From the NCBI GenBank assembly GCA_913774625.1, contig CAJYHL010000037.1, positions 5,353 through 69,352 on the forward strand: 64,000 nucleotides of DNA, given 5' to 3'. Position numbers and translations under genes: made by a program. Origin of the DNA: an uncultured Acidovorax sp. (lineage in GTDB: Bacteria > Pseudomonadota > Gammaproteobacteria > Burkholderiales > Burkholderiaceae_C). The number at the start of each line of letters is the position of its first letter. Position 1 is the stretch's first letter. Below are positions 1-64,000 of this stretch, piece by piece. The notes under the pieces are model-generated. The model did no database searches. It was not told the DNA's origin and was given only the letters and a program-made list of their open reading frames with translations.

Positions 1-2
1 CG

Positions 3-170
3 GTGGCCTACCACTCGTTCGGCGGCTGGAAGCGCAGCCTGTTCGGCGACCTGCATGCCTACGGCCCCGATGCCGTGCGCTTCTACACCAAGCGCAAGAC
101 CATCACCCAGCGCTGGCCATCGGCCGGCGTGCGCGAAGGCGCGGTGTTCAGCTTCCCCAGCAGCCGCTGA
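3..170 (+). CDS. mmsA: CoA-acylating methylmalonate-semialdehyde dehydrogenase, 3' end only (5' part outside window)
   Basis: Frame 3 reads [39 protein letters not shown]...*, the characteristic MMSDH C-terminus. Confidence 0.85.
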
Positions 171-230
171 AGCAAGGGCGGCGGAGCGCGCGAGGCTCTC
201 CGGCCCCGTGCGCCGCCGGCCCGCCCACCA

Positions 231-1109
231 TCACGACGCCTTGCCGGGAGTTGCGGCGCCCTGGCCAGGCTTCTTGTGCGCTGGATGGGCGGCCGACTTG
301 TGGGGCGCCGGCTTGTGCGCGGCGGGCCTGGCGGGAGCCGCCTTGGCCTTGGATTTCGTGGCTGCCGCCGGCTTGCGGTCCTTCCTGGCCTCTTTCCTGT
401 CCTTCACCGATTTCTGCGGCGCGGCCTTGGCCGCCGCTGCGGAGTATTTCTGCGGCGGCAGCGCCTGGGCGGCAGGCGCCAGGGGCTGCAGCGCCGTGGC
501 GGCGGGCAGGGCCGCAGCCCCCGCCGCTGCCGCAGCGAAGGCCTGGGGCAGCACGGTCACGGCCTCGCGCGCCTCTTCGGTGCTGTATTTCACGCGCAGG
601 TTCTGCGGCGGCACGCCGCGCAGCACCAGTTGCTTGCGCACGGACAGGGCCCGAGCCAGCGCGGCTTCGCGCGCAGGCTCGGGCTGGTTGGCCTGCCGGT
701 CGCTGTAGCCCTTGATCTCCCAGAGCGCACCCTTGTCGCGGGCCACCAGGTCCAGCAGCGCCGCCGTGCCGGGCGGCAGATCGGTGGCGATACCGGCGAA
801 ACGGGCCACGGTGCCGTCGTCCGGCACGCGCAGCGGCACGGCAGGGGCGGCCGCAACCGGTGCGGCGGCCACCGCCGGCGCGGCAGGCGCGGCAGCAGGT
901 GCCGCAGCTGCGGCCACGGGCGCCGCGGCGGGCGCGGCGGACTGCGGCGCCTGGGCAGGCGGCGCGACGACGCAGCCCGCCGAGAGCAGGGCGGCGCCCA
1001 GCATCAGGGCTGCCGCCGCAGCGGACAAGGCAGAGGTCGGGGAAGGGGCCGAGGAGGCCCGGGCTGGACTCAGGTGGAACGAACGGTTGGACATGGGAAG
1101 GTAAGCCAT
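231..1109 (-). CDS. Putative lipoprotein with Ala/Pro linker, OmpA-C-like domain and Lys/Ala-rich tail
   Basis: Lipobox-like LLSAGC; GYSD...ARALSVRKQLVLRGVPPQNL resembles the OmpA C-terminal peptidoglycan-binding motif; start uncertain (1109 or 1094). Confidence 0.6.
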   Translation of the reverse strand: MAYLPMSNRSFHLSPARASSAPSPTSALSAAAAALMLGAALLSAGCVVAPPAQAPQSAAPAAAPVAAAAAPAAAPAAPAVAAAPVAAAPAVPLRVPDDGTVARFAGIATDLPPGTAALLDLVARDKGALWEIKGYSDRQANQPEPAREAALARALSVRKQLVLRGVPPQNLRVKYSTEEAREAVTVLPQAFAAAAAGAAALPAATALQPLAPAAQALPPQKYSAAAAKAAPQKSVKDRKEARKDRKPAAATKSKAKAAPARPAAHKPAPHKSAAHPAHKKPGQGAATPGKAS

Positions 1110-1297
1110 CACGGAAAAAGCGGCCGCGCTGCTGCTGCGGTATCGGACCAGGATGGCGGCGATTGTGCGCCGACGCGGCACCGACCGACGCAGGCTGCTG
1201 ATACAGTGGCCTCGCCGACTGCTCCGACCGCCACGCCACCAGCCCGCTCGCACCGCGCCCCTCGCTCTCCAGCCCGCCCGTCCGTCCGCCCCCGCCG

Positions 1298-2458
1298 ATG
1301 TCCGAACCCGCAGTCCCGGCACCCGTCCGCAGCAAGTCCCGCAGCAAGGTTCATTGGCTGGTCCGCATGAACCGGCGCAACCGCTCGGTCTTCTACGCCA
1401 TGCTGGGCGTGGCCATCGCGTCGCACCTGTGGTTCAAAGGCGCCAGCCCGCTGCTGTGGGCGGTGATGGCGGTCCAGTTCGCCGCCTATCCCCAGTTCGC
1501 CTACTGGCGCGCAGTGCGCGCCAAGCACCAGCGCGCCGCCGAAATGCAGAACCTGGCGCTGGATTCGGTCTTCGGCGGGCTGTGGGCCGGCTTCCTGGGC
1601 CTGCCTCTCTGGCTGAGCTTCTCGCTCATCATCGGCAACAGCATCAACATGGTGGTGTTCTACGACCTCAAGGGCCTGCGCACCCTGCTGCTGACCACCT
1701 GCGGCGGCATCGCGCTGGCAGCCGGCGGATGGCTGGCGCTGACGGGCACCTGGCCGATCGACCCCGCCACGCACACGGTCACCGGGCTGCTGTGCATCGC
1801 GGCGCTGACGGTGTACTTCGTCGCCTTCGCGCACGACGGCTACGTGCGCGCCATGGACCAGTACCGCGCCAACGAAACCCTGCGCCTGCAGTTCGAAGAG
1901 ATCCAGTCGCTGCAGACCCGGCTGCGCGACCAGGCCCTGCGCGACCCGCTGACCGGCCTTTTCAACCGCCGCCAGCTGGACGCCGTGCTGGCCCTGGAAC
2001 TGGAACGCTGCCGCGAGGCCGGCGCGCCCCTGGCGCTGCTGATGATCGACATCGACCACTTCAAGCGCATCAACGACACGCACGGCCACCCGGCAGGCGA
2101 TGCCGTGCTGCAGGCTCTGGCACGGCTGCTGAAGCGCCACGTGCGCCCTCAGGACCTGGCCTGCCGCCACGGCGGCGAGGAGTTCGTGCTGCTGCTGGTC
2201 GAGACCCCCCTGCCCGTGGCGCTGGAGCGGGCCGAGGCACTGCGCAAGGCCTTCCAGGCGCTGGTTGTGCGCCACGGCGAAGTCACCATGTCGGCCACCC
2301 TGTCATGCGGGGTCGCCGCCTTTCCCCAGCACGCCACGCAGCCGCTGACGCTGACCGCCTGCGCCGACCAGGCCCTCTACCAGGCCAAGCTGCAAGGGCG
2401 CAACCGGGTGGTGGTACACGAGGCGGAGCCAGCGCGGCAGCCTCCTGCAACTGCCTGA
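1298..2458 (+). CDS. Diguanylate cyclase, MASE2-type membrane domain + GGDEF
   Basis: Hydrophobic N-half with E..NL.LDS.FGG pattern as in AdrA MASE2; DPLTGLFNRR, DIDHFK, RPQD I-site, GGEEF. Confidence 0.9.
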   Translation: MSEPAVPAPVRSKSRSKVHWLVRMNRRNRSVFYAMLGVAIASHLWFKGASPLLWAVMAVQFAAYPQFAYWRAVRAKHQRAAEMQNLALDSVFGGLWAGFLGLPLWLSFSLIIGNSINMVVFYDLKGLRTLLLTTCGGIALAAGGWLALTGTWPIDPATHTVTGLLCIAALTVYFVAFAHDGYVRAMDQYRANETLRLQFEEIQSLQTRLRDQALRDPLTGLFNRRQLDAVLALELERCREAGAPLALLMIDIDHFKRINDTHGHPAGDAVLQALARLLKRHVRPQDLACRHGGEEFVLLLVETPLPVALERAEALRKAFQALVVRHGEVTMSATLSCGVAAFPQHATQPLTLTACADQALYQAKLQGRNRVVVHEAEPARQPPATA

Positions 2459-2650
2459 GGGCCTGGTGCCACGGCAGCCGCCGCCCCCTTTCTCCGCGCC
2501 TTTTTTACAAAGGTGTTTCACCGATCTAAGAGGAATTGCTTACTAGGGTTTCCACGGAACGCTGGCCTACAATTCCGATCCCCTACAAAGCTGGCACCGC
2601 CACGGCTGTCGTGACGCGGAGCGCAGCACCTACCTTCTGAGTGGAGACGC

Positions 2651-4966
2651 TTGATGTCCGATACCCCCCCGGTGAACGCAACGCCTGACAAACGCGCCCT
2701 GCTGCGCCAAGCAGCCCTCGAATACCACGAGTTTCCGAAGCCGGGGAAGATCGCCATCGCCGCCACCAAGCAGATGGTCAACCAGCACGACCTCGCGCTG
2801 GCCTATTCGCCCGGCGTGGCCGCGCCCTGCGAAGAGATCGTCAAGGACCCCGCCGCCGCCTTCCGCTACACCTCGCGCGGCAACCTGGTGGGCGTGATCT
2901 CCAACGGCACGGCCGTGCTGGGCCTGGGCGACATCGGCGCGCTGGCCTCCAAGCCCGTCATGGAAGGCAAGGCCGTCCTGTTCAAGAAGTTCGCCGGCGT
3001 CGATGTGTTCGACATCGAGATCAACGAGAAGGACCCGGTCAAGCTGGTCGAGGTCATCGCCGCGCTGGAGCCCACCTTCGGCGCCATCAACCTCGAAGAC
3101 ATCAAGGCGCCCGAATGCTTCTACGTGGAGCGCGAGCTGCGCAAGCGCCTCAATATCCCCGTCTTCCACGATGACCAGCACGGCACCGCCATCACGGTGG
3201 CCGCCGCCATGCTCAATGCCCTGAAGGTGGTGAACAAGGACATCGGCTCCGTGCGCCTGGTGGCCTCCGGCGCGGGCGCCGCCGCCCTCGCCTGCCTGAA
3301 CCTGCTGCTGAAGGTAGGCCTGAAGCGCGAGAACGTGTTCGTCACCGACCTGGCCGGCGTGGTCTACGAAGGCCGCACCGAGCTGATGGACGAAGACAAG
3401 ATCCAGTTCGCCCAGAAGACCGAGATGCGCACCCTGGGCGAGGTCATCGAAGGCGCCGACGTGTTCCTGGGCCTGTCGGCCGGCGGCGTGCTCAAGCCCG
3501 CCATGGTCGCCAAGATGGCTGCCCGTCCGGTCATCTTCGCGCTGGCCAACCCCAACCCCGAGATCACGCCCGAAGACGCCCACGCGGTGCGCGGCGACGT
3601 GGTCATGGCCACGGGCCGCACCGACTACCCGAACCAGGTCAACAACGTCCTGTGCTTCCCGTACATCTTCCGCGGCGCACTGGACTGCGGCGCCACGACC
3701 ATCACGCTGGAGATGGAGATCGCCGCGGTGCATGCCATCGCCGAGCTGGCCCAGGCCGAGCAGAGCGAAGTGGTGGCCGCCGCCTACGTGGGCGAGCCCC
3801 TGGCCTTCGGCCCCGAATACCTGATCCCCAAGCCGTTCGACCCGCGGCTGATGATCAAGATCGCCCCGGCCGTGGCCCAGGCCGCCGCCGACAGCGGCGT
3901 GGCCCAGCGCCCCATCGCCGACATGGACGCCTACCGCGACCATCTGCAGACCTTCGTCTATGCCTCCGGCACGATGATGAAGCCCATCGTCAACGCCGCC
4001 AAGCTGGCCGCCAAGAAGCGCGTGGCCTACGCCGAAGGCGAAGAGGAGCGCGTGCTGCGCGCCGCGCAGATCGTGGTGGACGAGAAGATCGCCCGCCCCA
4101 CCCTGATCGGCCGCCCGGCCATCATCGCCCAGCGCGTCGAGAAGTTCGGCCTGCGGCTGAAGGAAGGCGTGGACTACGACGTGGTGAACGTCGAGAACGA
4201 CCACCGCTACCGCGACTTCTGGCAGACCTACCACCGCATGACCGAGCGCAAGGGCATCACCGTGCCCATCGCCAAGATCGAGATGCGCCGCCGCCTGGCG
4301 CTGATCGCCGCCATGCTGCTGCACAAGGGCGAAGTGGACGGCATGATCTGCGGCACCTGGGGCAACACGGCGCACCACCTGAACTACATCGACCAGGTGA
4401 TCGGCAAACGTGCCGGCGTGAACACCTATGCCTGCATGAACGGCCTGCTGCTGCCCGACCGCCAGGTGTTCCTGGTGGACACCCACGTCAACTACGACCC
4501 CACGGCCGAGCAGCTGGCCGAGATCACCGTGATGGCGGCCGAGGAAATGATGCGCTTCGGCATCAAGCCCAAGGCGGCGCTGCTGTCGCACTCCAACTTC
4601 GGCTCCAGCAACCAGGCCAGCGCCGTCAAGATGCGCCAGACCCTGGACCTGCTGCGCGTGCAGGCCCCCTGGCTGGAAGTCGATGGCGAGATGCACGGCG
4701 ACGTGGCCCTGGACGCGGCCCTGCGCAAGCAGGTCATGCCGCACAGCACCCTGGCGGGCGACGCCAACCTGCTGGTGCTGCCCAACATCGACGCGGCCAA
4801 CATCTCCTACAACCTGCTCAAGACGGCGGCCGGCGGCGGCATCGCCATCGGGCCGGTGCTGCTGGGCGCCGCCGAACCGGTGCATGTCCTGACGGCCAGC
4901 GCCACCGTGCGCCGCATCGTCAACATGACGGCGCTGACCGTCGCCGACGCGAACGCCGCTCGCTGA
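2651..4966 (+). CDS. maeB: NADP-dependent malic enzyme with phosphotransacetylase-like C-domain
   Basis: [40 protein letters not shown] motifs; 771 aa. Confidence 0.95.
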
Positions 4967-5011
4967 GCGGCAGCCGCCGAGCGAGCGCTAACTTTTCAGC
5001 GCATTTCCGGT

Positions 5012-5052
5012 GCAAGGCGCCTGCCCAACAATTGGGCAGGCGCTTGCTTTTT
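5012..5052 (+). terminator. Intrinsic terminator after maeB
   Basis: GCAAG(G)CGCCTGCCCAA / TTGGGCAGGCGCTTGC stem followed by TTTTT. Confidence 0.8.
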
Positions 5053-5121
5053 GAGCACCTTTCCGTCACACTAACGGCTCGAAATTCCGGGTTAACCCGT
5101 AGTTTCTGAAAGGCGTAGTGG

Positions 5122-5526
5122 ATGTTGAAGGCAGTCGCCCTGCAGGCGTACAAGGCAAGTTGGGCAGGTGTTCTGGGGCTGGCGTTCGCGCTGGCTCCCA
5201 TGGCGGCATCGGCTCGTAACGTACCGGAAATCACCGGGTCTCCCCCCATCGCATTGGCCGAGCTGCCCCCACAAGGGCGTGCGACCTATGCCCTGATCCA
5301 CCAGGGCGGCCCCTTCCCGCACGACAAGGACGGGGTGGTGTTCGGCAACCGCGAACGGTTGCTGCCGGCGAACAAACGGGGCTACTACCGCGAATACACG
5401 GTTGACACGCCGGGCGCACGCACCCGCGGAGCACGGCGCATCGTCTGCGGCGGCCCGCCGCGCACGCCGGACGCCTGCTACTACACCAGCGACCACTACG
5501 CGAGCTTCCGGCTCATCCGGGAATGA
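5122..5526 (+). CDS. Secreted guanyl-specific ribonuclease (barnase/RNase Sa, N1/T1 family)
   Basis: Signal-peptide-like N-terminus; GGPFP..KDGVVFGNRE, YYREYTV, RGARRIV, YYTSDHYASF catalytic motifs. Confidence 0.9.
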   Translation: MLKAVALQAYKASWAGVLGLAFALAPMAASARNVPEITGSPPIALAELPPQGRATYALIHQGGPFPHDKDGVVFGNRERLLPANKRGYYREYTVDTPGARTRGARRIVCGGPPRTPDACYYTSDHYASFRLIRE

Positions 5527-5680
5527 ACACGGGGCAGCCCATGCACCCGGTGCCCGCTCCAGGGCCCCGGACGGGGCCGCCGAGCTGGGCACGACGACAG
5601 CGGAATCTTTTTCCAGCCGACTGACCCCAACCGTCGGGCTGGGCCTATTTTTGTGGACATCTAAAGAAAGAGCAGCGGAG

Positions 5681-6106
5681 ATGGAAACGCCACTTCGTAG
5701 AGATCAGGAAAACCCCTTGCGCGGCGTGCGCGGCAACATCGTGCAGTCGATCCGGGCCTTCCGGGTGCAGGACCTGCAGAGCGCCGCGAGCCAGCTGGGC
5801 CATCACTTCCTGTACGCCAACCTGGCACATGCACAGACCAAGCAGGACGTTCTCGACCTGATCGCTGAGCAATTCACCTTCCCGTCGCACTTCGGCAAGA
5901 ACTTCGACGCACTGTACGACTGCATGACGGACCCGCTGCACAAGTCGGGCCCGCAGCCGGGCTTCATCGTGGTGCTGGAGCAGATTCCCGCCACCGTGAA
6001 GTTCGACAAGGAAGCCCGCGAGCAGCTGCTCGACATCTTCCGCGATGCCGCCGACTACTGGGGCGACCGCAAGATCCCCTTCCGCTGTTTCTATTCTTTT
6101 CTGTAG
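5681..6106 (+). CDS. Barstar-family ribonuclease inhibitor
   Basis: FGKNFDALYDCMTD barstar motif; lies directly downstream of the RNase; GGAG before ATG 5681. Confidence 0.88.
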   Translation: METPLRRDQENPLRGVRGNIVQSIRAFRVQDLQSAASQLGHHFLYANLAHAQTKQDVLDLIAEQFTFPSHFGKNFDALYDCMTDPLHKSGPQPGFIVVLEQIPATVKFDKEAREQLLDIFRDAADYWGDRKIPFRCFYSFL

Positions 6107-6303
6107 CCCGTTCTGCAACCACTGGCCAGGCAGAACGGGCCGGCGAGGCTGGCGACAACGCAGCCCCCGCACCGGCCACGGAGATCGTGATCGAGCCCTC
6201 GTCGGGCGAGAAGATGCCCACCGACAAGCTGGTGGACGTTTCGCCCCTGGCGCTGCGCATGAGCAGCCCGTTCAATGCGGGGTATTGGCTGGCGGCAGCC
6301 TGA
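6097..6303 (+). CDS. Candidate -1 frame C-terminal extension of barstar (alternatively a 29-aa small ORF from ATG 6214)
   Basis: -1 frame open 6097-6303; 36 of the 40 codons in 6181-6300 end in G/C; slippery T_TTT and an 11-bp stem at the junction. Confidence 0.5.
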   Translation, partial: FSVARSATTGQAERAGEAGDNAAPAPATEIVIEPSSGEKMPTDKLVDVSPLALRMSSPFNAGYWLAAA

Positions 6304-6316
6304 TTCGTTCGGTACA

Positions 6317-6455
6317 TCCCCCTGAGGCGCTGCGCGCCTTCCCCCTTCTCTCGAATGGCTGCGCCATTCGGGAAGGGGGACGACACCAGTGGCCTGGCAA
6401 AGCCAGATCCACGGTGTCTCTGGCGGGGCCGCGCCAGCAGCGCAAGGCGCTGGCG
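6317..6455. repeat. Multi-hairpin REP/MITE-like element between convergent genes
   Basis: Stems TCCCCCTTC/GAAGGGGGA with CGAATGGC/GCCATTCG; GACACC..CTGGC-AAA-GCCAG..GGTGTC; CGCCAGC/GCTGGCG. Confidence 0.5.
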
Positions 6456-6506
6456 AGATAAGCATTCAGGCAAAAGTCCGCTCTGGCGCTTATCCAGCAA
6501 GCGCCA

Positions 6507-7301
6507 TCAGCTATCTTTTTGAGAGCAAGCCTGCGCCAGCGCCACGTAGTCGGCCACGGGCACTTCCTCGGCGCGGCGCTGGGTGTCGAAGGTGCCGCCG
6601 AACTGGCGCGCCTCCAGCCAGCGGCCCAGGGTGTGGCGCAGCAGCTTGCGGCGCTGGCTGAAGGCCACCTGCACCAGTTCTTCCAGCAGCCGGGGCGCCA
6701 CGGGCGCAGGGGCGGCGTGCGGCACCATGCGCACGACGGCGCTGTCCACGCGCGGGGGCGGGTCGAAGCTCTCGGGCGGCACGAAGAGCACGTCTTCCAT
6801 GGCGTAGCGCCACTGCAGCATCACCGAGAGGCGGCCGTAGTCGCTGGTGGCGGGCTGCGCCACCATGCGGTCGATGACCTCTTTCTGCAGCATGAAGTGC
6901 TGGTCTTCGATGACGCCCACATGCTCCAGCAGGTGAAAGAGGATGGGCGTGGAGATGTTGTAGGGCAGGTTGCCCACCACTCGGATCCTGGGAGCGCCCA
7001 GCGCTTGCTGCACCTGGGCGAAGTCCACCTTCAGCACGTCGGATTCGATCACGTCGAGCTGGCCGTGCTGGCGCAGGCGCGCGGCCAGATCGCGGTCGAG
7101 CTCGATCACGGTGAGCCGGCCCAGGCGCTCGACCAGGGGCTGGGTGAGCGCTGCGAGGCCCGGCCCGATCTCGACCATGGGCTGGCCGGGGCGCGGGTCG
7201 ATCGCCCGCACGATGGCGTCGATGATGCCGCCGTCGCTGAGAAAGTGCTGGCCGAAGCGCTTGCGCGCGACGTGTTTGCCGTGACTGCCGTTGTTGCTCA
7301 T
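6507..7301 (-). CDS. rsmA: 16S rRNA (A1518/A1519) dimethyltransferase
   Basis: [36 protein letters not shown]; ATGA overlap with surA stop. Confidence 0.95.
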
Positions 7302-8806
7302 TGCGGCGGATCGCGGTATTCGACATAGGCGCGACCGCGGATTTCCTGCACCCAGTTGGCGTAGGCCTCGTCGAGCTTCTTCTCGCGCACGACGTCGCGC
7401 ACCATGTCGCGCTGCTCGCGCTGGGTAAGCTTGGCTTCGCGGCGGTCCAGCAGCTGGATCAGGTGGACGCCGAAGCGCGACACCACGGGCTGGCTGATCT
7501 CGCCGGGCTTGAGGCCGTTCAGCGCCTCCTCGAACTCGGGCACGTAGCGGCCAGGGCCGGCCCAGCCCAGGTCGCCGCCGTCCTTGGCGCTGCCGTCCTG
7601 CGAATGTTCGCGCGCCAGCGTGGCGAAGTCGGCGGTGCCGGCCTGGATGCGGCGGCGGTAGTCTGCCAGCTGGTCGGCGGCCTGCGATTCGGTCAGCTGC
7701 GGGCCCACCCGCAGCAGGATGTGGCGGGCATGGGTCTGCACGGCCATGGTGGCGGCAGCGCCCTTGTTGCGCTCCAGCACCTTGAGCACGTGGAAGCCGG
7801 CGGGCGAGCGGATCGGGCCGACGATGCTGCCCACGGGCTCGTTCTGCGTGGCGCTCACGAAGAGCTCGGGATAGCGGTCGGCCGGGCGCAGGCCGAGTTC
7901 GCCGCCTGAGGCCGCCTCGGACGCATCCGAGACTTCGCGCGCCACGGTGGCGAAGCTCTCGCCTGCGCGCACCCGGTCGGCCGCCTTCTGCGCACGCTCG
8001 CGACGCTGCTCGACGATCTCGGGCGAGGCATTCTCGGGCACCACGACGAGGATGTGGCCCAGGTTGATCTCGATCTTGGCGGGGTCGGTGGTGTTCTGCT
8101 GGTCGCGCAGGAACTGGTCCACGTCCAGGTCGCTCACGCGCACGCGGGATTCGACCTCGCGCTCGCGCAGGCGCTGCATGAGCAGCTGGTTGCGCAGCTC
8201 CTGCAGAAAGCGGTCGCGCGTGATGCCGTCCTGCGCCAGGCGCCGGTACATCTCGTCCATGCTCACGCTGTTCTGCCGCGCCACCGACTGGGCGGCCTGC
8301 GACACGGCGAGGTCGTCGACCTTGATGCCGCTCTCGGCCGCCAGCTGCAGCTGGATCTTTTCCAGGATCAGGCGGTCGAGCACTTCCTTGGCGAGACGCG
8401 CGGACGAGGGCTGCGGGCCGCCTTGCGAGGCGATCTGCTGCTCGACCCGCTCCATGCGGCTGCGCACCTCGTTGTTGGTGATGGGCTCGGAATTGACCAC
8501 CGCCACGATGTAGTCGGCCTGGCGCGGCTGCGCGGCACTGGTGGCGGCGGCGCTGCCGGCCGGCGGCAGCGTGATGGAAGGCAGGCCGCGCGGCATCGTC
8601 GCGCCGCCGGCACCCTTGCTGCTGCTGTTGCCGCCGCTGCTGCTCATGCCCTTGCCCGCAGTGCCGCTGCCGAGGGTGGTGGAAGAAGCGGCGCCGCCGC
8701 TGCCGGCCGCAGGGCGCAGCCCCTGGGCATGGACCGCTGCGGGCGGCAGGACGCTGGCCAGGGCGGTCAGGCAGGCCAGCCCCAGGGTGATGGCGCGTTG
8801 TTTCAT
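7298..8806 (-). CDS. surA: Periplasmic chaperone/PPIase SurA
   Basis: [13 protein letters not shown], two parvulin domains ([19 protein letters not shown]); lptD-surA-rsmA order. Confidence 0.92.
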
Positions 8807-8898
8807 GGCGTGTTCAGGCTCACAAAGAGGAGATGGATGGGTGCGGTTCCCTTGCGCACCGCCCGGGGCGACCCGGCGGCGGGCGGGCGGGAAAGGCG

Positions 8899-11394
8899 TC
8901 AATCGTAGTTGGAGAAACGGCTGGGGGGCGTGCTGCTGCCCTGTTGGAGCACCTGATAGCCAGGGACGTTCCGTTGCAGGCTGAGCAGGGGGTTGGAGCC
9001 GATCGACAGGCGCGAGAAGCCGCGGAATTCGATCTGGAACAGCAGGCGGCTGTTGGCGGTGTTGAGCGAGTTCTGCAGGCGCTCCATGACCACGCGGCCG
9101 ATCCAGCAGCAGCCCTCGTATTCCACGCCCACGACGGAGTTCACCATGCGGCGGTCCTGCAGGCTGTAGTTGAGCCGGCCGACGGTGTACCAGCGCCCGC
9201 CTTCTTCCAGCGGCCTGTCGGTGCGGCCGCCCCAGAGCGCGGCGATCGGCCATTGCCAGCCCACGTCCACCTGCTCGCTGGGCTCGGTGATGAGGTCGGT
9301 CACGCGCTGCAGCCGGTAGGCGGCGCTGATGGTGCGGTACTTGCCGGGGCTGTAGCGCACGCCCACGGTGGTGCGCTGCGACTGGCGGGTGTCCTGGTTG
9401 TACTGCACCAGCGCATCCGTGCTCCACTGGGGCGTCCAGTTGATGCCCGCGCCCAGCAGCACGTCGGAGAGGCGGTCCTGCACGGGCGTTCCGCCAGGCA
9501 TGGTCACGCGCTGGTCGGAAAAGCGCAGGCGCTGGGCAACGGCCAGGCGCACGGCTTCAGCGCCGGTGTTCGGGTCCAGCAGGCGGCTGGTGACGCCCAG
9601 GGTCAGCAGGTTGTTGTCGGCGAAGCGGTCGTTGCCGCCGAAGGAGTTCTCGGTGTAGATGGAGGCGAAGTTGAAGTCGTTCGCCGCCGTGTCGTACACC
9701 GGCAGCATGCTCTGGTCGCGGAACGGGGTGTAGGTGTAGAAGGCGCGCGGCTCCAGGGTCTGCACGAAGCTGCGGCCGAAGTACTGCGCGTCGCGCTCGA
9801 AGAACAGGCCGCTGTCCAGGCTGAAGGTGGGCACCGTGCGCTGGTAGCTGAGCTGGCCGTTGGCGAGCGGCGTGTCGAATTCGTATTGCGAGGCGTGCAG
9901 TTGCACGCGCGGCGTGAAGAAGCCCCAGGACGCCAGGAAGGGCCGGCTGAGCTGCGCCATGGCGTAGGCACGGCGGGCGTCGGGCTGGTTGGTGTAGAAG
10001 CGGTTGGCGCGGAAGTCGGTGTAGTCGAGGTCCACGCTGGTGTCGAAGCCGCCGGGCATCAGGAAGGGCGCATAGCGCCAGTGCAGCTGCGGCAGCCGGT
10101 CGTAGGGCGGCACGATGGGCGATGTGACGTCCTGCAGGGTCTGCCACTTCAGCACGCGCAGGCTGGCGCTGTAGTCGCCCTGGGCCCAGGACAGCGAGGC
10201 CTCGCCGGGCAGCAGGCGCTGGCTGAGCCGGTCCGCTGCGCTGGTGTTGGTGTTGAGGCTGCGCAGCGAGAAGTCGCTCCAGTACTGGTCGTCGCTCACG
10301 CGGCGCACGTTCACGTTCAGGCCCAGGCCGCCGATGGGGCTGTCGATGGTGCCCTGGTGCTTGACGCCCCAGGCCCAGCGGTCGCGGTCGCGCAGGCGGT
10401 CGCCGGGCAGATAGTCGGCCATCAGCGAGCCGCTGTAGGTCGGCTCCAGGTAGCGGAACTCGCCGCCCAGGTTCACGCCGCGCTTGCTCAGCACCGTGGG
10501 GGTGATGGTGGCGTCGCGGTTGGGCGCTATGTTCCAGTAGTAGGGCTGCGAATAGGCCACGCCGCTCACGCTGTCGATGCCGATGGTGGGCGGCAGCAGG
10601 CCGGACTTGCGGCGCTCGGACAGCGGGAAGGAAAGGCGCGGCACGGGCAGGATGGGCACGCCCTTGAATTCGAGCACCGCGTTCTCGGCCACGCCGGTTT
10701 CGGTGGCCCTGTCCAGCCGGATGGTGCGCGCGCGCAGGATCCAGTCGGGCTGCCAGCCGGCTTCGTCGGTGCGCTGGCAGGTGGTGTAGTTGCCGTCGTG
10801 GATCACCGAGCGGGAGCGGTCGATGAAGTCCACGCGCGAGGCGTCGCCATAGGCCGAGTTGGCGAGGAAGCGGTAGTTCGCGTCGGTGAAGAAGCCGCTG
10901 AACTCATCCACCCGCAGCTGCAGCTTCGATCCCTGATAGACATTGCCCGCGTTGTTGATGCGCACCTGGCCGGTGGCGGTGGCGAGGTCCGTGGGGATGT
11001 CGTATTCCATGCGCTCGGAATGGATCACGGTGTCGCCCCGGCGCAGCTCGGCATGGCCTTCGACGTCGGCCTTGATGTCGGGCTGCAGGATGAGCTGGTC
11101 GCCCATGACGAAGGTGGGCAGCTGGCTGCGCACGCCGTCGGGAATGGTTTCCTGCAGCATGGGGCTGGAGCGCAGGGCGGATGTGGGCACCGCCTGGGCA
11201 TAGGGGCTGGCCGTGCCGGGTGCGGCCTGCGCCAGCACGCCCAGGGGTACGCCGCAGAGCATCCAGGCGGCCAGCCGCGCCAGCGGACGGCGTTCCAGGC
11301 GCAGGCCCCGCACGCGGGCGGCTTGCGGTGCGGAGGCGGCGGTCGGCAGGGAAGGCAGCGGAGAAAGCAGGTCGGGCAAGGAAGAGCGGTCCAT
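8899..11394 (-). CDS. lptD: LPS assembly protein LptD
   Basis: YTTC, RKSGLLPP, PYYWNIAPNRDAT, EGCCW; upstream of surA. Confidence 0.93.
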   Translation of the reverse strand: MDRSSLPDLLSPLPSLPTAASAPQAARVRGLRLERRPLARLAAWMLCGVPLGVLAQAAPGTASPYAQAVPTSALRSSPMLQETIPDGVRSQLPTFVMGDQLILQPDIKADVEGHAELRRGDTVIHSERMEYDIPTDLATATGQVRINNAGNVYQGSKLQLRVDEFSGFFTDANYRFLANSAYGDASRVDFIDRSRSVIHDGNYTTCQRTDEAGWQPDWILRARTIRLDRATETGVAENAVLEFKGVPILPVPRLSFPLSERRKSGLLPPTIGIDSVSGVAYSQPYYWNIAPNRDATITPTVLSKRGVNLGGEFRYLEPTYSGSLMADYLPGDRLRDRDRWAWGVKHQGTIDSPIGGLGLNVNVRRVSDDQYWSDFSLRSLNTNTSAADRLSQRLLPGEASLSWAQGDYSASLRVLKWQTLQDVTSPIVPPYDRLPQLHWRYAPFLMPGGFDTSVDLDYTDFRANRFYTNQPDARRAYAMAQLSRPFLASWGFFTPRVQLHASQYEFDTPLANGQLSYQRTVPTFSLDSGLFFERDAQYFGRSFVQTLEPRAFYTYTPFRDQSMLPVYDTAANDFNFASIYTENSFGGNDRFADNNLLTLGVTSRLLDPNTGAEAVRLAVAQRLRFSDQRVTMPGGTPVQDRLSDVLLGAGINWTPQWSTDALVQYNQDTRQSQRTTVGVRYSPGKYRTISAAYRLQRVTDLITEPSEQVDVGWQWPIAALWGGRTDRPLEEGGRWYTVGRLNYSLQDRRMVNSVVGVEYEGCCWIGRVVMERLQNSLNTANSRLLFQIEFRGFSRLSIGSNPLLSLQRNVPGYQVLQQGSSTPPSRFSNYD

Positions 11395-11477
11395 GGAATC
11401 AGCCGTTCGGCGGTGCCGGCGCGGGCGCCGCGGGCCACCCGGCATGAGGCGGACCGGGTTCTAGAATCGGATTATCC

Positions 11478-12605
11478 ATGAGCCACCCTTGCCCCTCCCC
11501 CACCTCCGGCTCCGCGCCCGTCACCTGGGCCGACCCCGCCCGCCACGCCGCCTTCGACGCCTGGCTCGCCCCGCTGGCGGCCACGCACGGCCTGCTGGCG
11601 CACACGCTGCGCCCGGCCTCCGCCGATGCGAGCTTCCGCCGCTACCTGCGGCTGGACCACGCCGACGGCAACGGCGACAGCTGCATCGTGATGGACGCGC
11701 CGCCCGACAAGGAAGACTGCTGCCCCTTCGCCCACGTGCAGCAGCTGATGCAGGCCGCCGGCCTGCGCGTGCCGGACATCCTGGCCTGGGACGAAGCCCA
11801 CGGCTTCATGCTGCTGACCGACCTGGGCCGGCAGACCGTGATCGAGCTGCTGGACCCCGCCCGCCCCGAAGCCGCCCGAGACTGGTACCTGCAGGCGGTC
11901 GATGCGCTGGTGCAGTGGCAGCTGGCATCGCGCCCCGGCGTGCTGCCGGCCTACGACGAGCCGCTGCTGCGCCGCGAGCTGGCGCTCTTTCCCGACTGGT
12001 ACATCGCCCGCCATCGGGGCGTGGCGCTGGACGATGCCCAGCAGGCCACGCTGCAGCGGGCCTTCGACGCCATCGTGCGGCAGAACCTCACGGCGCCCAG
12101 CGTCTTCGTCCACCGCGACTTCATGACACGGAACCTGATGGCCCCGCCGGAAAGCAGCACCGGCCCTGCGAGCGCTCTCGGCGTGCTCGACTTCCAGGAC
12201 GCGGTGTACGGCCCCGTCACCTACGACATCGCCAGCCTGCTGCGCGACGCCTTCATCTCCTGGGATGAGGAATTCGTCATCGACATTACCGTGCGTTACT
12301 GGGAGAAGGCCCGGCGCGCGGGCATTCTCGGCGCCTCCAGTGCCAGCGGCTGGGGGGACGACTTCGGCGCCTTCTACCGCGACGTGGAATGGATGGGCCT
12401 GCAGCGCCACCTGAAGGTGGCCGGCATCTTCGCCCGCCTGACGCTGCGCGACGGCAAGCCCCGGTACCTGGCCGATGCGCCGCGCTTCATCGGCTACATC
12501 CGCTCCACCGCCAGCCGCTACCGCGAACTGGCGCCGCTGCTGCGGCTGATCGACCGCATCGAAGGCATCGAGGCGCCCAGCGGCTACGCCTTCGGCCGCG
12601 TCTGA
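11478..12605 (+). CDS. amgK: Aminoglycoside-phosphotransferase-family kinase, probable MurNAc/GlcNAc anomeric kinase AmgK
   Basis: DASFRRYLR, VMDAPP, VHRDF, LDFQDAVYGP, LQRHLKVAGIF; divergent from lptD as usual for amgK. Confidence 0.75.
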   Translation: MSHPCPSPTSGSAPVTWADPARHAAFDAWLAPLAATHGLLAHTLRPASADASFRRYLRLDHADGNGDSCIVMDAPPDKEDCCPFAHVQQLMQAAGLRVPDILAWDEAHGFMLLTDLGRQTVIELLDPARPEAARDWYLQAVDALVQWQLASRPGVLPAYDEPLLRRELALFPDWYIARHRGVALDDAQQATLQRAFDAIVRQNLTAPSVFVHRDFMTRNLMAPPESSTGPASALGVLDFQDAVYGPVTYDIASLLRDAFISWDEEFVIDITVRYWEKARRAGILGASSASGWGDDFGAFYRDVEWMGLQRHLKVAGIFARLTLRDGKPRYLADAPRFIGYIRSTASRYRELAPLLRLIDRIEGIEAPSGYAFGRV

Positions 12606-12677
12606 CCACGTTTCCCATCACCGATCCGGCCCGCAGCGCCTGAGCCGCCGGCGCCTACAGCTACTCATTTCATAGCA

Positions 12678-13406
12678 ATGCCCCGTTTCCACTGTCCCCT
12701 GCCCCTGGCCTCCGGCGCCGTGCTGGCACTGCCGCCCACGGCCGCGCGCCATGTGCAGGTGCTGCGGCTGCAGCCGGGCGACGCCATCACGCTGTTCGAC
12801 GGGCGCGGCGGCGAGCATGCCGCCACCGTCACCCGCATGGGCCGATCCGACGTGGAGGTCGAGATCGGCGCGCACGACCCGGTCGAGCGCGAGGCCGCCC
12901 GCGCCGTCCACCTGGTCGTGGGCATGCCGGCCAACGAGCGCATGGACTGGCTGGTCGAAAAAGCCACCGAGCTGGGCGCCGCCAGCATCCAGCCCGTGGC
13001 CGCCGCGCGCAGCGTGCTCAAGCTGGCCGGCGAGCGCGCCGCCAAGCGCCAGGCCCACTGGCAGGCCATCGCCGTGGCTGCCTGCGAGCAATGCGGCCGC
13101 AACCGCGTGCCCACCGTCCACGCCCCCCTGCCGCTGGCCGAGGGCCTGCGCAGCACCGCCGCTGCGGCCGACGCCGACGGCACCCGCCTGGTGCTGTCCC
13201 TGCGCGCCGGCAGCCGCTCCTTGCGCGATGCCGCGGGCGCCGGCAGCGGCCCGGTCTGGGTGCTGCACGGCCCCGAAGGCGGGCTGACGGGCCAGGAGGA
13301 AGACGCGGCCATCGCCGCCGGCTTCGCCCCGGCCGGCCTGGGCGCACGCGTGCTGCGGGCCGAAACCGCTTCCGTCGCCGCGCTGGCGCAGCTGGTCTTC
13401 CCATGA
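12678..13406 (+). CDS. rsmE: 16S rRNA m3U1498 methyltransferase
   Basis: HVQVLRL, EKATELG, ACEQCGRN, GPEGG, LGARVLRAETA. Confidence 0.95.
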   Translation: MPRFHCPLPLASGAVLALPPTAARHVQVLRLQPGDAITLFDGRGGEHAATVTRMGRSDVEVEIGAHDPVEREAARAVHLVVGMPANERMDWLVEKATELGAASIQPVAAARSVLKLAGERAAKRQAHWQAIAVAACEQCGRNRVPTVHAPLPLAEGLRSTAAAADADGTRLVLSLRAGSRSLRDAAGAGSGPVWVLHGPEGGLTGQEEDAAIAAGFAPAGLGARVLRAETASVAALAQLVFP

Positions 13407-14791
13407 GCGCGGGCACCCGTCAACAGGCGGCCGTGCAGCAGCCGCCCGCTGCGGCATTGCCCGCCGACACGGCCGCCAGCAATGCCAGCCTGGCCGACTT
13501 CTTCCGCGATGCCGACGCCGCTGCCGATGCGCCCCTGCTCTGGCGCATCGCGCAGCAACAGGCGCTGACGCAGGCGCTCAGCGGCCTGTTCCACGGCCCG
13601 GCCGCGCTGGTGCAGCTGCGCCTCTGGGTCTTCCTGCAGCTGGCCTCGCACGGCGAGGCGCTGCTGCCGCGCGAGCGCATCGACGAGCTGTTCCACGCCC
13701 TGCGCCCCGAGGCGCTGGAGACCGTGCTCAAGCGACTGCGCGATGCGGGCCTGCTGGCCTGGGACGAGAGCCAGCGCGCCTACGCCCTGCCCCCGCTGGC
13801 CCAGCGCGTGGCGGGCCTGCTGTCACCGCTGGCCAGCGAAGCGCCGCCGCTGGAGGGCGACGACGAGGGCGGCGAGCTGGCCGCGCTGCTGGGCTCGGTG
13901 GTCGGGGCCAACCAGCTGGGCCATGTCGATGCCGGCCAGGTGCAGCTGCTGCACGCGCAGCTGGCCCGGCTGCACGGCGAATTCGCCGACGCCATCGCCA
14001 GCGGCTCGGAATTCCGCCTGCGCGAAGCCCGCAAACGCTACGACCGCGCGGCCACGCTGATCGACCGGGCCTCCGACGCCATCACCGCCATCATCACCAA
14101 CGCCCACGGCCACATCGCGCTGGAGCGCGCCGCGCGCGGGCTGGGCCAGGCGCAGTCGCGCCTGCTGGCCATGGCCAGCCAGTTCAACCGCGCGCTACAG
14201 CAGGTGGACCGCCAGCGCGTCACGCTGGGCACCACGGGCCTCACCAGCACCGACGTCAAGCGCTGGCTGCAGTCCACGCCCGAACCCCACCGGCTGCTGC
14301 ACGGCGCGCTGGCCGCGCCCACGCCCTTCGTGGCCGGGCTGGCGCCGCACGAGCTGCTGGACGTGGTGGAAGCCGAGTTCGAGCGCGACCGCCCCGCCGC
14401 CGAAGCGCCCGAGGCCCTGCCCGAACCGCAGGCCGCGCCCGCCGGCTCGCTGGCCGCCGTGGCCCTGCCCGGCGAGCTGACCGACCTCTGCGCCCTGCTG
14501 GCCGGCTGGACGCTGGCGGGGCAGGAGGAGGGCGCCCCGCGCACCGTGGCCGATGCACTGCTGCACGCGGCGCCCGGCGCCGCAGACGTCCGCTACGCCC
14601 AGGTGGCCTACAAGGCCCAGCTGCTGCCGCTGCTGGGCGATCCGCAGGCTGCCGTGCTGCCCGGCGCCACGGGCGAGCTGGCCCGCCAGCCCTGGCGCGT
14701 GCAGTGGGAGCCCGCTGCCGACACGCTGGACCACCCGCAGGTCCTGCGCCTGAGCCAGGGCACGCTGGTGCCCGCCCGGCAGGACGACTGA
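13403..14791 (+). CDS. Putative kleisin subunit of SMC-like complex (MksF/JetA-like)
   Basis: Winged-helix-like N-terminus (LETVLKRLRDAGLLAWD) then helical region; first gene of a four-gene block with an SMC ATPase; 462 aa. Confidence 0.6.
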   Translation: MSAGTRQQAAVQQPPAAALPADTAASNASLADFFRDADAAADAPLLWRIAQQQALTQALSGLFHGPAALVQLRLWVFLQLASHGEALLPRERIDELFHALRPEALETVLKRLRDAGLLAWDESQRAYALPPLAQRVAGLLSPLASEAPPLEGDDEGGELAALLGSVVGANQLGHVDAGQVQLLHAQLARLHGEFADAIASGSEFRLREARKRYDRAATLIDRASDAITAIITNAHGHIALERAARGLGQAQSRLLAMASQFNRALQQVDRQRVTLGTTGLTSTDVKRWLQSTPEPHRLLHGALAAPTPFVAGLAPHELLDVVEAEFERDRPAAEAPEALPEPQAAPAGSLAAVALPGELTDLCALLAGWTLAGQEEGAPRTVADALLHAAPGAADVRYAQVAYKAQLLPLLGDPQAAVLPGATGELARQPWRVQWEPAADTLDHPQVLRLSQGTLVPARQDD

Positions 14792-14841
14792 CCGCCCCGC
14801 GCCCCCGACAAGAAGAACCAGAACCGAACGACCCCGATTCC

Positions 14842-15567
14842 ATGGACGAAGCCGCCCTCCTCATCTCCGAACTGCTGGCCCGCCGCTGGCTGCCGCGCAG
14901 CCATCCGCGCGTCAAGCGCGCGCTGGTCGATGCCGAACTCTTCGCCCAGGTCGAACAGCGCCTGGCGCAGTCCGGCCTGCGCTTTCTCGACAGCATCTAT
15001 GCCGACCACGTCAGCCTGGGCCTGCTGCCCGCCGCGCAGAACGCCGTGCTGGGCGAGGCCGGCGCCAACGCCAACAACAACCTGGAGCTGCCGCGCGACG
15101 CGCAGGCGCTGCTGGTGGTGCTGTGGGCGCTCATCGTGCTGCCGAAGCGCGAGCGCCAGACCAGCCGCGTGCAGGAAGCCGACGCCGGCCAGAGCGACTT
15201 CTTCCCTGGCGCCAAGCCGCTGCCCGCCGCGCGCCTTGCCAGCCCCGTGCTGTCGTACAAGACCCTGCTGGAGGACTACGGCCCGCAGCTGGGCAAGAAG
15301 CTGCGGCTGGACGCCAACCTGAAGCTGCTGGAGCGCCACGGCTTCATCGTGCGCCGCCAGGACGAGATCGCCGAAGGCCCGCTGCTGGACGTGCTGCTGG
15401 ACTACGACGTGCTGGCACCGCGCATCCTCGACGGCGCCCTGGCCGACGTGCTGCTGCGCGAGCGCGCCGAAGCCGAACCGGCATCCGCATCCGCACCTGA
15501 AGAAAATCCGGCCGCAGCCCAGGATGCAGGCGGGCCATCCGCTATCGAAAACGAAGTGCAGGAGTAA
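14842..15567 (+). CDS. Putative kite subunit (MksE/JetB-like)
   Basis: 241 aa between kleisin-like and SMC genes; tandem winged-helix-like segments (LKLLERHGFI...EGPLL). Confidence 0.6.
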   Translation: MDEAALLISELLARRWLPRSHPRVKRALVDAELFAQVEQRLAQSGLRFLDSIYADHVSLGLLPAAQNAVLGEAGANANNNLELPRDAQALLVVLWALIVLPKRERQTSRVQEADAGQSDFFPGAKPLPAARLASPVLSYKTLLEDYGPQLGKKLRLDANLKLLERHGFIVRRQDEIAEGPLLDVLLDYDVLAPRILDGALADVLLRERAEAEPASASAPEENPAAAQDAGGPSAIENEVQE

Positions 15568-15575
15568 GCCAACCC

Positions 15576-18410
15576 GTGTTCCACCTGCAGACCCTCGAAC
15601 TCGTCCACTGGGACTACTGCCAGCGCGTGGCCCTGCCGCTGGACGCCTCCATCATCACCATCGCCGGCCCCAACGGCTCGGGCAAGACCACGCTGCTGGA
15701 CGCCATGCGCACCCTGCTGGGCCTGCGCTGCTCGTCGCCGCGCGACTGGCGCACCTACGCCCGCCATGCCGGCGCGCAGACCGCCTGGCTGCGCGCCGTG
15801 GTGGACAACCGGCCGCAGGGCCGCCAGACCTCCAGCCGGCCCTTCGCGCGGCGGCTGATCTACACCGACCAGGTCACGCTGGCCTGCCGCATCGACCGCA
15901 ACGGCGGCGACTGGCAGCGCCGCTACTGCCTGGTGGAAGGCGATGCCGGCATCGAACAGCTGCAGGACACGCCCGAAAAGGACCTGGGCTACATGGGCGT
16001 GGAAGCCTGGGGCCGGGTGCTGTCGGCCGCAGGCCTCTCGCCCGCCATCGCCCGCGTGCTGTCGCTGGAGCAGGGCCAGACCGACCGGCTGTGCGAATTC
16101 AGCCCGCGCGAGCTGCTGCGCCTGGTGTTCGACGTGTTCGGCGACCAGCAGGTGCTGGACGCCTACGACCAGGCCCGCGAGCACCAGCAGCAGCTGGTGC
16201 GCGAAATGGCCCAGGCCGAACGCGAACTCGACCACGGCCGCGCCCAGCTGACCGAGCTGCACAACCGCGTGACCAGCTACAAGACCTGGCAGCTCAAGCT
16301 GGCCGAGCGCGAGCGCCTGGCCACCGAGGTGCTGCCCGTGCTGGCCTGGCACGGCGAGCGCGAAGGGCTGACGCGGCAGTCGCGCGAGCTGCGCCGCCAG
16401 AAGAGCCAGCACCGCGCAGCGCTGGCCGACCAGGCCATCCAGAACAAGCGCCTCTTGCACCTGCTCGATGAAGGCGCCCGCGCCCAGGCCGAGGCCGAGC
16501 GCCTGCAGGCCGAGCGCGACGAAGCCCGCGCCCAGCTCGACACCGCCACGCGCCACGAATCGCCGCTGGAGCAGATCGCCCGGCGCGAGGCCGAGCTGCT
16601 GGCCCTGGTGGACAAGGGCAGCAATGCCGACGAGCTGCAGGCCCATCTGGCCGATCTGCAGCGGCAAGAGGCCGATGCGCAGGACGAGCGCAGCGTGCTG
16701 CAGCAGCGCCGCAAGCTGGCCGCCGAAGCGCTCAAGGCGCTGGAAGGCCAGCAGCTGCCGCCGCAGCCGGCCGAGGTGCAGCAGTTCCGCCGCCGACTCG
16801 CGGCCCAGGGCATAGGCCACCAGTTCGTGGCCGAAGTGGTCGAGGTGGCCGACGAAGCCTGGCGCGCGGCCATCGAAGGCGTGCTGCGCGGCCACCGCTG
16901 GGTGACGCTGCTGGACAAGGAAAGCGACCTCGCCGAGGCCTACGACATCGGCGAGCGCGAGCGCTTCCGGCACTACATCGTCGGTCCCGGCGAGAAGGTG
17001 TTGCGCGGCGAGCCCGGCACCCTGCTGGCCCATGTGCGCTTCACCGCGCCCGTGCCGCGCTGGCTGGTGCAGCAGCTGCAGCAGCTGCGCTGCGTGGCCG
17101 ACCCGCGCGAGGGCAAGCGCCTGGGCGGCAGCTGGATCACGCCGCAGGCCTACATGCACGACGGGCGCGGCGCCCGCTCGATGTGGGTGGAGCCGCGCGA
17201 CCACCAGTTCGGCGCCGCCGCCGTCCATGCGCGCCGCAGCGCCGCCGAACGCGACCTGGCGCAGATCGACGCCCAGCTGGCGCCGGTGCTGGACCGGCTC
17301 ATGGCCCTCAAGCGCCAGATCACCGATACCCGCCGCGCCCTGGAAGGCCACAGCGCCGCCGAAGAGCTGGCACGCCGCAGCGACGAATTCGCCCAGGCCC
17401 GGGCCGAACTGCCCGCCGCCAGGCAGGCCCGCATCGCCGCCGCCCAGCGCTGGCAGCGGCTGGACACCGACGCCGGCCGCGCCCACGAACGCCACCGCGC
17501 CTTCATCGACGAGCACCAGCGCGTCGAAAAGGAACTGCAGCGCTCGCGGGGCGAGAGCGAGCGCGCCGCGCAGGACTGGACGGCCCGCCGCCGCGCCCAT
17601 GCCGCCGCCGTGGCGCGCAGCCAGGGCCGGCGCGCGCAGTTCCCGCCGCGCTGGGTGGCGCCGGCCACTCTGGCAGCGCTGGTCGCAGACTTCGTCAACG
17701 ACACCCAGGCCCGGCTGCGCCTGCAGGCCGTGGAGCAGGAACTGGAACACGGCAGCTGGGAGCAGGACGCCACGGTCGAGGAACGGCACCGCCGCATGGA
17801 CGTCACGGTGCGCGAGCAGGCCGCGAGCCTGGCCGACCACCAGATCAAGAACGCCCAGGCCGCCACGGCCGTGATGAACGCGCGCGAGAGCTACATCGAG
17901 GTGCTGCGCAGCACGGTGCGCCGCTACCGCAAGAACATCCAGGAACTGGGCGCGCTGGCCGGCGTGGAAGTGGCGGCCGAGCTGCCCCTCCTGGAGAACG
18001 ACGACACCGTGCTGGCCCAGGCGGGCCTCAAGGTGCAGTTCGCCTTCGACGGCAAGGGCAGCATCGGGCTGAACGACGGCGAGGCCTCGGGCGGCCAGCA
18101 GGTCATCAAGTCGCTGATCCTCCTGGTGGGGCTGCTCAAGGACGAGGAAAGCGGATCGGGCGGCTTCGTCTTCATCGACGAGCCCTTCGCCCACCTGGAC
18201 GTGCGCAACATCCAGCTGGTGGGCCACTTCCTGCGCTCCACCCAGGCGCAGTACGTGCTGACCACGCCCATCACCCACAACCTCGAAGTCTTCGAGCCCG
18301 CCGAGATCACCCTGGTGACCAGCAAGAAGCCCAAGGGCAGCCGCTGGGCGCCGCCCATCGCGGTGGCGCAGCGGCGCGGCGTGCCGGTGCTGGAGCCGGT
18401 GCCGACCTAG
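15576..18410 (+). CDS. mksB: SMC-family ATPase (MksB/JetC-like), 944 aa
   Basis: Walker A GPNGSGKT, long coiled coils around a central hinge-like region, signature SGGQQ, Walker B VFIDEPFAHLD; GTG start. Confidence 0.8.
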   Translation: MFHLQTLELVHWDYCQRVALPLDASIITIAGPNGSGKTTLLDAMRTLLGLRCSSPRDWRTYARHAGAQTAWLRAVVDNRPQGRQTSSRPFARRLIYTDQVTLACRIDRNGGDWQRRYCLVEGDAGIEQLQDTPEKDLGYMGVEAWGRVLSAAGLSPAIARVLSLEQGQTDRLCEFSPRELLRLVFDVFGDQQVLDAYDQAREHQQQLVREMAQAERELDHGRAQLTELHNRVTSYKTWQLKLAERERLATEVLPVLAWHGEREGLTRQSRELRRQKSQHRAALADQAIQNKRLLHLLDEGARAQAEAERLQAERDEARAQLDTATRHESPLEQIARREAELLALVDKGSNADELQAHLADLQRQEADAQDERSVLQQRRKLAAEALKALEGQQLPPQPAEVQQFRRRLAAQGIGHQFVAEVVEVADEAWRAAIEGVLRGHRWVTLLDKESDLAEAYDIGERERFRHYIVGPGEKVLRGEPGTLLAHVRFTAPVPRWLVQQLQQLRCVADPREGKRLGGSWITPQAYMHDGRGARSMWVEPRDHQFGAAAVHARRSAAERDLAQIDAQLAPVLDRLMALKRQITDTRRALEGHSAAEELARRSDEFAQARAELPAARQARIAAAQRWQRLDTDAGRAHERHRAFIDEHQRVEKELQRSRGESERAAQDWTARRRAHAAAVARSQGRRAQFPPRWVAPATLAALVADFVNDTQARLRLQAVEQELEHGSWEQDATVEERHRRMDVTVREQAASLADHQIKNAQAATAVMNARESYIEVLRSTVRRYRKNIQELGALAGVEVAAELPLLENDDTVLAQAGLKVQFAFDGKGSIGLNDGEASGGQQVIKSLILLVGLLKDEESGSGGFVFIDEPFAHLDVRNIQLVGHFLRSTQAQYVLTTPITHNLEVFEPAEITLVTSKKPKGSRWAPPIAVAQRRGVPVLEPVPT

Positions 18411-18454
18411 GGCCTGCCCTGCAAGGAAGACCAGCAAACCCGCACGCAACAACC

Positions 18455-19624
18455 ATGACCGTCATCACGCTTCTCAAAGGCCGCCAACGCACTCGAGAAA
18501 GCGATGCTCCCTTCAGCCGCATCGAACGTCTCAACCTCCGGCAGGAAGCACTGCTGAAGCGCTGGCTGGCCTCCCACGCCCAGACCCGCGGCTGGCAGAC
18601 TCTGCTGGAGAGAGCGGGGCTGGACCTGCTGGACTGCGCCGAAGGTTTGCTGGACATCCTGGTGGAAGCCGGCGCAGCCACGGCCCGGGAACGCCTGGTG
18701 CGCGGCACCTGGCAGATTGAGGGGCTGGCGTGGCGCGACCTGTCTGCGCTTCAGCAAGCATTCGGCATCGCGACGGAGGAGGAGCGCCATGCCGTGCGGA
18801 GCGACATACGGCAGCGATTGGCCGTCCTGGCTAGTGATTACCCCTGGCTTCAGCCCGCCGTCGCTAGCTGCCTGGATAGCAGCTGGAGCGCCGACCTGCT
18901 GAAAGCCAGGGCGGAGCTGCTGCATGCCCTCGCCGCCTGGCATGCGGAGCAGCGCTTCGGCAAGCGCCGGGACTTCGCCCTGTACGCGCGTCAGCTCACA
19001 AAGGAAATCACCCACGCAGAATGGAAATGGCTGGAGACCCATGTCGCACTGCAGGCCCTGGGCATCGAAAAGCTGGCGTTCATCCTGTGGCTGGGCGGCA
19101 GCCTGTCACTGCAGACCGGCAGAGGCCGCGTCGATGCGGGTGCTGCAGGCTTCTGCGGTCTGCCCATGAGCAGCCTGATGGGAGAGACCCGCATCCTCGG
19201 TGCTCCGGAGCGCTACTGGCTCATCGAGAACCGCACAAGTTTCGAGCGGCAGGCGATAGAGGCGCAGCCCGGAACCTGCGTGGTCTGGCTGCCAGGCCGG
19301 CCGCCCGAGGACTGGCTGGGTGCACTAGGCTGGCTGCTGGACCATGCGCCCGCACCCGCGCACATCAGCTGCGACCCGGACCCGGCCGGTCTCGATATCG
19401 CCCTCACGGCCGGAGCCCTGTGGGCTGCACGGAAATTGGAATGGCTGCCCTACCGGATGGAGGCGACGATCTGGCAGAACGGCCCCACCACGCCGCACAA
19501 CGCTTTCGACCGCGCGGTCCTCGCGCGTCTGGCAAGACGGGACGACCTGCCCGCGCCGATGGCCGAGTTGCGAGATGCTCTGGAGCGGCAAGGCCGCAAG
19601 GCGGAGCAAGAAGCCTGGCTCTGA
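18455..19624 (+). CDS. Toprim-type nuclease (MksG/JetD-like, DUF2399-like)
   Basis: LIENRTSFE and SCDPDPAGLDIA (DxD) Toprim motifs; directly after the SMC gene. Confidence 0.72.
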   Translation: MTVITLLKGRQRTRESDAPFSRIERLNLRQEALLKRWLASHAQTRGWQTLLERAGLDLLDCAEGLLDILVEAGAATARERLVRGTWQIEGLAWRDLSALQQAFGIATEEERHAVRSDIRQRLAVLASDYPWLQPAVASCLDSSWSADLLKARAELLHALAAWHAEQRFGKRRDFALYARQLTKEITHAEWKWLETHVALQALGIEKLAFILWLGGSLSLQTGRGRVDAGAAGFCGLPMSSLMGETRILGAPERYWLIENRTSFERQAIEAQPGTCVVWLPGRPPEDWLGALGWLLDHAPAPAHISCDPDPAGLDIALTAGALWAARKLEWLPYRMEATIWQNGPTTPHNAFDRAVLARLARRDDLPAPMAELRDALERQGRKAEQEAWL

Positions 19625-19931
19625 AACGCCCGGGGTAGATTGGGAGGGCACGGGAAAGTACCGGGGTCAGGACTGGGGAGAAGTCACCTGACCAGCGGGC
19701 ATAATTTGTTCCAAATTGCGACATACGATGTCTCTTTGTTAACAAATCAGGGAAAAGCCATGCAGGCGGCCCGTCATTGCCCGACAAGACCGGGCACAGC
19801 CTTTTCCGCCCTCCGGGACCGGCCAGACGCAGTCCGACCGCTATTTAGGCGCCGCGCCGCGCGGGCCGGACATTCCCTTCCCCGCTGCCGGGCCTGCGGC
19901 GCGGGCCTTCGGCCTCAAGCCCGAGGCTGAA

Positions 19932-21212
19932 ATGCCGAAATTCACGGAGGTGGCCCATGGCGCAGCCGCAGCGGACGCTGCCTGCCCGCTGCCAGGCCCG
20001 GCTGCCTCCCCCGCCGAGCCCCTTCCCACCCCCGTCTTGCCCCCAGAAAAGGACCCGGCCTTGAACGAGGCTCCGCCGACTGTCGCCCGCAACCGCATCG
20101 CCAGCACCTGGCATGCGGTGCTGGACTTTCTGCTGACCACCGACTGGCGGCAGCGGCACCGCCTCACCATGTGCGCGCTGGCCTGCCTCCTGATGCTCTG
20201 CGGCATCCTGGCCATGCAGATAGTGGCCCGGGCCGGGCTGGCAGATACGCGCCTGGTGGGCGCCTGGACGATGCTGAGCATCGGCGGCATGGCGACGATG
20301 TTCCTGCTGATCCGCAGCGGCCTGGCGCTGCGCTTCTCCGACCCGTCCCTCACCGGTCCGCAGATCCTCTACGGCATCACCTGCGCCGCCATGGCCTTCG
20401 TGATCCTGGCCGTGCCGGCCCGCGGCCTCACCCTGCCGATGCTGGCCGTCATCGTGATGTTCGGCATGTTCGGCCTCACGGCCCGGCAGATGCTGGGGGT
20501 GATGTGCTATGCGCTGGCCCTTTTCGGCGCAGCCATCCTGTCGGTGGAATGGCAGGGCTACTATGGCCAGCGGCCCAGCCTGTCGCTGAGCTACGCGATC
20601 ATCGTCGCGGTGCTGCTGCTGGGCACCACCGTCCTCACGCAGCGCATGCAGACGACGCGCGAGCGCCTGCGCCAGCAGCGCCAGGAACTGGCCCAGGCGC
20701 TGGAGCAGATCCGCCAGCTGGCCACGCACGACGAACTGACGGGCCTGCCCAACCGGCGCCACATGCTCGACCTGATGCGGCACGAGACGCTGCGCGCCAA
20801 GCGCAGCCGGATGCGCCCTCTGCTGGTCCAGCTGGACGTGGACCATTTCAAACTCGTCAACGACACCCACGGCCATGCCGTGGGCGATCAGGTGCTGCAG
20901 TCGTTCGCAGACGCGGCGCGCGGCGCCCTGCGCAAGAGCGACATCTTCTCGCGCTGGGGTGGAGAAGAGTTCGTGCTGATGCTGTGCGACACCGACCGGC
21001 ACGAGGCCCAGGACCTGCTGGAGCGCCTGCGGGTGGAGGTTTCCCGGCCGCGCGTCGTGCGGCCGGAGCTGCCGCCGCTGCGCATCACCGTGTCGATGGG
21101 CGTGGCCACCCTGGGCGACGACGAGCGCGTGGAGTCCGCGCTGGAGCGGGCCGACTTCGCCCTCTACGCGGCCAAGTCCGGCGGCCGCGACCGGGTGGCC
21201 TGGGCGGACTGA
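19932..21212 (+). CDS. Membrane-bound diguanylate cyclase
   Basis: Multiple TM segments; [21 protein letters not shown]-site, GGEEF. Confidence 0.9.
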   Translation: MPKFTEVAHGAAAADAACPLPGPAASPAEPLPTPVLPPEKDPALNEAPPTVARNRIASTWHAVLDFLLTTDWRQRHRLTMCALACLLMLCGILAMQIVARAGLADTRLVGAWTMLSIGGMATMFLLIRSGLALRFSDPSLTGPQILYGITCAAMAFVILAVPARGLTLPMLAVIVMFGMFGLTARQMLGVMCYALALFGAAILSVEWQGYYGQRPSLSLSYAIIVAVLLLGTTVLTQRMQTTRERLRQQRQELAQALEQIRQLATHDELTGLPNRRHMLDLMRHETLRAKRSRMRPLLVQLDVDHFKLVNDTHGHAVGDQVLQSFADAARGALRKSDIFSRWGGEEFVLMLCDTDRHEAQDLLERLRVEVSRPRVVRPELPPLRITVSMGVATLGDDERVESALERADFALYAAKSGGRDRVAWAD

Positions 21213-21290
21213 GCGCCGCGGCAGCCTGTTACCGCTATCGGAAAGCTAGCAGCAGCCCCAGGCCGCACGGCCGCCGGCTACCATGCGGGC

Positions 21291-22007
21291 ATGACGCTCC
21301 GCTACGACGCCCTTTCCTCTCCCGACGCCTATGCCGACGTCTTCAAGGTTCCCGCCCCCGCCGACCTGGGCGAGCGCCGCATCAAGCCGCGCCAGCCGGG
21401 CTACATCGTGCGCCTGGCCCCGGCAGCGGCGGATGCCCCGGCCCCGGACGCAGACGCGGCCCCGCCCGTGCGCGAACTGCTGCAGATCCAGTGGGGCCTG
21501 GTGCCGCACTGGGTGAAGTCGGCCTCGGACGGGCGGCTACGCGCGCCCAAGCTGGTGAACGCGCGCTCCGAGACCGTGACCACCTCCACCCCGTTCCGCG
21601 ACGCCTGGCTGCGCGGCCAGCGCTGCATCGTGCCCATGCAGGCCTTCTACGCCGATGACCTGCGCAGCGGCGGCAAGCCCCGGCCCACACGCATCGCCCG
21701 CATCGACGGCGCACCCATGGGCGTGGCCGGCCTCTGGGCCCGCTGGACGGGGCCCGAGGGCGAAACGCTGCTGAGCTTCACCCTGCTGACGGTGAACGCC
21801 AACAGCCACGCCCTGCTGCACCGCTACGGCCAGCCGGGCAGCGAAAAGCGCATGCCCGCCATCCTGAGCGAAGGCGCGCAGGCGGCCTGGCTGGGAGCGC
21901 CGGTCGCCAAGGCGGGGGAATTCATGCGCGCCTACCCGGCGCAGTCGCTGACCGCCAACCCGGTGGAGACCAAGGCGGACAAGGTGCCCAAGGGCTGGCT
22001 GGATTGA
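21291..22007 (+). CDS. SOS response-associated peptidase (SRAP/YedK) family protein with atypical catalytic residues
   Basis: WGLVPHW, NARSET, RCIVP, GVAGLW, FTLLT, KRMPAIL; begins MT rather than MC. Confidence 0.8.
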   Translation: MTLRYDALSSPDAYADVFKVPAPADLGERRIKPRQPGYIVRLAPAAADAPAPDADAAPPVRELLQIQWGLVPHWVKSASDGRLRAPKLVNARSETVTTSTPFRDAWLRGQRCIVPMQAFYADDLRSGGKPRPTRIARIDGAPMGVAGLWARWTGPEGETLLSFTLLTVNANSHALLHRYGQPGSEKRMPAILSEGAQAAWLGAPVAKAGEFMRAYPAQSLTANPVETKADKVPKGWLD

Positions 22008-22061
22008 TCCGGCCCGCCTTGCGCTACCTTATCGATATCACACTACCCAGTCCTCACCGGC

Positions 22062-23540
22062 TCAGGCAGCGTCCGCCGGCAGGCTGGCGATGACCTGCGC
22101 CACGGCGGCCGTCAGGCGCTTGGCATAGGGCACGTGCAGGAATTCATTGGGCCCGTGCGCATTGCTCTTGGGGCCCAGCACGCCGCAGACCATCATCTGC
22201 GCCTTCGGGAAGCCCTGGCTCAGCAGGTTCATGAGCGGAATGGTGCCGCCCTGGCCGATGTAGCCGCAGGGCGCACCGAATTGCGCCTGGCTGGCGGCAT
22301 CGAGCGCGCGCGCGAACCAGGGAGCGGTGTCGGGCGCGTTCCAGCCGGTGGCGGCCCCGGCGGCCTCGAAGGTCACCCGCGCCTGGTAGGGGGCGTTGTC
22401 TTCCAGCAGGGCCTTCATCTCCTGCACGCAGCGCGCGGCATCGACCAGCGGCGGCAGGCGCAGGCTGAGCTTGAAGGCGGTGTAGGGACGCAGCACGTTG
22501 CCCGCGTCCTGCAGCGCCGGAAAGCCTTCGGCGCCGGTCACGCTCAGCGTGGGCTCCCAGGTGCGCTTGAGCAGCGCCTCGACCGGATCGGTCGTGGTCG
22601 GCAGCGCGAAGGTGCTGGAGCCGCCGCAGTCGTAGTGCGCCCACGGAAAGCGCCGGTAGATCTCGTCGCCCAGGATGGCGGCAGTGGCGCGGGCCTGCGC
22701 CAGCCGTTCGGCCGGCACGCTGCAGTGGAAGCTGGCGGGCAGCAGGCGGCCGGTGGCGGAGTCTTCGAGCCGGTCGAGCACCTGCCGCATGATGCGGAAC
22801 GACGAGGGCACCAGACCCGAGGCATCGCCCGAATGCACGCCTTCGGTGAGGATCTCCACCTTCAGCGTGCCGCTGGCCATACCGCGCAGGCTGGTGGTGA
22901 GCCACAGCTGGTCGTAGTTGCCGGCGCCCGAATCCAGGCAGATCACCAGGGCCACATCGCCAAGGCGCGGGCGCAGCTGCTCGACATAGGGCAGCAGGTC
23001 GCGCGAGCCGCTTTCCTCGCAGGTTTCGATCAGGCCCACGATGCGCGGGTGCGGCACGTTCTGGCGCTTCAATTCCTGCACCGCGGCGATGCTGGCATAG
23101 GCGGCGTAGCCGTCGTCGGCACCACCCCGGCCGTAGAGCTTGCCGTCCTCGTACTTGGGCGTCCACGGGCCCAGGTCGCTGCGCCAGCCGTCGAATTCGG
23201 GCTGCTTGTCGAGGTGGCCGTACATCAGCACCGTGGGGCCGCTGGCGGCCTGCGGCAGGGTGCCGTCCACCTCGAAGAACAGCACCGGCGTGCGGCCCGG
23301 CAGGCGCACGATCTCCAGCTTCAGGCCGGCCACCTTCTGCGACTCGATCCACTGGGCGGCGTTGCGCAGCACGCGGTCGAGCAGGCCTTGCTGCTCCCAG
23401 TCAGGGGCGAAGCCGGGCGACTTGGCGGGAATGGCGATGTATTCGGTCAGCTGCGGCAGGATGCCTTCGTCCCAGCGCTGGCTGAGCTGGGACAGGGCCT
23501 GGTCGGGCTGGAAGGCGGCGGCGGGGACGCGGGCATTCAT
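22062..23540 (-). CDS. M20/M25/M40 family metallopeptidase
   Basis: YGHLDKQP, GRGGADDG, EESGS, NAHGPNE. Confidence 0.9.
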   Translation of the reverse strand: MNARVPAAAFQPDQALSQLSQRWDEGILPQLTEYIAIPAKSPGFAPDWEQQGLLDRVLRNAAQWIESQKVAGLKLEIVRLPGRTPVLFFEVDGTLPQAASGPTVLMYGHLDKQPEFDGWRSDLGPWTPKYEDGKLYGRGGADDGYAAYASIAAVQELKRQNVPHPRIVGLIETCEESGSRDLLPYVEQLRPRLGDVALVICLDSGAGNYDQLWLTTSLRGMASGTLKVEILTEGVHSGDASGLVPSSFRIMRQVLDRLEDSATGRLLPASFHCSVPAERLAQARATAAILGDEIYRRFPWAHYDCGGSSTFALPTTTDPVEALLKRTWEPTLSVTGAEGFPALQDAGNVLRPYTAFKLSLRLPPLVDAARCVQEMKALLEDNAPYQARVTFEAAGAATGWNAPDTAPWFARALDAASQAQFGAPCGYIGQGGTIPLMNLLSQGFPKAQMMVCGVLGPKSNAHGPNEFLHVPYAKRLTAAVAQVIASLPADAA

Positions 23541-23635
23541 GGGGCGGCTCTCCTCTTCTTTCGTGCGATGGCCGAGGCGTCGGCGGCCCCGGCGGCCGGG
23601 CGCGGAACAACCGCCGGGCCAGAACGGCGATTGTG

Positions 23636-24670
23636 CTACGCCACCTGCGCCGCGCGCTGGCGCAGGGTCTGCGAAGGCGCTTCGCCGAAGAGGGATTTGT
23701 AGTCCTGCGAGAAATGGCCCATGTGGAAGAAGCCCCAGCGCGCGGCCAGCTCCTGCACCGTGTCGCCAGGCGCTGCCGTGCGCAGGGCGCGGCGGCAGGC
23801 ATTGAGGCGCACGGCCTTGAGGAAGTCGGCCGGCGACTGGCCAAGCACGGCATGGAAGTGGTTCTGCAGCGTGCGACGGGTGACGTGCAGGTGATCGCAC
23901 AGGGCCTGCACGTCGCGCGCCTCGTCGCCGCAGCAGGGCTGGCTGGCCCAGGCACGCGCAGCCATCACCAGGGCGAAGCGGCGCTGCGCCATGCCCTGCG
24001 GCGGAGCGGCGGCGTCCACGGCCGCAGGATCGCCGCACAGCAGGCGCAGCAGCTGCCGCGCCAGCGCCTGGTGCTGGGCGGTGCAGACGGGCTCCGCCGC
24101 AGCCTCGCAGAGGTGCAGCAGCGATTCGATCGTGGTGCACAGGGCCGCATAGGCACCGTCCTGCAGCGGCACGGCCAGCGCCGGGCTGGACAGCAGGGCC
24201 GGCGCACCGCGCAGCTCCATCGCTTCGGCCTCGGCGCTCAGCCAGTCCCGGTCCACGACCACGCCGTAGATGCCGAAGTCCTGCGGCGTGCGCAGCGTGA
24301 AGCCGTCGCTGGCGCGCGCCCGCATGACGAAATGCCCGCTATCGGTGCGCTGCTCGCGCCCGCAGAAATGCAGAGGCTGGCCGCAGCGCGCATCGGGCAG
24401 GCCGAACCAGACCGAGCCGGCCCAGGGCGCGCACTGCTGGCTGGTGGGCTGGGAGGTGTGCTCGTGGAAGACCTGCAGGCGGGGGCCGCCCATCCAGACT
24501 TCGCGCACGCGCCCGGCGAAGCGCCCGCCGCGCAGCTGGTCGTATTGCTGCGACCAGTCCGAGAGCTGGTCGGCATGCTCGTTCACATCCTCGCTGGCGC
24601 GCACCCGCCAGCGCAGCGGGCCCATGCCGGAGGACGCGGAAGCGGGGCTGGAAGAAAGGGCGGCAGCCAT
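23636..24670 (-). CDS. eutR: AraC-family transcriptional activator of ethanolamine utilisation
   Basis: DVNEHADQL..W.Q.YDQL..G.F N-domain; C-terminal AraC HTH (RLNACRRAL..WGFFHMGHFS); divergent from eat-eutBC. Confidence 0.8.
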   Translation of the reverse strand: MAAALSSSPASASSGMGPLRWRVRASEDVNEHADQLSDWSQQYDQLRGGRFAGRVREVWMGGPRLQVFHEHTSQPTSQQCAPWAGSVWFGLPDARCGQPLHFCGREQRTDSGHFVMRARASDGFTLRTPQDFGIYGVVVDRDWLSAEAEAMELRGAPALLSSPALAVPLQDGAYAALCTTIESLLHLCEAAAEPVCTAQHQALARQLLRLLCGDPAAVDAAAPPQGMAQRRFALVMAARAWASQPCCGDEARDVQALCDHLHVTRRTLQNHFHAVLGQSPADFLKAVRLNACRRALRTAAPGDTVQELAARWGFFHMGHFSQDYKSLFGEAPSQTLRQRAAQVA

Positions 24671-24757
24671 GTCACGTAGCGATGGAACAGTGGGGCTTGG
24701 TGTGCCGAATGTGATGCAAGAAAGACGCCAGCTGCTGCGCGAAAACCCCTAGGCCTC

Positions 24758-24810
24758 TATCCCGGATCGGAAAAAAAGGGGCCAAAGTGCCGCTTTGCCC
24801 AATCGGGATA
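24758..24810. promoter_or_regulatory. Two oppositely oriented XylS/AraC-type boxes, probable EutR sites
   Basis: TGCC-N6-GGATA at 24796-24810 (+) and TTCC-N6-GGATA at 24758-24772 (-), resembling the XylS TGCA-N6-GGNTA box. Confidence 0.55.
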
Positions 24811-24901
24811 GGCGCAGCGGGCAGCGCGTTGATGCAATAGGCGCCAGGTTCCATCCCCTCGATCACCACCAACCGCCCCATCAACGCAGCAAGGTCTCAC
24901 C

Positions 24902-26311
24902 ATGCACACATCGGAATCCGCATCCGCTCACCCGGCCCACGCACCGCACCTGAAGAAGGTTCTGGGCACCTTCCAGCTCTGGGGCATCGCCGTCGGGCTG
25001 GTGATCTCCGGCGAATACTTCGGCTGGAGCTACGGCTGGGCCACCGCGGGCACGCTGGGCTTCCTGGTCGCCACCGTGCTGGTGGCCGCCATGTACACCA
25101 GCTTCATCTTCAGCTTCACCGAACTCACCACCGCCATTCCGCATGCAGGCGGCCCCTTCGCCTATGCGCGCCGCGCCTTCGGGCCGGCCGGCGGCTTCAT
25201 CGCCGGCTACGCCACGCTGGTGGAATTCGTCTTCGCGCCGCCGGCCATCGCGCTGGCCATCGGCGCCTACCTGAACGTGCAGTTCCCGGCCATCAACGCC
25301 AAGTACATCGCGCTGGGCGCCTATGCGGTGTTCATCGGCCTGAACTGGGTGGGCGTGGGCATCGCGGCCACCTTCGAGCTGATCGTCACGCTGCTGGCCA
25401 TCTTCGAGCTGCTGGTGTTCATGGGCGTGGTCAGCCCCGGCTGGTCCTGGGCCAACTTCGCCAACCTGGGCTGGGCGGGCAGCGACACCTTCAGCGGCGC
25501 CACCGTGGCCGGCATCTTCGCGTCCATCCCCTTCGCCATCTGGTTCTTCCTGGCGATCGAGGGCGCAGCCATGGCGGCCGAGGAGGCGCGCGATCCGCAG
25601 AGCACCATTCCCAAGGCCTACATCGCCGGCATCCTCACGCTGGTGGCGCTGGCCTTCGGCGTGATGATCATGGCCGGCGGCGTGACCGACTGGCGCCATC
25701 TCGCCAACATCAACGACCCGCTGCCCCAGGCCATGAAGTCGCTGCTGGGCGCCAACAGCGGCTGGCTGCACATGATGGTCTGGATCGGCCTCTTCGGTCT
25801 GGTGGCCTCGTTCCACGGCATCATCATGGGCTATTCGCGCCAGATCTTCGCGCTGGCCCGCGCCGGCTACCTGCCCCGCGCCTTCGCCGAACTCAGCCCC
25901 CGCTTCAAGACCCCGCACCGCGCGCTGCTGGCCGGCGGCGCCGTGGGCGTGGCCGCGATCTTCAGCGACGAATGGATCCAGTTCGGCGGCCAGACGCTCA
26001 CCGCCAACATCGTGACCATGGCGGTCTTCGGCGCCATCGTGATGTACATCGTCTCCATGGCCGCGCTGCTGCGCCTGCGCCGCACCGAGCCTGCCATGCA
26101 CCGCCCCTACCGCGCGCCGCTCTACCCCTTCTTCCCCCTGCTGGCGCTGTCGCTGGGCGTGGTGTGCCTGATCGCCATGGTGTGGTTCAACCTGGTGCTG
26201 GCAGGAATTTTCCTCGCACTGATGGCGCTGGCCTGGGCCTACTACGCCAGCACCGCCAGCCGCCGCGCCGAGGCCGCGCCCGACGCCATGCTGGATGCAG
26301 CCCCCCACTGA
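24902..26311 (+). CDS. eat: Ethanolamine permease (APC family)
   Basis: LWGIAVGLVISGEYFGWSYG, FAIWFFLAIEG; about 12 TM segments. Confidence 0.93.
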   Translation: MHTSESASAHPAHAPHLKKVLGTFQLWGIAVGLVISGEYFGWSYGWATAGTLGFLVATVLVAAMYTSFIFSFTELTTAIPHAGGPFAYARRAFGPAGGFIAGYATLVEFVFAPPAIALAIGAYLNVQFPAINAKYIALGAYAVFIGLNWVGVGIAATFELIVTLLAIFELLVFMGVVSPGWSWANFANLGWAGSDTFSGATVAGIFASIPFAIWFFLAIEGAAMAAEEARDPQSTIPKAYIAGILTLVALAFGVMIMAGGVTDWRHLANINDPLPQAMKSLLGANSGWLHMMVWIGLFGLVASFHGIIMGYSRQIFALARAGYLPRAFAELSPRFKTPHRALLAGGAVGVAAIFSDEWIQFGGQTLTANIVTMAVFGAIVMYIVSMAALLRLRRTEPAMHRPYRAPLYPFFPLLALSLGVVCLIAMVWFNLVLAGIFLALMALAWAYYASTASRRAEAAPDAMLDAAPH

Positions 26312-26336
26312 CACGAGCTTTCGACAGGGTTCCGCC

Positions 26337-27725
26337 ATGCGCTATCACACCACCCTGGGCGGCCAGGGCCATGCCTTCGACGATCTGCGCCAGGTGATGG
26401 CGCATGCCAGCCCGGCGCGCTCGGGCGACTACCTGGCCGGCGTGGGTGCGGCCACCGCGCAGCAGCGCATGGCCGCGCGCCACGTGCTGGCCGACCTGCC
26501 GCTTTCCACCTTCCTGAACGAGGCCCTGGTGCCTTACGAGGACGATGCCATTACGCGCCTCATCATCGACGGCCATGACGCCACCGCCTTCGCGCCCATC
26601 CGCCACATGACGGTGGGCGACTGGCGCAACTGGCTGCTGGGCGACGAGGCCACGCCCGAGGCGCTGGCGGCGCTGGCGCCCGGGCTCACGCCCGAGATGG
26701 TGTCGGCCGTGAGCAAGATCATGCGCAACCAGGACCTGATCGCCGTGGCGCGCAAGTGCCGCGTGGTCACGCGCTTCCGCAACACGCAGGGCCTGGCAGG
26801 GCGCATCGGCGTGCGTCTGCAGCCCAACCACCCCACCGACGACCTGCGCGGCGTGGCCGCGTCGGTGCTGGACGGGCTCATGATGGGCGCGGGCGATGCG
26901 GTGATCGGCATCAACCCGGTGTCCGACAGCATGGCCACGCTCGAAGGCCTGTGCCGCATGTTCGACACGCTGATCCAGGGCCTGGAGATCCCCACCCAGG
27001 CCTGCGTGCTGACCCACGTCACCAACACGCTGCAGCTGATGAACGCGGGCGTGCCGGTGGACCTGGTGTTCCAGTCCATCGGCGGCACGGAGAAGACCAA
27101 CAGCGGCTTCGGCGTGAGCATCTCCGTGCTGGACGAGGCCTACGACGCCGCCCTGCAGCTGCGGCGCGGCACCGTGGGCGACAACGTCATGTACTTCGAG
27201 ACCGGCCAGGGCAGCGCCTTGTCGGCCGGCGGCCACCACGGCGTGGACCAGCAGACCTGCGAGGTGCGCGCCTATGCGCTGGCACGCCGCTACCACCCGC
27301 TGCTGGTGAACACCGTGGTGGGCTTCATCGGCCCCGAATACCTCTACGACGGCAAGCAGATCATCCGCGCCGGGCTGGAAGACCATTTCTGCGGCAAGCT
27401 GATGGGCCTGCCCATGGGCTGCGACATCTGCTACACCAACCACGCCGAGGCCGACCAGGACGACATGGACACGCTGCTGGTGCTGCTGGCCACCGCCGGG
27501 CTGAACTTCCTCATCGGCGTGCCGGGGGCGGACGACATCATGCTGAACTACCAGAGCACCTCCTTCCACGACGCGCTCTTCCTGCGCGACACGCTGGGCC
27601 TGCAACGCGCGCCCGAGTTCGAGGCCTGGCTGCAGCGCCAGGGCGTGACCACGGCCCAGGGCCGCCTGCGCGACGGCGCCGCGCCGCTGGCGCTGGCGCA
27701 CGTGCTGGGCACGCCGGTCCACTGA
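26337..27725 (+). CDS. eutB: Ethanolamine ammonia-lyase large subunit
   Basis: RSGDYLAGV, RLQPNHPTDD, MYFETGQGSALS, VNTVVGFIGPEY. Confidence 0.96.
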   Translation: MRYHTTLGGQGHAFDDLRQVMAHASPARSGDYLAGVGAATAQQRMAARHVLADLPLSTFLNEALVPYEDDAITRLIIDGHDATAFAPIRHMTVGDWRNWLLGDEATPEALAALAPGLTPEMVSAVSKIMRNQDLIAVARKCRVVTRFRNTQGLAGRIGVRLQPNHPTDDLRGVAASVLDGLMMGAGDAVIGINPVSDSMATLEGLCRMFDTLIQGLEIPTQACVLTHVTNTLQLMNAGVPVDLVFQSIGGTEKTNSGFGVSISVLDEAYDAALQLRRGTVGDNVMYFETGQGSALSAGGHHGVDQQTCEVRAYALARRYHPLLVNTVVGFIGPEYLYDGKQIIRAGLEDHFCGKLMGLPMGCDICYTNHAEADQDDMDTLLVLLATAGLNFLIGVPGADDIMLNYQSTSFHDALFLRDTLGLQRAPEFEAWLQRQGVTTAQGRLRDGAAPLALAHVLGTPVH

Positions 27726-27758
27726 CCACACCGACCGCAGCCGACTGCAACGACCGAC

Positions 27759-28625
27759 ATGAGCGAATCTCCCCACGACAGCAAGGGCGCCGACGCAGCG
27801 CCAGCCCACCTGCCGACCGCCGCCGCGCCGCCCTCCGTCACCGCCATGCCCTGGCAGAACTGGCGCCAGGCCACCCCGGCGCGTATCGCCCTGGGCCGGG
27901 CTGGAGTGGCCATTCCCACCGACGAGGGGCTGCGCTTCGGCTGGGCCCACGCCATGGCGCGCGACGCCATCCATGCGCCGCTGGATGCCGAAGGCCTGGA
28001 GCAGGCGCTGCGCGAGGCAGGCCACACGGTGCTGCGCGCGCGCAGCCGGGCGGACGACCGCGCCACCTACCTGCGCCGCCCCGACCTGGGCCGCCAGCTG
28101 CACCCCGAAGACGCCCTGGCGCTGCAGGCGCATGCCGCGCAGGCCGGGGCGCGGCCCTCGCTGTGCGTGGTGGTGGGCGACGGCCTGTCGTCGCTTGCGG
28201 TGCAGCGCCACGCCGTGCCGCTGCTGCAGGCACTGGCGCCGCTGCTGCCGGCGGGCGCCACGCTGGCGCCCGTGGTCGTGGTGCAGCAGGCCCGCGTGGC
28301 CGTGGCCGACGAGGTCGGCGAGCTGCTGGGCGCGGCCATGAGCGCCATGCTGATCGGCGAGCGGCCGGGCCTGAGTTCGCCCGACAGCCTGGGCATCTAC
28401 CTCACCCATGCGCCCCGGCGCGGGCGCAGCGACGCGGAGCGCAACTGCATCTCCAACGTGCGCGCCGAAGGCCTGAGCTATGCCGCCGCCGCCTTCAAGC
28501 TGGCCTGGCTGATGCGCCAGGGCGCACGCCTGGGCGCCACCGGCGTGGCGCTCAAGGACGACAGCGATGCGGAGTGGGCCATCGCCCAGACACCGCAGAA
28601 AGCGCCGGCAGGGCTGGGCCGCTGA
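27759..28625 (+). CDS. eutC: Ethanolamine ammonia-lyase small subunit
   Basis: TPARIALGRAG, YLRRPDLGR, LIGERPGLS, RNCISN. Confidence 0.95.
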   Translation: MSESPHDSKGADAAPAHLPTAAAPPSVTAMPWQNWRQATPARIALGRAGVAIPTDEGLRFGWAHAMARDAIHAPLDAEGLEQALREAGHTVLRARSRADDRATYLRRPDLGRQLHPEDALALQAHAAQAGARPSLCVVVGDGLSSLAVQRHAVPLLQALAPLLPAGATLAPVVVVQQARVAVADEVGELLGAAMSAMLIGERPGLSSPDSLGIYLTHAPRRGRSDAERNCISNVRAEGLSYAAAAFKLAWLMRQGARLGATGVALKDDSDAEWAIAQTPQKAPAGLGR

Positions 28626-28642
28626 ACGACGACCGCCGATGT

Positions 28643-29821
28643 TCAAGCGGCGCGCACTGCCGGGAACGCGCACGCGGCAACCTGGTTGCGCCCGCCGTGC
28701 TTGGCCCGGTACATCTCCGCGTCGGCGGCGGCGACCAGATGCTCCCAGTTGTCGCCCGGCTGCGGGACGCCAGCCACGACACCGATGCTCAGCGTGACCG
28801 GCACGCGGTGCCCGGCAGACTCCAGGCGCGCCTGCTCGACTGCCACGCACAGCTGGCGGGCCAGAGTCGTCGCGCCGGCCAAGGGCGTGGACGGCAGCAG
28901 CACCAGGAACTCTTCGCCGCCATAGCGGCCCACGAGGTCCTGCTTGCGCAAGCGCGAATTCAGCATCGCGACCACGCCGCACAGCACCTGATCGCCCGCC
29001 AGGTGGCCGAACCGGTCATTGATGTGCTTGAAGTGGTCGATGTCCACCATCATCACGGCGATCGGCTCGCCGGAGCGCGAGGACTGCGCCGCGCTCTGCT
29101 CCAGCGCGGCAATGGTGGCGCGCCGATTGGGCACGCCGGTGAGTGGATCTTGCGCAGCCAGGCGCCGGTTGATCTCGGTCGCCCGATCCATGGCCATCAA
29201 CACGAAACCGAACGACGACGTTTGCACCACGATGAAGGTCACCAGGAAAACGACGAAGTGCTCTCCAAGGTCGCCCTGCGAAACGGCATCGGACGGCCCC
29301 ACACCCAGCGCCGCCTCCACGCCCCGGGCCAGCAACAGCAGCAGCAACAGCAGCAGCCCTCCGAAGACGAACCAGACACCCCGGCCCGCATCCCGCCGGT
29401 CGACGAGCGCCAGCGCCCGCAGAGCCAGCACCAGCTGGATCGAGAGAATGCCGCTGGCCAGCATCAGGCGCATCTGCAAGACATGCAGGAACACCGTGAA
29501 CAGAATCCCCGTGAACGCGACGGGCGCCAGCATCCACCCCCAGGGCAGTGGACGTCCCTGAAACTGATGGATCGCCCCCAGCAGGCACGAGAAGACGCCG
29601 GACATCAGGGCATTGGCCAGCATGACGGACAACATGTCCGGCAATTTGCCTCGCCCGGCCAGCAGTGCACAGGCCAGCGCATGCAGTAGCAGTGCCACCG
29701 CCCACGTGCCCAGACCTTCGCGACGTCGGTCGGCTCTGACCAGAAGCAAGCTCGCCGCCATCACCGTGGAAGTGGTCACGGTGACGAGCAGCAGCGTGGG
29801 GAGATGCAGTAGAGGTCCCAT
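28643..29821 (-). CDS. Membrane-bound diguanylate cyclase
   Basis: About 7 TM segments; DPLTGVPNRR, DIDHFK, RKQD, GGEEF. Confidence 0.9.
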   Translation of the reverse strand: MGPLLHLPTLLLVTVTTSTVMAASLLLVRADRRREGLGTWAVALLLHALACALLAGRGKLPDMLSVMLANALMSGVFSCLLGAIHQFQGRPLPWGWMLAPVAFTGILFTVFLHVLQMRLMLASGILSIQLVLALRALALVDRRDAGRGVWFVFGGLLLLLLLLLARGVEAALGVGPSDAVSQGDLGEHFVVFLVTFIVVQTSSFGFVLMAMDRATEINRRLAAQDPLTGVPNRRATIAALEQSAAQSSRSGEPIAVMMVDIDHFKHINDRFGHLAGDQVLCGVVAMLNSRLRKQDLVGRYGGEEFLVLLPSTPLAGATTLARQLCVAVEQARLESAGHRVPVTLSIGVVAGVPQPGDNWEHLVAAADAEMYRAKHGGRNQVAACAFPAVRAA

Positions 29822-30011
29822 GGGCGAAGGAGGCAGGCAAAGAAAAGCAGGGTGAGGCTGCAGACGCCGACGCTGTGGACCTGCCGTCGAAGGCCCCGAA
29901 AGCGTTCACGGCGGCGAGGAGGGCACGATGGTAAACGCACCCAGCCTGCAGAGACATCGCACGGCGAGGGCCTCAGGCTCCCCGTCACTCCGGGAGGAAA
30001 AGCGTCCCTGG

Positions 30012-32021
30012 TCAGGACCTCCGCTCGGGCAAGTGCGTGGGGCTGGCGAAGGGCTGCGCAGGCGCCTCGACATGCTGCACTGCCGCGAGCCGGAAGAATT
30101 CCACGGCGGCGGACAGGCGCATCGCCTGCTCGCGCAGGCTTTGCGCGGCGGCGGCGGATTCCTCCACCAGCGCAGCGTTCTGCTGCGTCATCTGGTCGAG
30201 CTCGTTGATGGATCCGTTCACCTGACCGATGCCGCTCGCCTGCTCGGCCGCCGCGGCGGAAATCTCCCCGACGATGTCGCCCACGCGGCGCACCGAGCCC
30301 AGGATCTCCTCCATCGTGCTGCCGGCGGCGCGCACGCGCAGCGCGCCCGCTTCGGCCTGCTCGACCGAAGCGCCGATCAGCGCCTTGATCTCGCGCGCAG
30401 CCTCGGCCGAGCGGCCCGCCAGCGCGCGCACCTCGCTGGCCACCACGGCGAAGCCCCGGCCCTGCTCGCCCGCGCGGGCCGCTTCCACGGCCGCGTTCAG
30501 CGCCAGGATGTTGGTCTGGAAGGCGATGGAGTCGATCACACCGATGATGTCGCCGATCTTGCTACTGGCCTGCTGGATGCCGCCCATGGTCTCCACCACC
30601 TCGCCCACCACCCGGCCGCCGCGCTCGGCCACCTCGCCGGCCGACGTGGACAGCTGGTGCGCCATGCGCGCCGCGTCGGCCGACTGGCGCACCATGGCGG
30701 CGAACTGCTCCATGCTCTGGGCCGTGCCCGCCAGGCTGGCAGCCGCGGATTCGGTGCGGCCCGACAGGTCCTGGTTGCCGGTGGCGATCTCGGCGCTGGC
30801 GCTGGTGATGCTCTCCACGGCCGTGCGCACCTGCTGCAGCATCTGCACATAGCGCTGGCGCAGTCCTTCGACCTCGCGGATGAGCGCGCCCATCTCGTCG
30901 CTCCTGTCGGTGGCGAAGGCCTGGGTCAGGTCGCCCTGGGCCACCGTGGTGACGGCCTGGGTCAGCTCCCGCAGCGGCCGGCTCACGCCGCCCTTGAGCA
31001 CCATGAAGAGGCCGAAGCCCAACGCAGCCAGCGCGGCCCCGATGGTGGCCCACACGCCCCGGAGCGCGGAGCGCTGGTCTTCCAGCGCCTCGTCGTCGGA
31101 GACCTCGGCCACCACCCACCAGCCGGAATCGGTCTTGCTGCGCACGGCCCAGGGGTGGGAGCCCTGTCCCGGCAGCAGGGACGGAGCGGGGTCCACGAAG
31201 CGCTCGTCGCGCAGCTGCTTCAGGAAGTCGGCGGCCTGCGGAAAGACCTGCAGCACCTTCTTGCCGACTTCGGTGGGATGCGCGATGAAGACCGCCTCTT
31301 CGGGCGATCCGCGCGGATCGATCACGTAGCCGCCACCGTGCTCGAAGAACTTCAGGGCGCTGATCTGCTTCTGGATCTGCTCGCGGAAGATGCTCAGGTC
31401 TGCGCCCACGAACAGCACCGCGACGATCTTGCCGGACGCGTCGCGGCGCGGTTCGTAATGGGTCATGTAGGGGCGCCCGAAGAGCGTGGCGCGGCCGATG
31501 TAGTTCTCGCCCTTGAGCACCAGCGGATAGGCCGGGCTGGAGCGGTCGAGCACGGTGCCCACGGCACGCTGGCCGCGCTCGTCCTGCAGGGACGTGGCGA
31601 TGCGCACGAAGTCGTCGCCCTTGCGCGCGAACAGGGTGGCCACGCCGCCGGTGGCCCGCGCGAAGTCGTCCACCAGGTCGTTGGCGCCGTCGAGCACCTT
31701 GCCGCCGCTGCTCAACTCGCCCGTGGCCTCGTCCAGCTGCAGGGCCTTGGGGAATTCGCCCGCGAAGTGGGCGGCGTTGCGGCGCACGATGGCCACGTTG
31801 GCCTGGTACATCGCGTCGAGCGAGGCGCTCACGGCGTCGATGCCGTTGCCCACGCCCTCCACGGCCTGGCTGCGCGCCGAGCGGATGGTGATGTCCGAAA
31901 TGGTCAGGCTGACCAGCAGCAGCACCACCGCCAGCAGGGCGATGGCCAGCAGCGCGATGCGGCGTGCGACGGACCCGCCCAGGGCCCTGGAATGCGCCAG
32001 ATCAGGAGTGGCATAGCTCAT
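30012..32021 (-). CDS. Methyl-accepting chemotaxis protein (Cache sensor, HAMP, MCP signal domain)
   Basis: [25 protein letters not shown] Cache_3/Cache_2-like region; [30 protein letters not shown]. Confidence 0.94.
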
Positions 32022-32278
32022 GCTTGAAATATCTCAATAGGGAAAGCCCTCGATTATGTTAGTTAGTTGTGATTTTTTGTAATTGATTCTTACAAATGGA
32101 AGGTCTGCCGCCATCGGCGGCGCGGCCATGGCGGCAGCAGAAATGCGCAACTTTGGTGCGCCCTGCCATCCCGAGGATGGGCGCGGAACCGCCGCCACCG
32201 GGCCCCTCGGCGGCCAAGGTGGTGCAGGCAAAGAGGAGGAATGCCCGAGCCAGGAATCGGATCTCGGGATGCAGCCGG

Positions 32279-32863
32279 TCAGTCGTGCTCGAAGTGGAAC
32301 ACCGCCGTGCTGGCCAGAGCATTGGGCAGCCGGCGGACCTCGCGGCCGTTCTGCAGGCCGAAGGCATCGAGGATGCGCAGGTGGTTGCGCGTGGCCAGCA
32401 CCTCGAAGTCCTTGAAGGTGCCCACGCGGATGTTGGGCGTGTCGTACCACTGGTAGGGCAGGCGGCGGGTGACGGGCATGCGGCCGCGCAGCACCGACAG
32501 GCGGTTGGGCCAGTGCGCGAAGTTGGGGAAGGCGACGATGCCGCTCTTGCCCACGCGCGCGGTCTCGCGCAGCATCACCTCGGCATTGCGCAGATGCTGC
32601 AGCGTGTCGATCTGCAGCACCACATCGAAGGCGTTGTCCTCGAACACGGCCAAGCCCTCTTCGAGGTTGAGCTGCACGACGTTGACGCCCCGGCGCACGC
32701 AGGCCAGCACGTTGGCGTCGGATATCTCCACGCCGTAGCCGGTGCAGCCGCGTTCGCGCTGCAGGTAGTCCAGCAGGCTGCCGTCGCCGCAGCCCAGGTC
32801 GAGCACGCGCGCGCCCCGCGGTACCCGGCGGGCGATGGCGTCCATGGTGGTGCGTTCGCTCAT
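32279..32863 (-). CDS. metW: Methionine biosynthesis protein MetW
   Basis: [26 protein letters not shown]; overlaps metX stop. Confidence 0.93.
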
Positions 32864-33990
32864 GCGCCCAGCTCCTCTGCGATACGGTTGAAATAGGCGG
32901 CGATGACGCCGTGGTAGCGGGCGTCGTCCAGCAGGAAGGCGTCGTGGCCGTGCGGCGCGTCGATCTCGGCGTAGCTCACGTCCCGGCGGTTGTCGAGCAG
33001 GGCCTTGACGATCTCGCGGCTGCGCGCGGGCGAGAAGCGCCAGTCGGTCGTGAAGCTCACCAGCAGGAAGCGCGCGGTGGCGCGTGCCAGCGCCAGCGCG
33101 AGGCTGCCGCCGTGCGCCAGCGCCGGGTCGAAGTAGTCGAGCGCGCGGGTGATGAGCAGATAGGTGTTGGCGTCGAAATAGTCGCTGAACTTGTCGCCCT
33201 GGTAGCGCAGGTAGCTCTCGATCTGGAATTCGATGTCCTGCGTGCTGTAGCGGGGCGCCAGGCCCTCGCGCAGCTGCCGGCCGAACTTCTCGTTCATCAC
33301 GTCGTCCGACAGGTAGGTGATGTGGCCGATCATGCGGGCGATGCGCAGGCCCCGCTTGGGGACGACGCCGTGCCGGTAGAAGTGCCCGCCGTGGAAATCG
33401 GGGTCGGTCACGATGGCGCGGCGCGCCACTTCATTGAAGGCGATGTTCTCGGCCGTGAGGTTGGGCGCGCTGGCCACCACCACGGCATGGCGCACGCGGT
33501 CCGGGTGCTGCAGCGTCCAGGACAGCGCCTGCATGCCGCCCAGGCTGCCGCCCAGCACGGCGGCCAGCTGGCCGATGCCCAGGCGGTCCAGCAGCCGGGC
33601 CTGGGCGTCCACCCAGTCCTCCACCGTCACCACGGGGAAGTCGGCGCCATAGACCTCGCCCGTGTCCGGGTTGCGGTGCATGGGCCCGGTAGAGCCGAAG
33701 CACGAGCCCAGGTTGTTGATGCCGATGACGAAGAAGCGGTTCGTGTCCACCGGCTTGCCCGGGCCGATCATGTTGTCCCACCAGCCTTCGCTCCTGGCCT
33801 GGCCCTCGTAGACGCCCGCCACATGGTGCGAGGCGTTGAGCGCATGGCAGACCAGCACGGCATTGGACCGGTCCGCGTTGAGGGTGCCGTAGGTTTCGTA
33901 GGCGAGCGTGTAGTCGCGCAGGGAGCCGCCGCCCTTCAGGGGCAGCGCTTCGGAAAAGCTCAGGAACTGGGGCGTGGCGATGAAGGACAT
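32860..33990 (-). CDS. metX: Homoserine O-acyltransferase
   Basis: [33 protein letters not shown]. Confidence 0.94.
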
Positions 33991-33991
33991 G

Positions 33992-34025
33992 AAAAAACCC
34001 GGCATCGCTAAAAACGAGGCCGGGT
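33992..34025 (-). terminator. Intrinsic terminator/attenuator immediately before the metX start
   Basis: Minus strand ACCCGGC...GCCGGGT stem followed by a U run, ending 1 nt before ATG. Confidence 0.7.
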
Positions 34026-34049
34026 CGGTGGAGTCACTTCGCGGACGGG

Positions 34050-34100
34050 TCTTTAGCTGAATTTGTAAAGCGCCCGCAAGCTGTAGCAAATCGGCGCGTG
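34050..34100 (-). ncRNA. SAM-II riboswitch
   Basis: Minus strand CGCGCCGAUUU..UUGC.GGCGC..AAAU..AGCUAAAG matches the SAM-II pseudoknot pattern; upstream of metX. Confidence 0.88.
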
Positions 34101-34140
34101 CGAAGACTATACCAAAGCCCTCGCCCGCGCAGCGGGGGCC

Positions 34141-34719
34141 TCAGGCCCCGGGCGCGCCCACGGGCGTGAACAGCGCCAGCACGCCCAGCACCAGGAAGAT
34201 CACCGCGGAAACCACATGCACCGCGCGGATGGGCACGCGGCGGGTGATGCGCTCGCCCAGCCAGACCACCGGCGCGTTGGCCAGCATCATGCCCAGCGTG
34301 GTGCCGGCCACCACGGCGAAGTAAGCGTGGTACTGCGCGGCCAGCATCACCGTGGCCACCTGGGTCTTGTCGCCCATCTCGGCCAGGAAGAAGGCCACCA
34401 CCGTGGTGCCGAACACGCCCCAGCGCGGGGTGGTGGCGGCGTCGTCCTCGTCGAGCTTGTCGGGGATCAGCATCCACACCGCCATGGCGATGAACGACAG
34501 GCCCAGCCCCCAGCGCAGCACGTGCGGGCCCACGACGGTGGTCACCCAGGAGCCGACCGCGCCGGCCAGGGCGTGGTTGGCCAGCGTCGAGACGAAGATG
34601 CCCAGCACGATGGGCCAGGGCTTGCGGAATCGCGCCGCGAGGACGAGCGAAAGGAGTTGTGTCTTGTCGCCCATCTCGGCGAGGGCGACGATGGCGGTGG
34701 AGACGAAGAAGGCTTCCAT
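34141..34719 (-). CDS. TMEM165/GDT1 (UPF0016) family Mn2+/Ca2+ transporter
   Basis: Two EMGDKTQ motifs. Confidence 0.93.
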   Translation of the reverse strand: MEAFFVSTAIVALAEMGDKTQLLSLVLAARFRKPWPIVLGIFVSTLANHALAGAVGSWVTTVVGPHVLRWGLGLSFIAMAVWMLIPDKLDEDDAATTPRWGVFGTTVVAFFLAEMGDKTQVATVMLAAQYHAYFAVVAGTTLGMMLANAPVVWLGERITRRVPIRAVHVVSAVIFLVLGVLALFTPVGAPGA

Positions 34720-34799
34720 GGGGCAGGGTCGTTATCCGGCCGGAGATACGACAGACGACATTGACTGCGCCCCGTCTCCGGCCTGTGGAACGGTGCGCA

Positions 34800-34928
34800 G
34801 TCAATGGTCTCGCCCAGCACGTTGTGCTCAACCGCCGCAGGCACCATAGACCGCAAAGGTCCAAGTTTGTTGATGCATGCTCCCTGGGCACCAGGCTGGT
34901 GCCGAAGGCGGGCTACTCCCCAAAGACT
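34800..34928 (-). ncRNA. yybP-ykoY manganese riboswitch
   Basis: Minus strand UUUGGGGAGUAGCC...CAUCAACAAACU...GGCGAGACCAUUGAC upstream of a UPF0016 gene; competing hairpin CATTGACTGCGC/GCGCAGTCAATG (34759-34806). Confidence 0.85.
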
Positions 34929-35165
34929 GGCGCGATTGTAACGAGAACGCGGAAGTCCCTGGGGTAAACACGCATCCAAAGTGTTGCAGCCGCGCTGAAT
35001 GTTTGCAGCCGGTAGCAAAACTATGGTTAATAATGGTTCCTGCCTTTCTGCCTTGCAGGAATGCAAGCTGCGGTGTTTGGTCGGTTTCGCGTCTTTGAAG
35101 TCGTCACAGGTTTGTTGATTGCGTAAGGCTCATCGCGTTTTCTTGGTTTTTTGTAGGAGTCCTTC

Positions 35166-35564
35166 ATGGGCAACAAACTTTACGTGGGCAACCTGCCCTA
35201 TTCCTTCCGCGATAGCGACCTCGAGCAGACCTTCAGCCAGTTCGGCGCCGTGAACAGCGCTAAGGTCATGATGGAACGCGACACCGGCCGTTCGAAGGGC
35301 TTCGGCTTCGTCGAAATGGGCAGCGACGCAGAAGCGCAAGCAGCCATCCAGGCCGTGCATGGCCAAAACTTCGGCGGCCGTGACCTGGTGGTCAACGAAG
35401 CCCGTCCGATGGAACCCCGTCCCCCCCGCAGCGGTGGCTTCGGTGGCGGCAATGGCGGCGGCTACGGCGGTGGCCGCAGCGGCGGCGGCTACGGTGGTGG
35501 CAATGGCGGCGGCTACGGCGGCGGCAACGGTGGTGGTTACGGCGGCGGCCGCAACAGCTACTAA
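35166..35564 (+). CDS. RRM-domain RNA-binding protein with Gly-rich tail (copy 1)
   Basis: RNP2 LYVGNL, RNP1 KGFGFVEM; AGGAG RBS. Confidence 0.93.
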   Translation: MGNKLYVGNLPYSFRDSDLEQTFSQFGAVNSAKVMMERDTGRSKGFGFVEMGSDAEAQAAIQAVHGQNFGGRDLVVNEARPMEPRPPRSGGFGGGNGGGYGGGRSGGGYGGGNGGGYGGGNGGGYGGGRNSY

Positions 35565-35616
35565 GCACACGACTGCCCCTGCGAGAGCGCCCCTTCCGGG
35601 CGCCATGCACAGTCAG

Positions 35617-35643
35617 AAAAAAGGCCCCTCGAGGGCCTTTTTT
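35617..35643. terminator. Bidirectional intrinsic terminator
   Basis: AAAAAAGGCCC-CTCGA-GGGCCTTTTTT. Confidence 0.85.
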
Positions 35644-35857
35644 CATGCCCCTGTCACCGTCATCGCCGCCGGGAGGTAACGAGGGGAAAAGGCCTTGCTT
35701 TTCCCCGGATTTTGTGGCGCATAATGTTTTGCGCGGTGCTGCCGCGCCGAGGTCTGCGGTGATCCTTTCATTTCGCGCATAGGGCGTCTTTCGTGATTAA
35801 CTGGCTGCGTTTCCGGGACTCCATCGCTTTATCAATGTGTTTTTGAGGAGTCCCTCA

Positions 35858-36379
35858 ATGGGCAACAAACTGTACGTCGGCAATCTGCCGTACTCCGTGC
35901 GTGATGGCGACCTTGAACAGGCCTTCAGCCAGTTCGGCTCGGTCACCAGCGCCAAGGTCATGATGGAACGCGACACCGGCCGTTCCAAGGGCTTCGGCTT
36001 CGTCGAGATGGGCAGCGACGACGAGGCGCAGTCCGCCATCCACGGCATGAACGGCCAGCCTCTGGGCGGTCGCAGCATCGTGGTGAACGAAGCCCGTCCG
36101 ATGGAAGCCCGTCCGCCCCGCAGCGGTGGCGGCTTCGGCGGCGGGGGTGGTGGTGGCTTCGGCGGCGGCGGCCGCAGCGGTGGCGGTGGTTACGGCGGCG
36201 GCGGTGGCGGCTCCGGTGGTGGTGGCCGTGACGGCGGCGGCGGTGGTTTCGGCGGCGGCGGCCGTGGCGATGGCGGCTTCCGCAGCCCCTACGGCTCCGG
36301 CTCGCGCAACGGCGGCGGCGGTGGCCGCAGTGGCGGTGGTGGCGGCGGCTACGGCGGTGGCAACGGCGGCGGTTACTGA
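35858..36379 (+). CDS. RRM-domain RNA-binding protein with Gly-rich tail (copy 2)
   Basis: Same RNP motifs; GAGGAG RBS; near-identical RRM to copy 1. Confidence 0.93.
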   Translation: MGNKLYVGNLPYSVRDGDLEQAFSQFGSVTSAKVMMERDTGRSKGFGFVEMGSDDEAQSAIHGMNGQPLGGRSIVVNEARPMEARPPRSGGGFGGGGGGGFGGGGRSGGGGYGGGGGGSGGGGRDGGGGGFGGGGRGDGGFRSPYGSGSRNGGGGGRSGGGGGGYGGGNGGGY

Positions 36380-36421
36380 CCCGCTACGTTCCACACAAGG
36401 GCGCCAGGCGCCTGCAAAGAC

Positions 36422-36445
36422 AAAGGCTCCCTCGGGAGCCTTTTT
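36422..36445 (+). terminator. Intrinsic terminator
   Basis: AAAGGCTCCC-TC-GGGAGCCTTTTT. Confidence 0.8.
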
Positions 36446-36465
36446 GCATCGCGGGGACCGGCCGG

Positions 36466-37266
36466 CTACGCGCCGGAACCACGCCCCTCGCCCTGCCGGT
36501 GCTTGCGCGGGCGGCCGGCCAGCAGCCGGTCGAAGACGGCGTTGGGCAAGAGGCGCAGCAGCTTGGCGACGACGCCCATCTGCCAGGGGATGACGCGGTA
36601 GCTGGCTCCGGCGCGGATGGCATCGAAGGCGCGGGCGGCGAAGTCCTCGGGCCGCATCAGGAAGGGCATGGCGTAGCGGTTCTGCCGGGTGAGCGGCGTG
36701 TCGATGTAGCCGGGGCAGAGGGTGACCACCTTCACGCCCGCAGGCCGCAGCTCGCCGCGCAGGCTTTCGCAGTAGCTGATGACCGCCGCCTTGCTGGAGC
36801 AATAGGCGCCGTGCCCGGGCAGGCCGCGGATGCCGGCCACGCTGCCGATGCCGACCAGCGCGCCGCTGCCGCGCTGCACCATGCCCGCGACGAAGGGCTG
36901 GAAGGTGGCGGCCATGCCGAGATTGTTGGTGGCGAAGGTGCGGGACATCACCTCCAGGTCTTCGCGCAGTGCCGTGTCCATGCCGACGCTGATGCCGGCG
37001 TTGGCGATGACCACGTCAGGCAGCCCCTGGGCCTCGAGGCAGGCCGCGCCGGCCGCGGCGATGCTGTCGGGCACGGCTACATCCGCACTATAGATTTGGT
37101 AGCTATCTGCCGGGATTCCATGGGCGCGGGCCCAGGATTCGATTTCGGACGTGCGACGAGCCACGAGGGCCAGCCGCCAGCCGGCCTGATGGAACCGCCG
37201 GGCCAGCGCCTGGCCAATGCCGCTGGAGGCACCGGTGATGAAGACCAGGGGGCTGGAGGATGCCAT
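36466..37266 (-). CDS. Short-chain dehydrogenase/reductase
   Basis: ITGASSGIG, NAG, YCSSK. Confidence 0.9.
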   Translation of the reverse strand: MASSSPLVFITGASSGIGQALARRFHQAGWRLALVARRTSEIESWARAHGIPADSYQIYSADVAVPDSIAAAGAACLEAQGLPDVVIANAGISVGMDTALREDLEVMSRTFATNNLGMAATFQPFVAGMVQRGSGALVGIGSVAGIRGLPGHGAYCSSKAAVISYCESLRGELRPAGVKVVTLCPGYIDTPLTRQNRYAMPFLMRPEDFAARAFDAIRAGASYRVIPWQMGVVAKLLRLLPNAVFDRLLAGRPRKHRQGEGRGSGA

Positions 37267-37312
37267 GGGAGGGTTTCCGGTAGAGGGAGCTATCTGCCAG
37301 CGCCGGTGGCCT

Positions 37313-37951
37313 TCAGCGGTCGGCGGGAGCGGGCTGGAAGGTGCCGCGTACCCGGCCGCGCAGCTGCACGATCTGGTCGAGGTTGTCGTAGTCCAGGTTG
37401 TCGGCCGTGAACACGTCGTCGCCACGCTTGAGCGTGACGGGCAGGTCGGACTTCACGCGTTCGGAATTGACCCAGACCTGCAGGAACTCGCCCCGGAATT
37501 CCAGGCGCGGCAGGGCTTTCTGGCCGCTGCGGGGCTGCGATTCGCGGATGACGACGGCATTGCCGAAGAGCTGCACCTCGGAGCCGTCGGCGTTCGAGAC
37601 GGCGCGGTCGGCCGATGCGGTGGTGACGCGGCCTTCGGGCGTGGTGGCGCGCAGGCGCATGCGGTCCACTTCGAGGGTGTCGGTGTCCAGGTAGTGGCGG
37701 GCCATGTCGCCCAGCATCTCGCTGGACAGGCGGCCGGTGGCGTCGAAGCTCTTGACCGAGAAGTCGCGCATGAAATAGTCCACCTCGTGCGCGGGCGCGC
37801 GGGGCGGCTCGGCCTGGGGCGGCTTGGGGGCGTTGCGCACCAGCCACCAGGTGCCCAGGGCGAGCAGGAACATCAGCGCCACGGGCAGGTAGATGGAGAG
37901 CCGGTCCCAGCCCCGGCGCACGCGCTGTAGTTGCAGCAGCACTCCGCTCAT
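37313..37951 (-). CDS. lptC: LPS export protein LptC
   Basis: Single N-terminal TM helix, DYFMRDFS, beta-jellyroll-like C-part; downstream of kdsD-kdsC. Confidence 0.85.
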   Translation of the reverse strand: MSGVLLQLQRVRRGWDRLSIYLPVALMFLLALGTWWLVRNAPKPPQAEPPRAPAHEVDYFMRDFSVKSFDATGRLSSEMLGDMARHYLDTDTLEVDRMRLRATTPEGRVTTASADRAVSNADGSEVQLFGNAVVIRESQPRSGQKALPRLEFRGEFLQVWVNSERVKSDLPVTLKRGDDVFTADNLDYDNLDQIVQLRGRVRGTFQPAPADR

Positions 37952-38538
37952 GCGTAGTCCGCCAGCAGAGCGGCGTAGCGGCCGCTGGCGACCAGCAGCA
38001 GATCGCAGAATTCGCGCGCCGCCCCGGCACCGGCCGCTGCCGTGGTGACGTGGTGCGCCACGGCGCGGGCCTCGATGTGGCCGTGCGCGGGGGCGCAGGC
38101 GAAGGCGGCGCGGCGCATCACGGGCAGGTCGGGCCAGTCGTCGCCCATCGCGGCGGCCTGGCTCCAGTCCAAGCCCAGCTCGGCCAGGATGGCTTCGGCG
38201 GCGGGGCGCTTGTCTTCGGTGCCGAAGCGCGCATGGACCACGCCCAGGGCCTTCAGGCGCAGGCGCAGCGCGGGCGCGTCGCGGCCGGTGACGACGGCGG
38301 GCACGATGCCGGCTCGCTGCAGCAGCTTGATGCCGTGGCCGTCCAGGGTGTTGAAACGCTTGAGGGTCTCGCCAGCCTCGGAAAAGTAGAGGCCGCCGTC
38401 GGTCAGCACGCCATCGACGTCGAAGAAGGCCACGCGCACGCCCTGGGCGCGCAGCAGCAGCTCGGGCGGGTGCTGCAGGGCCGGGCGCAGCGGGGGCAGT
38501 TCGGGGGCGGAAAGCGGCATGCGGTCAGGCGTGTGCAT
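37948..38538 (-). CDS. kdsC: KDO-8-phosphate phosphatase (HAD family)
   Basis: FDVDGVLTDG, DGHGIK, GDDWPDL, GAGAAREFCD. Confidence 0.92.
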   Translation of the reverse strand: MHTPDRMPLSAPELPPLRPALQHPPELLLRAQGVRVAFFDVDGVLTDGGLYFSEAGETLKRFNTLDGHGIKLLQRAGIVPAVVTGRDAPALRLRLKALGVVHARFGTEDKRPAAEAILAELGLDWSQAAAMGDDWPDLPVMRRAAFACAPAHGHIEARAVAHHVTTAAAGAGAAREFCDLLLVASGRYAALLADYA

Positions 38539-39539
38539 CAGATCACCTTGGCGCGCATGAGGTCGCCGATATGGACCACGCCGACCAGCAGGCCGGCCGC
38601 GTCGGTGACGAGCACGCTGGTGATGCCATGGCTTTCCATGGCGGCGGCGGCATCGACGGCCAGCGCATCGGCCGCGATGGTGCGCGGGCCGGCATGCATG
38701 ACTTCGCCGGCCGTGGCGCTGCGCAGGTCGGCGCCGGCCTCGATGCGGCGGCGCAGGTCGCCGTCGGTGAAGATGCCCAGCAGGCGGCCGTCCGCATCGA
38801 CGATGGCCGAGGCGCCCAGGCGCTTGGCGCTCATCTCGCGCATGAGTTCGCTGAAGCTGGCGCCGGGGCCCACGCGGGGCACTTCGTCGCCCGCGCGCAT
38901 GACGTCGCCCACATGGGTCAGCAGCTTGCGGCCCAGGGCGCCGCCGGGGTGGGAGCGGGCGAAGTCCTCGGGCCGGAAGCCGCGCGCGTCCAGCAGGGCC
39001 ACGGCCAGCGCGTCGCCCATGGCCAGCTGCGCGGTGGTGCTGGTGGTAGGCGCCAGGTTGAGCGGGCAGGCTTCGCGCTCGACGCCGCAGTCCAGCACCG
39101 TGTCGGCATGGCGCGCCAGGGTGGACTGCAGGCCGCCGGTCATGGCGATCAGCGGCGCGCCCAGGCGCTTGAGCACCGGCAGCAGCACGGTGAGCTCGTT
39201 GCTTTCGCCGCTGTTGGAAATCGCCAGCACCAGGTCGCCCTGTGTGACCATGCCCAGGTCGCCGTGGCTGGCCTCGGCCGGGTGGACGAAGAAGGCGGGC
39301 GTGCCGGTGGAGGCGAGCGTGGCAGCGATCTTGCGGCCCACGTGGCCGCTCTTGCCCATGCCCATGACGACGATGCGGCCCGGGGTGCCCAGCATGCGGC
39401 GCACGGCATCGACGAAGGGGTCGCCTAGCCGCTGCGCGAGGCCGCCGAGCGCGGCGGCCTCGATGGCGAAGGTTTCGCGGGCCAGGCGCAGGACTTCAGC
39501 GGCGTCGAAGGGCGGCAGTGCGGCGGGAGCAAGAGACAT
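38538..39539 (-). CDS. kdsD: Arabinose-5-phosphate isomerase (SIS + CBS)
   Basis: GMGKSGHVG, HPAEASHGDLG, LAPTTST, HPGGALG. Confidence 0.93.
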   Translation of the reverse strand: MSLAPAALPPFDAAEVLRLARETFAIEAAALGGLAQRLGDPFVDAVRRMLGTPGRIVVMGMGKSGHVGRKIAATLASTGTPAFFVHPAEASHGDLGMVTQGDLVLAISNSGESNELTVLLPVLKRLGAPLIAMTGGLQSTLARHADTVLDCGVEREACPLNLAPTTSTTAQLAMGDALAVALLDARGFRPEDFARSHPGGALGRKLLTHVGDVMRAGDEVPRVGPGASFSELMREMSAKRLGASAIVDADGRLLGIFTDGDLRRRIEAGADLRSATAGEVMHAGPRTIAADALAVDAAAAMESHGITSVLVTDAAGLLVGVVHIGDLMRAKVI

Positions 39540-39597
39540 GGCGAGCGATTCTATCGACCGCCCCAATCGGGCGCTGGCGCTCGGCTAGCATCGGAGG

Positions 39598-41583
39598 ATG
39601 TCGTCGCTTGCGCTCACCCTGCTCTACCTGCTGGCCGCCGTGCTGGGCGTGGTGGCGTGCCGCAGCCTGAAGCTGCCGCCCATGCTGGGCTACCTGACGG
39701 CGGGCATCCTGATCGGGCCCCATGCGCTGGCGCTGGCGCAGGATTCGGAAGCCGTGCGGCATCTGGGCGAATTCGGCGTGGTGTTCCTCATGTTCGCCAT
39801 CGGGCTGGAATTCAGCCTGCCCAAGCTGCGCGCCATGCGACGCTACGTGTTCGGCCTGGGGCTGATGCAGGTCGCCGGCACCATGGCGGCCGCCATGGCG
39901 GGCGTGCTGCTGCTGTCGCGCTGGGCAGGCGGCGTATGGGACGTGGGCTGGCAGACCGCTCTGGCGCTGGCCGGCACGCTGGCCATGAGCAGCACGGCCA
40001 TCGTGGTCAAGCTGATGGCCGAGCGCGCCGAGCTGGAGAGCCAGCACGGCCGGCGGGTGCTGGGCATCCTGCTGTTCCAGGACCTGGCCGTGGTGCCGCT
40101 GCTGGTGCTGATACCGGCGCTCGGCTCCTCGCCCGAGCGGCTGATGGTGGAGATGGGCCTGGCCCTGCTCAAGGCCACCGTGCTGGTGGGCGTGCTGCTG
40201 GCGGGCGGCCAGCGCGTGATGCGCTGGTGGCTCACCCTGGTGGCGCGGCGCAAGAGCGACGAGCTGTTCATGCTGAACCTGCTGCTCATCACGCTGGGCC
40301 TGGCCTGGATGACCGACCAGGCCGGCCTGTCGCTGGCGCTGGGCGCCTTCATCGCGGGAGTGCTGGTGTCGGAAACCGAATACCGCCATCAGGTGGGCAC
40401 CGACATCCGGCCCTTCCACGACGTGCTGCTGGGCCTCTTCTTCATCACCGTGGGAATGATGCTGGACTGGCACATCCTGCTGGAACGCTGGGCGCTGGTG
40501 CTGGCGCTGCTGGCCGTGCCCATGCTGCTGAAGATGGGCATCATCCTGCTGCTGGCGCGCGGCATGGGGGCCACCACGGGCGTGTCGCTGCGCACCGGGC
40601 TCTACCTGGCGCAGGCGGGCGAATTCGGCTTCGTGCTGCTGTCGCTCACCCAGGAGCACGGACTGGTGCCCGCCGCGCTGATGAATCCCGTGCTCGCGGC
40701 CATGGTGCTGTCGATGCTGGCCACGCCTTTCCTCATCCTCTACAGCAACCGCATCGTGATGAAGCTGGTGGCCAGCGACTGGCTGCAGCAGTCGCTGCAG
40801 ATGACGACCATCGCGCGCCAGTCCATCAACACCGACCGGCACGTGCTGATCTGCGGCTACGGCCGCTGCGGGCAGAACCTGGCGCGCATGCTGCAGCGCG
40901 AAGGCATTCCCTATCTGGCGCTGGACCTGGACCCGGACCGCGTGCGGCAGGCTGCGGCCGGCGGCGATTCCGTGGTGTATGGCGATGCCACCCGCCTGCA
41001 GGCGCTGGTGGCCGCCGGGCTGGCGCGGGCCAGCGCCGTGGCCGTGACCTATCTGGACCTGCCCGCCACCATGAAGGTGCTGGCCCACACCAGCAGCCAC
41101 GCCCCGCATGTGCCCGTGGTGGTGCGCACGCAGGACGACCTCCACCTGGACCGGCTGCAGGCCGCCGGCGCCACCGAAGTGGTGCCGGAGGCCATCGAGG
41201 GCTCGCTGATGCTGGCCAGCCATGCGCTGGCGCTGGTGGGCGTGCCCATGCGGCGGGTGCTGCGCAGCGTGCAGGAGCAGCGCGACGCGCGCTACCACCT
41301 GCTGCGCGGCTACTTCCACGGTGCCGACGACGACACGGCCTCGGAGCGCGACCAGGAACGGCTGACCTCCATCACCCTGCCCCCGGACGCCGCCGCGCTG
41401 GGCCAGGCACTGGGCCTGCTGGCGCTGCAGGCCATCGGCGCGCAGGTGGTGAGCCTGCGGCGCGGCAACGGCCAGATGTCCGCCGCCAGCGACGATGCCC
41501 GGCTGGCGGAAGGCGACACGCTGGTGCTGTCGGGCCACCCGACGGCGCTGGCCCTGGCCGAGGATCGGCTGCTGCGCGGCTGA
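39598..41583 (+). CDS. CPA2-family K+/H+ antiporter with TrkA-N and TrkA-C domains
   Basis: GLEFSL, LFQD, QAGEF, CGYGRCG, YGDAT. Confidence 0.9.
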   Translation: MSSLALTLLYLLAAVLGVVACRSLKLPPMLGYLTAGILIGPHALALAQDSEAVRHLGEFGVVFLMFAIGLEFSLPKLRAMRRYVFGLGLMQVAGTMAAAMAGVLLLSRWAGGVWDVGWQTALALAGTLAMSSTAIVVKLMAERAELESQHGRRVLGILLFQDLAVVPLLVLIPALGSSPERLMVEMGLALLKATVLVGVLLAGGQRVMRWWLTLVARRKSDELFMLNLLLITLGLAWMTDQAGLSLALGAFIAGVLVSETEYRHQVGTDIRPFHDVLLGLFFITVGMMLDWHILLERWALVLALLAVPMLLKMGIILLLARGMGATTGVSLRTGLYLAQAGEFGFVLLSLTQEHGLVPAALMNPVLAAMVLSMLATPFLILYSNRIVMKLVASDWLQQSLQMTTIARQSINTDRHVLICGYGRCGQNLARMLQREGIPYLALDLDPDRVRQAAAGGDSVVYGDATRLQALVAAGLARASAVAVTYLDLPATMKVLAHTSSHAPHVPVVVRTQDDLHLDRLQAAGATEVVPEAIEGSLMLASHALALVGVPMRRVLRSVQEQRDARYHLLRGYFHGADDDTASERDQERLTSITLPPDAAALGQALGLLALQAIGAQVVSLRRGNGQMSAASDDARLAEGDTLVLSGHPTALALAEDRLLRG

Positions 41584-41595
41584 GGGCTGCGCGGG

Positions 41596-44500
41596 CTACG
41601 CGGCCCGCAGCAGCTCCGCCGGCCCCGGCCGGCCGAACAGATAGCCCTGGAAGCGGCGGCAGCCGTTGCGCAGCAGGAATTCGCGCTGGCCTTCCGTTTC
41701 CACGCCTTCGGCCACCACGTCCAGGCCCAGGCTGTGCGCCAAGGCGACGATGGTGCAGGCGATGGCCGCGTCGTTGGGGTCGGTGAGCACGTCGCGCACG
41801 AAGCTCTGGTCGATCTTGAGCTGGTCCAGCGGCAGGCGCTTGAGGTAGGCCAGCGACGAATAGCCGGTGCCGAAGTCGTCCAGCGAGAATCCCACGCCCT
41901 GGCTGCGCAGCACCTGCATCTTGGCGATGGTGTCTTCCACGTCGTGCAGCAGCAGGCTTTCGGTCAGCTCGATCTTCAGGCGCCTGGGGCTGGCGCCGCT
42001 CTCCAGCAGGGCGCTGGCCACCTGCTGCACGAAGTCCGCATGGCGGAACTCATAGGCGCTGACGTTCACCGACAGCGTCCAGTCGGCGGTCTCCTCCGAC
42101 CCGGCCCAGCGGGCCAGTTGCTCGCAGGCCGAGCGCAGCATCAGCCGGCCCAGCGGCATGATGAGTCCGGTCTGCTCGGCCGCCGCGATGAATTCGCCCG
42201 GCGGCACCATGCCGCGTACCGGGTGGTTCCAGCGCACCAGAGCTTCGGCGCCCAGCACGCGGCCGTCCGCATCCACCACGGGCTGGTAGTGCGGCAGGAA
42301 TTCGGACCGCTGCAGGCCCAGGCGCATGTCGGCCTCCAGCGCCGAACGGGCATTGGCCGTGGTCTGCATCTGCGGGTCGAAGAAGCACAGCGTGTTGCGG
42401 CCCTGCGCCTTGGCCTGGTACATGGCCAGGTCGGCCCGCTTGAGCAGGTCGCCGGAGGTTTCCTCGCGCCCCAGGAACAGCGCGGCCCCGGCGCTGGCCG
42501 TGTTGTGCATCTCGCGCCCGTCCAGCAGGTAGGGCTGGTTCATCAGGGCCAGCAGCTTCTGGCCCACCGCGCGGACTTCGACGGCCGCATCGGCCTCGTT
42601 GCCGGGCAGGCCGGAGAGCACCACCACGAATTCGTCGCCCCCTAGGCGCGCCACGGTGTCGCTGGCGCGCACCCCGCCCGACAGCCGCTGGGCGGCCTGC
42701 TGCAGCAGCTGGTCGCCCCATTCATGGCCCAGCGTGTCGTTGACGCCCTTGAAGTTGTCCAGGTCGAAGAACAGCAGGGCGCCGTAGTGGCCCTGCCGTG
42801 CGCCTATGGCCAGCACACGGTCCATGCGGTCCATCAGCAGGCGGCGGTTGGGCAGGCCGGTGAGTTCGTCGAAGAAGGCCAGGCGCTCGATCTCGGCCTC
42901 GGCCCGCTTGCGGTCGGTGATGCTGCGCCCCACGCCCCGGTAGCCGAGGAAGCGCCCCTCGGCATCGTAGTAGGGCTCGCCGCTGATCGACACCCAGGCG
43001 ATGCTGCCGTCGGGCTGGGGGTACTGGAGCTGCAGGTCGTGGAAGACCTCCTGAGCCTGCAGCTGGGCCCGGTGCGCCTGCCACTGGGCCTCGGTCAGGC
43101 CCTGGCCGGGCAGCTCCCAGCGGGTCTTGCCCAAGAAGCCGCCCGGCTCCACGCCGATTTCGGTGCGTGTCGCCCCCTCCATGCGCACGAAGCGGAATTC
43201 GGCGTCCTGCTCCCAGTACCAGTCGGAGGACAGCTGCGTCAGGCTGCGCCAGCGCGCCTCGCTGGCGCGCAAGGCCTCCTGGGTGGCGACGAAATCGGTG
43301 ACGTCGGTGAAGCTGCGCACGCGCCCTCCGCCCGGCAGCAGGCGGGTGCGCACCTCGACGTGGTGGCCGGAATGCGTGCGGCGCAGGTAGCTGGCGGGCA
43401 TCTGCAGCGGCTCGCCCAGGGCGGCATGCTCGCCGCGCACATAGTCCCGGGCCGCGGGCTCGACCGCCAGGAAGTCGGGCCCGAAGTCCCCGCGTGCGGC
43501 CTGGAAGCGCACCACCTCCTCGACCCTGGGCTGGCGGGCCAGCAGTTCCTCGGGCATTTCCAGCAGCTCCAGGTAGCGGCGGTTATAGACGCAGATGCGG
43601 CCCTCCGCATCGACGTTGGTGATGCCCTGGTCCATGAAGTCGAGCGTGCTCTCCAGCACATGGGTCTTTTCCACCAGCAAGGCGGTGGTGCGCGCCAGCT
43701 GCTCCTCGGCGCTGCGCCGCGCTGCCTGCGTGCGCTGGGCCATCTCCATCTGCACCAGGGTGCCCAGGAGCGGCTGCAGGCCGCGCGGCAGTTCGCTGGC
43801 ATAGCCGCTCTGGCGGCCGGCCAGCAGCAGCAACACGACCGGCTCGTCCCCCACCCGCAAGGCCTGCGAGCAGCAGGCGCCCGGCGCCATGAGCCCCGCG
43901 GGCCAGTCATCGACGGCGCAGGTGCCGGGCGCATCGTTGTGGACTACCAGCGCCCGGCCGCCGAGCGCACGGGACAGCAGGCCCGTGCATGCCGGAGCGA
44001 CGGTCCATTCGTCGCCCGCGGCGGGTGCCCGTTCGCCGGGCCAGGGCCCGGCCTGGGCGAGCAACCGCAATCCCCAGGACGGAGCCGGTGGTGGCGGCGG
44101 CGCATCGGCACCCGGGGCCGGGGCGCCGGGCGGCAGCACGCAGGCGAGCAGGCCGCAGCTGCTGGCGGTATGCGCCAGCAGCTCCTGCAGCAGCAGCGAG
44201 AAGGCCTGCGGCGCACAGCCGTCGATGAACAGCGATTGCGCGCGCGACATGGCGTTCAGCAGCCGGTGCTGGCGTGCATGCAGCGTCTGGGCGACCTCCC
44301 GCGCCACCACGGTGCAGGACTGCTCCAGCACCTCTTCGATCTGTGCCGGCACCGAAAGGAGATAGGAATGGGCTGCGTCGCGCACGATGAAGTCGCGAAA
44401 GCCGTGCCGCAGGGCCGTCGCCGCGCGGGCCGCGCCATCCTCCGGCACGGCCACCATCACCGGGATGCCGTTGGCCATCTCCAGCACGTCGAAGGCATTG

Positions 44501-44682
44501 CCGTCGGCCAGTTGCTCGGCCGCCAGGATCACGTCGATGTTGTCCGAGGCCAGCCGCTGCCAGGCCTCGGCCACGGTGGGCACCACGTTCACGCGCCAGC
44601 CCAGCCATGCATCGGCAAGTGCGCGCACCAGGCCCTGGGTATGGGAAGAATCGCCATCGACGAGCAGTACCGAAACAGGCAT
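41596..44682 (-). CDS. REC-like/GAF/PAS/GGDEF/EAL c-di-GMP enzyme
   Basis: N-terminal receiver fold, two PAS regions, [25 protein letters not shown]. Confidence 0.9.
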
Positions 44683-44840
44683 GGGCGCCGTGCTTTCATC
44701 GAGAAAAAGGGCTCTGCGGTCCGCAAGGGCCGGGACGCCTGCAGCCTCGCGGCCATTATGCGTTGGCTCGCGCGGCTGTTTACACTTGCGGCCCGCCCGG
44801 CGGCACGACTGCCGGCCATTTGCCACGATCTCCTCTTGCA

Positions 44841-45395
44841 ATGCAGCATTTCAGCGTCAACCAGTACCTGCGCCAGCACATCCGCACCGTGCCCGACTGG
44901 CCCGCGCCCGGCGTGCAGTTCCGCGACATCACCCCGCTGCTGCAGGACCCCAAGGTCTTCCGCGTGCTGATCGACGCCTTCGTCCACCGCTACATGGACC
45001 GCGCCCTGCGCCCCGACGTGGTGGCCGGGCTGGACGCGCGCGGCTTCATCCTGGGCGCGGTCGTGGCCTACGAGCTCAACGTGGGCTTCGTGCCGATCCG
45101 CAAGAAGGGCAAGCTGCCCTTCACCACGGTCGAGGAAACCTACGAGCTGGAATACGGAAGCGCCACCGTGGAGCTGCACGCCGACGCCGTGAAGCCGGGC
45201 GACCGCGTGCTGCTGATCGACGACCTCATCGCCACGGGCGGCACCATGATGGCCGGCAAGAACCTGCTGGAAAAGCTGGGGGCCACCGTGACAGAAGGCG
45301 CGGCCATCGTGGACCTGCCCGAGCTGGGGGGTTCGCGGCGCCTGACCGAAGCCCGGCTGCCGATCTTCACGCTGGTGGACTTCGCGGGCCACTGA
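44841..45395 (+). CDS. apt: Adenine phosphoribosyltransferase
   Basis: [36 protein letters not shown]. Confidence 0.95.
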
Positions 45396-45432
45396 CCCCG
45401 GGGCCTGCCGCAGCGGGCACCCGCTCCGCCCG

Positions 45433-46272
45433 CTACAGATCGCCGAACTGCGTGGTGCTGAGATGGTCCGGCAGCCCGGACGAACCGGAGCCGTGCGTCT
45501 GCTGCGTGTCTTCGAAACCCGTGCGCCCGGACGCGGCACGCCCACGCAGCGGCCCGACGCGCACGCTATCGGCCAGCGCCGCCGCCGCAGCGCCGGCGGG
45601 TGGCTGCGGCGGCGCTGCGGCCGGCCGGCTGGCGGAGCCGGCCCGCAAGGCCTGCTTGAAGGCTTCCACCTCGTCGGCTCCGATGGGCTCGAAGAAGCCC
45701 CCGCCGGACGGGCCCGCGGAGGCCGGTGCCATCGCCAGGCCTGCGGGCGCGGCAGCATCCGGCGCGGGCACGCCGGGAGACGATGCCCCCGGCGCCTGCG
45801 ATCGGGCCGCTGCGGCGCGGGCCGCCAGGGGCTGCGGGCGGGCGGGGCCGGCTGCAGCGGCAGCGGCGGCCGGCGCAGGAGCCCCCGCGGCGATGCCCAC
45901 GCGGTCGCTGATGCGCCAATAGACCGCCGTCACGCCGATGTCGAAGCGGGCCTGAGCCGTCTGCACGATCAGTGCCTCGATCGCGCTCAGCCGCACGGTT
46001 TCGCCGCCGTATTCGCGCGCCAGATCGACCATCACCATGAACTGGTGGCCGCGCTGGTCCAGCGACAGCACCTTGAACTTGTAGCCGGCCGACAGCACGC
46101 CGGCCCGCACCATGGCCTCGCGCACCACGGCATAGAGCCGCTCGCGGCGCTCGGTGCGTTCGGTCCGGAGCGAGGCGGCCGGGTCGGCGGCATAGCCGTG
46201 GACGTGCTGGCGCGGGTGGGTGCCGGTGCGCTGGGGCTTGCGGTATCCGGTCAACCAGCGAAAAAAAGACAT
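45433..46272 (-). CDS. Hypothetical protein
   Basis: 279-aa ORF with host codon usage; folded-looking N-domain, Ala/Pro linker, short C-terminal motif. Confidence 0.65.
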   Translation of the reverse strand: MSFFRWLTGYRKPQRTGTHPRQHVHGYAADPAASLRTERTERRERLYAVVREAMVRAGVLSAGYKFKVLSLDQRGHQFMVMVDLAREYGGETVRLSAIEALIVQTAQARFDIGVTAVYWRISDRVGIAAGAPAPAAAAAAAGPARPQPLAARAAAARSQAPGASSPGVPAPDAAAPAGLAMAPASAGPSGGGFFEPIGADEVEAFKQALRAGSASRPAAAPPQPPAGAAAAALADSVRVGPLRGRAASGRTGFEDTQQTHGSGSSGLPDHLSTTQFGDL

Positions 46273-46489
46273 GCCTTACCTTCGCGATGCACGGAATGGC
46301 CGGGCCGGTGGAACACGGGCTCCGGGCGATCCGCAGGACAGGAAAACGGAGAGGGCCCCGCAGGGGAGGCCATGATGCCGCAGCGCGATGACATGGGGCC
46401 GGCCTGGAATGCGAGGCATGCGCGACAAGCTAACCGCGAATCCGCCGATGCACAAGCGTCCGGAACTCCAGGCCCGGCGGCGCCGCAGG

Positions 46490-47908
46490 CTATTTCCCGA
46501 TGCAGAAGCTGGAGAAGATCACGCCCAGCAGGTCGTCCGAGGTGAATTCGCCCGTGATGGCGTTGAGCGCGTTCTGGGCCAGGCGCAGTTCCTCGGCCAG
46601 CAGGTCGAGCGCCGGGCCGGCGGCGTGCAGTTGCGCCGCCGCCTCCATCAGGTGCCCATCGACAGCCTGCAGCGCGGCGATGTGGCGGGCGCGGGCGATA
46701 TAGAGGCCTTCGGCCGCCGACTGCCAGCCGGCGACCTCCAGCAGGCGGCGGCGCAGCGCATCCAGCCCCTCGCCGGTGCGGGCCGACAGGCGCACGCCCG
46801 GCTCCGCGCCGGCGCCGCCACCGCCGCCCGCCACCCGGTCGGTCTTGTTCCACACGTCGATGACCGGGACGCTGGCCGGTACCCGCTGGCAGATGGTGGC
46901 GGCGATGAGCGCATCGGCCGCCGCGTAGTCGGGCGCATCGGCGCGGCTCAGGTCGTGCAGGAAGAGCACGGCGTCGGCACCGGCGATCTCGTCCCAGGCG
47001 CGGGCGATGCCGATCCTCTCGACCTCGTCCTCGCTCTCGCGCAGGCCGGCGGTGTCGATCACGTGGAGGGGCACGCCCTCGATCTGGATGGTCTGCTGCA
47101 CCTTGTCGCGCGTGGTGCCGGCGATGGGCGTGACGATGGCCAGCTCCGCCCCCGCCAGCGCGTTCAGCAGCGAGCTCTTGCCCGCGTTGGGCTGGCCCGC
47201 GATGACCACCTTGATGCCTTCGCGCAGCAGCGCGCCCTGGCTGGCACGGCCCATCACGGCGGCCAGGGTCTGCTGCAGCTGCGATAGCTGGCCGTGCGCG
47301 TCGGCCTTGCGCAGGAAGTCGATCTCCTCTTCGGGAAAGTCCAGCGTGGCCTCGACCAGCATGCGCAGGTGCACCAGCGCATCGCGCAGGGCGTGGATCT
47401 CCTGCGAGAAGGCGCCGGCCAGCGAGCGGCTGGCGCTGCGGGCCGCCGCCTCGGTGCTGGCGTCGATCAGGTCGGCGATGGCCTCGGCCTGGGCCAGGTC
47501 GATCTTGTCGTTCAGGAAGGCGCGCTCGGTGAATTCGCCGGGCTGGGCCAGGCGCAGGCCCGGAAGCACGGGCCGACCGCTGGCGGCGTCGGGCGCGGCG
47601 GCGGCTTCGAGGCAGCGCGCCAGCAGCAGCTGCAGCACCACGGGACCGCCGTGGGCCTGCAGCTCCAGCACGTCTTCGCCGGTGTAGCTGTGCGGCGCGG
47701 GAAAGTAGAGCGCCAGGCCCTGGTCGATGGGCTGCCCCGCCGCGTCGCGGAAGGGCAGGTAGGTGGCCTCGCGCGGCTTCAGCGCCCGGCCGCAAAGGGC
47801 CTGCACCAGGCCTCCCAGCTGCGGGCCCGAGACCCGCACGATGCCCACGGCGCCGCGCCCCGGTGCGGTGGCGACGGCGGCGATGGGTTCGTTGTGGCGG
47901 GGCAGCAT
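46490..47908 (-). CDS. mnmE: tRNA modification GTPase MnmE/TrmE
   Basis: [38 protein letters not shown]. Confidence 0.96.
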
Positions 47909-48070
47909 GGAGGGAGCAGAAGTACGGCCCGTGGGGCCGGGGGCGGAAGGGAGCGCGGATGATAGCCGCGCCCGGCAGAGGCCTTCCGCCCAGCCCCGCC
48001 GGCCTGGGGGCGCTCGCCGAACGTGCTTCGTACGCCGAGCTCGGGACGTACTTAGAACGTGAACACGTTC

Positions 48071-49663
48071 TTACTTGATCGTCGTCCAGTTCGGCATCGG
48101 GCGGTCGTCCGCGCGGTGCGGTGTGTCCACGTTCTTGCGCATGGCCCAGGGACGGATCTGGTGGTGCAGCGGCAGGTAGTAGTACTCGTCCTTGACGCGC
48201 TGCAGCGCATTGCCGATCAGCGCATCGCGCTTGGCCGTGTCCATCTCCACCTTGATCTGGTTGATCGTGGAGTCGAGCTGGGGGTCGCTGATGCGGCCGC
48301 CGTTGTAGACGCCTGCCGCGGTCTTGCCGTCCTTGGTGGACATCAGCGCATCGAGCGTATAGAGCGCATCGAAGGTCGCCACGCCCCAGCCGAACAGGTA
48401 GGCGCTGACGTCGTTGTTCATCACGCGGCTGACGAACTGGGACATGGGCGCGGTCTGCAGCGTGGTCTTGACGCCGATGCGTGTCCACATGGCGGTGACG
48501 GCCTGGCAGATGGCCTCGTCGTTCACATAGCGGTCATTGGGGCAGTCGAGCTTGAGCGCGAAGCCCTGCGGGTAGCCAGCGTCGGCCAGCAGCTTCTTGG
48601 CGGCCTCCACGTCGTACTTGGAGGCACGCTCGTCGAGCTGCTTGGTCCAGCCGTGGACCATGGGCGCGACCATGGTGCCGGCCGGCACCGACAGGTTGCG
48701 CATGGTGCGGCTGTGCAGGCCGGCCGAGTCGATGGCCTGATAGAGCGCCTGGCGCACGCGCTTGTCCTTGAGCGGGTTCTTGCCGGGCGTGCCCGCGCCG
48801 GGCAGCTCGTCGCGGAACTGGTCCAGGCCCAGGTAGATGGTGCGGTTCTCGGCGCCTTCGACCAGCTTGATGTCCGGGCTGGCCTTCATGCGGGCCAGGT
48901 CCTGCGGCGGCGGATCGACCACAAAATCGACCTGGCCCGAGATGAGCGCGGCCGACCGCGTGGCGGCCGACTTGATGGGCGTGAACACCACCTCATCGAC
49001 GTTGCCCGTGGGCTTGTCCCACCAGTTCGGGTTCTTCTTCATCGTGACCTTCACGTCGGGCTGCCAGCCCACCAGGATGAAGGGGCCGGTGCCGTTGGCG
49101 TTGCGCGAGGCGAAGTTCTCCTCCTTGCCCGCATAGTCCTGCGCCTTGACCGAGTTGTTCTTCTCGGCCCAGGCCTTGTTCATGATGCGCGCCTCGGTGA
49201 GTTCGCGCAGCAGCACCGGGTCAGGACCCTTGAGGATCAGATCGACGGTGTAGTCATCGACCTTGCGGACCTCCTTCACCCCCTGCACCGCCGACTGCAT
49301 GTTGGACGGCGGCGTCATCAGCCGGGTGATGGAAAAGACCACGTCGTCGGCCGTGAAGGGCGCGCCGTCGTGGAATTTGACACCCTTGCGCAGCTCGAAG
49401 CGCACCTGCGTGGGCGAGACCTGCGTCCACTTGGTGGCCAGCGCCGGCTGGACCTGGTAGTTCTTGTCGTAGCGCACCAGACCTTCGTAGATCTGCTGCA
49501 GGAAGGCATGCGTCGTCTGATGATTCTGCGCGTGCGGATCGACGGTGAGGATGTCGTTCGCTCCGGCCCAGCGCATGGTGGCGGCATGGGCCGCTCCCAC
49601 GGCCATGCAGGCGGCCAGCGCCACCACGCCCAGGGAGAATTTCAAACGTTGCTGCTGCTTCAT
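48071..49663 (-). CDS. ABC transporter family-5 (Dpp/Opp-like) substrate-binding protein, no adjacent permease genes
   Basis: Signal peptide; FELRKGVKFHDGAPFTADDVVFS family-5 signature; GTGPF. Confidence 0.9.
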   Translation of the reverse strand: MKQQQRLKFSLGVVALAACMAVGAAHAATMRWAGANDILTVDPHAQNHQTTHAFLQQIYEGLVRYDKNYQVQPALATKWTQVSPTQVRFELRKGVKFHDGAPFTADDVVFSITRLMTPPSNMQSAVQGVKEVRKVDDYTVDLILKGPDPVLLRELTEARIMNKAWAEKNNSVKAQDYAGKEENFASRNANGTGPFILVGWQPDVKVTMKKNPNWWDKPTGNVDEVVFTPIKSAATRSAALISGQVDFVVDPPPQDLARMKASPDIKLVEGAENRTIYLGLDQFRDELPGAGTPGKNPLKDKRVRQALYQAIDSAGLHSRTMRNLSVPAGTMVAPMVHGWTKQLDERASKYDVEAAKKLLADAGYPQGFALKLDCPNDRYVNDEAICQAVTAMWTRIGVKTTLQTAPMSQFVSRVMNNDVSAYLFGWGVATFDALYTLDALMSTKDGKTAAGVYNGGRISDPQLDSTINQIKVEMDTAKRDALIGNALQRVKDEYYYLPLHHQIRPWAMRKNVDTPHRADDRPMPNWTTIK

Positions 49664-49806
49664 CGGCAAAGCCTCCGGAAAAGGTTTCGTTGAGGTAAGC
49701 GCAGAGACTAGCAACGAACGTACCGAAATGACAGCGGCCGCCCGAAGGCGGCCGCTGGGGATTGTCCGGATGGCGCGCCGCGCAGGCGGCGCACCAATTC
49801 AGGGCA

Positions 49807-51519
49807 TCAACGGAACTTGGGCAAATTGAACTGCGGAGGCACGCCCATGCGCTTGTTGATGATCCACTGCTGCGCGATGGACAGCAGGTTGTTCGTCAGC
49901 CAGTACAGCACCAGGCCGGCCGGGAAGAAGAAGAACATCACGCTGAAGATCAGCGGCATGAACCACATCATCTTGGCCTGCATCGGGTCCGGCGGCGCAG
50001 GGTTCAGGGCCGTCTGCAGCAGCGAGCTGGCGGTCATCAGCAGGGGCAGGATGAAGTAAGGGTCGGGCGAGGACAGGTCGTGGATCCAGCCGATCCAGGG
50101 CGCGTTGCGCATCTCCACGCTGGACAGCAGCACCCAGTAGAGCGCCATGAACACGGGAATCTGGATCATGATGGGGAAGCAGCCGCCCATCGGGTTGACC
50201 TTCTCCTCGCGGTAGATGCGCATCATCTCCTGCTGCATCTGCTGCGGCTTGTCCTTCAGGCGCTCGCGCATCTCCATGATGCGGGGGTTGATGGCCTTCA
50301 TCTTGGCCATCGAGGCGTAGGCCTTGGCGTTCAGCCAGTAGAAGGCGATCTTCAGCAGCAGCACCAGCGCCACGATGGACCAGCCCCAGTTGTTCAGCAC
50401 CTTGTGCAGCTGCTCCAACAGCCAGTAGAGCGGCTTGGCCAGGATGGTCACCCAGCCGTAGTCCTTCAGCAGCTCCAGGCCCGGCGTGAGCTTCTCGAGC
50501 AGGGTCTCGATCTCCGGGCCCGCGAACAGGCGCGCGTCGATGGTCTTGCTCTGGCCCGGAGCGATCTCGCCCACGGAGGTGATCATGCCCACCGCGTACA
50601 GGTTGGTGTCCACCTTGCGCACGAACAGGTCGCGCTGGATGCCGTCGGCCAGCAGCCAGGCCGTGGCGAAGTAGTGCTGCACCATGGCCACGTAGCCGTT
50701 GTCGGCGGAACGGTCGATCTCGGCCTTGCCGCTTTCGATGTCCTTGAACTCGACCTTGTGGTACTTCTTGGCCTCGGTATAGACGGCCGGGCCGGTGAAG
50801 GTGGAGTAGAACGACGACTCTCCCGGCGGCTTGTTGCCGTCGCGCACCAGCTGCAGGTAGAGCTGGGGCGAAACCGGCGCCGTGCCGGTGTTGACCACCT
50901 CGTGCTTGACGGCGATGACGTAGGCGCCGCGCTGCACGGTCCAGGTCTTGACCAGCTTCACGCCGCCCAGGTCGGGCGACTCGAAGCGCACGCTCAGCTC
51001 GTTCTGGCCGTCGGCCAGCGAGCGCGGGCCGGGCACCACGGTCATGGGCGTCTTGTGGTTGGGGAAGTTGCCGCCGATCAGGCCGGTCTGCGCCACATAG
51101 ACCCGGTTGCCGCTCTCGTCCAGCAGCACGAAGGGCTTGGACTTGTCGGCCATCTCCGGGTACTTCAGCAGGTCGCCCTGGATCAGCGAACCGCCATCGC
51201 TGTCGAAGGTGAGGCGCAGCACGTCGGTATCCACGGTCACGCGCTCGTGCCTGGGAGCCGGAGCAACGCCGCCCGGCACCTGCTGCACGCCGGCCGCAGC
51301 CGCCGGAGCGGATGCCGTCGTCGCCGAAGGCACGCTGTTCGCGCCGCCGCCGGCGGCGGGCGACGAAGCGCCCGGGGTGGCCGGCGCCGCAGCCGTCTGC
51401 ACCTCGGGAGCCGGGAAGAAAGTGGCCTTGTTGCCGTTGTGGATCTGCCATTTGTCCCAGAGCAGGACCATGGAGAAGCCAAAGATCACCCACAGGATGG
51501 TGCGGCGAATGTCGTTCAT
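49807..51519 (-). CDS. yidC: Membrane protein insertase YidC
   Basis: DYGW, NWGWSIV, YREEKVNP..GC.P, PAGLVLYW. Confidence 0.96.
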   Translation of the reverse strand: MNDIRRTILWVIFGFSMVLLWDKWQIHNGNKATFFPAPEVQTAAAPATPGASSPAAGGGANSVPSATTASAPAAAAGVQQVPGGVAPAPRHERVTVDTDVLRLTFDSDGGSLIQGDLLKYPEMADKSKPFVLLDESGNRVYVAQTGLIGGNFPNHKTPMTVVPGPRSLADGQNELSVRFESPDLGGVKLVKTWTVQRGAYVIAVKHEVVNTGTAPVSPQLYLQLVRDGNKPPGESSFYSTFTGPAVYTEAKKYHKVEFKDIESGKAEIDRSADNGYVAMVQHYFATAWLLADGIQRDLFVRKVDTNLYAVGMITSVGEIAPGQSKTIDARLFAGPEIETLLEKLTPGLELLKDYGWVTILAKPLYWLLEQLHKVLNNWGWSIVALVLLLKIAFYWLNAKAYASMAKMKAINPRIMEMRERLKDKPQQMQQEMMRIYREEKVNPMGGCFPIMIQIPVFMALYWVLLSSVEMRNAPWIGWIHDLSSPDPYFILPLLMTASSLLQTALNPAPPDPMQAKMMWFMPLIFSVMFFFFPAGLVLYWLTNNLLSIAQQWIINKRMGVPPQFNLPKFR

Positions 51520-51812
51520 GAAGAAGTCTTCTTTGGTGAGGACGAGGAAGGTGCGGGGGGCATCCACCGCGAAAACAGCCGGGCGCCGCGCGGCACCACG
51601 TCAGGCACGGGATCGCACCCGCCGTCGCACCAGGGATGGCAGCGCGCCAGCCGGCGCAGCGTGAGATAACTGCCCACGGCAGCGCCGTGGCGCTCCAGCG
51701 CCTGCAGCGAATAGGCCGAGCAGGTGGGCTCGAAACGGCAGGCCGAACCCAGCCAGGGACTGAGCAGCAGCCGGTAGCCGCGCACGATACCCATGAGCAG
51801 CGCGCGCATCAT
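51516..51812 (-). CDS. yidD: Membrane protein insertion efficiency factor YidD
   Basis: CRFEPTCS.Y, RCHPWC.GG.DPVP. Confidence 0.93.
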   Translation of the reverse strand: MMRALLMGIVRGYRLLLSPWLGSACRFEPTCSAYSLQALERHGAAVGSYLTLRRLARCHPWCDGGCDPVPDVVPRGARLFSRWMPPAPSSSSPKKTSS

Positions 51813-52357
51813 GCCTCAAGCCCGTGACCCGCCCGGCCGGCAGTCGGCACGGACGTGGGGGAATCGCAGGAGCCGGCGGCCGCACGGGCGGCGGGCGCCG
51901 CGCGCCGGACGGCATGGCCGAAGAGCTGCAGCAGCTCTTCGCGCACGGCCTGCTTGAGACGGTCCGACGTGGCGCTGAGGAACTGCTTGCGGTCGAAGCC
52001 GGCACGCAGGCGCACCACATGCGCCGCCACCGGCAGCTGCGCCTCGAACGTGGTGGACACGACGTAGATCTGCCGCTTGATGGCGTTGCGCGTGACGGCG
52101 CGGCGCGCCCAGCGCTTGGGCACCATCGCGCCCATCCACGGGCCGGGCACCTGGTCCGCGGGCAAGCCGAACAGGGCCTGCGGCCCTTGCTCTGTCGGCA
52201 AGGAACCGGGCCCTGTGGGAGTCGGAGTCGAGGCCGCCTCGGCAGCCGCAGCGCCCGCCTCCAGCCCCAGCCGGTGCAATGCGAAATGCGCAGTGCGGGA
52301 GACGGTCCCCCCGGCCATGGCGGCCTGGAACTGGGGACGGGTCTTCAGCCGGTGCAT
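51809..52357 (-). CDS. rnpA: Ribonuclease P protein component
   Basis: RL..R.QF, PKRWARRAVTRNAIKR; between rpmH and yidD. Confidence 0.88.
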   Translation of the reverse strand: MHRLKTRPQFQAAMAGGTVSRTAHFALHRLGLEAGAAAAEAASTPTPTGPGSLPTEQGPQALFGLPADQVPGPWMGAMVPKRWARRAVTRNAIKRQIYVVSTTFEAQLPVAAHVVRLRAGFDRKQFLSATSDRLKQAVREELLQLFGHAVRRAAPAARAAAGSCDSPTSVPTAGRAGHGLEA

Positions 52358-52446
52358 GGCAGCGATGTCCCTGGCGGGACGTGGCAGCGCAAGTGGGGCG
52401 GGGAGGACAGCGGCGGGGCCGGAAAGCCGTGCGCGGACCGGAAGGC

Positions 52447-52581
52447 TTAGACGGCCAGGCGCTTGCGGCCCTTGGCGCGGCGGGCGTTGATGACGGCGCG
52501 GCCGCCGCGGGTCTTCATGCGCACGAGGAAACCGTGGGTGCGGGCGCGGCGGGTCTTGGAAGGCTGGTAAGTACGTTTCAT
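52447..52581 (-). CDS. rpmH: 50S ribosomal protein L34
   Basis: [44 protein letters not shown]. Confidence 0.97.
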
Positions 52582-52888
52582 GGTCGATCCTTGAGGGTTG
52601 TTCAGTTACGGAGCCCGCCCCGCCGCACTTCGCACTGGGGCGAACGCTTAAAGAAAAGCCGAACGCTCGGGGCGAAAACGGGTGGCAGGCACCGCCGAGC
52701 AACTTCCCACACGAAGGAGAAAGAGGCCGCCCGGGCTTCATCACCCTGAACGCATTCAGGGAAACCGGCGATTATTGCAGGCTTGGAGGCAGGTGGCAAC
52801 TGCCTGCCGTGCAGCTAGCGCCAGGAGCGCGCCGGCGCAGGTCCACGCGCCAATGGCCTGACCGGGCACTGGGGCAAGTCCGCCAGGT

Positions 52889-52947
52889 TGTGGATAAGTC
52901 CTTGAAAAGCTAGAATCGCGCCCCTTTCCCAGTTCCTCCTATCCACA
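52889..52947. promoter_or_regulatory. Two DnaA boxes in the dnaA promoter region
   Basis: TGTGGATAA at 52889-52897 (perfect) and CTATCCACA at 52939-52947 (one mismatch). Confidence 0.75.
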
Positions 52948-52963
52948 ACAAGAATCCCCCGCA

Positions 52964-54385
52964 ATGACCGAGGAACCCTCCCACAGCCCCCTGCACGAGC
53001 CCACCGACGATGCCGGCCAGGGACTGTGGCAAGCCTGCGTAGAACAACTGGCGCAGGACCTGCCCGAACAGCAGTTCAACACCTGGATCAAGCCCCTGGC
53101 CGCCCAGGTGGCCCCCGACTTCTCCAAGGTCACCGTGCTGGTGGCCAACCGCTTCAAGCTCGACTGGATCCGTGCGCAGTACGCTGGCCGCATCTCCGCC
53201 CTGCTGGAAGGCCTCTATGGCCAGCCGGTCACGCTAGAGTTAGCGCTTGCTCAGCGTGAAAGCGTTGTGCGGACTTACGTCCGCCCTGCATCGGCCGAGC
53301 CCGTAGCGCAAAGCGAAGCCCTGCCGGCCGCATCCGACGAGGCCGCGCCCGGCGCCGGTGCCTTCCGCACCCGGCTGAACTCCGCCCTCACCTTCGAGAC
53401 GCTGGTGGAAGGCACGGCCAACCGCATGGCGCGGTCCGCCGCCATGCACGTGGCGGGCTCGCCCGGCCACCTCTACAACCCGCTCTTCATCTATGGCGGC
53501 GTGGGCCTGGGCAAGACCCACCTGATGCACGCCGTGGGCAACCGCCTGCTGCAGGACAAGCCCGACGCCAAAGTTCTCTACATCCATGCCGAGCAATTCG
53601 TGTCGGATGTGGTTAAAGCCTATCAGCGCCGCACCTTCGATGAATTCAAGGAGCGCTACCACTCGCTCGATCTGCTGCTGATCGACGACGTGCAGTTCTT
53701 CGCCAACAAGGACCGCACGCAGGAAGAGTTCTTCAACGCGTTCGAGGCCCTGCTGACCAAGAAGAGCCACATCGTGATGACGTCGGACACCTATCCCAAG
53801 GGCCTGACCAACATCCACGACCGCCTGGTGTCGCGCTTCGATTCGGGCCTGACCGTGGCGCTGGAGCCGCCCGAGTTGGAAATGCGCGTGGCCATCCTGA
53901 TCAACAAGGCCCGCGCCGAGAACGCCGACATGCCCGAGGAAGTGGCCTTCTTCGTGGCCAAGAACGTGCGCTCGAACGTGCGCGAGCTCGAAGGCGCGCT
54001 GCGCAAGATCCTGGCCTATTCGCGCTTCAACCAGAAGGAAGTCTCGATCCAGCTGGCGCGCGAAGCCCTGCGCGACCTGCTGTCGATCCAGAACCGCCAG
54101 ATCAGCGTGGAGAACATCCAGAAGACGGTGGCCGACTACTACAAGATCAAGGTCGCCGACATGTACAGCAAGAAGCGGCCGGCCTCGATCGCGCGGCCGC
54201 GGCAGATCGCCATGTACCTGGCCAAGGAACTCACGCAAAAGAGCCTGCCCGAGATCGGCGAGCTCTTCGGTGGCCGCGACCACACCACCGTGCTGCACGC
54301 CGTCCGCAAGATCGCGGGCGAACGCCAGCAGCTGACCGAGCTGAACCAGCAGCTGCACGTGCTGGAGCAGACGCTCAAGGGTTGA
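52964..54385 (+). CDS. dnaA: Chromosomal replication initiator DnaA
   Basis: [40 protein letters not shown]. Confidence 0.98.
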
Positions 54386-54552
54386 CCTGCGCCACCCCGC
54401 CGGCCCGCTTATGAAGCGCACCCCGCAGGTACCGTCCCCGTTCGCGGGCAAAATGGCGTGTTGGACGGCCCGAGAGGGGGCCCGCAGCCCGGCGCCAGGT
54501 GCAGCGGGCCGCCGTCCATGCACCTCTTCCTATTCCACCGAAGGTTGACGAC

Positions 54553-55671
54553 ATGATTGTCCTCAAGGCAACACAAGACAAGGTTCTCGCAGTATTGCAA
54601 TCGGTGTCCGGCATCGTCGAACGCCGGCACACGCTGCCCATCCTGGCCAATGTGCTGATCCGCAAGACGGGCAATGCGCTGCAGCTCACCACCAGCGACC
54701 TGGAGATCCAGATCCGCACCACGGCCGAGCTGGGCGGCGACACGGGCGACTTCACCACCACGGTGGGCGCACGCAAGCTGATCGACATCCTGAAGACCAT
54801 GCCCGGTGACCAGACCGTGAGCCTGGAATCGCAGCAGTCGAAACTGGTGCTCAAGGGCGGCAAGAGCCGCTTCACGCTGCAGTCGCTGCCGGCCGAGGAC
54901 TTCCCGCTGGTGCAGGAATCCGCCGCCTTCGGCCCCGCGTTCAGCGTGCCGCAGAAGGTGCTCAAGGACCTGCTGGGCCAGGTCTCCTTCGCCATGGCGG
55001 TGCAGGACATCCGCTACTACCTCAACGGCATCCTGTTCGTGGCCGAAGGCAACACGCTGAGCCTGGTCGCCACCGACGGCCACCGCCTGGCCTTCGCCAG
55101 CGCCACGCTCGACGTCGAAGTGCCCAAGCAGGAAGTCATCCTGCCGCGCAAGACGGTGCTGGAGCTGCAGCGCCTGCTGTCCGACGCGGGTGGCGAAAAC
55201 CAGCCCCACATCGAGATGCAGTTCGCCAACAACCAGGCAAAGTTCACCTTCGGCGGCATGGAGTTCGTCACCAAGCTGGTCGAGGGCAAGTTCCCCGACT
55301 ACAACCGCGTGATCCCCAAGAACCACAAGAACTCGGTCACCCTGGGCCGCGCGCCCCTGCTGGCCAGCCTGCAGCGCACGGCCATCATGACCAGCGACAA
55401 GTTCAAGGGCGTGCGCCTGAACATCGAGCCCGGCACGCTGCGCGTGGCGTCCAACAACGCCGAGCAGGAAGAGGCCGTGGACGAACTCGACATCGACTAC
55501 GGCGGCGACACCATCGAGATCGGCTTCAACGTCACCTACCTGATCGACGCCCTGGCCAACATGGGCCAGGACATGGTGAAGGTGGAGCTCTCCGACGGCA
55601 ACAGCTCGGCGCTCATCACCATTCCCGACAACGACCGCTTCAAGTACGTCGTGATGCCCATGCGCATCTGA
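54553..55671 (+). CDS. dnaN: DNA polymerase III beta clamp
   Basis: RHTLPILANV, QDIRYYLNG, ATDGHRL, GKFPDY, YVVMPMRI. Confidence 0.97.
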   Translation: MIVLKATQDKVLAVLQSVSGIVERRHTLPILANVLIRKTGNALQLTTSDLEIQIRTTAELGGDTGDFTTTVGARKLIDILKTMPGDQTVSLESQQSKLVLKGGKSRFTLQSLPAEDFPLVQESAAFGPAFSVPQKVLKDLLGQVSFAMAVQDIRYYLNGILFVAEGNTLSLVATDGHRLAFASATLDVEVPKQEVILPRKTVLELQRLLSDAGGENQPHIEMQFANNQAKFTFGGMEFVTKLVEGKFPDYNRVIPKNHKNSVTLGRAPLLASLQRTAIMTSDKFKGVRLNIEPGTLRVASNNAEQEEAVDELDIDYGGDTIEIGFNVTYLIDALANMGQDMVKVELSDGNSSALITIPDNDRFKYVVMPMRI

Positions 55672-55849
55672 CGCGCACAGGTCTCGGAGGCGCAGGCGCG
55701 TCGCTACCATTTTGATAGCCTCATGCCCGCCCCCGATGCGCGCCGGAGCCGCTTTCGGACTCCGGACAGACCGCCACAACGATTGACAGATTGATTGACG
55801 GAAGCGCCGGGCTTTTCTCCCGCCGCCTCCACGGACACCCCAAGGCTAG

Positions 55850-58486
<2,637 letters not shown>

Positions 58487-58530
58487 AGCTGGCGTGTGAC
58501 TCCCAGAACTCCTGCAAATATTCTCACTAC

Positions 58531-58573
58531 TGAAATTGACAAAGCCCGGCATTGCCGGGCTTTGTCAATTTCA
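58531..58573. terminator. Perfect 20-bp inverted repeat (bidirectional terminator-like) at the island edge
   Basis: TGAAATTGACAAAGCCCGGC-ATT-GCCGGGCTTTGTCAATTTCA. Confidence 0.75.
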
Positions 58574-59023
58574 GGCCAACTATCAAAAATACCCTGCCAG
58601 GCCGCACTCCGACGCGGTCTGCCGTGAGATCGTCAATAGGTTCGACTCGAAAGTAAAGCGAAGTGGCTGGCGCCTGACGTATTGGTGTCGGCACATATCC
58701 ACTGAGAACACGCTCCAAGCGGCCAAGAGCAGCAAGAATCTGAAACCTGCCGAGAATTCAAGTCGCGGCAGGCAATAGGAGGACTGGGGCTATGAGCTCC
58801 TGACACAGCCACTGAAGAAAAGACGAGGGTAGGTAGGCATGCAGCAGAACATCCGCTCCAACTTCGACATGCTGAGGGCATACGAGCACCAGCTATGGCG
58901 CCTGGGCGCCTTGGCCGAGCGCTACTTCGCCGAAGACCCGAATACCAGTCTCCTCAAGCAGCGGCAGTTTGCAGAGCTGCTCGCGCAGAACCTTGCGGCC
59001 CGTGGCGGGCTCTACACGTCTCA

Positions 59024-59869
59024 GAGCCTGTTTACGATCTTTTTAGAGCCGACAATTGCTTGGTGAAAAGAAAGCCCTACCCAAGCGACATAAGCAGAGA
59101 GAAGTTCGCCGAGATCGAGCCCTTGTTGCGCAGCGTTCGGCGCAGTACCAAGCCCATAGAGCTGGATCTCTACGAGGTGTTCTGCGCGGTGCTCTACCTA
59201 CTGCGCACAGGCTGTCAGTGGAGGTTTCTTCCGCCGGAGTTTCCCAAGTGGCAGAACGTGTATGCGTACTGGCGCAAGTGGAGCGAGCCTGACCAGCACG
59301 GGATAAGCGTGCTGGAGCAGGCCCTCAAAAAATCAGGTTGGCGCGGCCCGCGAGAGACTGGGGCGCAGCGCCTCGAGCGCGCTCTTGATCGTGGACGCAC
59401 AGAGCGTGAAGAACACGGATACAGCGACCCACAAGGGCTATGACGCGGGCAAGAAAGTCTCGGGCGTCAAGCGCCACATTGCAGTGGACACCCAAGGGCT
59501 ACCGCACGCCATTGCAGTGACCACGGCAGAAGTGACGGACCGCAAAGGAGCCTTGCAGGCGCTGCAGCGCTGCCAACCTGCGCTGGGCAGGGTGCGAAGC
59601 CTGCTGTGCGACAGCGGCTACGTGGGCAAGCCGTTCGCCCTGGGCGTGCAAGAGATCCTGGGCGAGCACGTCACCGTTCAGATCGCCAAGCGAAGCGAGT
59701 TGCACGCGTTCAAGGTGATGCCCAAGCGCTGGGTGGTGGAGCGCAGCTTTGCCTGGTTGGACAAGAACAGGCGTTTATGGAAGAACTGCGAGAGGTTGCT
59801 CAACACCAGCTTGCAGTTCGTCCACTTGGCATTCTTGGCTTTGCTGTGTCGAAGATCGTAAACAGGTTC
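59024..59869 (+). mobile_element. IS5-family insertion sequence (IS1031-like group), 846 bp, TCA target duplication
   Basis: Terminal IRs GAGCCTGTTTACGATCTT / AAGATCGTAAACAGGTTC (17 of 18 match); TCA at 59021-59023 and 59870-59872. Confidence 0.92.
59063..59861 (+). CDS. IS5-family DDE transposase split by a +1 frame change at A6 (59327-59332)
   Basis: YPSD, LRTGCQWR in frame 2; IVDAQSVK, GVKRHIAVD, DSGY, RWVVERSFAW in frame 3. Confidence 0.88.
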
Positions 59870-62800
59870 TCAAGAGGAAAGCCAGTACGAGCTCATTCGT
59901 CGCCTGCAGTCAGAGAACCTGGTCCCCCGAGAGATCAAGCAGGTCTTTGACCAGATTCGAGTCACTGGCAACGCTGCCAACCACGCGCTGGCGGGTGATC
60001 ACGCCAAAGCGCTGGCTACACTGAAACTGGCTTGGCAGTTGAGCCTGTGGTTCCATCGAACCTTCAAGCAGCCTGACTTCAAGTCAGGACCATTTGTGCC
60101 GCCTGCGCCACCGCAGGACGAATCCAAAGAGCTGGAAGAAGAGCTGGCCAAGCTGCGTCAGGCGGTGTCTGACTATCAGAGCAAGCATGAACAAGCCGCG
60201 ACGGCATTGCATGCGGCTCAAACGCAGCTGACAGCCCTAGGTGAAGAGCGCTCCGTTTGGGAGCAGATCGCGACCGAGTCGGACCAGGCCAAAGCCAAAC
60301 TCGCAGCCCAACTGGCCGAGCTCCAGGCTCAAGCCAAGGCCGCCCCGCCAGACAGCCTGATGCAACTGGTCGTTTCAGCGAGCAAGGCCGCCACCCTTGT
60401 CGAGCTGGACGAGGCCGAAACTCGCCGGATGATAGACGCGCAGCTGCGCCAGGCGGGCTGGGAGGCTGACACTGAAGTCTTGAAATACAGCAAAGGGGCT
60501 CGCCCAGAAAAAGGGCGCAACCTGGCCATCTCCGAATGGCCGTGCGAGGGCCATCCCGCCGACTACGTGCTCTTCCGTGGCTTGGTCCCCATGGCAGTGG
60601 TTGAGGCCAAACGCCACAGCAAAGACGTCTCCGCTGACCTTCAGCAAAGCAAGCGATACAGCCGCACCTTCTCCCCCTGCGCGGAGATGCAGCTCCACGC
60701 GCAAAACTGGGGGGAGAAGTCTGAGTTCCGAATTCCCTTTGTGTTCGCCACCAATGGCAGGCCCTACCTGCGGCAGCTTGCTACCAAGAGCGACATCTGG
60801 TTCTGCGACCTGCGGGACACCAAGAACCGCAGCGCTGCTTTGGATGGTTGGTATTCACCAGAAGGCCTTCAGGCCCTGTTGCGCCAGGACGAAGGCAAGG
60901 CCCATGCTGAACTGGACAACACCCCGTTCAACTACGGCTTCCCGCTACGCTACTACCAGCAGGCTGCCATCAGGGCGACCGAAAGCAGCATCGCTGAGGG
61001 CCAGCGCGAAATCTTGTTGGCCATGGCCACCGGCACCGGCAAGACCAAGACCTGTATAGCGCTCATCTACCGGCTGCTGAAGTCGCAGCGGTTCCGCCGC
61101 ATTCTGTTCCTGGTGGACCGATCAGCTTTGGGCGAGCAGGTAGCCAACTCCTTCAAAGACACCCGCATGGAGCGTCTGCAAACCTTCGCAGATGCATTCG
61201 GAATCAAGGAGCTGGAGCACCAAACGCCTGATGCAGACACGGCCGTGCATATCGCCACTGTGCAGGGCATGATGCGCCGGGTGTTGTTTCCGGCAGAGGG
61301 CGTGGCGCCACCCACGGTGGATCAATACGACTGCATCGTCATCGACGAATGCCACCGGGGCTACACGCTTGACCGAGAGATGTCCGATACGGAACTCAGC
61401 TTCCGTGGCTTTGACGACTACATCTCCAAGTACCGTCGTGTGCTGGACTACTTTGATGCCGTCAAGATCGGCTTGACCGCAACACCCGCCCTGCACACCA
61501 CCGAGATCTTCGGCCCCCCGGTATACAGCTACAGCTACCGAGAGGCCGTGGTCGATGGCTTCCTGGTGGACTACGAGCCCCCGATCCAGATCCGCACCGA
61601 GCTCTCTGAAAACGGCATGACCTGGAAGGTGGGCGAAGAGGTCAAGATCTACGACGCGCAGCGCAACCAGATCGACCTGTTCAAGGCCCCGGACGAGATC
61701 AAGCTGAAGGTGGATGACTTCAACCGAAAGGTCATCACACGCCCGTTCAATGAGGCCGTTTGTGGCTACCTGGCCCAAGAGATCGACCCCAGTGGTCGGC
61801 GCAAGACCTTGATCTTCTGTGTGAGCAGCGACCATGCAGACCTGGTGGTCGATGTGCTCAAGAAGGCCTTGGAAGACCGCTACGGCGAGGTGGAAGACGA
61901 CGCCGTCATCAAGATCACAGGCAATGCCGACAAGCCGCTGGAGCTGATTCGCCGGTACAAAAACGAGCGCTTGCCCAATGTGGCCGTGACGGTAGACCTG
62001 TTGACCACGGGTGTTGACGTGCCAGAGATCTGCAATCTGGTCTTCCTGCGGCAGGTCAACAGCCGCATCCTGTTCGACCAGATGCTGGGCCGCGCCACCC
62101 GCTTGTGCGAGTTCGATGGCGAAGCCAAAGACTCTTTCCGGGTGTTCGATGCCGTAAAGATCTTCGAGGCCATTGGCAACATGACCGACATGAAGCCCGT
62201 GGTGGTGAACCCGAAGATCTCTTTCAAGCAGCTGGAGCGCGAATTCACCGAGGTGCAATCAGACGAAGCGCGTGAGCTGCTGCGTGAGCAATTCCTGGCC
62301 AAGCTGCAGGTCAAGAAGCGACACCTCAAGGGCAAGGACGCGCAAGACTTCGAAACCAAGGCTGGCATGACGCCTGATGCCTTCATCAAGAAGCTCAAGG
62401 CGCTCAGCCTGCCGGAGGTAGCTGCGTGGTTCACCCAGAACCCCGACCTGGGCGAGATCCTCGACCGCAAGGCCGCAGGCCAAAGCCAGCCCATGTACGT
62501 TTCGGAGCACCCTGATGCGTTCCTGCGTGCAGACCGTGGCTACGGCAACGCCAAGAGGCCCGAAGACTACCTGGATGAATTCAAGAAGTTCATCAGCAGC
62601 CACAGCAATGAGCTGCCCGCGCTGATGGCCGTGCTGACCAAGCCACGTGACCTGACGCGCAAACAGCTCAAAGAGCTGATCTTGGCCCTGGACCAAGCCG
62701 GCTTCAGCGAGGCCCGCCTGGCCACGGCCTGGCGAGAGATGAGCAACCAGGACATCGCCGCTCGCATCGTCGGCTACATTCGCCAGGCCGCGCTGGGCGA

Positions 62801-63109
62801 CGCCCTGTTGCCCTACAGCGAGCGGGTGGACCACGCGCTGCAAGCCCTGCTGGCCACCCCGCCCGGCGGGAAGCCTTGGACGGAGCCTCAGCGCAGCTGG
62901 CTCAAGCGCATTGCCGCACAAACCAAGGCCAACTTGTTGGTTGACCGCGAGGCACTGGACGACCCTGACCTGCTCTTCCGGCGAGAAGGCGGCGGGTTCA
63001 ATCGCCTCGACAAACTTTTCAATGGCCAGCTCCAACCGGTGCTGGACGCTTTCAACGATGCACTCTGGGCACCACCTGCCCAAAGTGCCTGACGCAGTAG
63101 TACTCATTC

Positions 63110-63224
63110 ATGGCCAAATCCCCGCAAGTTGCACATGACATCGGCGCCAAGCTCTGGTCGCTGTGCCATGTGCTGCGTGACGACGGTGTCACCTACCACC
63201 AATACCTGAGCGAACTGACCTACC
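63110..63224 (+). pseudogene. hsdM: Type I R-M methyltransferase subunit M, N-terminal fragment interrupted by an IS3-family element
   Basis: MAKSPQVAHDIGAKLWSLCHVLRDDGVTYHQYLSELTY matches the HsdM N-terminus; sequence breaks at TGAATCGCCCCGG. Confidence 0.85.

Positions 63225-64000
<776 letters not shown>

What the first reader, a model, noticed from the sequence alone, without database searches (positions are those of the whole stretch)
6089..6303. Candidate programmed -1 frameshift giving barstar a C-terminal ssrA-like degron
Seen: barstar ends TAT TCT TTT CTG TAG. T_TTT (6097-6100) is followed after 5 nt by a perfect 11-bp stem, GCCCGTTCTGC (6106-6116) / GCAGAACGGGC (6130-6140). The -1 frame is open for 68 codons (FSVARSATTGQAERAGEAGDNAAPAPATEIVIEPSSGEKMPTDKLVDVSPLALRMSSPFNAGYWLAAA*), and 36 of its last 40 codons end in G/C, so it looks coding. 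Established: slippery site plus 3' hairpin drives -1 frameshifting, and C-terminal ..YALAA tags send proteins to ClpXP. Inference: two isoforms (141 aa stable, about 207 aa degron-tagged) could tune inhibitor levels and so RNase toxicity. I do not recognise this as a described recoding system. Caveats: the site is not a canonical X_XXY_YYZ heptamer and no upstream SD stimulator is evident.
Basis: partly seen in the sequence, partly recalled or inferred. Interest (0 to 1): 0.78.

Follow-up and report, generated by a model that had tools for sequence, protein, structure and literature searches.

The report
Programmed frameshift extends barstar protein
The gene for the RNase inhibitor barstar in this Acidovorax-like bacterium, and in at least 92 related genera, very probably needs the ribosome to slip back one base to add a conserved tail; related genera encode the same tail in frame, so this looks like a new, unannotated case of programmed frameshifting in a bacterial chromosome.

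Summary
Barstar (5681-6106) ends TAT TCT TTT CTG TAG. An 11-bp hairpin starts 5 nt after TTTT. The -1 frame stays open for 67 more codons.

Comparative data strongly support a real programmed -1 frameshift:
- In Hydrogenophaga, Ramlibacter, Limnohabitans, Polaromonas and other genera, one uninterrupted ORF reads ...CFYSF-SVAR...linker...MPTDKLVDVSPLALRMSSPFNAGYWLAAA. This is exactly the predicted trans-frame junction.
- All 64 broken-frame loci carry the invariant rare-codon run TAT TCT TTT, a TAG stop and the hairpin. In-frame relatives vary freely there and lack the hairpin.
- The stem covaries at 3 of 11 pairs.
- Base 6102 varies T/C/A/G. That is silent in the -1 frame and changes the residue in the 0 frame.
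- Tail dN/dS is 0.05. All 15 linker lengths are multiples of 3.
- The cassette occurs in at least 174 of 401 family genomes.

The degron idea is untested. The tail is predicted disordered and ends W-L-x-A-A in 142 of 156 loci, which only loosely resembles the cell's own tmRNA tag ANDERFALAA.

The main rival is separate initiation at an NTG codon at 6085. That codon is CTG in this genome.

I found no prior description.

The parts
5122..5526 (+). Secreted barnase/RNase Sa-type ribonuclease (134 aa, N-terminal signal-peptide-like segment). It is the partner of barstar.
   Evidence: Pfam PF00545, E 5.3e-25; ORF list.
5681..6106 (+). Barstar 0-frame ORF, giving the short isoform (141 aa, ends ...FRCFYSFL*).
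   Evidence: Pfam PF01337, E 3.5e-29, covering the profile to position 95 of 96. In the AF2 model of an ortholog the last strand of the fold is FRCFYSF.
6094..6100 (+). Shift site U_UCU_UUU. The core is the Z_ZZN tetramer U_UUU at 6097-6100. tRNA-Phe re-pairs perfectly from UUU to UUU. tRNA-Ser can re-pair from UCU to UUC with a G.U pair in the middle position.
   Evidence: TAT TCT TTT is invariant in 64/64 broken-frame loci and the cassette is present in 174 genomes. In-frame relatives use TAT 33/90, TCT 19/90 and TTT 23/90. All three are rare codons in this genome. The tetramer class is described in PMC4066793.
6104..6106 (+). 0-frame stop TAG. It overlaps the -1 frame codons GTA and GCC, and its G is the first base of the stem.
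   Evidence: GTAG is invariant in all cassettes. In-frame relatives use GTG 51, GTC 19, GTA 10 and GTT 10.
6106..6140 (+). Stimulatory hairpin: 11-bp stem, 13-nt loop, 5 nt 3' of the shift codon.
   Evidence: On 48 distinct cassettes, 99.4% of cells are paired, 3 of 11 pairs change on both sides, and 0 of 500 shuffles reach the observed values. The deep clade shows further compensations. The 35-nt MFE has a median of -20.2 in PRF loci against -9.7 in fused loci.
6124..6150 (+). Tentative pseudoknot stem 2: loop bases 6124-6127 (GGCC) pairing with 6147-6150 (GGCU).
   Evidence: Across 51 distinct main-clade cassettes there are three invariant pairs plus one variable pair (A-U 27, G-C 7, G-U 6, mismatch 11). 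The deep clade has GGGUC/GGCCC in a shifted register. This is weak evidence and an inference only.
6100..6213 (+). -1 frame linker (SVARSATTGQAERAGEAGDNAAPAPATEIVIEPSSGEK). It is variable and Ala/Glu/Pro-rich, and its first part is encoded by the hairpin.
   Evidence: The -1 ORF is continuous in 64/64 loci, with 15 linker lengths that are all multiples of 3. dN/dS is 0.35. Base 6102 varies T/C/A/G, which is synonymous Ser in the -1 frame but gives Leu/Pro/Gln/Arg in the 0 frame.
6214..6303 (+). Conserved C-terminal tail MPTDKLVDVSPLALRMSSPFNAGYWLAAA plus TGA. Together with the linker it completes the long isoform (140 + 67 = 207 aa).
   Evidence: dN/dS is 0.052 in this frame against 2.1 and 2.6 in the other two. 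The tail is colinear with the C-termini of in-frame orthologs. 606 database proteins carry it, nearly all with PF01337. Nucleotide conservation collapses right after the stop. The tail is predicted disordered.
6083..6087 (+). Arg codon CGC, whose third base together with the TG of the next codon gives the -1 frame codon CTG (6085-6087). This is the position of the rival start codon or of an auxiliary element.
   Evidence: At this position PRF loci have GTG 35, CTG 18, ATG 9, TTG 1 and GGT 1. Fused loci have CTG 66, TTG 18, GTG 5, ATG 2 and GGT 1.

Best explanation
This is a conserved programmed -1 ribosomal frameshift at the very end of the barstar gene.

Most ribosomes read TCT TTT CTG and stop at TAG 6104-6106. 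They make a 141-aa canonical barstar. A fraction of ribosomes are held up by the 11-bp hairpin that starts 5 nt downstream. Those ribosomes slip one base back while tRNA-Phe sits on UUU 6098-6100 and re-pairs with UUU 6097-6099. tRNA-Ser on UCU can re-pair with UUC. They then read TCT GTA GCC ... in the -1 frame to TGA 6301-6303. The product is a 207-aa barstar with a flexible linker and a conserved C-terminal peptide (...DVSPLALRMSSPFNAGYWLAAA).

Shown by comparison: the long product is colinear with single-ORF orthologs, and the site, the stem and the tail are each under selection.

Inferred:
- Slippage by the ribosome is the mechanism.
- Efficiency is probably low, around a few per cent at most, judging from E. 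coli tetramer data.
- The tail is a short linear motif read together with the free C-terminus, possibly a ClpXP-type degron or another partner-binding peptide.
- The cassette is ancestral in the family and has been replaced several times by a +1-nt in-frame fusion.
For: 1. In-frame orthologs. In 90+ loci (Hydrogenophaga, Ramlibacter, Limnohabitans, Rhodoferax, Polaromonas, Malikia and others) one ORF reads ...FRCFYSF-(S/A)VAR-linker-MPTDKLVDVSPLALRMSSPFNAGYWLAAA. That junction is identical to the predicted trans-frame junction CFYSF|SVAR.
2. Signals go with the broken frame. 63 of 63 scored broken-frame loci have TATTCTTTT, against 2 of 92 in-frame loci. 63 of 63 have a hairpin of -16 kcal/mol or stronger, against 6 of 92. 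Those in-frame exceptions include L032 (five Ts with the hairpin) and L033 (an N in the T run).
3. Breadth. The cassette is present once per genome in 174 of 401 family genomes and 92 of 201 genera. The deep clade is not captured by that pattern, so the true count is higher.
4. The constraint switches frame at the site. Base 6088 varies T/C, which is silent in the 0 frame. Base 6102 varies T/C/A/G, which is silent only in the -1 frame.
5. Stem covariation, plus extra compensatory pairs in the deep clade.
6. Reading frame of the extension. The -1 ORF is uninterrupted in 64 of 64 loci. There are 16 extension lengths, and every linker length is a multiple of 3. Tail dN/dS is 0.052, the same as the barstar domain (0.057).
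7. Internal starts are not universal. Five loci lack any Met before the RMSSPF core, and L142 also lacks the NTG codon.
8. U_UUU with a 3' stimulator is an experimentally validated -1 motif class (PMC4066793).
9. RNA-type contigs span 6088-6337 without an indel in the T run.
Against: - There is no direct protein, Ribo-seq or reporter evidence, so the efficiency is unknown.
- The site is not a canonical X_XXY_YYZ heptamer. In E. coli, U_UUU tetramers give only 0.26-5.6% even with a strong pseudoknot.
- This genome has no SD-like stimulator upstream of the site.
- In 44 of 64 broken-frame loci the -1 frame has GTG or ATG four codons before the slip site. That is 70% purine-ending Arg codons here, against 27% at four other Arg sites of the same genes. 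This hints at an alternative or additional way into the -1 frame.
- The tree gives only 4 well-supported independent contrasts between the two states. The association of hairpin and heptamer with the broken frame therefore cannot reach formal significance (p 0.25).
- The RNA evidence comes from assembled contigs of a run whose RNA label is only guessed, and contigs hide rare variants.
Confidence: 0.85

Rival explanations
1. Split gene with separate initiation or termination-reinitiation. After a 1-nt deletion broke an ancestral long barstar, the linker and tail are translated on their own from the NTG codon at 6085-6087 in the -1 frame. The product would be M-F-L-F-F-S-V-A-R..., about 72 aa. 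Ribosomes that terminate at TAG, blocked by the hairpin, might re-start 19 nt upstream.
For: GTG or ATG occupies that codon in 44 of 64 broken-frame loci but only 7 of 92 in-frame loci. The enrichment exceeds the lineage's general use of purine-ending Arg codons. A conserved stop next to a hairpin would fit a re-initiation device.
Against: - The codon is CTG in this genome and 17 other loci, and GGT in L142. The tail is just as conserved in those loci.
- No Shine-Dalgarno sequence precedes it.
- This model does not explain why the three synonymous sites of U_UCU_UUU are invariant.
- It does not explain why lineages flip between the broken and in-frame states by one T (L151 against L032).
- A free tail would lose its tether to barstar, yet the tail occurs on no other protein.
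Confidence: 0.08
2. Independent small gene starting at ATG 6214 (29 aa) or GTG 6187 (38 aa). Under this reading the hairpin is a terminator or processing site for barstar.
For: An ATG precedes the most conserved part in 59 of 64 loci. The tail is clearly coding.
Against: - The Met is absent in 5 loci (L030, L141, L142, L149, L135).
- GTG 6187 is not conserved.
- All indels upstream of the ATG are in frame, and that region has no stops in 64 of 64 loci.
- No U tract follows the hairpin.
- In-frame orthologs show that the tail is part of barstar.
Confidence: 0.02
3. Transcriptional slippage. RNA polymerase occasionally adds a U in the T4 run, so some mRNAs are in frame and ribosomes never shift.
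For: Adding one T restores the frame exactly, as in L032. Homopolymer runs are the substrate of this known mechanism.
Against: - Four Ts are far shorter than known slippage tracts, which have 7 or more (established knowledge, summarised in PMC5009743).
- This model gives no role to a covarying hairpin placed 5 nt downstream.
- RNA-type contigs show T4 with no insertion, although contigs would miss rare variants.
Confidence: 0.03
4. Decaying remnant. The tail is a dead 3' piece of a once longer gene and is not expressed.
For: It has no start codon of its own and it follows a stop codon.
Against: Tail dN/dS is 0.05, alongside synonymous divergence of 0.53, across 60 loci from dozens of genera. 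The frame is kept through 15 linker lengths. The cassette is conserved in at least 92 genera.
Confidence: 0.01

Closest known systems
E. coli dnaX (tau/gamma) programmed -1 frameshift
   Same: It is a chromosomal bacterial gene with a slippery run followed after about 5-6 nt by a stable stem-loop. Two isoforms share an N-terminus, and a stop codon lies close to the site.
   Different: dnaX uses the heptamer A_AAA_AAG plus an upstream SD-like stimulator, works at about 50% efficiency, and the shifted product is the short one. Here the core is a U_UUU tetramer, this genome has no SD, and the shifted product is the long one.
IS3/IS1-family transposase OrfAB frameshifting on Z_ZZN tetramers (PMC4066793)
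   Same: U_UU[U/C] tetramers with a 3' hairpin or pseudoknot are used naturally. The fusion protein is made by a minority of ribosomes, and the 0-frame stop lies just after the site.
   Different: Those are mobile elements with two substantial overlapping ORFs. Here a housekeeping-type inhibitor gains a 67-aa disordered tail.
Phage tail assembly chaperone G/GT; cellular cases copA and csoS2
   Same: A fixed-ratio pair of isoforms is made by -1 frameshifting. The extension or truncation changes the protein's partners and leaves the core fold unchanged.
   Different: The protein families and slip sites are unrelated. I found no report of any of these switching repeatedly between frameshift-dependent and in-frame states among close genera, as seen here.
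tmRNA (ssrA) tag / ClpXP C-terminal degron
   Same: The tail is a disordered C-terminal peptide ending in a hydrophobic residue plus Ala-Ala-COOH, with an aromatic residue just upstream. The motif keeps a fixed distance to the free C-terminus (142 of 156 loci).
   Different: The organism's own tag is ANDERFALAA, with Leu at position -3. The tail has W-L-x-A-A, with Leu at -4. The tail has a further 20 conserved residues with no counterpart in ssrA. Some lineages end in TVTA, AAT, AAS, AAP or TTN. Degradation has not been tested.

Membership tests
Programmed -1 ribosomal frameshift cassette | A slippery motif that lets the A-site tRNA (and ideally the P-site tRNA) re-pair in the -1 frame. | tested here: met
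   U_UUU at 6097-6100 allows cognate re-pairing. The P-site shift from UCU to UUC needs a G.U pair. The motif is invariant in 64/64 loci, while the same synonymous sites vary in in-frame relatives. It belongs to the Z_ZZN class of PMC4066793. It is not a canonical X_XXY_YYZ heptamer.
Programmed -1 ribosomal frameshift cassette | A stimulatory RNA structure 5-9 nt 3' of the motif that is conserved as a structure. | tested here: met
   The stem has 11 bp, the spacer is 5 nt, and the loop is always 13 nt. 99.4% of cells are paired, 3 pairs show double changes, and 0 of 500 shuffles reach the observed values. The deep clade shows further compensations.
Programmed -1 ribosomal frameshift cassette | The -1 frame is open from the site and under purifying selection as protein. 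| tested here: met
   The ORF is open in 64/64 loci. All indels are in frame. Tail dN/dS is 0.052, against values above 2 in the other frames.
Programmed -1 ribosomal frameshift cassette | The trans-frame product corresponds to a real protein, shown by orthologs encoded without a frameshift. | tested here: met
   More than 90 in-frame orthologs carry the identical junction FYSF-SVAR. 606 database proteins have barstar plus the tail.
Programmed -1 ribosomal frameshift cassette | The trans-frame polypeptide is observed, and its yield depends on the site and the structure. | not testable with these tools
   This needs a western blot or MS (junction peptide CFYSFSVAR), Ribo-seq or reporter mutants.
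ssrA-like ClpXP degron | A C-terminal L-A-A-COOH-type ending on an unstructured tail. | tested here: inconclusive
   The ending is W-L-x-A-A-COOH in 142 of 156 loci and the tail is predicted disordered. However, Leu sits one position further from the end than in the cell's own tag ANDERFALAA, and 14 loci end differently.
ssrA-like ClpXP degron | ClpXP-dependent (or other AAA+ protease-dependent) turnover conferred by the tail. | not testable with these tools
   This needs half-life measurements with and without the tail, and with AA changed to DD, in clpX, clpP or lon mutants.
Barstar (PF01337) | The barstar domain is complete in the 0-frame product. | tested here: met
   The profile is matched over positions 2-95 of 96, E 3.5e-29. 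A barstar from another family of the same order ends at the same place (FYSFE*) with no tail (L157).

The most novel reading that the evidence does not exclude
An ancient, family-wide cellular recoding device sets the fraction of barstar molecules that carry a C-terminal recognition peptide, whether a degron or a partner-binding motif. It has been toggled repeatedly during evolution between 'a few per cent tagged' (U_UUU plus hairpin or possible pseudoknot) and 'all tagged' (in-frame) by gain or loss of a single T. If so, frameshift efficiency would act as an evolvable dial for the stability or targeting of an RNase inhibitor. The family would also provide a natural series of matched frameshift-dependent and in-frame alleles.
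Probability: 0.3. Interest if true: 0.85.

Novelty: new member of a known kind. Interest (0 to 1): 0.74.

Why it matters
- Few chromosomal, non-mobile bacterial genes are known to use -1 frameshifting (dnaX, copA, csoS2, cdd and a handful more). This one lies in a textbook protein family and is present in at least 92 genera.
- Annotation appears to miss it. The database names seen here for tail-bearing proteins are only 'barstar family protein' or 'hypothetical protein'. Other first-stage readers described the -1 frame as a start-less remnant or as non-coding spacer.
- It comes with unusually good natural controls: dozens of in-frame orthologs, a sister pair that differs by one T, and decayed cassettes.
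- It is therefore a ready-made system for studying how a weak tetramer site plus a hairpin is tuned, and why a cell would want two versions of an RNase inhibitor.
- Practically, gene callers should join these two ORFs. The many 'start-less GC3-rich frames' after barstar in Comamonadaceae genomes would then be explained.

Tried and rejected
- Rfam scan of 5000-7000 at permissive E-values found only chance-level hits, so the hairpin is not a known RNA family.
- The terminator scan found no U tract after the hairpin, so it is not a canonical intrinsic terminator.
- NCBIfam gave no model for barstar, the tail or the fusions. Pfam gave nothing for the tail.
- Raw RNA-seq runs X41-X43, filed under a related species label, laid no reads on the region. 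Only assembled contigs of a run guessed to be RNA (X16) covered it, so no quantitative transcript evidence could be obtained.
- The phylogenetically independent-pairs test had only 4 supported contrasts and is underpowered (p 0.25). I report the raw association and do not claim significance.
- The AF2 model of a natural fusion left the tail unstructured (pLDDT below 50), so I did not attempt fold-based function assignment.
- A tail HMM against all ORFs of this genome found no second copy of the motif.
- Literature searches found nothing relevant. I tried barstar with frameshift, programmed ribosomal frameshifting with Acidovorax, the GeneTack paper and its supplements, and the 2016 recoding review.
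- An SD-like stimulator was considered. GGUG is present in many relatives but not in this genome, and its spacing (6-9 nt) is shorter than the 10-14 nt I recall as optimal for -1 stimulation. That spacing rule is from memory and was not checked here.
Full report
**The locus.** The region holds a convergent gene arrangement. A secreted barnase/RNase Sa-type ribonuclease lies at 5122-5526 (PF00545). Barstar lies at 5681-6106 (PF01337, profile covered to position 95 of 96). rsmA/ksgA lies on the opposite strand at 6507-7301. Barstar ends TAT TCT TTT CTG TAG. TTTT is at 6097-6100. A perfect 11-bp stem (6106-6116 / 6130-6140, 13-nt loop) begins 5 nt later. The -1 frame stays open to TGA 6301-6303, and 36 of its last 40 codons end in G/C. 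No ATG, GTG or TTG occurs in that frame before GTG 6187. The hairpin has no U tract after it and matches no Rfam family.

**First comparative pass.** I fetched thirty barstar loci from the same genus and about nine other genera. All thirty keep the -1 frame open from the TTTT to a nearly invariant C-terminus...EKMPTDKLVDVSPLALRMSSPFNAGYWLAAA. Extension lengths are 62-69 codons, so all indels are in frame. Nucleotide conservation collapses immediately after the -1 frame stop. About 10 nt after that stop begins a dispersed REP-like repeat with roughly 29 copies in this genome. The string TTCTATTCTTTTCTGTAG and both stem arms are identical in all 30 loci, while the loop and the neighbouring synonymous sites vary.

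**Decisive result: in-frame orthologs.** I searched 401 genomes of the family with the predicted 207-aa trans-frame product. Many genera have a single uninterrupted ORF that matches residues ~8-207. I retrieved twenty such loci, and 60 more through the search for related loci. They come from Hydrogenophaga, Ramlibacter, Limnohabitans, Rhodoferax, Polaromonas, Malikia and Variovorax-labelled MAGs. They read ...FRCFYSF-(S/A)VAR-linker-MPTDKLVDVSPLALRMSSPFNAGYWLAAA. This is exactly the junction a -1 slip on T_TTT would create in the window (...CFYSF|SVARSA...). The frameshift-type loci with names belong to Acidovorax (delafieldii, radicis, lacteus), Paracidovorax and Giesbergeria. The tail is specific to barstar. 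606 database proteins of 114-362 aa carry it, and nearly all have PF01337. A tail HMM finds no other copy in this genome. A barstar from another family of the same order ends FYSFE* with no tail (L157).

**The recoding signals track the broken frame.**
- Among the 155 loci scored on the tree, 63 of 63 broken-frame loci have TATTCTTTT, against 2 of 92 in-frame loci. Likewise 63 of 63 have a 35-nt MFE of -16 kcal/mol or lower at the hairpin position, against 6 of 92. Medians are -20.2 and -9.7.
- In in-frame genes the same codons vary freely: TAT 33/90, TCT 19/90, TTT 23/90, GTA 10/90.
- In this 68.8% GC genome TAT, TCT, TTT and GTA make up 21.5%, 2.3%, 5.3% and 1.8% of their families.
- A pattern search finds the cassette, allowing up to 3 mismatches, once per genome in 174 of 401 genomes and 92 of 201 genera, with no hits to the reversed control. 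This undercounts, because a deep-branching clade (G032, G025, G030) has the same slip site but a stem with five differences.

**Natural variants are informative.**
- The base after TTTTC (6102) is T, C, A or G. That is always Ser (TCN) in the -1 frame but Leu, Pro, Gln or Arg in the 0 frame. By contrast 6088 (T/C) is silent in the 0 frame and changes Phe/Leu in the -1 frame. The frame under selection therefore switches between 6088 and 6102, that is, at the T run.
- Because the codon between the T run and the stop varies, the slip cannot involve that codon's tRNA.
- GTAG is invariant. A stop immediately after the site is maintained, which argues that the short 141-aa form is also selected.

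**The stem is an RNA structure as well as coding sequence.**
- On 48 distinct cassettes, 99.4% of cells pair. Three of eleven pairs show changes on both sides (U-A to C-G at two positions, G-C to C-G at one). No shuffle out of 500 reaches the observed paired fraction or covariation score. Slid controls pair at only 27-43%.
- The deep clade has GCCCGCUCCCA / UGGGAGCGGGC, which adds further compensated positions. The loop is 13 nt everywhere.
- A possible second stem would make a pseudoknot: loop 6124-6127 with 6147-6150. It has three invariant pairs and one variable pair (A-U 27, G-C 7, G-U 6, mismatch 11). The deep clade has a different complementary pair of sequences in a shifted register. 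I regard this as tentative.

**The extension is translated in the -1 frame.**
- Pooled Nei-Gojobori estimates over 60 frameshift-type loci give tail dN/dS = 0.052 (pS 0.53). The other two frames give 2.1 and 2.6. The last 60 barstar codons give 0.057 and the linker 0.35.
- The -1 ORF is uninterrupted in 64 of 64 loci. There are 16 extension lengths (56-86 codons) and 15 linker nucleotide lengths, all multiples of 3.

**Entry by an internal start is not general.** Five loci have no Met upstream of the RMSSPF core (L030, L141, L142, L149, L135). GTG 6187 is not conserved.

**Evolutionary pattern.**
- On a barstar-domain tree the two states are interleaved: 12-13 changes on the best tree, and at least 4 forced by well-supported branches. 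The alignment has 115 columns and many forks are unresolved.
- The same cassette occurs on both sides of the deepest split.
- In-frame genes close to frameshift-type genes keep remnants of the cassette. L032 is identical to its sister L151 except for five Ts and one G.U pair in the stem. L158 keeps the 3' arm intact while the 5' arm has decayed. L033 has an N inside the T run of the assembly.
- The simplest reading is that the frameshift cassette is old and has been converted to an in-frame gene several times by insertion of one base, after which the signals decay.
- The formal independent-contrast test has too few supported contrasts to be significant (p 0.25). Every informative contrast goes in the expected direction.

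**Mechanism.** U_UUU is one of the Z_ZZN tetramers shown to support -1 frameshifting in E. coli when a 3' stimulator is present. The hierarchy is A_AAG >> U_UUC > U_UUU, with frequencies of 0.26-5.6%, and such tetramers are used naturally in IS elements (PMC4066793). Here the preceding codon also helps. tRNA-Ser on UCU can re-pair with UUC through a G.U pair, which would explain why the T at 6094 (TAT, not TAC) is invariant. The 5-nt spacer and 11-bp stem resemble dnaX. Efficiency cannot be computed. By analogy it is probably low, which would make the long form a minority species in this genome, while in-frame genera make only the long form.

**An unexplained detail and the main rival.**
- The -1 frame codon formed by the third base of the Arg codon plus TG (6085-6087) is GTG or ATG in 44 of 64 frameshift-type loci. 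It is GTG or ATG in only 7 of 92 in-frame loci.
- Purine-ending Arg codons are 70% at this site, against 27% at four other Arg sites of the same genes.
- This could be an SD-like GGUG element, though the A variants do not fit that. It could instead be an alternative start, or a re-start for terminating ribosomes.
- This is the main rival. It cannot be the general mechanism, because the window and 17 other loci have CTG and L142 has GGT, with no relaxation of the tail. It also does not explain the invariant slip site.
- Transcriptional slippage on only four Ts is unlikely, and the contigs of X16 (a run guessed to be RNA) show no insertion. Rare events cannot be excluded.

**What the tail does remains open.**
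- AF2 on a natural fusion, with a 42-sequence alignment, models the barstar fold confidently up to the strand FRCFYSF. Everything after it has pLDDT below 50. That describes a disordered linker plus a linear motif.
- The motif keeps a fixed distance to the free C-terminus: W-L-x-A-A-COOH in 142 of 156 loci. This suggests recognition of the C-terminus, as by ClpX or a PDZ-type reader.
- The cell's own tmRNA tag is ANDERFALAA. It is similar in flavour (aromatic residue, Leu, Ala-Ala) but shifted by one residue. The 20 conserved residues upstream have no counterpart in ssrA.
- The degron hypothesis is reasonable and unproven. I put it at about one in three.

**Prior knowledge.** I found no paper linking barstar to frameshifting. 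The GeneTack survey and its supplements, and the 2016 recoding review, do not mention it. Database names for the in-frame proteins are only 'barstar family protein', 'RNAse (barnase) inhibitor barstar' or 'hypothetical protein'. Other first-stage readers of this scan noted the same start-less frame or hairpin in other genomes. One of them read it as non-coding spacer. The present comparative data explain those notes.

**Verdict.** This is a real and very probably functional programmed -1 frameshift. It is a new member of a known kind, with strong comparative support and no direct experimental support. The proposed degron role is still to be tested.

Noticed in passing
window 6314-6400: A REP-like palindromic repeat (CCCCTGAGGCGCTGCGCGCCTTCCCCCTTCTCTC...GGGAAGGGGGA) starts about 10 nt after the -1 frame stop. 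It has about 29 partial or full copies across this genome and occurs at the same place in several relatives.
   Followed up: partly
window 6083-6087 and the equivalent position in L001-L159: The Arg codon four codons before the slip site ends in a purine in 44/63 frameshift-type loci, against 8/92 in-frame loci. This creates GTG or ATG in the -1 frame, or GGUG. The window itself has CGC, giving CTG. The meaning is unclear: an auxiliary start, an SD-like element, or chance.
   Followed up: partly
L033 (G270:C1, about 1315709-1316305): This public assembly has a single N inside the T run (TCT NTT TCA GTAG), which makes the gene read in frame. It looks as if the frame was 'repaired' during assembly or submission.
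   Followed up: no
L032 (G206:C7) and L151 (G206:C9): One genome bin holds two barstar copies. One has the normal T4 cassette. The other has T5, which is in frame, and its hairpin is weakened by one G.U pair. This could be paralogs, two strains in one bin, or a recent reversion.
   Followed up: partly
L152, L153, L155 versus L154, L156, L158: A deep-branching clade has a divergent tail (...NPNFGMNMPMMSSAFDTAMWLSAA) but the same slip site and a homologous, compensated hairpin. It again contains both frameshift-type and in-frame members.
   Followed up: partly
window 5015-5045: A strong intrinsic terminator (14-bp stem followed by a T-rich tail) lies after the upstream maeB-like gene. The RNase-barstar pair is therefore probably its own transcription unit.
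   Followed up: no
window 6117-6150: The linker residues (G/S)Q and EA are conserved only in frameshift-type loci. They coincide with complementary GCC/GGC triplets that could form a short pseudoknot stem.
   Followed up: partly

What the first reader, a model, noticed from the sequence alone, without database searches (positions are those of the whole stretch)
13403..19624. Four-gene MksFEB(G)/Wadjet-like SMC system with a short SMC subunit
Seen: kleisin-like (462 aa), kite-like (241 aa), SMC ATPase (944 aa, intact Walker A, signature and Walker B) and Toprim nuclease (389 aa) in JetABCD order. Established: Wadjet/MksBEFG extrudes loops and cuts small circular plasmids, while the nuclease-less Pseudomonas MksBEF is a condensin with a similarly short SMC. 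Inference: a condensin-sized MksBEF paired with a DUF2399-like nuclease may be an unclassified Wadjet subtype or a dual housekeeping/defence machine, about 35-40 kb from dnaA.
Basis: partly seen in the sequence, partly recalled or inferred. Interest (0 to 1): 0.62.

Follow-up and report, generated by a model that had tools for sequence, protein, structure and literature searches.

The report
Compact Wadjet-like SMC operon, optional nuclease
This Acidovorax-like bacterium carries a four-gene DNA-looping motor plus DNA-cutting enzyme built like the Wadjet anti-plasmid system but too diverged for standard detectors, and its relatives keep the motor at the same chromosomal spot while repeatedly losing the cutter, which makes the family a natural test of how a defence machine may turn into a chromosome-folding one.

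Summary
Four co-directional genes (13403-19624) encode a kleisin-like protein (462 aa), a KITE protein (241 aa), an SMC ATPase (944 aa, all ATPase motifs intact) and a JetD-type Toprim nuclease (389 aa, catalytic E and DxD intact), 33 kb from dnaA.

No Pfam, PADLOC or NCBIfam model recognises the first two proteins. Their predicted folds match JetB (clearly) and MukF (weakly). The SMC and nuclease match Wadjet type I models only weakly.

The operon is not a mobile island. It sits after rsmE in the same gene order from Acidovorax to Polaromonas, Rhodoferax and Variovorax. Across 73 related loci the three motor genes are always intact and under purifying selection. The nuclease is intact in 22, a decayed remnant in 3 and absent in 44, which needs at least 17 changes on the SMC tree. 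A sister species lacks all four genes.

Best reading: a compact, diverged branch of the Wadjet/MksBEFG group that cuts small circular DNA here, with a motor that also has a nuclease-independent role.

Bürmann et al. 2025 (Data S1) list the Massilia branch among Wadjet-group operons without discussing it. This scan met the family twice before on other DNA.

The parts
12678..13406 (+). rsmE (16S rRNA methyltransferase). Conserved upstream neighbour and syntenic anchor; its stop codon overlaps the start of gene A.
   Evidence: Pfam Methyltrans_RNA 5.9e-45. rsmE lies directly upstream of A in all syntenic Comamonadaceae loci.
13403..14791 (+). Gene A: kleisin-like subunit (MukF/JetA-like architecture), 462 aa.
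   Evidence: No HMM hit. The AF2 model (pLDDT 74.5) shows an N-terminal winged helix, a helical bundle, a disordered linker (327-353) and a C-terminal winged helix. The five best Foldseek hits are all MukF, best E 3.7e-3. A family profile hits a PadR-type wHTH at positions 57-128.
14842..15567 (+). Gene B: KITE subunit (tandem winged helix, JetB/MukE-like), 241 aa.
   Evidence: AF2 model with two winged-helix domains, pLDDT 59. Foldseek best hits are 8as8_C at E 1.8e-6 and 8dk1_F/E, then Nse3, ScpB and MukE. hhalign against canonical JetB gives P=0.007 over 146 colinear columns.
15576..18410 (+). Gene C: compact SMC-type ATPase, 944 aa.
   Evidence: Pfam SMC_N 8.7e-14 and AAA_29 1.1e-9. PADLOC JetC1 PDLC00519 6.7e-29. 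Length is 935-952 aa in all 73 relatives, against 1120-1164 aa for canonical JetC of the same order.
15666..15692 (+). Walker A motif of C (GPNGSGKTT, residues 31-39).
   Evidence: Invariant in 73 sequences.
16773..17240 (+). Hinge-like central segment of C (residues ~400-555), lying between two poorly conserved arm segments.
   Evidence: Inferred from the conservation profile. No zinc-hook CxxC is present. Pfam SMC_hinge does not recognise it.
18087..18182 (+). Signature motif SGGQ (838-841) and Walker B FVFIDE (864-869) of C.
   Evidence: Invariant in 73 sequences, including lineages without the nuclease.
18455..19624 (+). Gene D: JetD/MksG-type Toprim nuclease (DUF2399-like), 389 aa.
   Evidence: PADLOC JetD1 1.9e-12. 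All 30 family members hit JetD models. Pfam DUF2399 scores 17.7 bits, below the 23.4 cut-off. Relatives are named DUF2399 proteins. dN/dS is 0.19-0.35.
19226..19234 (+). Toprim glutamate motif E258-N259-R260 of D.
   Evidence: E258 and N259 are invariant in both D alignments (23 and 30 sequences); R260 is invariant among the 23 close homologues and kept in at least 90% of the wider 30.
19373..19390 (+). Toprim DxD motif D307-P-D309-P-A-G312 of D.
   Evidence: D307, D309, P310 and G312 are invariant in both D alignments; A311 is invariant among the 23 close homologues and kept in at least 90% of the wider 30. It parallels the GDIDxxG motif of canonical JetD.
13401..20130 (.). Segment with no counterpart in the sister species of the same genus (G131), where rsmE is followed directly by the GGDEF, SRAP and M20 genes.
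   Evidence: blastn and tblastn of the window against G131:C3.

Best explanation
The locus encodes a complete SMC-kleisin-KITE complex plus a Toprim nuclease. It belongs to a compact, strongly diverged branch of the Wadjet/MksBEFG group.

Inferred by analogy with type I Wadjet: A (kleisin) bridges the heads of a C (SMC) dimer, and B (KITE) dimers bind the middle of A. The ATP-driven motor extrudes DNA loops. When a small circular DNA has been fully extruded, the motor licenses D to cut it, so plasmids are restricted while the chromosome is spared.

Inferred from comparative data: the ABC motor also has a selected function that does not need D, most simply MksBEF-like folding or segregation of the chromosome. 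The motor is kept intact and constrained at the same chromosomal site in many lineages that have lost D.

Shown here: gene content, motifs, folds, synteny, the loss pattern and the selection on each gene. Not shown: complex formation, loop extrusion, DNA cleavage or any phenotype.
For: Architecture and folds: JetABCD gene order with short gaps. B is best matched by JetB and other KITEs. A has MukF-like architecture. C has all ABC/SMC motifs and hits JetC1 models. D hits JetD models in 30 of 30 family members and its Toprim E and DxD are invariant.

D is functional here: dN/dS is 0.19-0.35.

D is ancestral: the same four-gene layout with the same protein sizes occurs in distant relatives with 37-41% D identity. 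The D tree recovers the same major clades as the C tree.

The motor has a D-independent role:
- Among 73 loci, D is intact in 22, decayed in 3 and absent in 44, needing at least 17 changes on the C tree.
- ABC remains full length, with invariant ATPase motifs and dN/dS of 0.06-0.4, in long-standing D-less clades such as Massilia, Roseateles/Inhella and Castellaniella.
- No substitute effector lies next to D-less operons.

Vertical inheritance: the order ksgA-surA-lptD / APH-rsmE-ABC(D)-GGDEF/M20 is kept across many Comamonadaceae genera.

The genome also has a canonical SMC.

The literature proposes exactly this route from JetABCD to MksBEF/MukBEF.
Against:
- The kleisin assignment of A rests on weak Foldseek scores (E 3.7e-3, TM about 0.15) and on architecture. 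hhalign against DUF3375 finds nothing.
- The model of B has low confidence (pLDDT 59).
- The D family profile finds no solved JetD by sequence.
- B has no N-terminal extension where type I JetB carries the IFDR peptide that docks JetD, so coupling of D to the motor may differ or be weak.
- The whole operon is missing from a sister species and from about 86% of sampled genera of the family, so any housekeeping role is dispensable.
- Retention of ABC without D could equally reflect defence that does not use a nuclease.
Confidence: 0.65

Rival explanations
1. Defence only. The system is simply a very diverged Wadjet whose sole role is restricting plasmids or other mobile elements. D-less ABC operons still defend without cutting, for example by compacting, silencing or mis-segregating plasmids as Smc5/6 does with viral DNA. 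The chromosome is not a relevant substrate.
For: D is intact and constrained here. D has 2-4 times higher synonymous divergence than ABC and some tree conflicts with C, which could fit arms-race turnover of alleles. The whole system is dispensable and patchy at family scale. One distant relative sits beside phage-like genes and an AAA plus S8-peptidase pair.
Against: The chromosomal position is fixed among housekeeping genes over long evolutionary distances. ABC evolves slowly (dN/dS about 0.1 for C). It is almost never found on plasmids; the only hits are two Variovorax megaplasmids. Entire genera keep ABC without any nuclease.
Confidence: 0.2
2. Condensin with a vestigial passenger. ABC is an MksBEF-like chromosome organiser, and D in this genome is on its way out and no longer contributes.
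For: D is lost in most relatives, and three decaying copies were caught. D has lower GC3 (0.79 against 0.93-0.94) and no obvious ribosome-binding site. The nearest complete relative, Paracidovorax wautersii (C 95% identical), has no D.
Against: D here is full length with an invariant catalytic set and dN/dS of about 0.2 against its nearest homologues. Its length is conserved at 386-407 aa across the family.
Confidence: 0.1
3. Not a kleisin/KITE complex at all. It would instead be a Rad50/SbcC-like, Lamassu-like or other SMC-like ATPase with two unrelated accessory proteins and an OLD/Toprim-type nuclease.
For: C also hits LmuB, AriA, Rad50 and generic AAA models through its head. A has no sequence-level link to any kleisin.
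Against: The best structural matches of B are exclusively KITE proteins, and those of A are MukF. C has a hinge-like centre and no zinc hook. D matches JetD models, not OLD or AriB. Gene order and protein sizes equal those of Wadjet-group FEBG operons catalogued by Bürmann et al..
Confidence: 0.03

Closest known systems
Type I Wadjet / JetABCD (E. coli GF4-3, P. aeruginosa PA14; the same system as MksBEFG of Corynebacterium glutamicum and EptABCD of Mycobacterium smegmatis)
   Same: Four genes in the order kleisin, KITE, SMC, Toprim nuclease. B is about the size of ecJetB (242 aa) and is best matched by its structure. C and D hit JetC1 and JetD1 models. The Toprim E/DxD set is present.
   Different: The kleisin and KITE are not recognised by DUF3375/DUF4194 or by PADLOC JetA/JetB models. 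The SMC is about 180-220 aa shorter than canonical JetC of the same bacterial order (944 against 1120-1164 aa). B has no N-terminal extension at the position of the IFDR peptide. The system is inherited vertically at a housekeeping locus rather than scattered in islands. The nuclease is frequently lost.
MksBEF of Pseudomonas aeruginosa (nuclease-free condensin)
   Same: The D-less relatives form a three-gene kleisin/KITE/SMC operon that coexists with canonical Smc-ScpAB. [quoted passage not shown]
   Different: This genome still has an intact nuclease. Whether the family is specifically related to Pseudomonas MksBEF was not tested, and no chromosome phenotype is known for it.
Wadjet-group operons in Data S1 of Bürmann et al., Cell 2025 (PMC7617805)
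   Same: The table lists Massilia albidiflava FEB #229. Its mksF (1374 nt) and mksB (2829 nt) have the same lengths as the A gene of L103 and the 942-aa C genes of most of my Massilia loci. It also lists compact FEBG operons of matching sizes from Xanthomonadaceae SCN 69-25 (454/227/940/420 aa) and Desulfuromonas acetoxidans (438/238/934/396 aa).
   Different: None of 12 genus or family names of the family's other branches (Acidovorax, Paracidovorax, Alicycliphilus, Diaphorobacter, Polaromonas of this type, Comamonadaceae, Limnohabitans, Roseateles, Castellaniella, Herbaspirillum and others) has an entry of this type in the 80%-clustered table. The paper does not discuss this branch, its synteny or its pattern of nuclease loss. 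That the two non-Massilia entries belong to the family was judged from gene sizes only.
MukBEF (E. coli)
   Same: The predicted fold of A is best matched by MukF. It is a KITE-based SMC complex without HAWKs. MukBEF is a nuclease-free member of the same group that works as a condensin.
   Different: MukB has 1486 aa with much longer arms. MukBEF replaces Smc-ScpAB, whereas this genome keeps Smc. There is no sequence-level similarity to MukF or MukE; the only trace is a sub-threshold match of C to the MukB N-terminal model (15.6 bits, cut-off 23).

Membership tests
Wadjet (JetABCD) types I-III as defined by Doron et al. 2018 and PADLOC | Four-gene operon in the order jetA-jetB-jetC-jetD | tested here: met
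   The genes are co-directional. The A/B, B/C and C/D gaps are 50, 8 and 44 bp.
Wadjet (JetABCD) types I-III as defined by Doron et al. 2018 and PADLOC | JetA recognised as DUF3375 (types I/III) or DUF2397 (type II), or by a PADLOC JetA model | tested here: not met
   No hit at E<=1 for A. None of 36 family members hits such a model. hhalign against a DUF3375 alignment gives probability 0.3%.
Wadjet (JetABCD) types I-III as defined by Doron et al. 2018 and PADLOC | JetB recognised as DUF4194 or DUF2398, or by a PADLOC JetB model | tested here: not met
   No hit for the window's B. Only 4 of 18 family members hit JetB3 or JetB1, and marginally (0.005 and 0.0013). hhalign against canonical JetB gives P=0.007 and probability 5.5%.
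Wadjet (JetABCD) types I-III as defined by Doron et al. 2018 and PADLOC | JetC SMC-type ATPase (PF13555/PF13558, JetC models) | tested here: inconclusive
   AAA_29 (PF13555) scores 38.3 bits, above its cut-off. SbcC_Walker_B (PF13558) scores 18.2 bits, below its cut-off of 27. JetC1 PDLC00519 scores 98.8 bits, largely over the arms. The ATPase motifs are intact.
Wadjet (JetABCD) types I-III as defined by Doron et al. 2018 and PADLOC | JetD Toprim nuclease (DUF2220/DUF2399) with catalytic E and DxD | tested here: met
   JetD1 1.9e-12 for the window's D, and 30 of 30 family members hit JetD models. E258 and D307/D309 are invariant. For the window's protein, DUF2399 is below its cut-off (17.7 against 23.4 bits).
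Wadjet (JetABCD) types I-III as defined by Doron et al. 2018 and PADLOC | ATP-dependent restriction of small circular DNA | not testable with these tools
   This needs transformation assays or reconstitution in vitro.
SMC-kleisin-KITE complexes (fold-level definition) | KITE subunit made of tandem winged-helix domains | tested here: met
   The AF2 model has two wHTH domains. The best Foldseek hits are JetB, Nse3, ScpB and MukE.
SMC-kleisin-KITE complexes (fold-level definition) | Kleisin with an N-terminal WHD/helical bundle and a C-terminal WHD joined by a flexible linker | tested here: inconclusive
   The architecture is present in the model, pLDDT 74.5. The five best Foldseek hits are all MukF, but the best E is only 3.7e-3 and TM is about 0.15.
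Nuclease-free MksBEF/MukBEF condensins | No MksG/JetD nuclease at the locus | tested here: not met
   D is intact in this window. The feature is met in 44 of 73 related loci.
Nuclease-free MksBEF/MukBEF condensins | Contribution to chromosome organisation or segregation | not testable with these tools
   There is only indirect support: vertical inheritance and purifying selection on ABC without D.
Wadjet group in the sense of Bürmann et al. 2025 (iterative MksF/E/B profiles, MksB >890 aa, optional MksG) | Listed, or matching a listed operon, in Data S1 | tested here: inconclusive
   A Massilia member of the same family is listed as FEB #229. No entry of this type was found under 12 genus or family names from the family's other branches. 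The authors' profiles were not available to run.

The most novel reading that the evidence does not exclude
The family records, in many parallel replicates, a Wadjet nuclease complex being domesticated into a condensin-like motor. An ancestral four-gene system became fixed beside rsmE, close to the origin. It has since lost its nuclease a dozen or more times while the motor stayed constrained. That would imply the motor already served the host chromosome while it still carried the nuclease, the 'dual-function machine' that Liu et al. 2022 speculated about.

Sister taxa with and without D (for example the Alicycliphilus, Polaromonas and Rhodoferax pairs) would let this be tested directly.
Probability: 0.35. 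Interest if true: 0.7.

Novelty: new variant of a known kind. Interest (0 to 1): 0.5.

Why it matters
The SMC field has openly speculated that MukBEF and MksBEF arose from Wadjet-type defence complexes by loss of the JetD nuclease, and that Wadjet may act on the chromosome as well as on plasmids. That idea rests on deep, one-off comparisons.

This family offers something more tractable:
- One orthologous locus, inherited vertically.
- Intact, decaying and deleted nuclease genes among close relatives.
- A motor that stays under selection throughout.
- A compact 944-aa SMC suited to biochemistry.

The case also shows that current defence-finder models miss this branch. Two of the four subunits are unrecognised, so surveys of how common Wadjet is will undercount it.

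Tried and rejected
- Sequence searches of A, B and D against solved structures found nothing relevant. This held for single sequences and for family profiles of A, B and D. C hit only generic Rad50/SMC heads.
- hhalign of the A family against canonical DUF3375 found nothing. hhalign of the D family against a heterogeneous six-sequence JetD alignment also found nothing; that alignment was poor, so this negative carries little weight.
- An apparent C-D fusion in G034 (1346-aa ORF) was an artefact of my ORF extension. A stop codon separates the two genes.
- I looked for an alternative effector next to D-less operons. The neighbours are asparagine synthase, DctM, GltX, a chitinase, a GNAT, a LysR regulator and Tag, and a convergent gene follows C directly.
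- I looked for a plasmid-borne origin. The only hits are split matches on two Variovorax megaplasmids.
The lower GC3 is real. However, D recovers the same major clades as C and is present in distant four-gene relatives, so it is ancestral. Some exchange of alleles within the family remains possible: D has 2-4 times higher dS than ABC, and two well-supported conflicts involve Polaromonas and P. anthurii.
- Origin proximity as a functional feature: within Comamonadaceae it follows simply from the conserved lptD-rsmE neighbourhood. Other clades have different flanks. I draw no inference from it.
- The promoter and terminator scan was uninformative in this 70% GC DNA.
- I compared B between D-plus and D-minus lineages for a motif lost together with D. 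None was evident.


Full report
**Observation**

The window is 70% GC DNA from a Comamonadaceae bacterium. Its nearest named relatives are Paracidovorax wautersii and an Acidovorax MAG.

Four co-directional ORFs occupy 13403-19624:
- A: 13403-14791, 462 aa.
- B: 14842-15567, 241 aa.
- C: 15576-18410, 944 aa.
- D: 18455-19624, 389 aa.

The start of A overlaps the stop of rsmE. Upstream lie ksgA, surA and lptD on the other strand, then an APH-family kinase and rsmE. Downstream lie a GGDEF protein, an SRAP protein and an M20 peptidase.

**What the proteins are**

- *Family models.* A and B have no match at E<=1 in Pfam, PADLOC or NCBIfam.
- *C.* It is an SMC-type ATPase: SMC_N 8.7e-14, AAA_29 1.1e-9 and PADLOC JetC1 6.7e-29 at 98.8 bits, with much of that alignment over the arms. 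The canonical SMC model TIGR02168 gives only 70 bits against a cut-off of 567.
- *D.* It matches PADLOC JetD1 (1.9e-12, residues 192-342) and, below threshold, Pfam DUF2399.
- *Solved structures by sequence.* These find only generic Rad50/SMC heads for C and nothing for A, B or D. Family profiles do no better.
- *Fold of B.* Its AF2 model (pLDDT 59) has two winged-helix domains. It is best matched by chains of the E. coli and P. aeruginosa JetABC structures whose lengths fit JetB (8as8_C, E 1.8e-6; 8dk1_F/E). Nse3, ScpB and MukE follow.
- *Fold of A.* Its model (pLDDT 74.5) shows an N-terminal winged helix, a long helical bundle, a disordered linker and a C-terminal winged helix. The five best hits are all MukF, though weak (best E 3.7e-3).
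- *Motifs of C.* Walker A, Q-loop, signature, Walker B, D-loop and H-loop are invariant in 73 family members.
- *Motifs of D.* E258-N-R and D307-x-D309-PAG are invariant in 23 intact homologues. All 30 D-family members tested hit JetD models.

So B is a KITE, C an SMC ATPase and D a JetD-type Toprim protein, all with good support. A is a kleisin with moderate support.

**Distance from canonical Wadjet**

- None of 36 diverse A homologues hits any JetA, DUF3375, DUF2397 or MukF model.
- 4 of 18 B homologues hit JetB models marginally.
- I collected canonical type I operons from the same bacterial order. DUF3375 occurs in 25 of 201 genomes sampled and not in this genome.
- Those operons have JetA of 485-565 aa, JetB of 216-259 aa, JetC of 1120-1164 aa and JetD of 390-398 aa.
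- BLASTP of the window's proteins against them finds only the SMC head motifs.
- hhalign gives nothing for A against JetA. For B against JetB it gives a weak but colinear signal (P=0.007, 146 columns).
- B begins directly at the first winged-helix helix. It therefore lacks the N-terminal extension where type I JetB carries the IFDR peptide that docks JetD.
- The A family is small: 148 clusters at 50% identity among 1.84 billion representatives, and 3 of 400 other genomes in a class-wide sample.

**Distribution and history**

- *Occurrence.* A homologues occur in 21 of 150 other genera sampled from the same GTDB family. They occur in 419 stretches of the species-level genome collection. The hosts are Acidovorax, Paracidovorax, Alicycliphilus, Diaphorobacter, Polaromonas, Rhodoferax/Albidiferax, Limnohabitans, Variovorax, Curvibacter, Roseateles/Inhella/Pelomonas/Ideonella, Castellaniella and Massilia.
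- *Synteny.* In the Comamonadaceae loci the neighbourhood ksgA-surA-lptD / APH-rsmE-ABC(D)-GGDEF/M20 is conserved. In other clades the flanks are ordinary metabolic genes. Only two Variovorax megaplasmids carry homologues.
- *State of D.* ABC is present and full length wherever the contig allows, with C at 935-952 aa. D is intact in 22 of 73 loci, reduced to remnants in 3, absent in 44 and undetermined in 4.
- *The three remnants.* They are in Diaphorobacter nitroreducens, Paracidovorax avenae MDB1 (an internal deletion that removes the Toprim core) and a Rhodoferax MAG.
- *Number of changes.* On the C tree the states are interleaved down to near-identical sequences and need at least 17 changes.
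- *D is ancestral.* The D tree recovers the same major clades as the C tree. There are two well-supported conflicts, involving Polaromonas and P. anthurii. Distant D homologues (37-41% identity) lie in the same four-gene layout with the same protein sizes. D is therefore ancestral and is mostly being lost, not gained.
- *Selection.* Where D is retained its dN/dS is 0.19-0.35. Its synonymous divergence is 2-4 times that of ABC, and in several lineages its GC3 is lower (0.79 against 0.93-0.94 here). ABC has dN/dS of 0.06-0.4 whether or not D is present, including clades that have long lacked it.
- *Whole-operon loss.* The sister species of the same genus has rsmE followed directly by the GGDEF gene, so the whole 6.7-kb segment is missing.
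- *Canonical SMC.* This genome also encodes a canonical SMC.

**Interpretation**

The anatomy is that of a Wadjet/MksBEFG complex. By analogy with type I systems, ABC is a loop-extruding sensor and D the nuclease that it licenses on small circular DNA. That D is intact and constrained here argues that this genome has the cutting form.

The comparative pattern adds a second point. The motor is worth keeping without the nuclease, at a fixed housekeeping locus and for long periods. The simplest reading is an MksBEF-like contribution to chromosome handling. Nuclease-free interference with plasmids cannot be excluded. Neither role is essential, since the whole operon can be lost.

**Relation to what is known**

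[quoted passage not shown] They also state that MukBEF may have a Wadjet-like ancestor and that Wadjet may be a dual-function machine.

Bürmann et al. 2025 catalogued 'Wadjet group' operons with optional MksG by iterative profile searches. Their Data S1 lists Massilia albidiflava FEB #229. Its mksF (1374 nt) and mksB (2829 nt) have the same lengths as the A gene of L103 and the 942-aa C genes of most of my Massilia loci. It also lists two compact FEBG operons of matching sizes, from a Xanthomonadaceae MAG and from Desulfuromonas acetoxidans. None of 12 genus or family names from the family's other branches has an entry of this type in that table, and the paper does not discuss this branch.

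I found no paper linking Wadjet with Acidovorax or Comamonadaceae.

This scan has met the family before on other DNA, with similar conclusions about an optional nuclease. One case was a nuclease-less trio (e1-4187801) and the other a Herbaspirillum four-gene locus (e1-4170876).

**Verdict**

The locus belongs to a compact, diverged variant of a known kind, only partly catalogued and uncharacterised.

Its main value is comparative: many parallel nuclease losses at one orthologous, vertically inherited locus. I score interest at 0.5. It is not surprising in kind, because nuclease-free Wadjet relatives and the domestication idea are already in the literature. It is a good system for testing that idea, and it marks a blind spot in current defence-system detectors.

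Noticed in passing
window 18455-19624 (gene D) compared with 13403-18410: Between close relatives, D has 2-4 times higher synonymous divergence than the adjacent ABC genes (for example 0.78 against about 0.18 for the window and Acidovorax MAG16). Its GC3 is also lower (0.79 against 0.93-0.94). Two well-supported conflicts between the D and C trees (Polaromonas, P. anthurii) hint at exchange of nuclease alleles within the family.
   Followed up: partly
window 18411-18454: There is no recognisable Shine-Dalgarno sequence in the 44 bp before the ATG of D (…gcacgcaacaaccATG). The nuclease may be translated poorly relative to the motor.
   Followed up: no
window 60039-63092 (and the low-GC stretch 58-62 kb): A type I restriction enzyme R subunit (HsdR; ResIII and EcoEI_R_C domains) lies in a region of about 60% GC just after gyrB. 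It is probably a small acquired defence islet next to the origin genes.
   Followed up: no
L146:6945-12990: A distant four-gene relative of the system (D 37% identical) lies next to an AAA ATPase plus Y4kK_N/S8-peptidase gene pair and the phage-type genes YqaJ and Gp3-like. This mobile or defence-like context is unlike the housekeeping context seen here.
   Followed up: no
L121-L143 and L149-L158 (canonical DUF3375 operons of the same order): Canonical type I Wadjet operons occur in 25 of 201 genomes sampled from the order. Most of their JetB proteins lack an obvious LFxxD/IFDR-like N-terminal peptide, which appears in only 3 of 18 sequences.
   Followed up: partly
plasmid records NZ_LR594690.1 (543090-544562) and NZ_LR594663.1 (180829-182193): Two Variovorax megaplasmids (816 and 429 kb, non-mobilizable) carry homologues of C. 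Each match covers only half of the protein, so these may be split or truncated copies on secondary replicons.
   Followed up: no
L047:14006-14791 (Paracidovorax avenae MDB1), L045:13943-14370 (Diaphorobacter nitroreducens), L072:13878-14144: Three nuclease genes are caught in decay: an internal deletion that removes the Toprim core, scattered frameshifted fragments, and a 64-codon remnant. In each case the ABC genes upstream are intact.
   Followed up: yes
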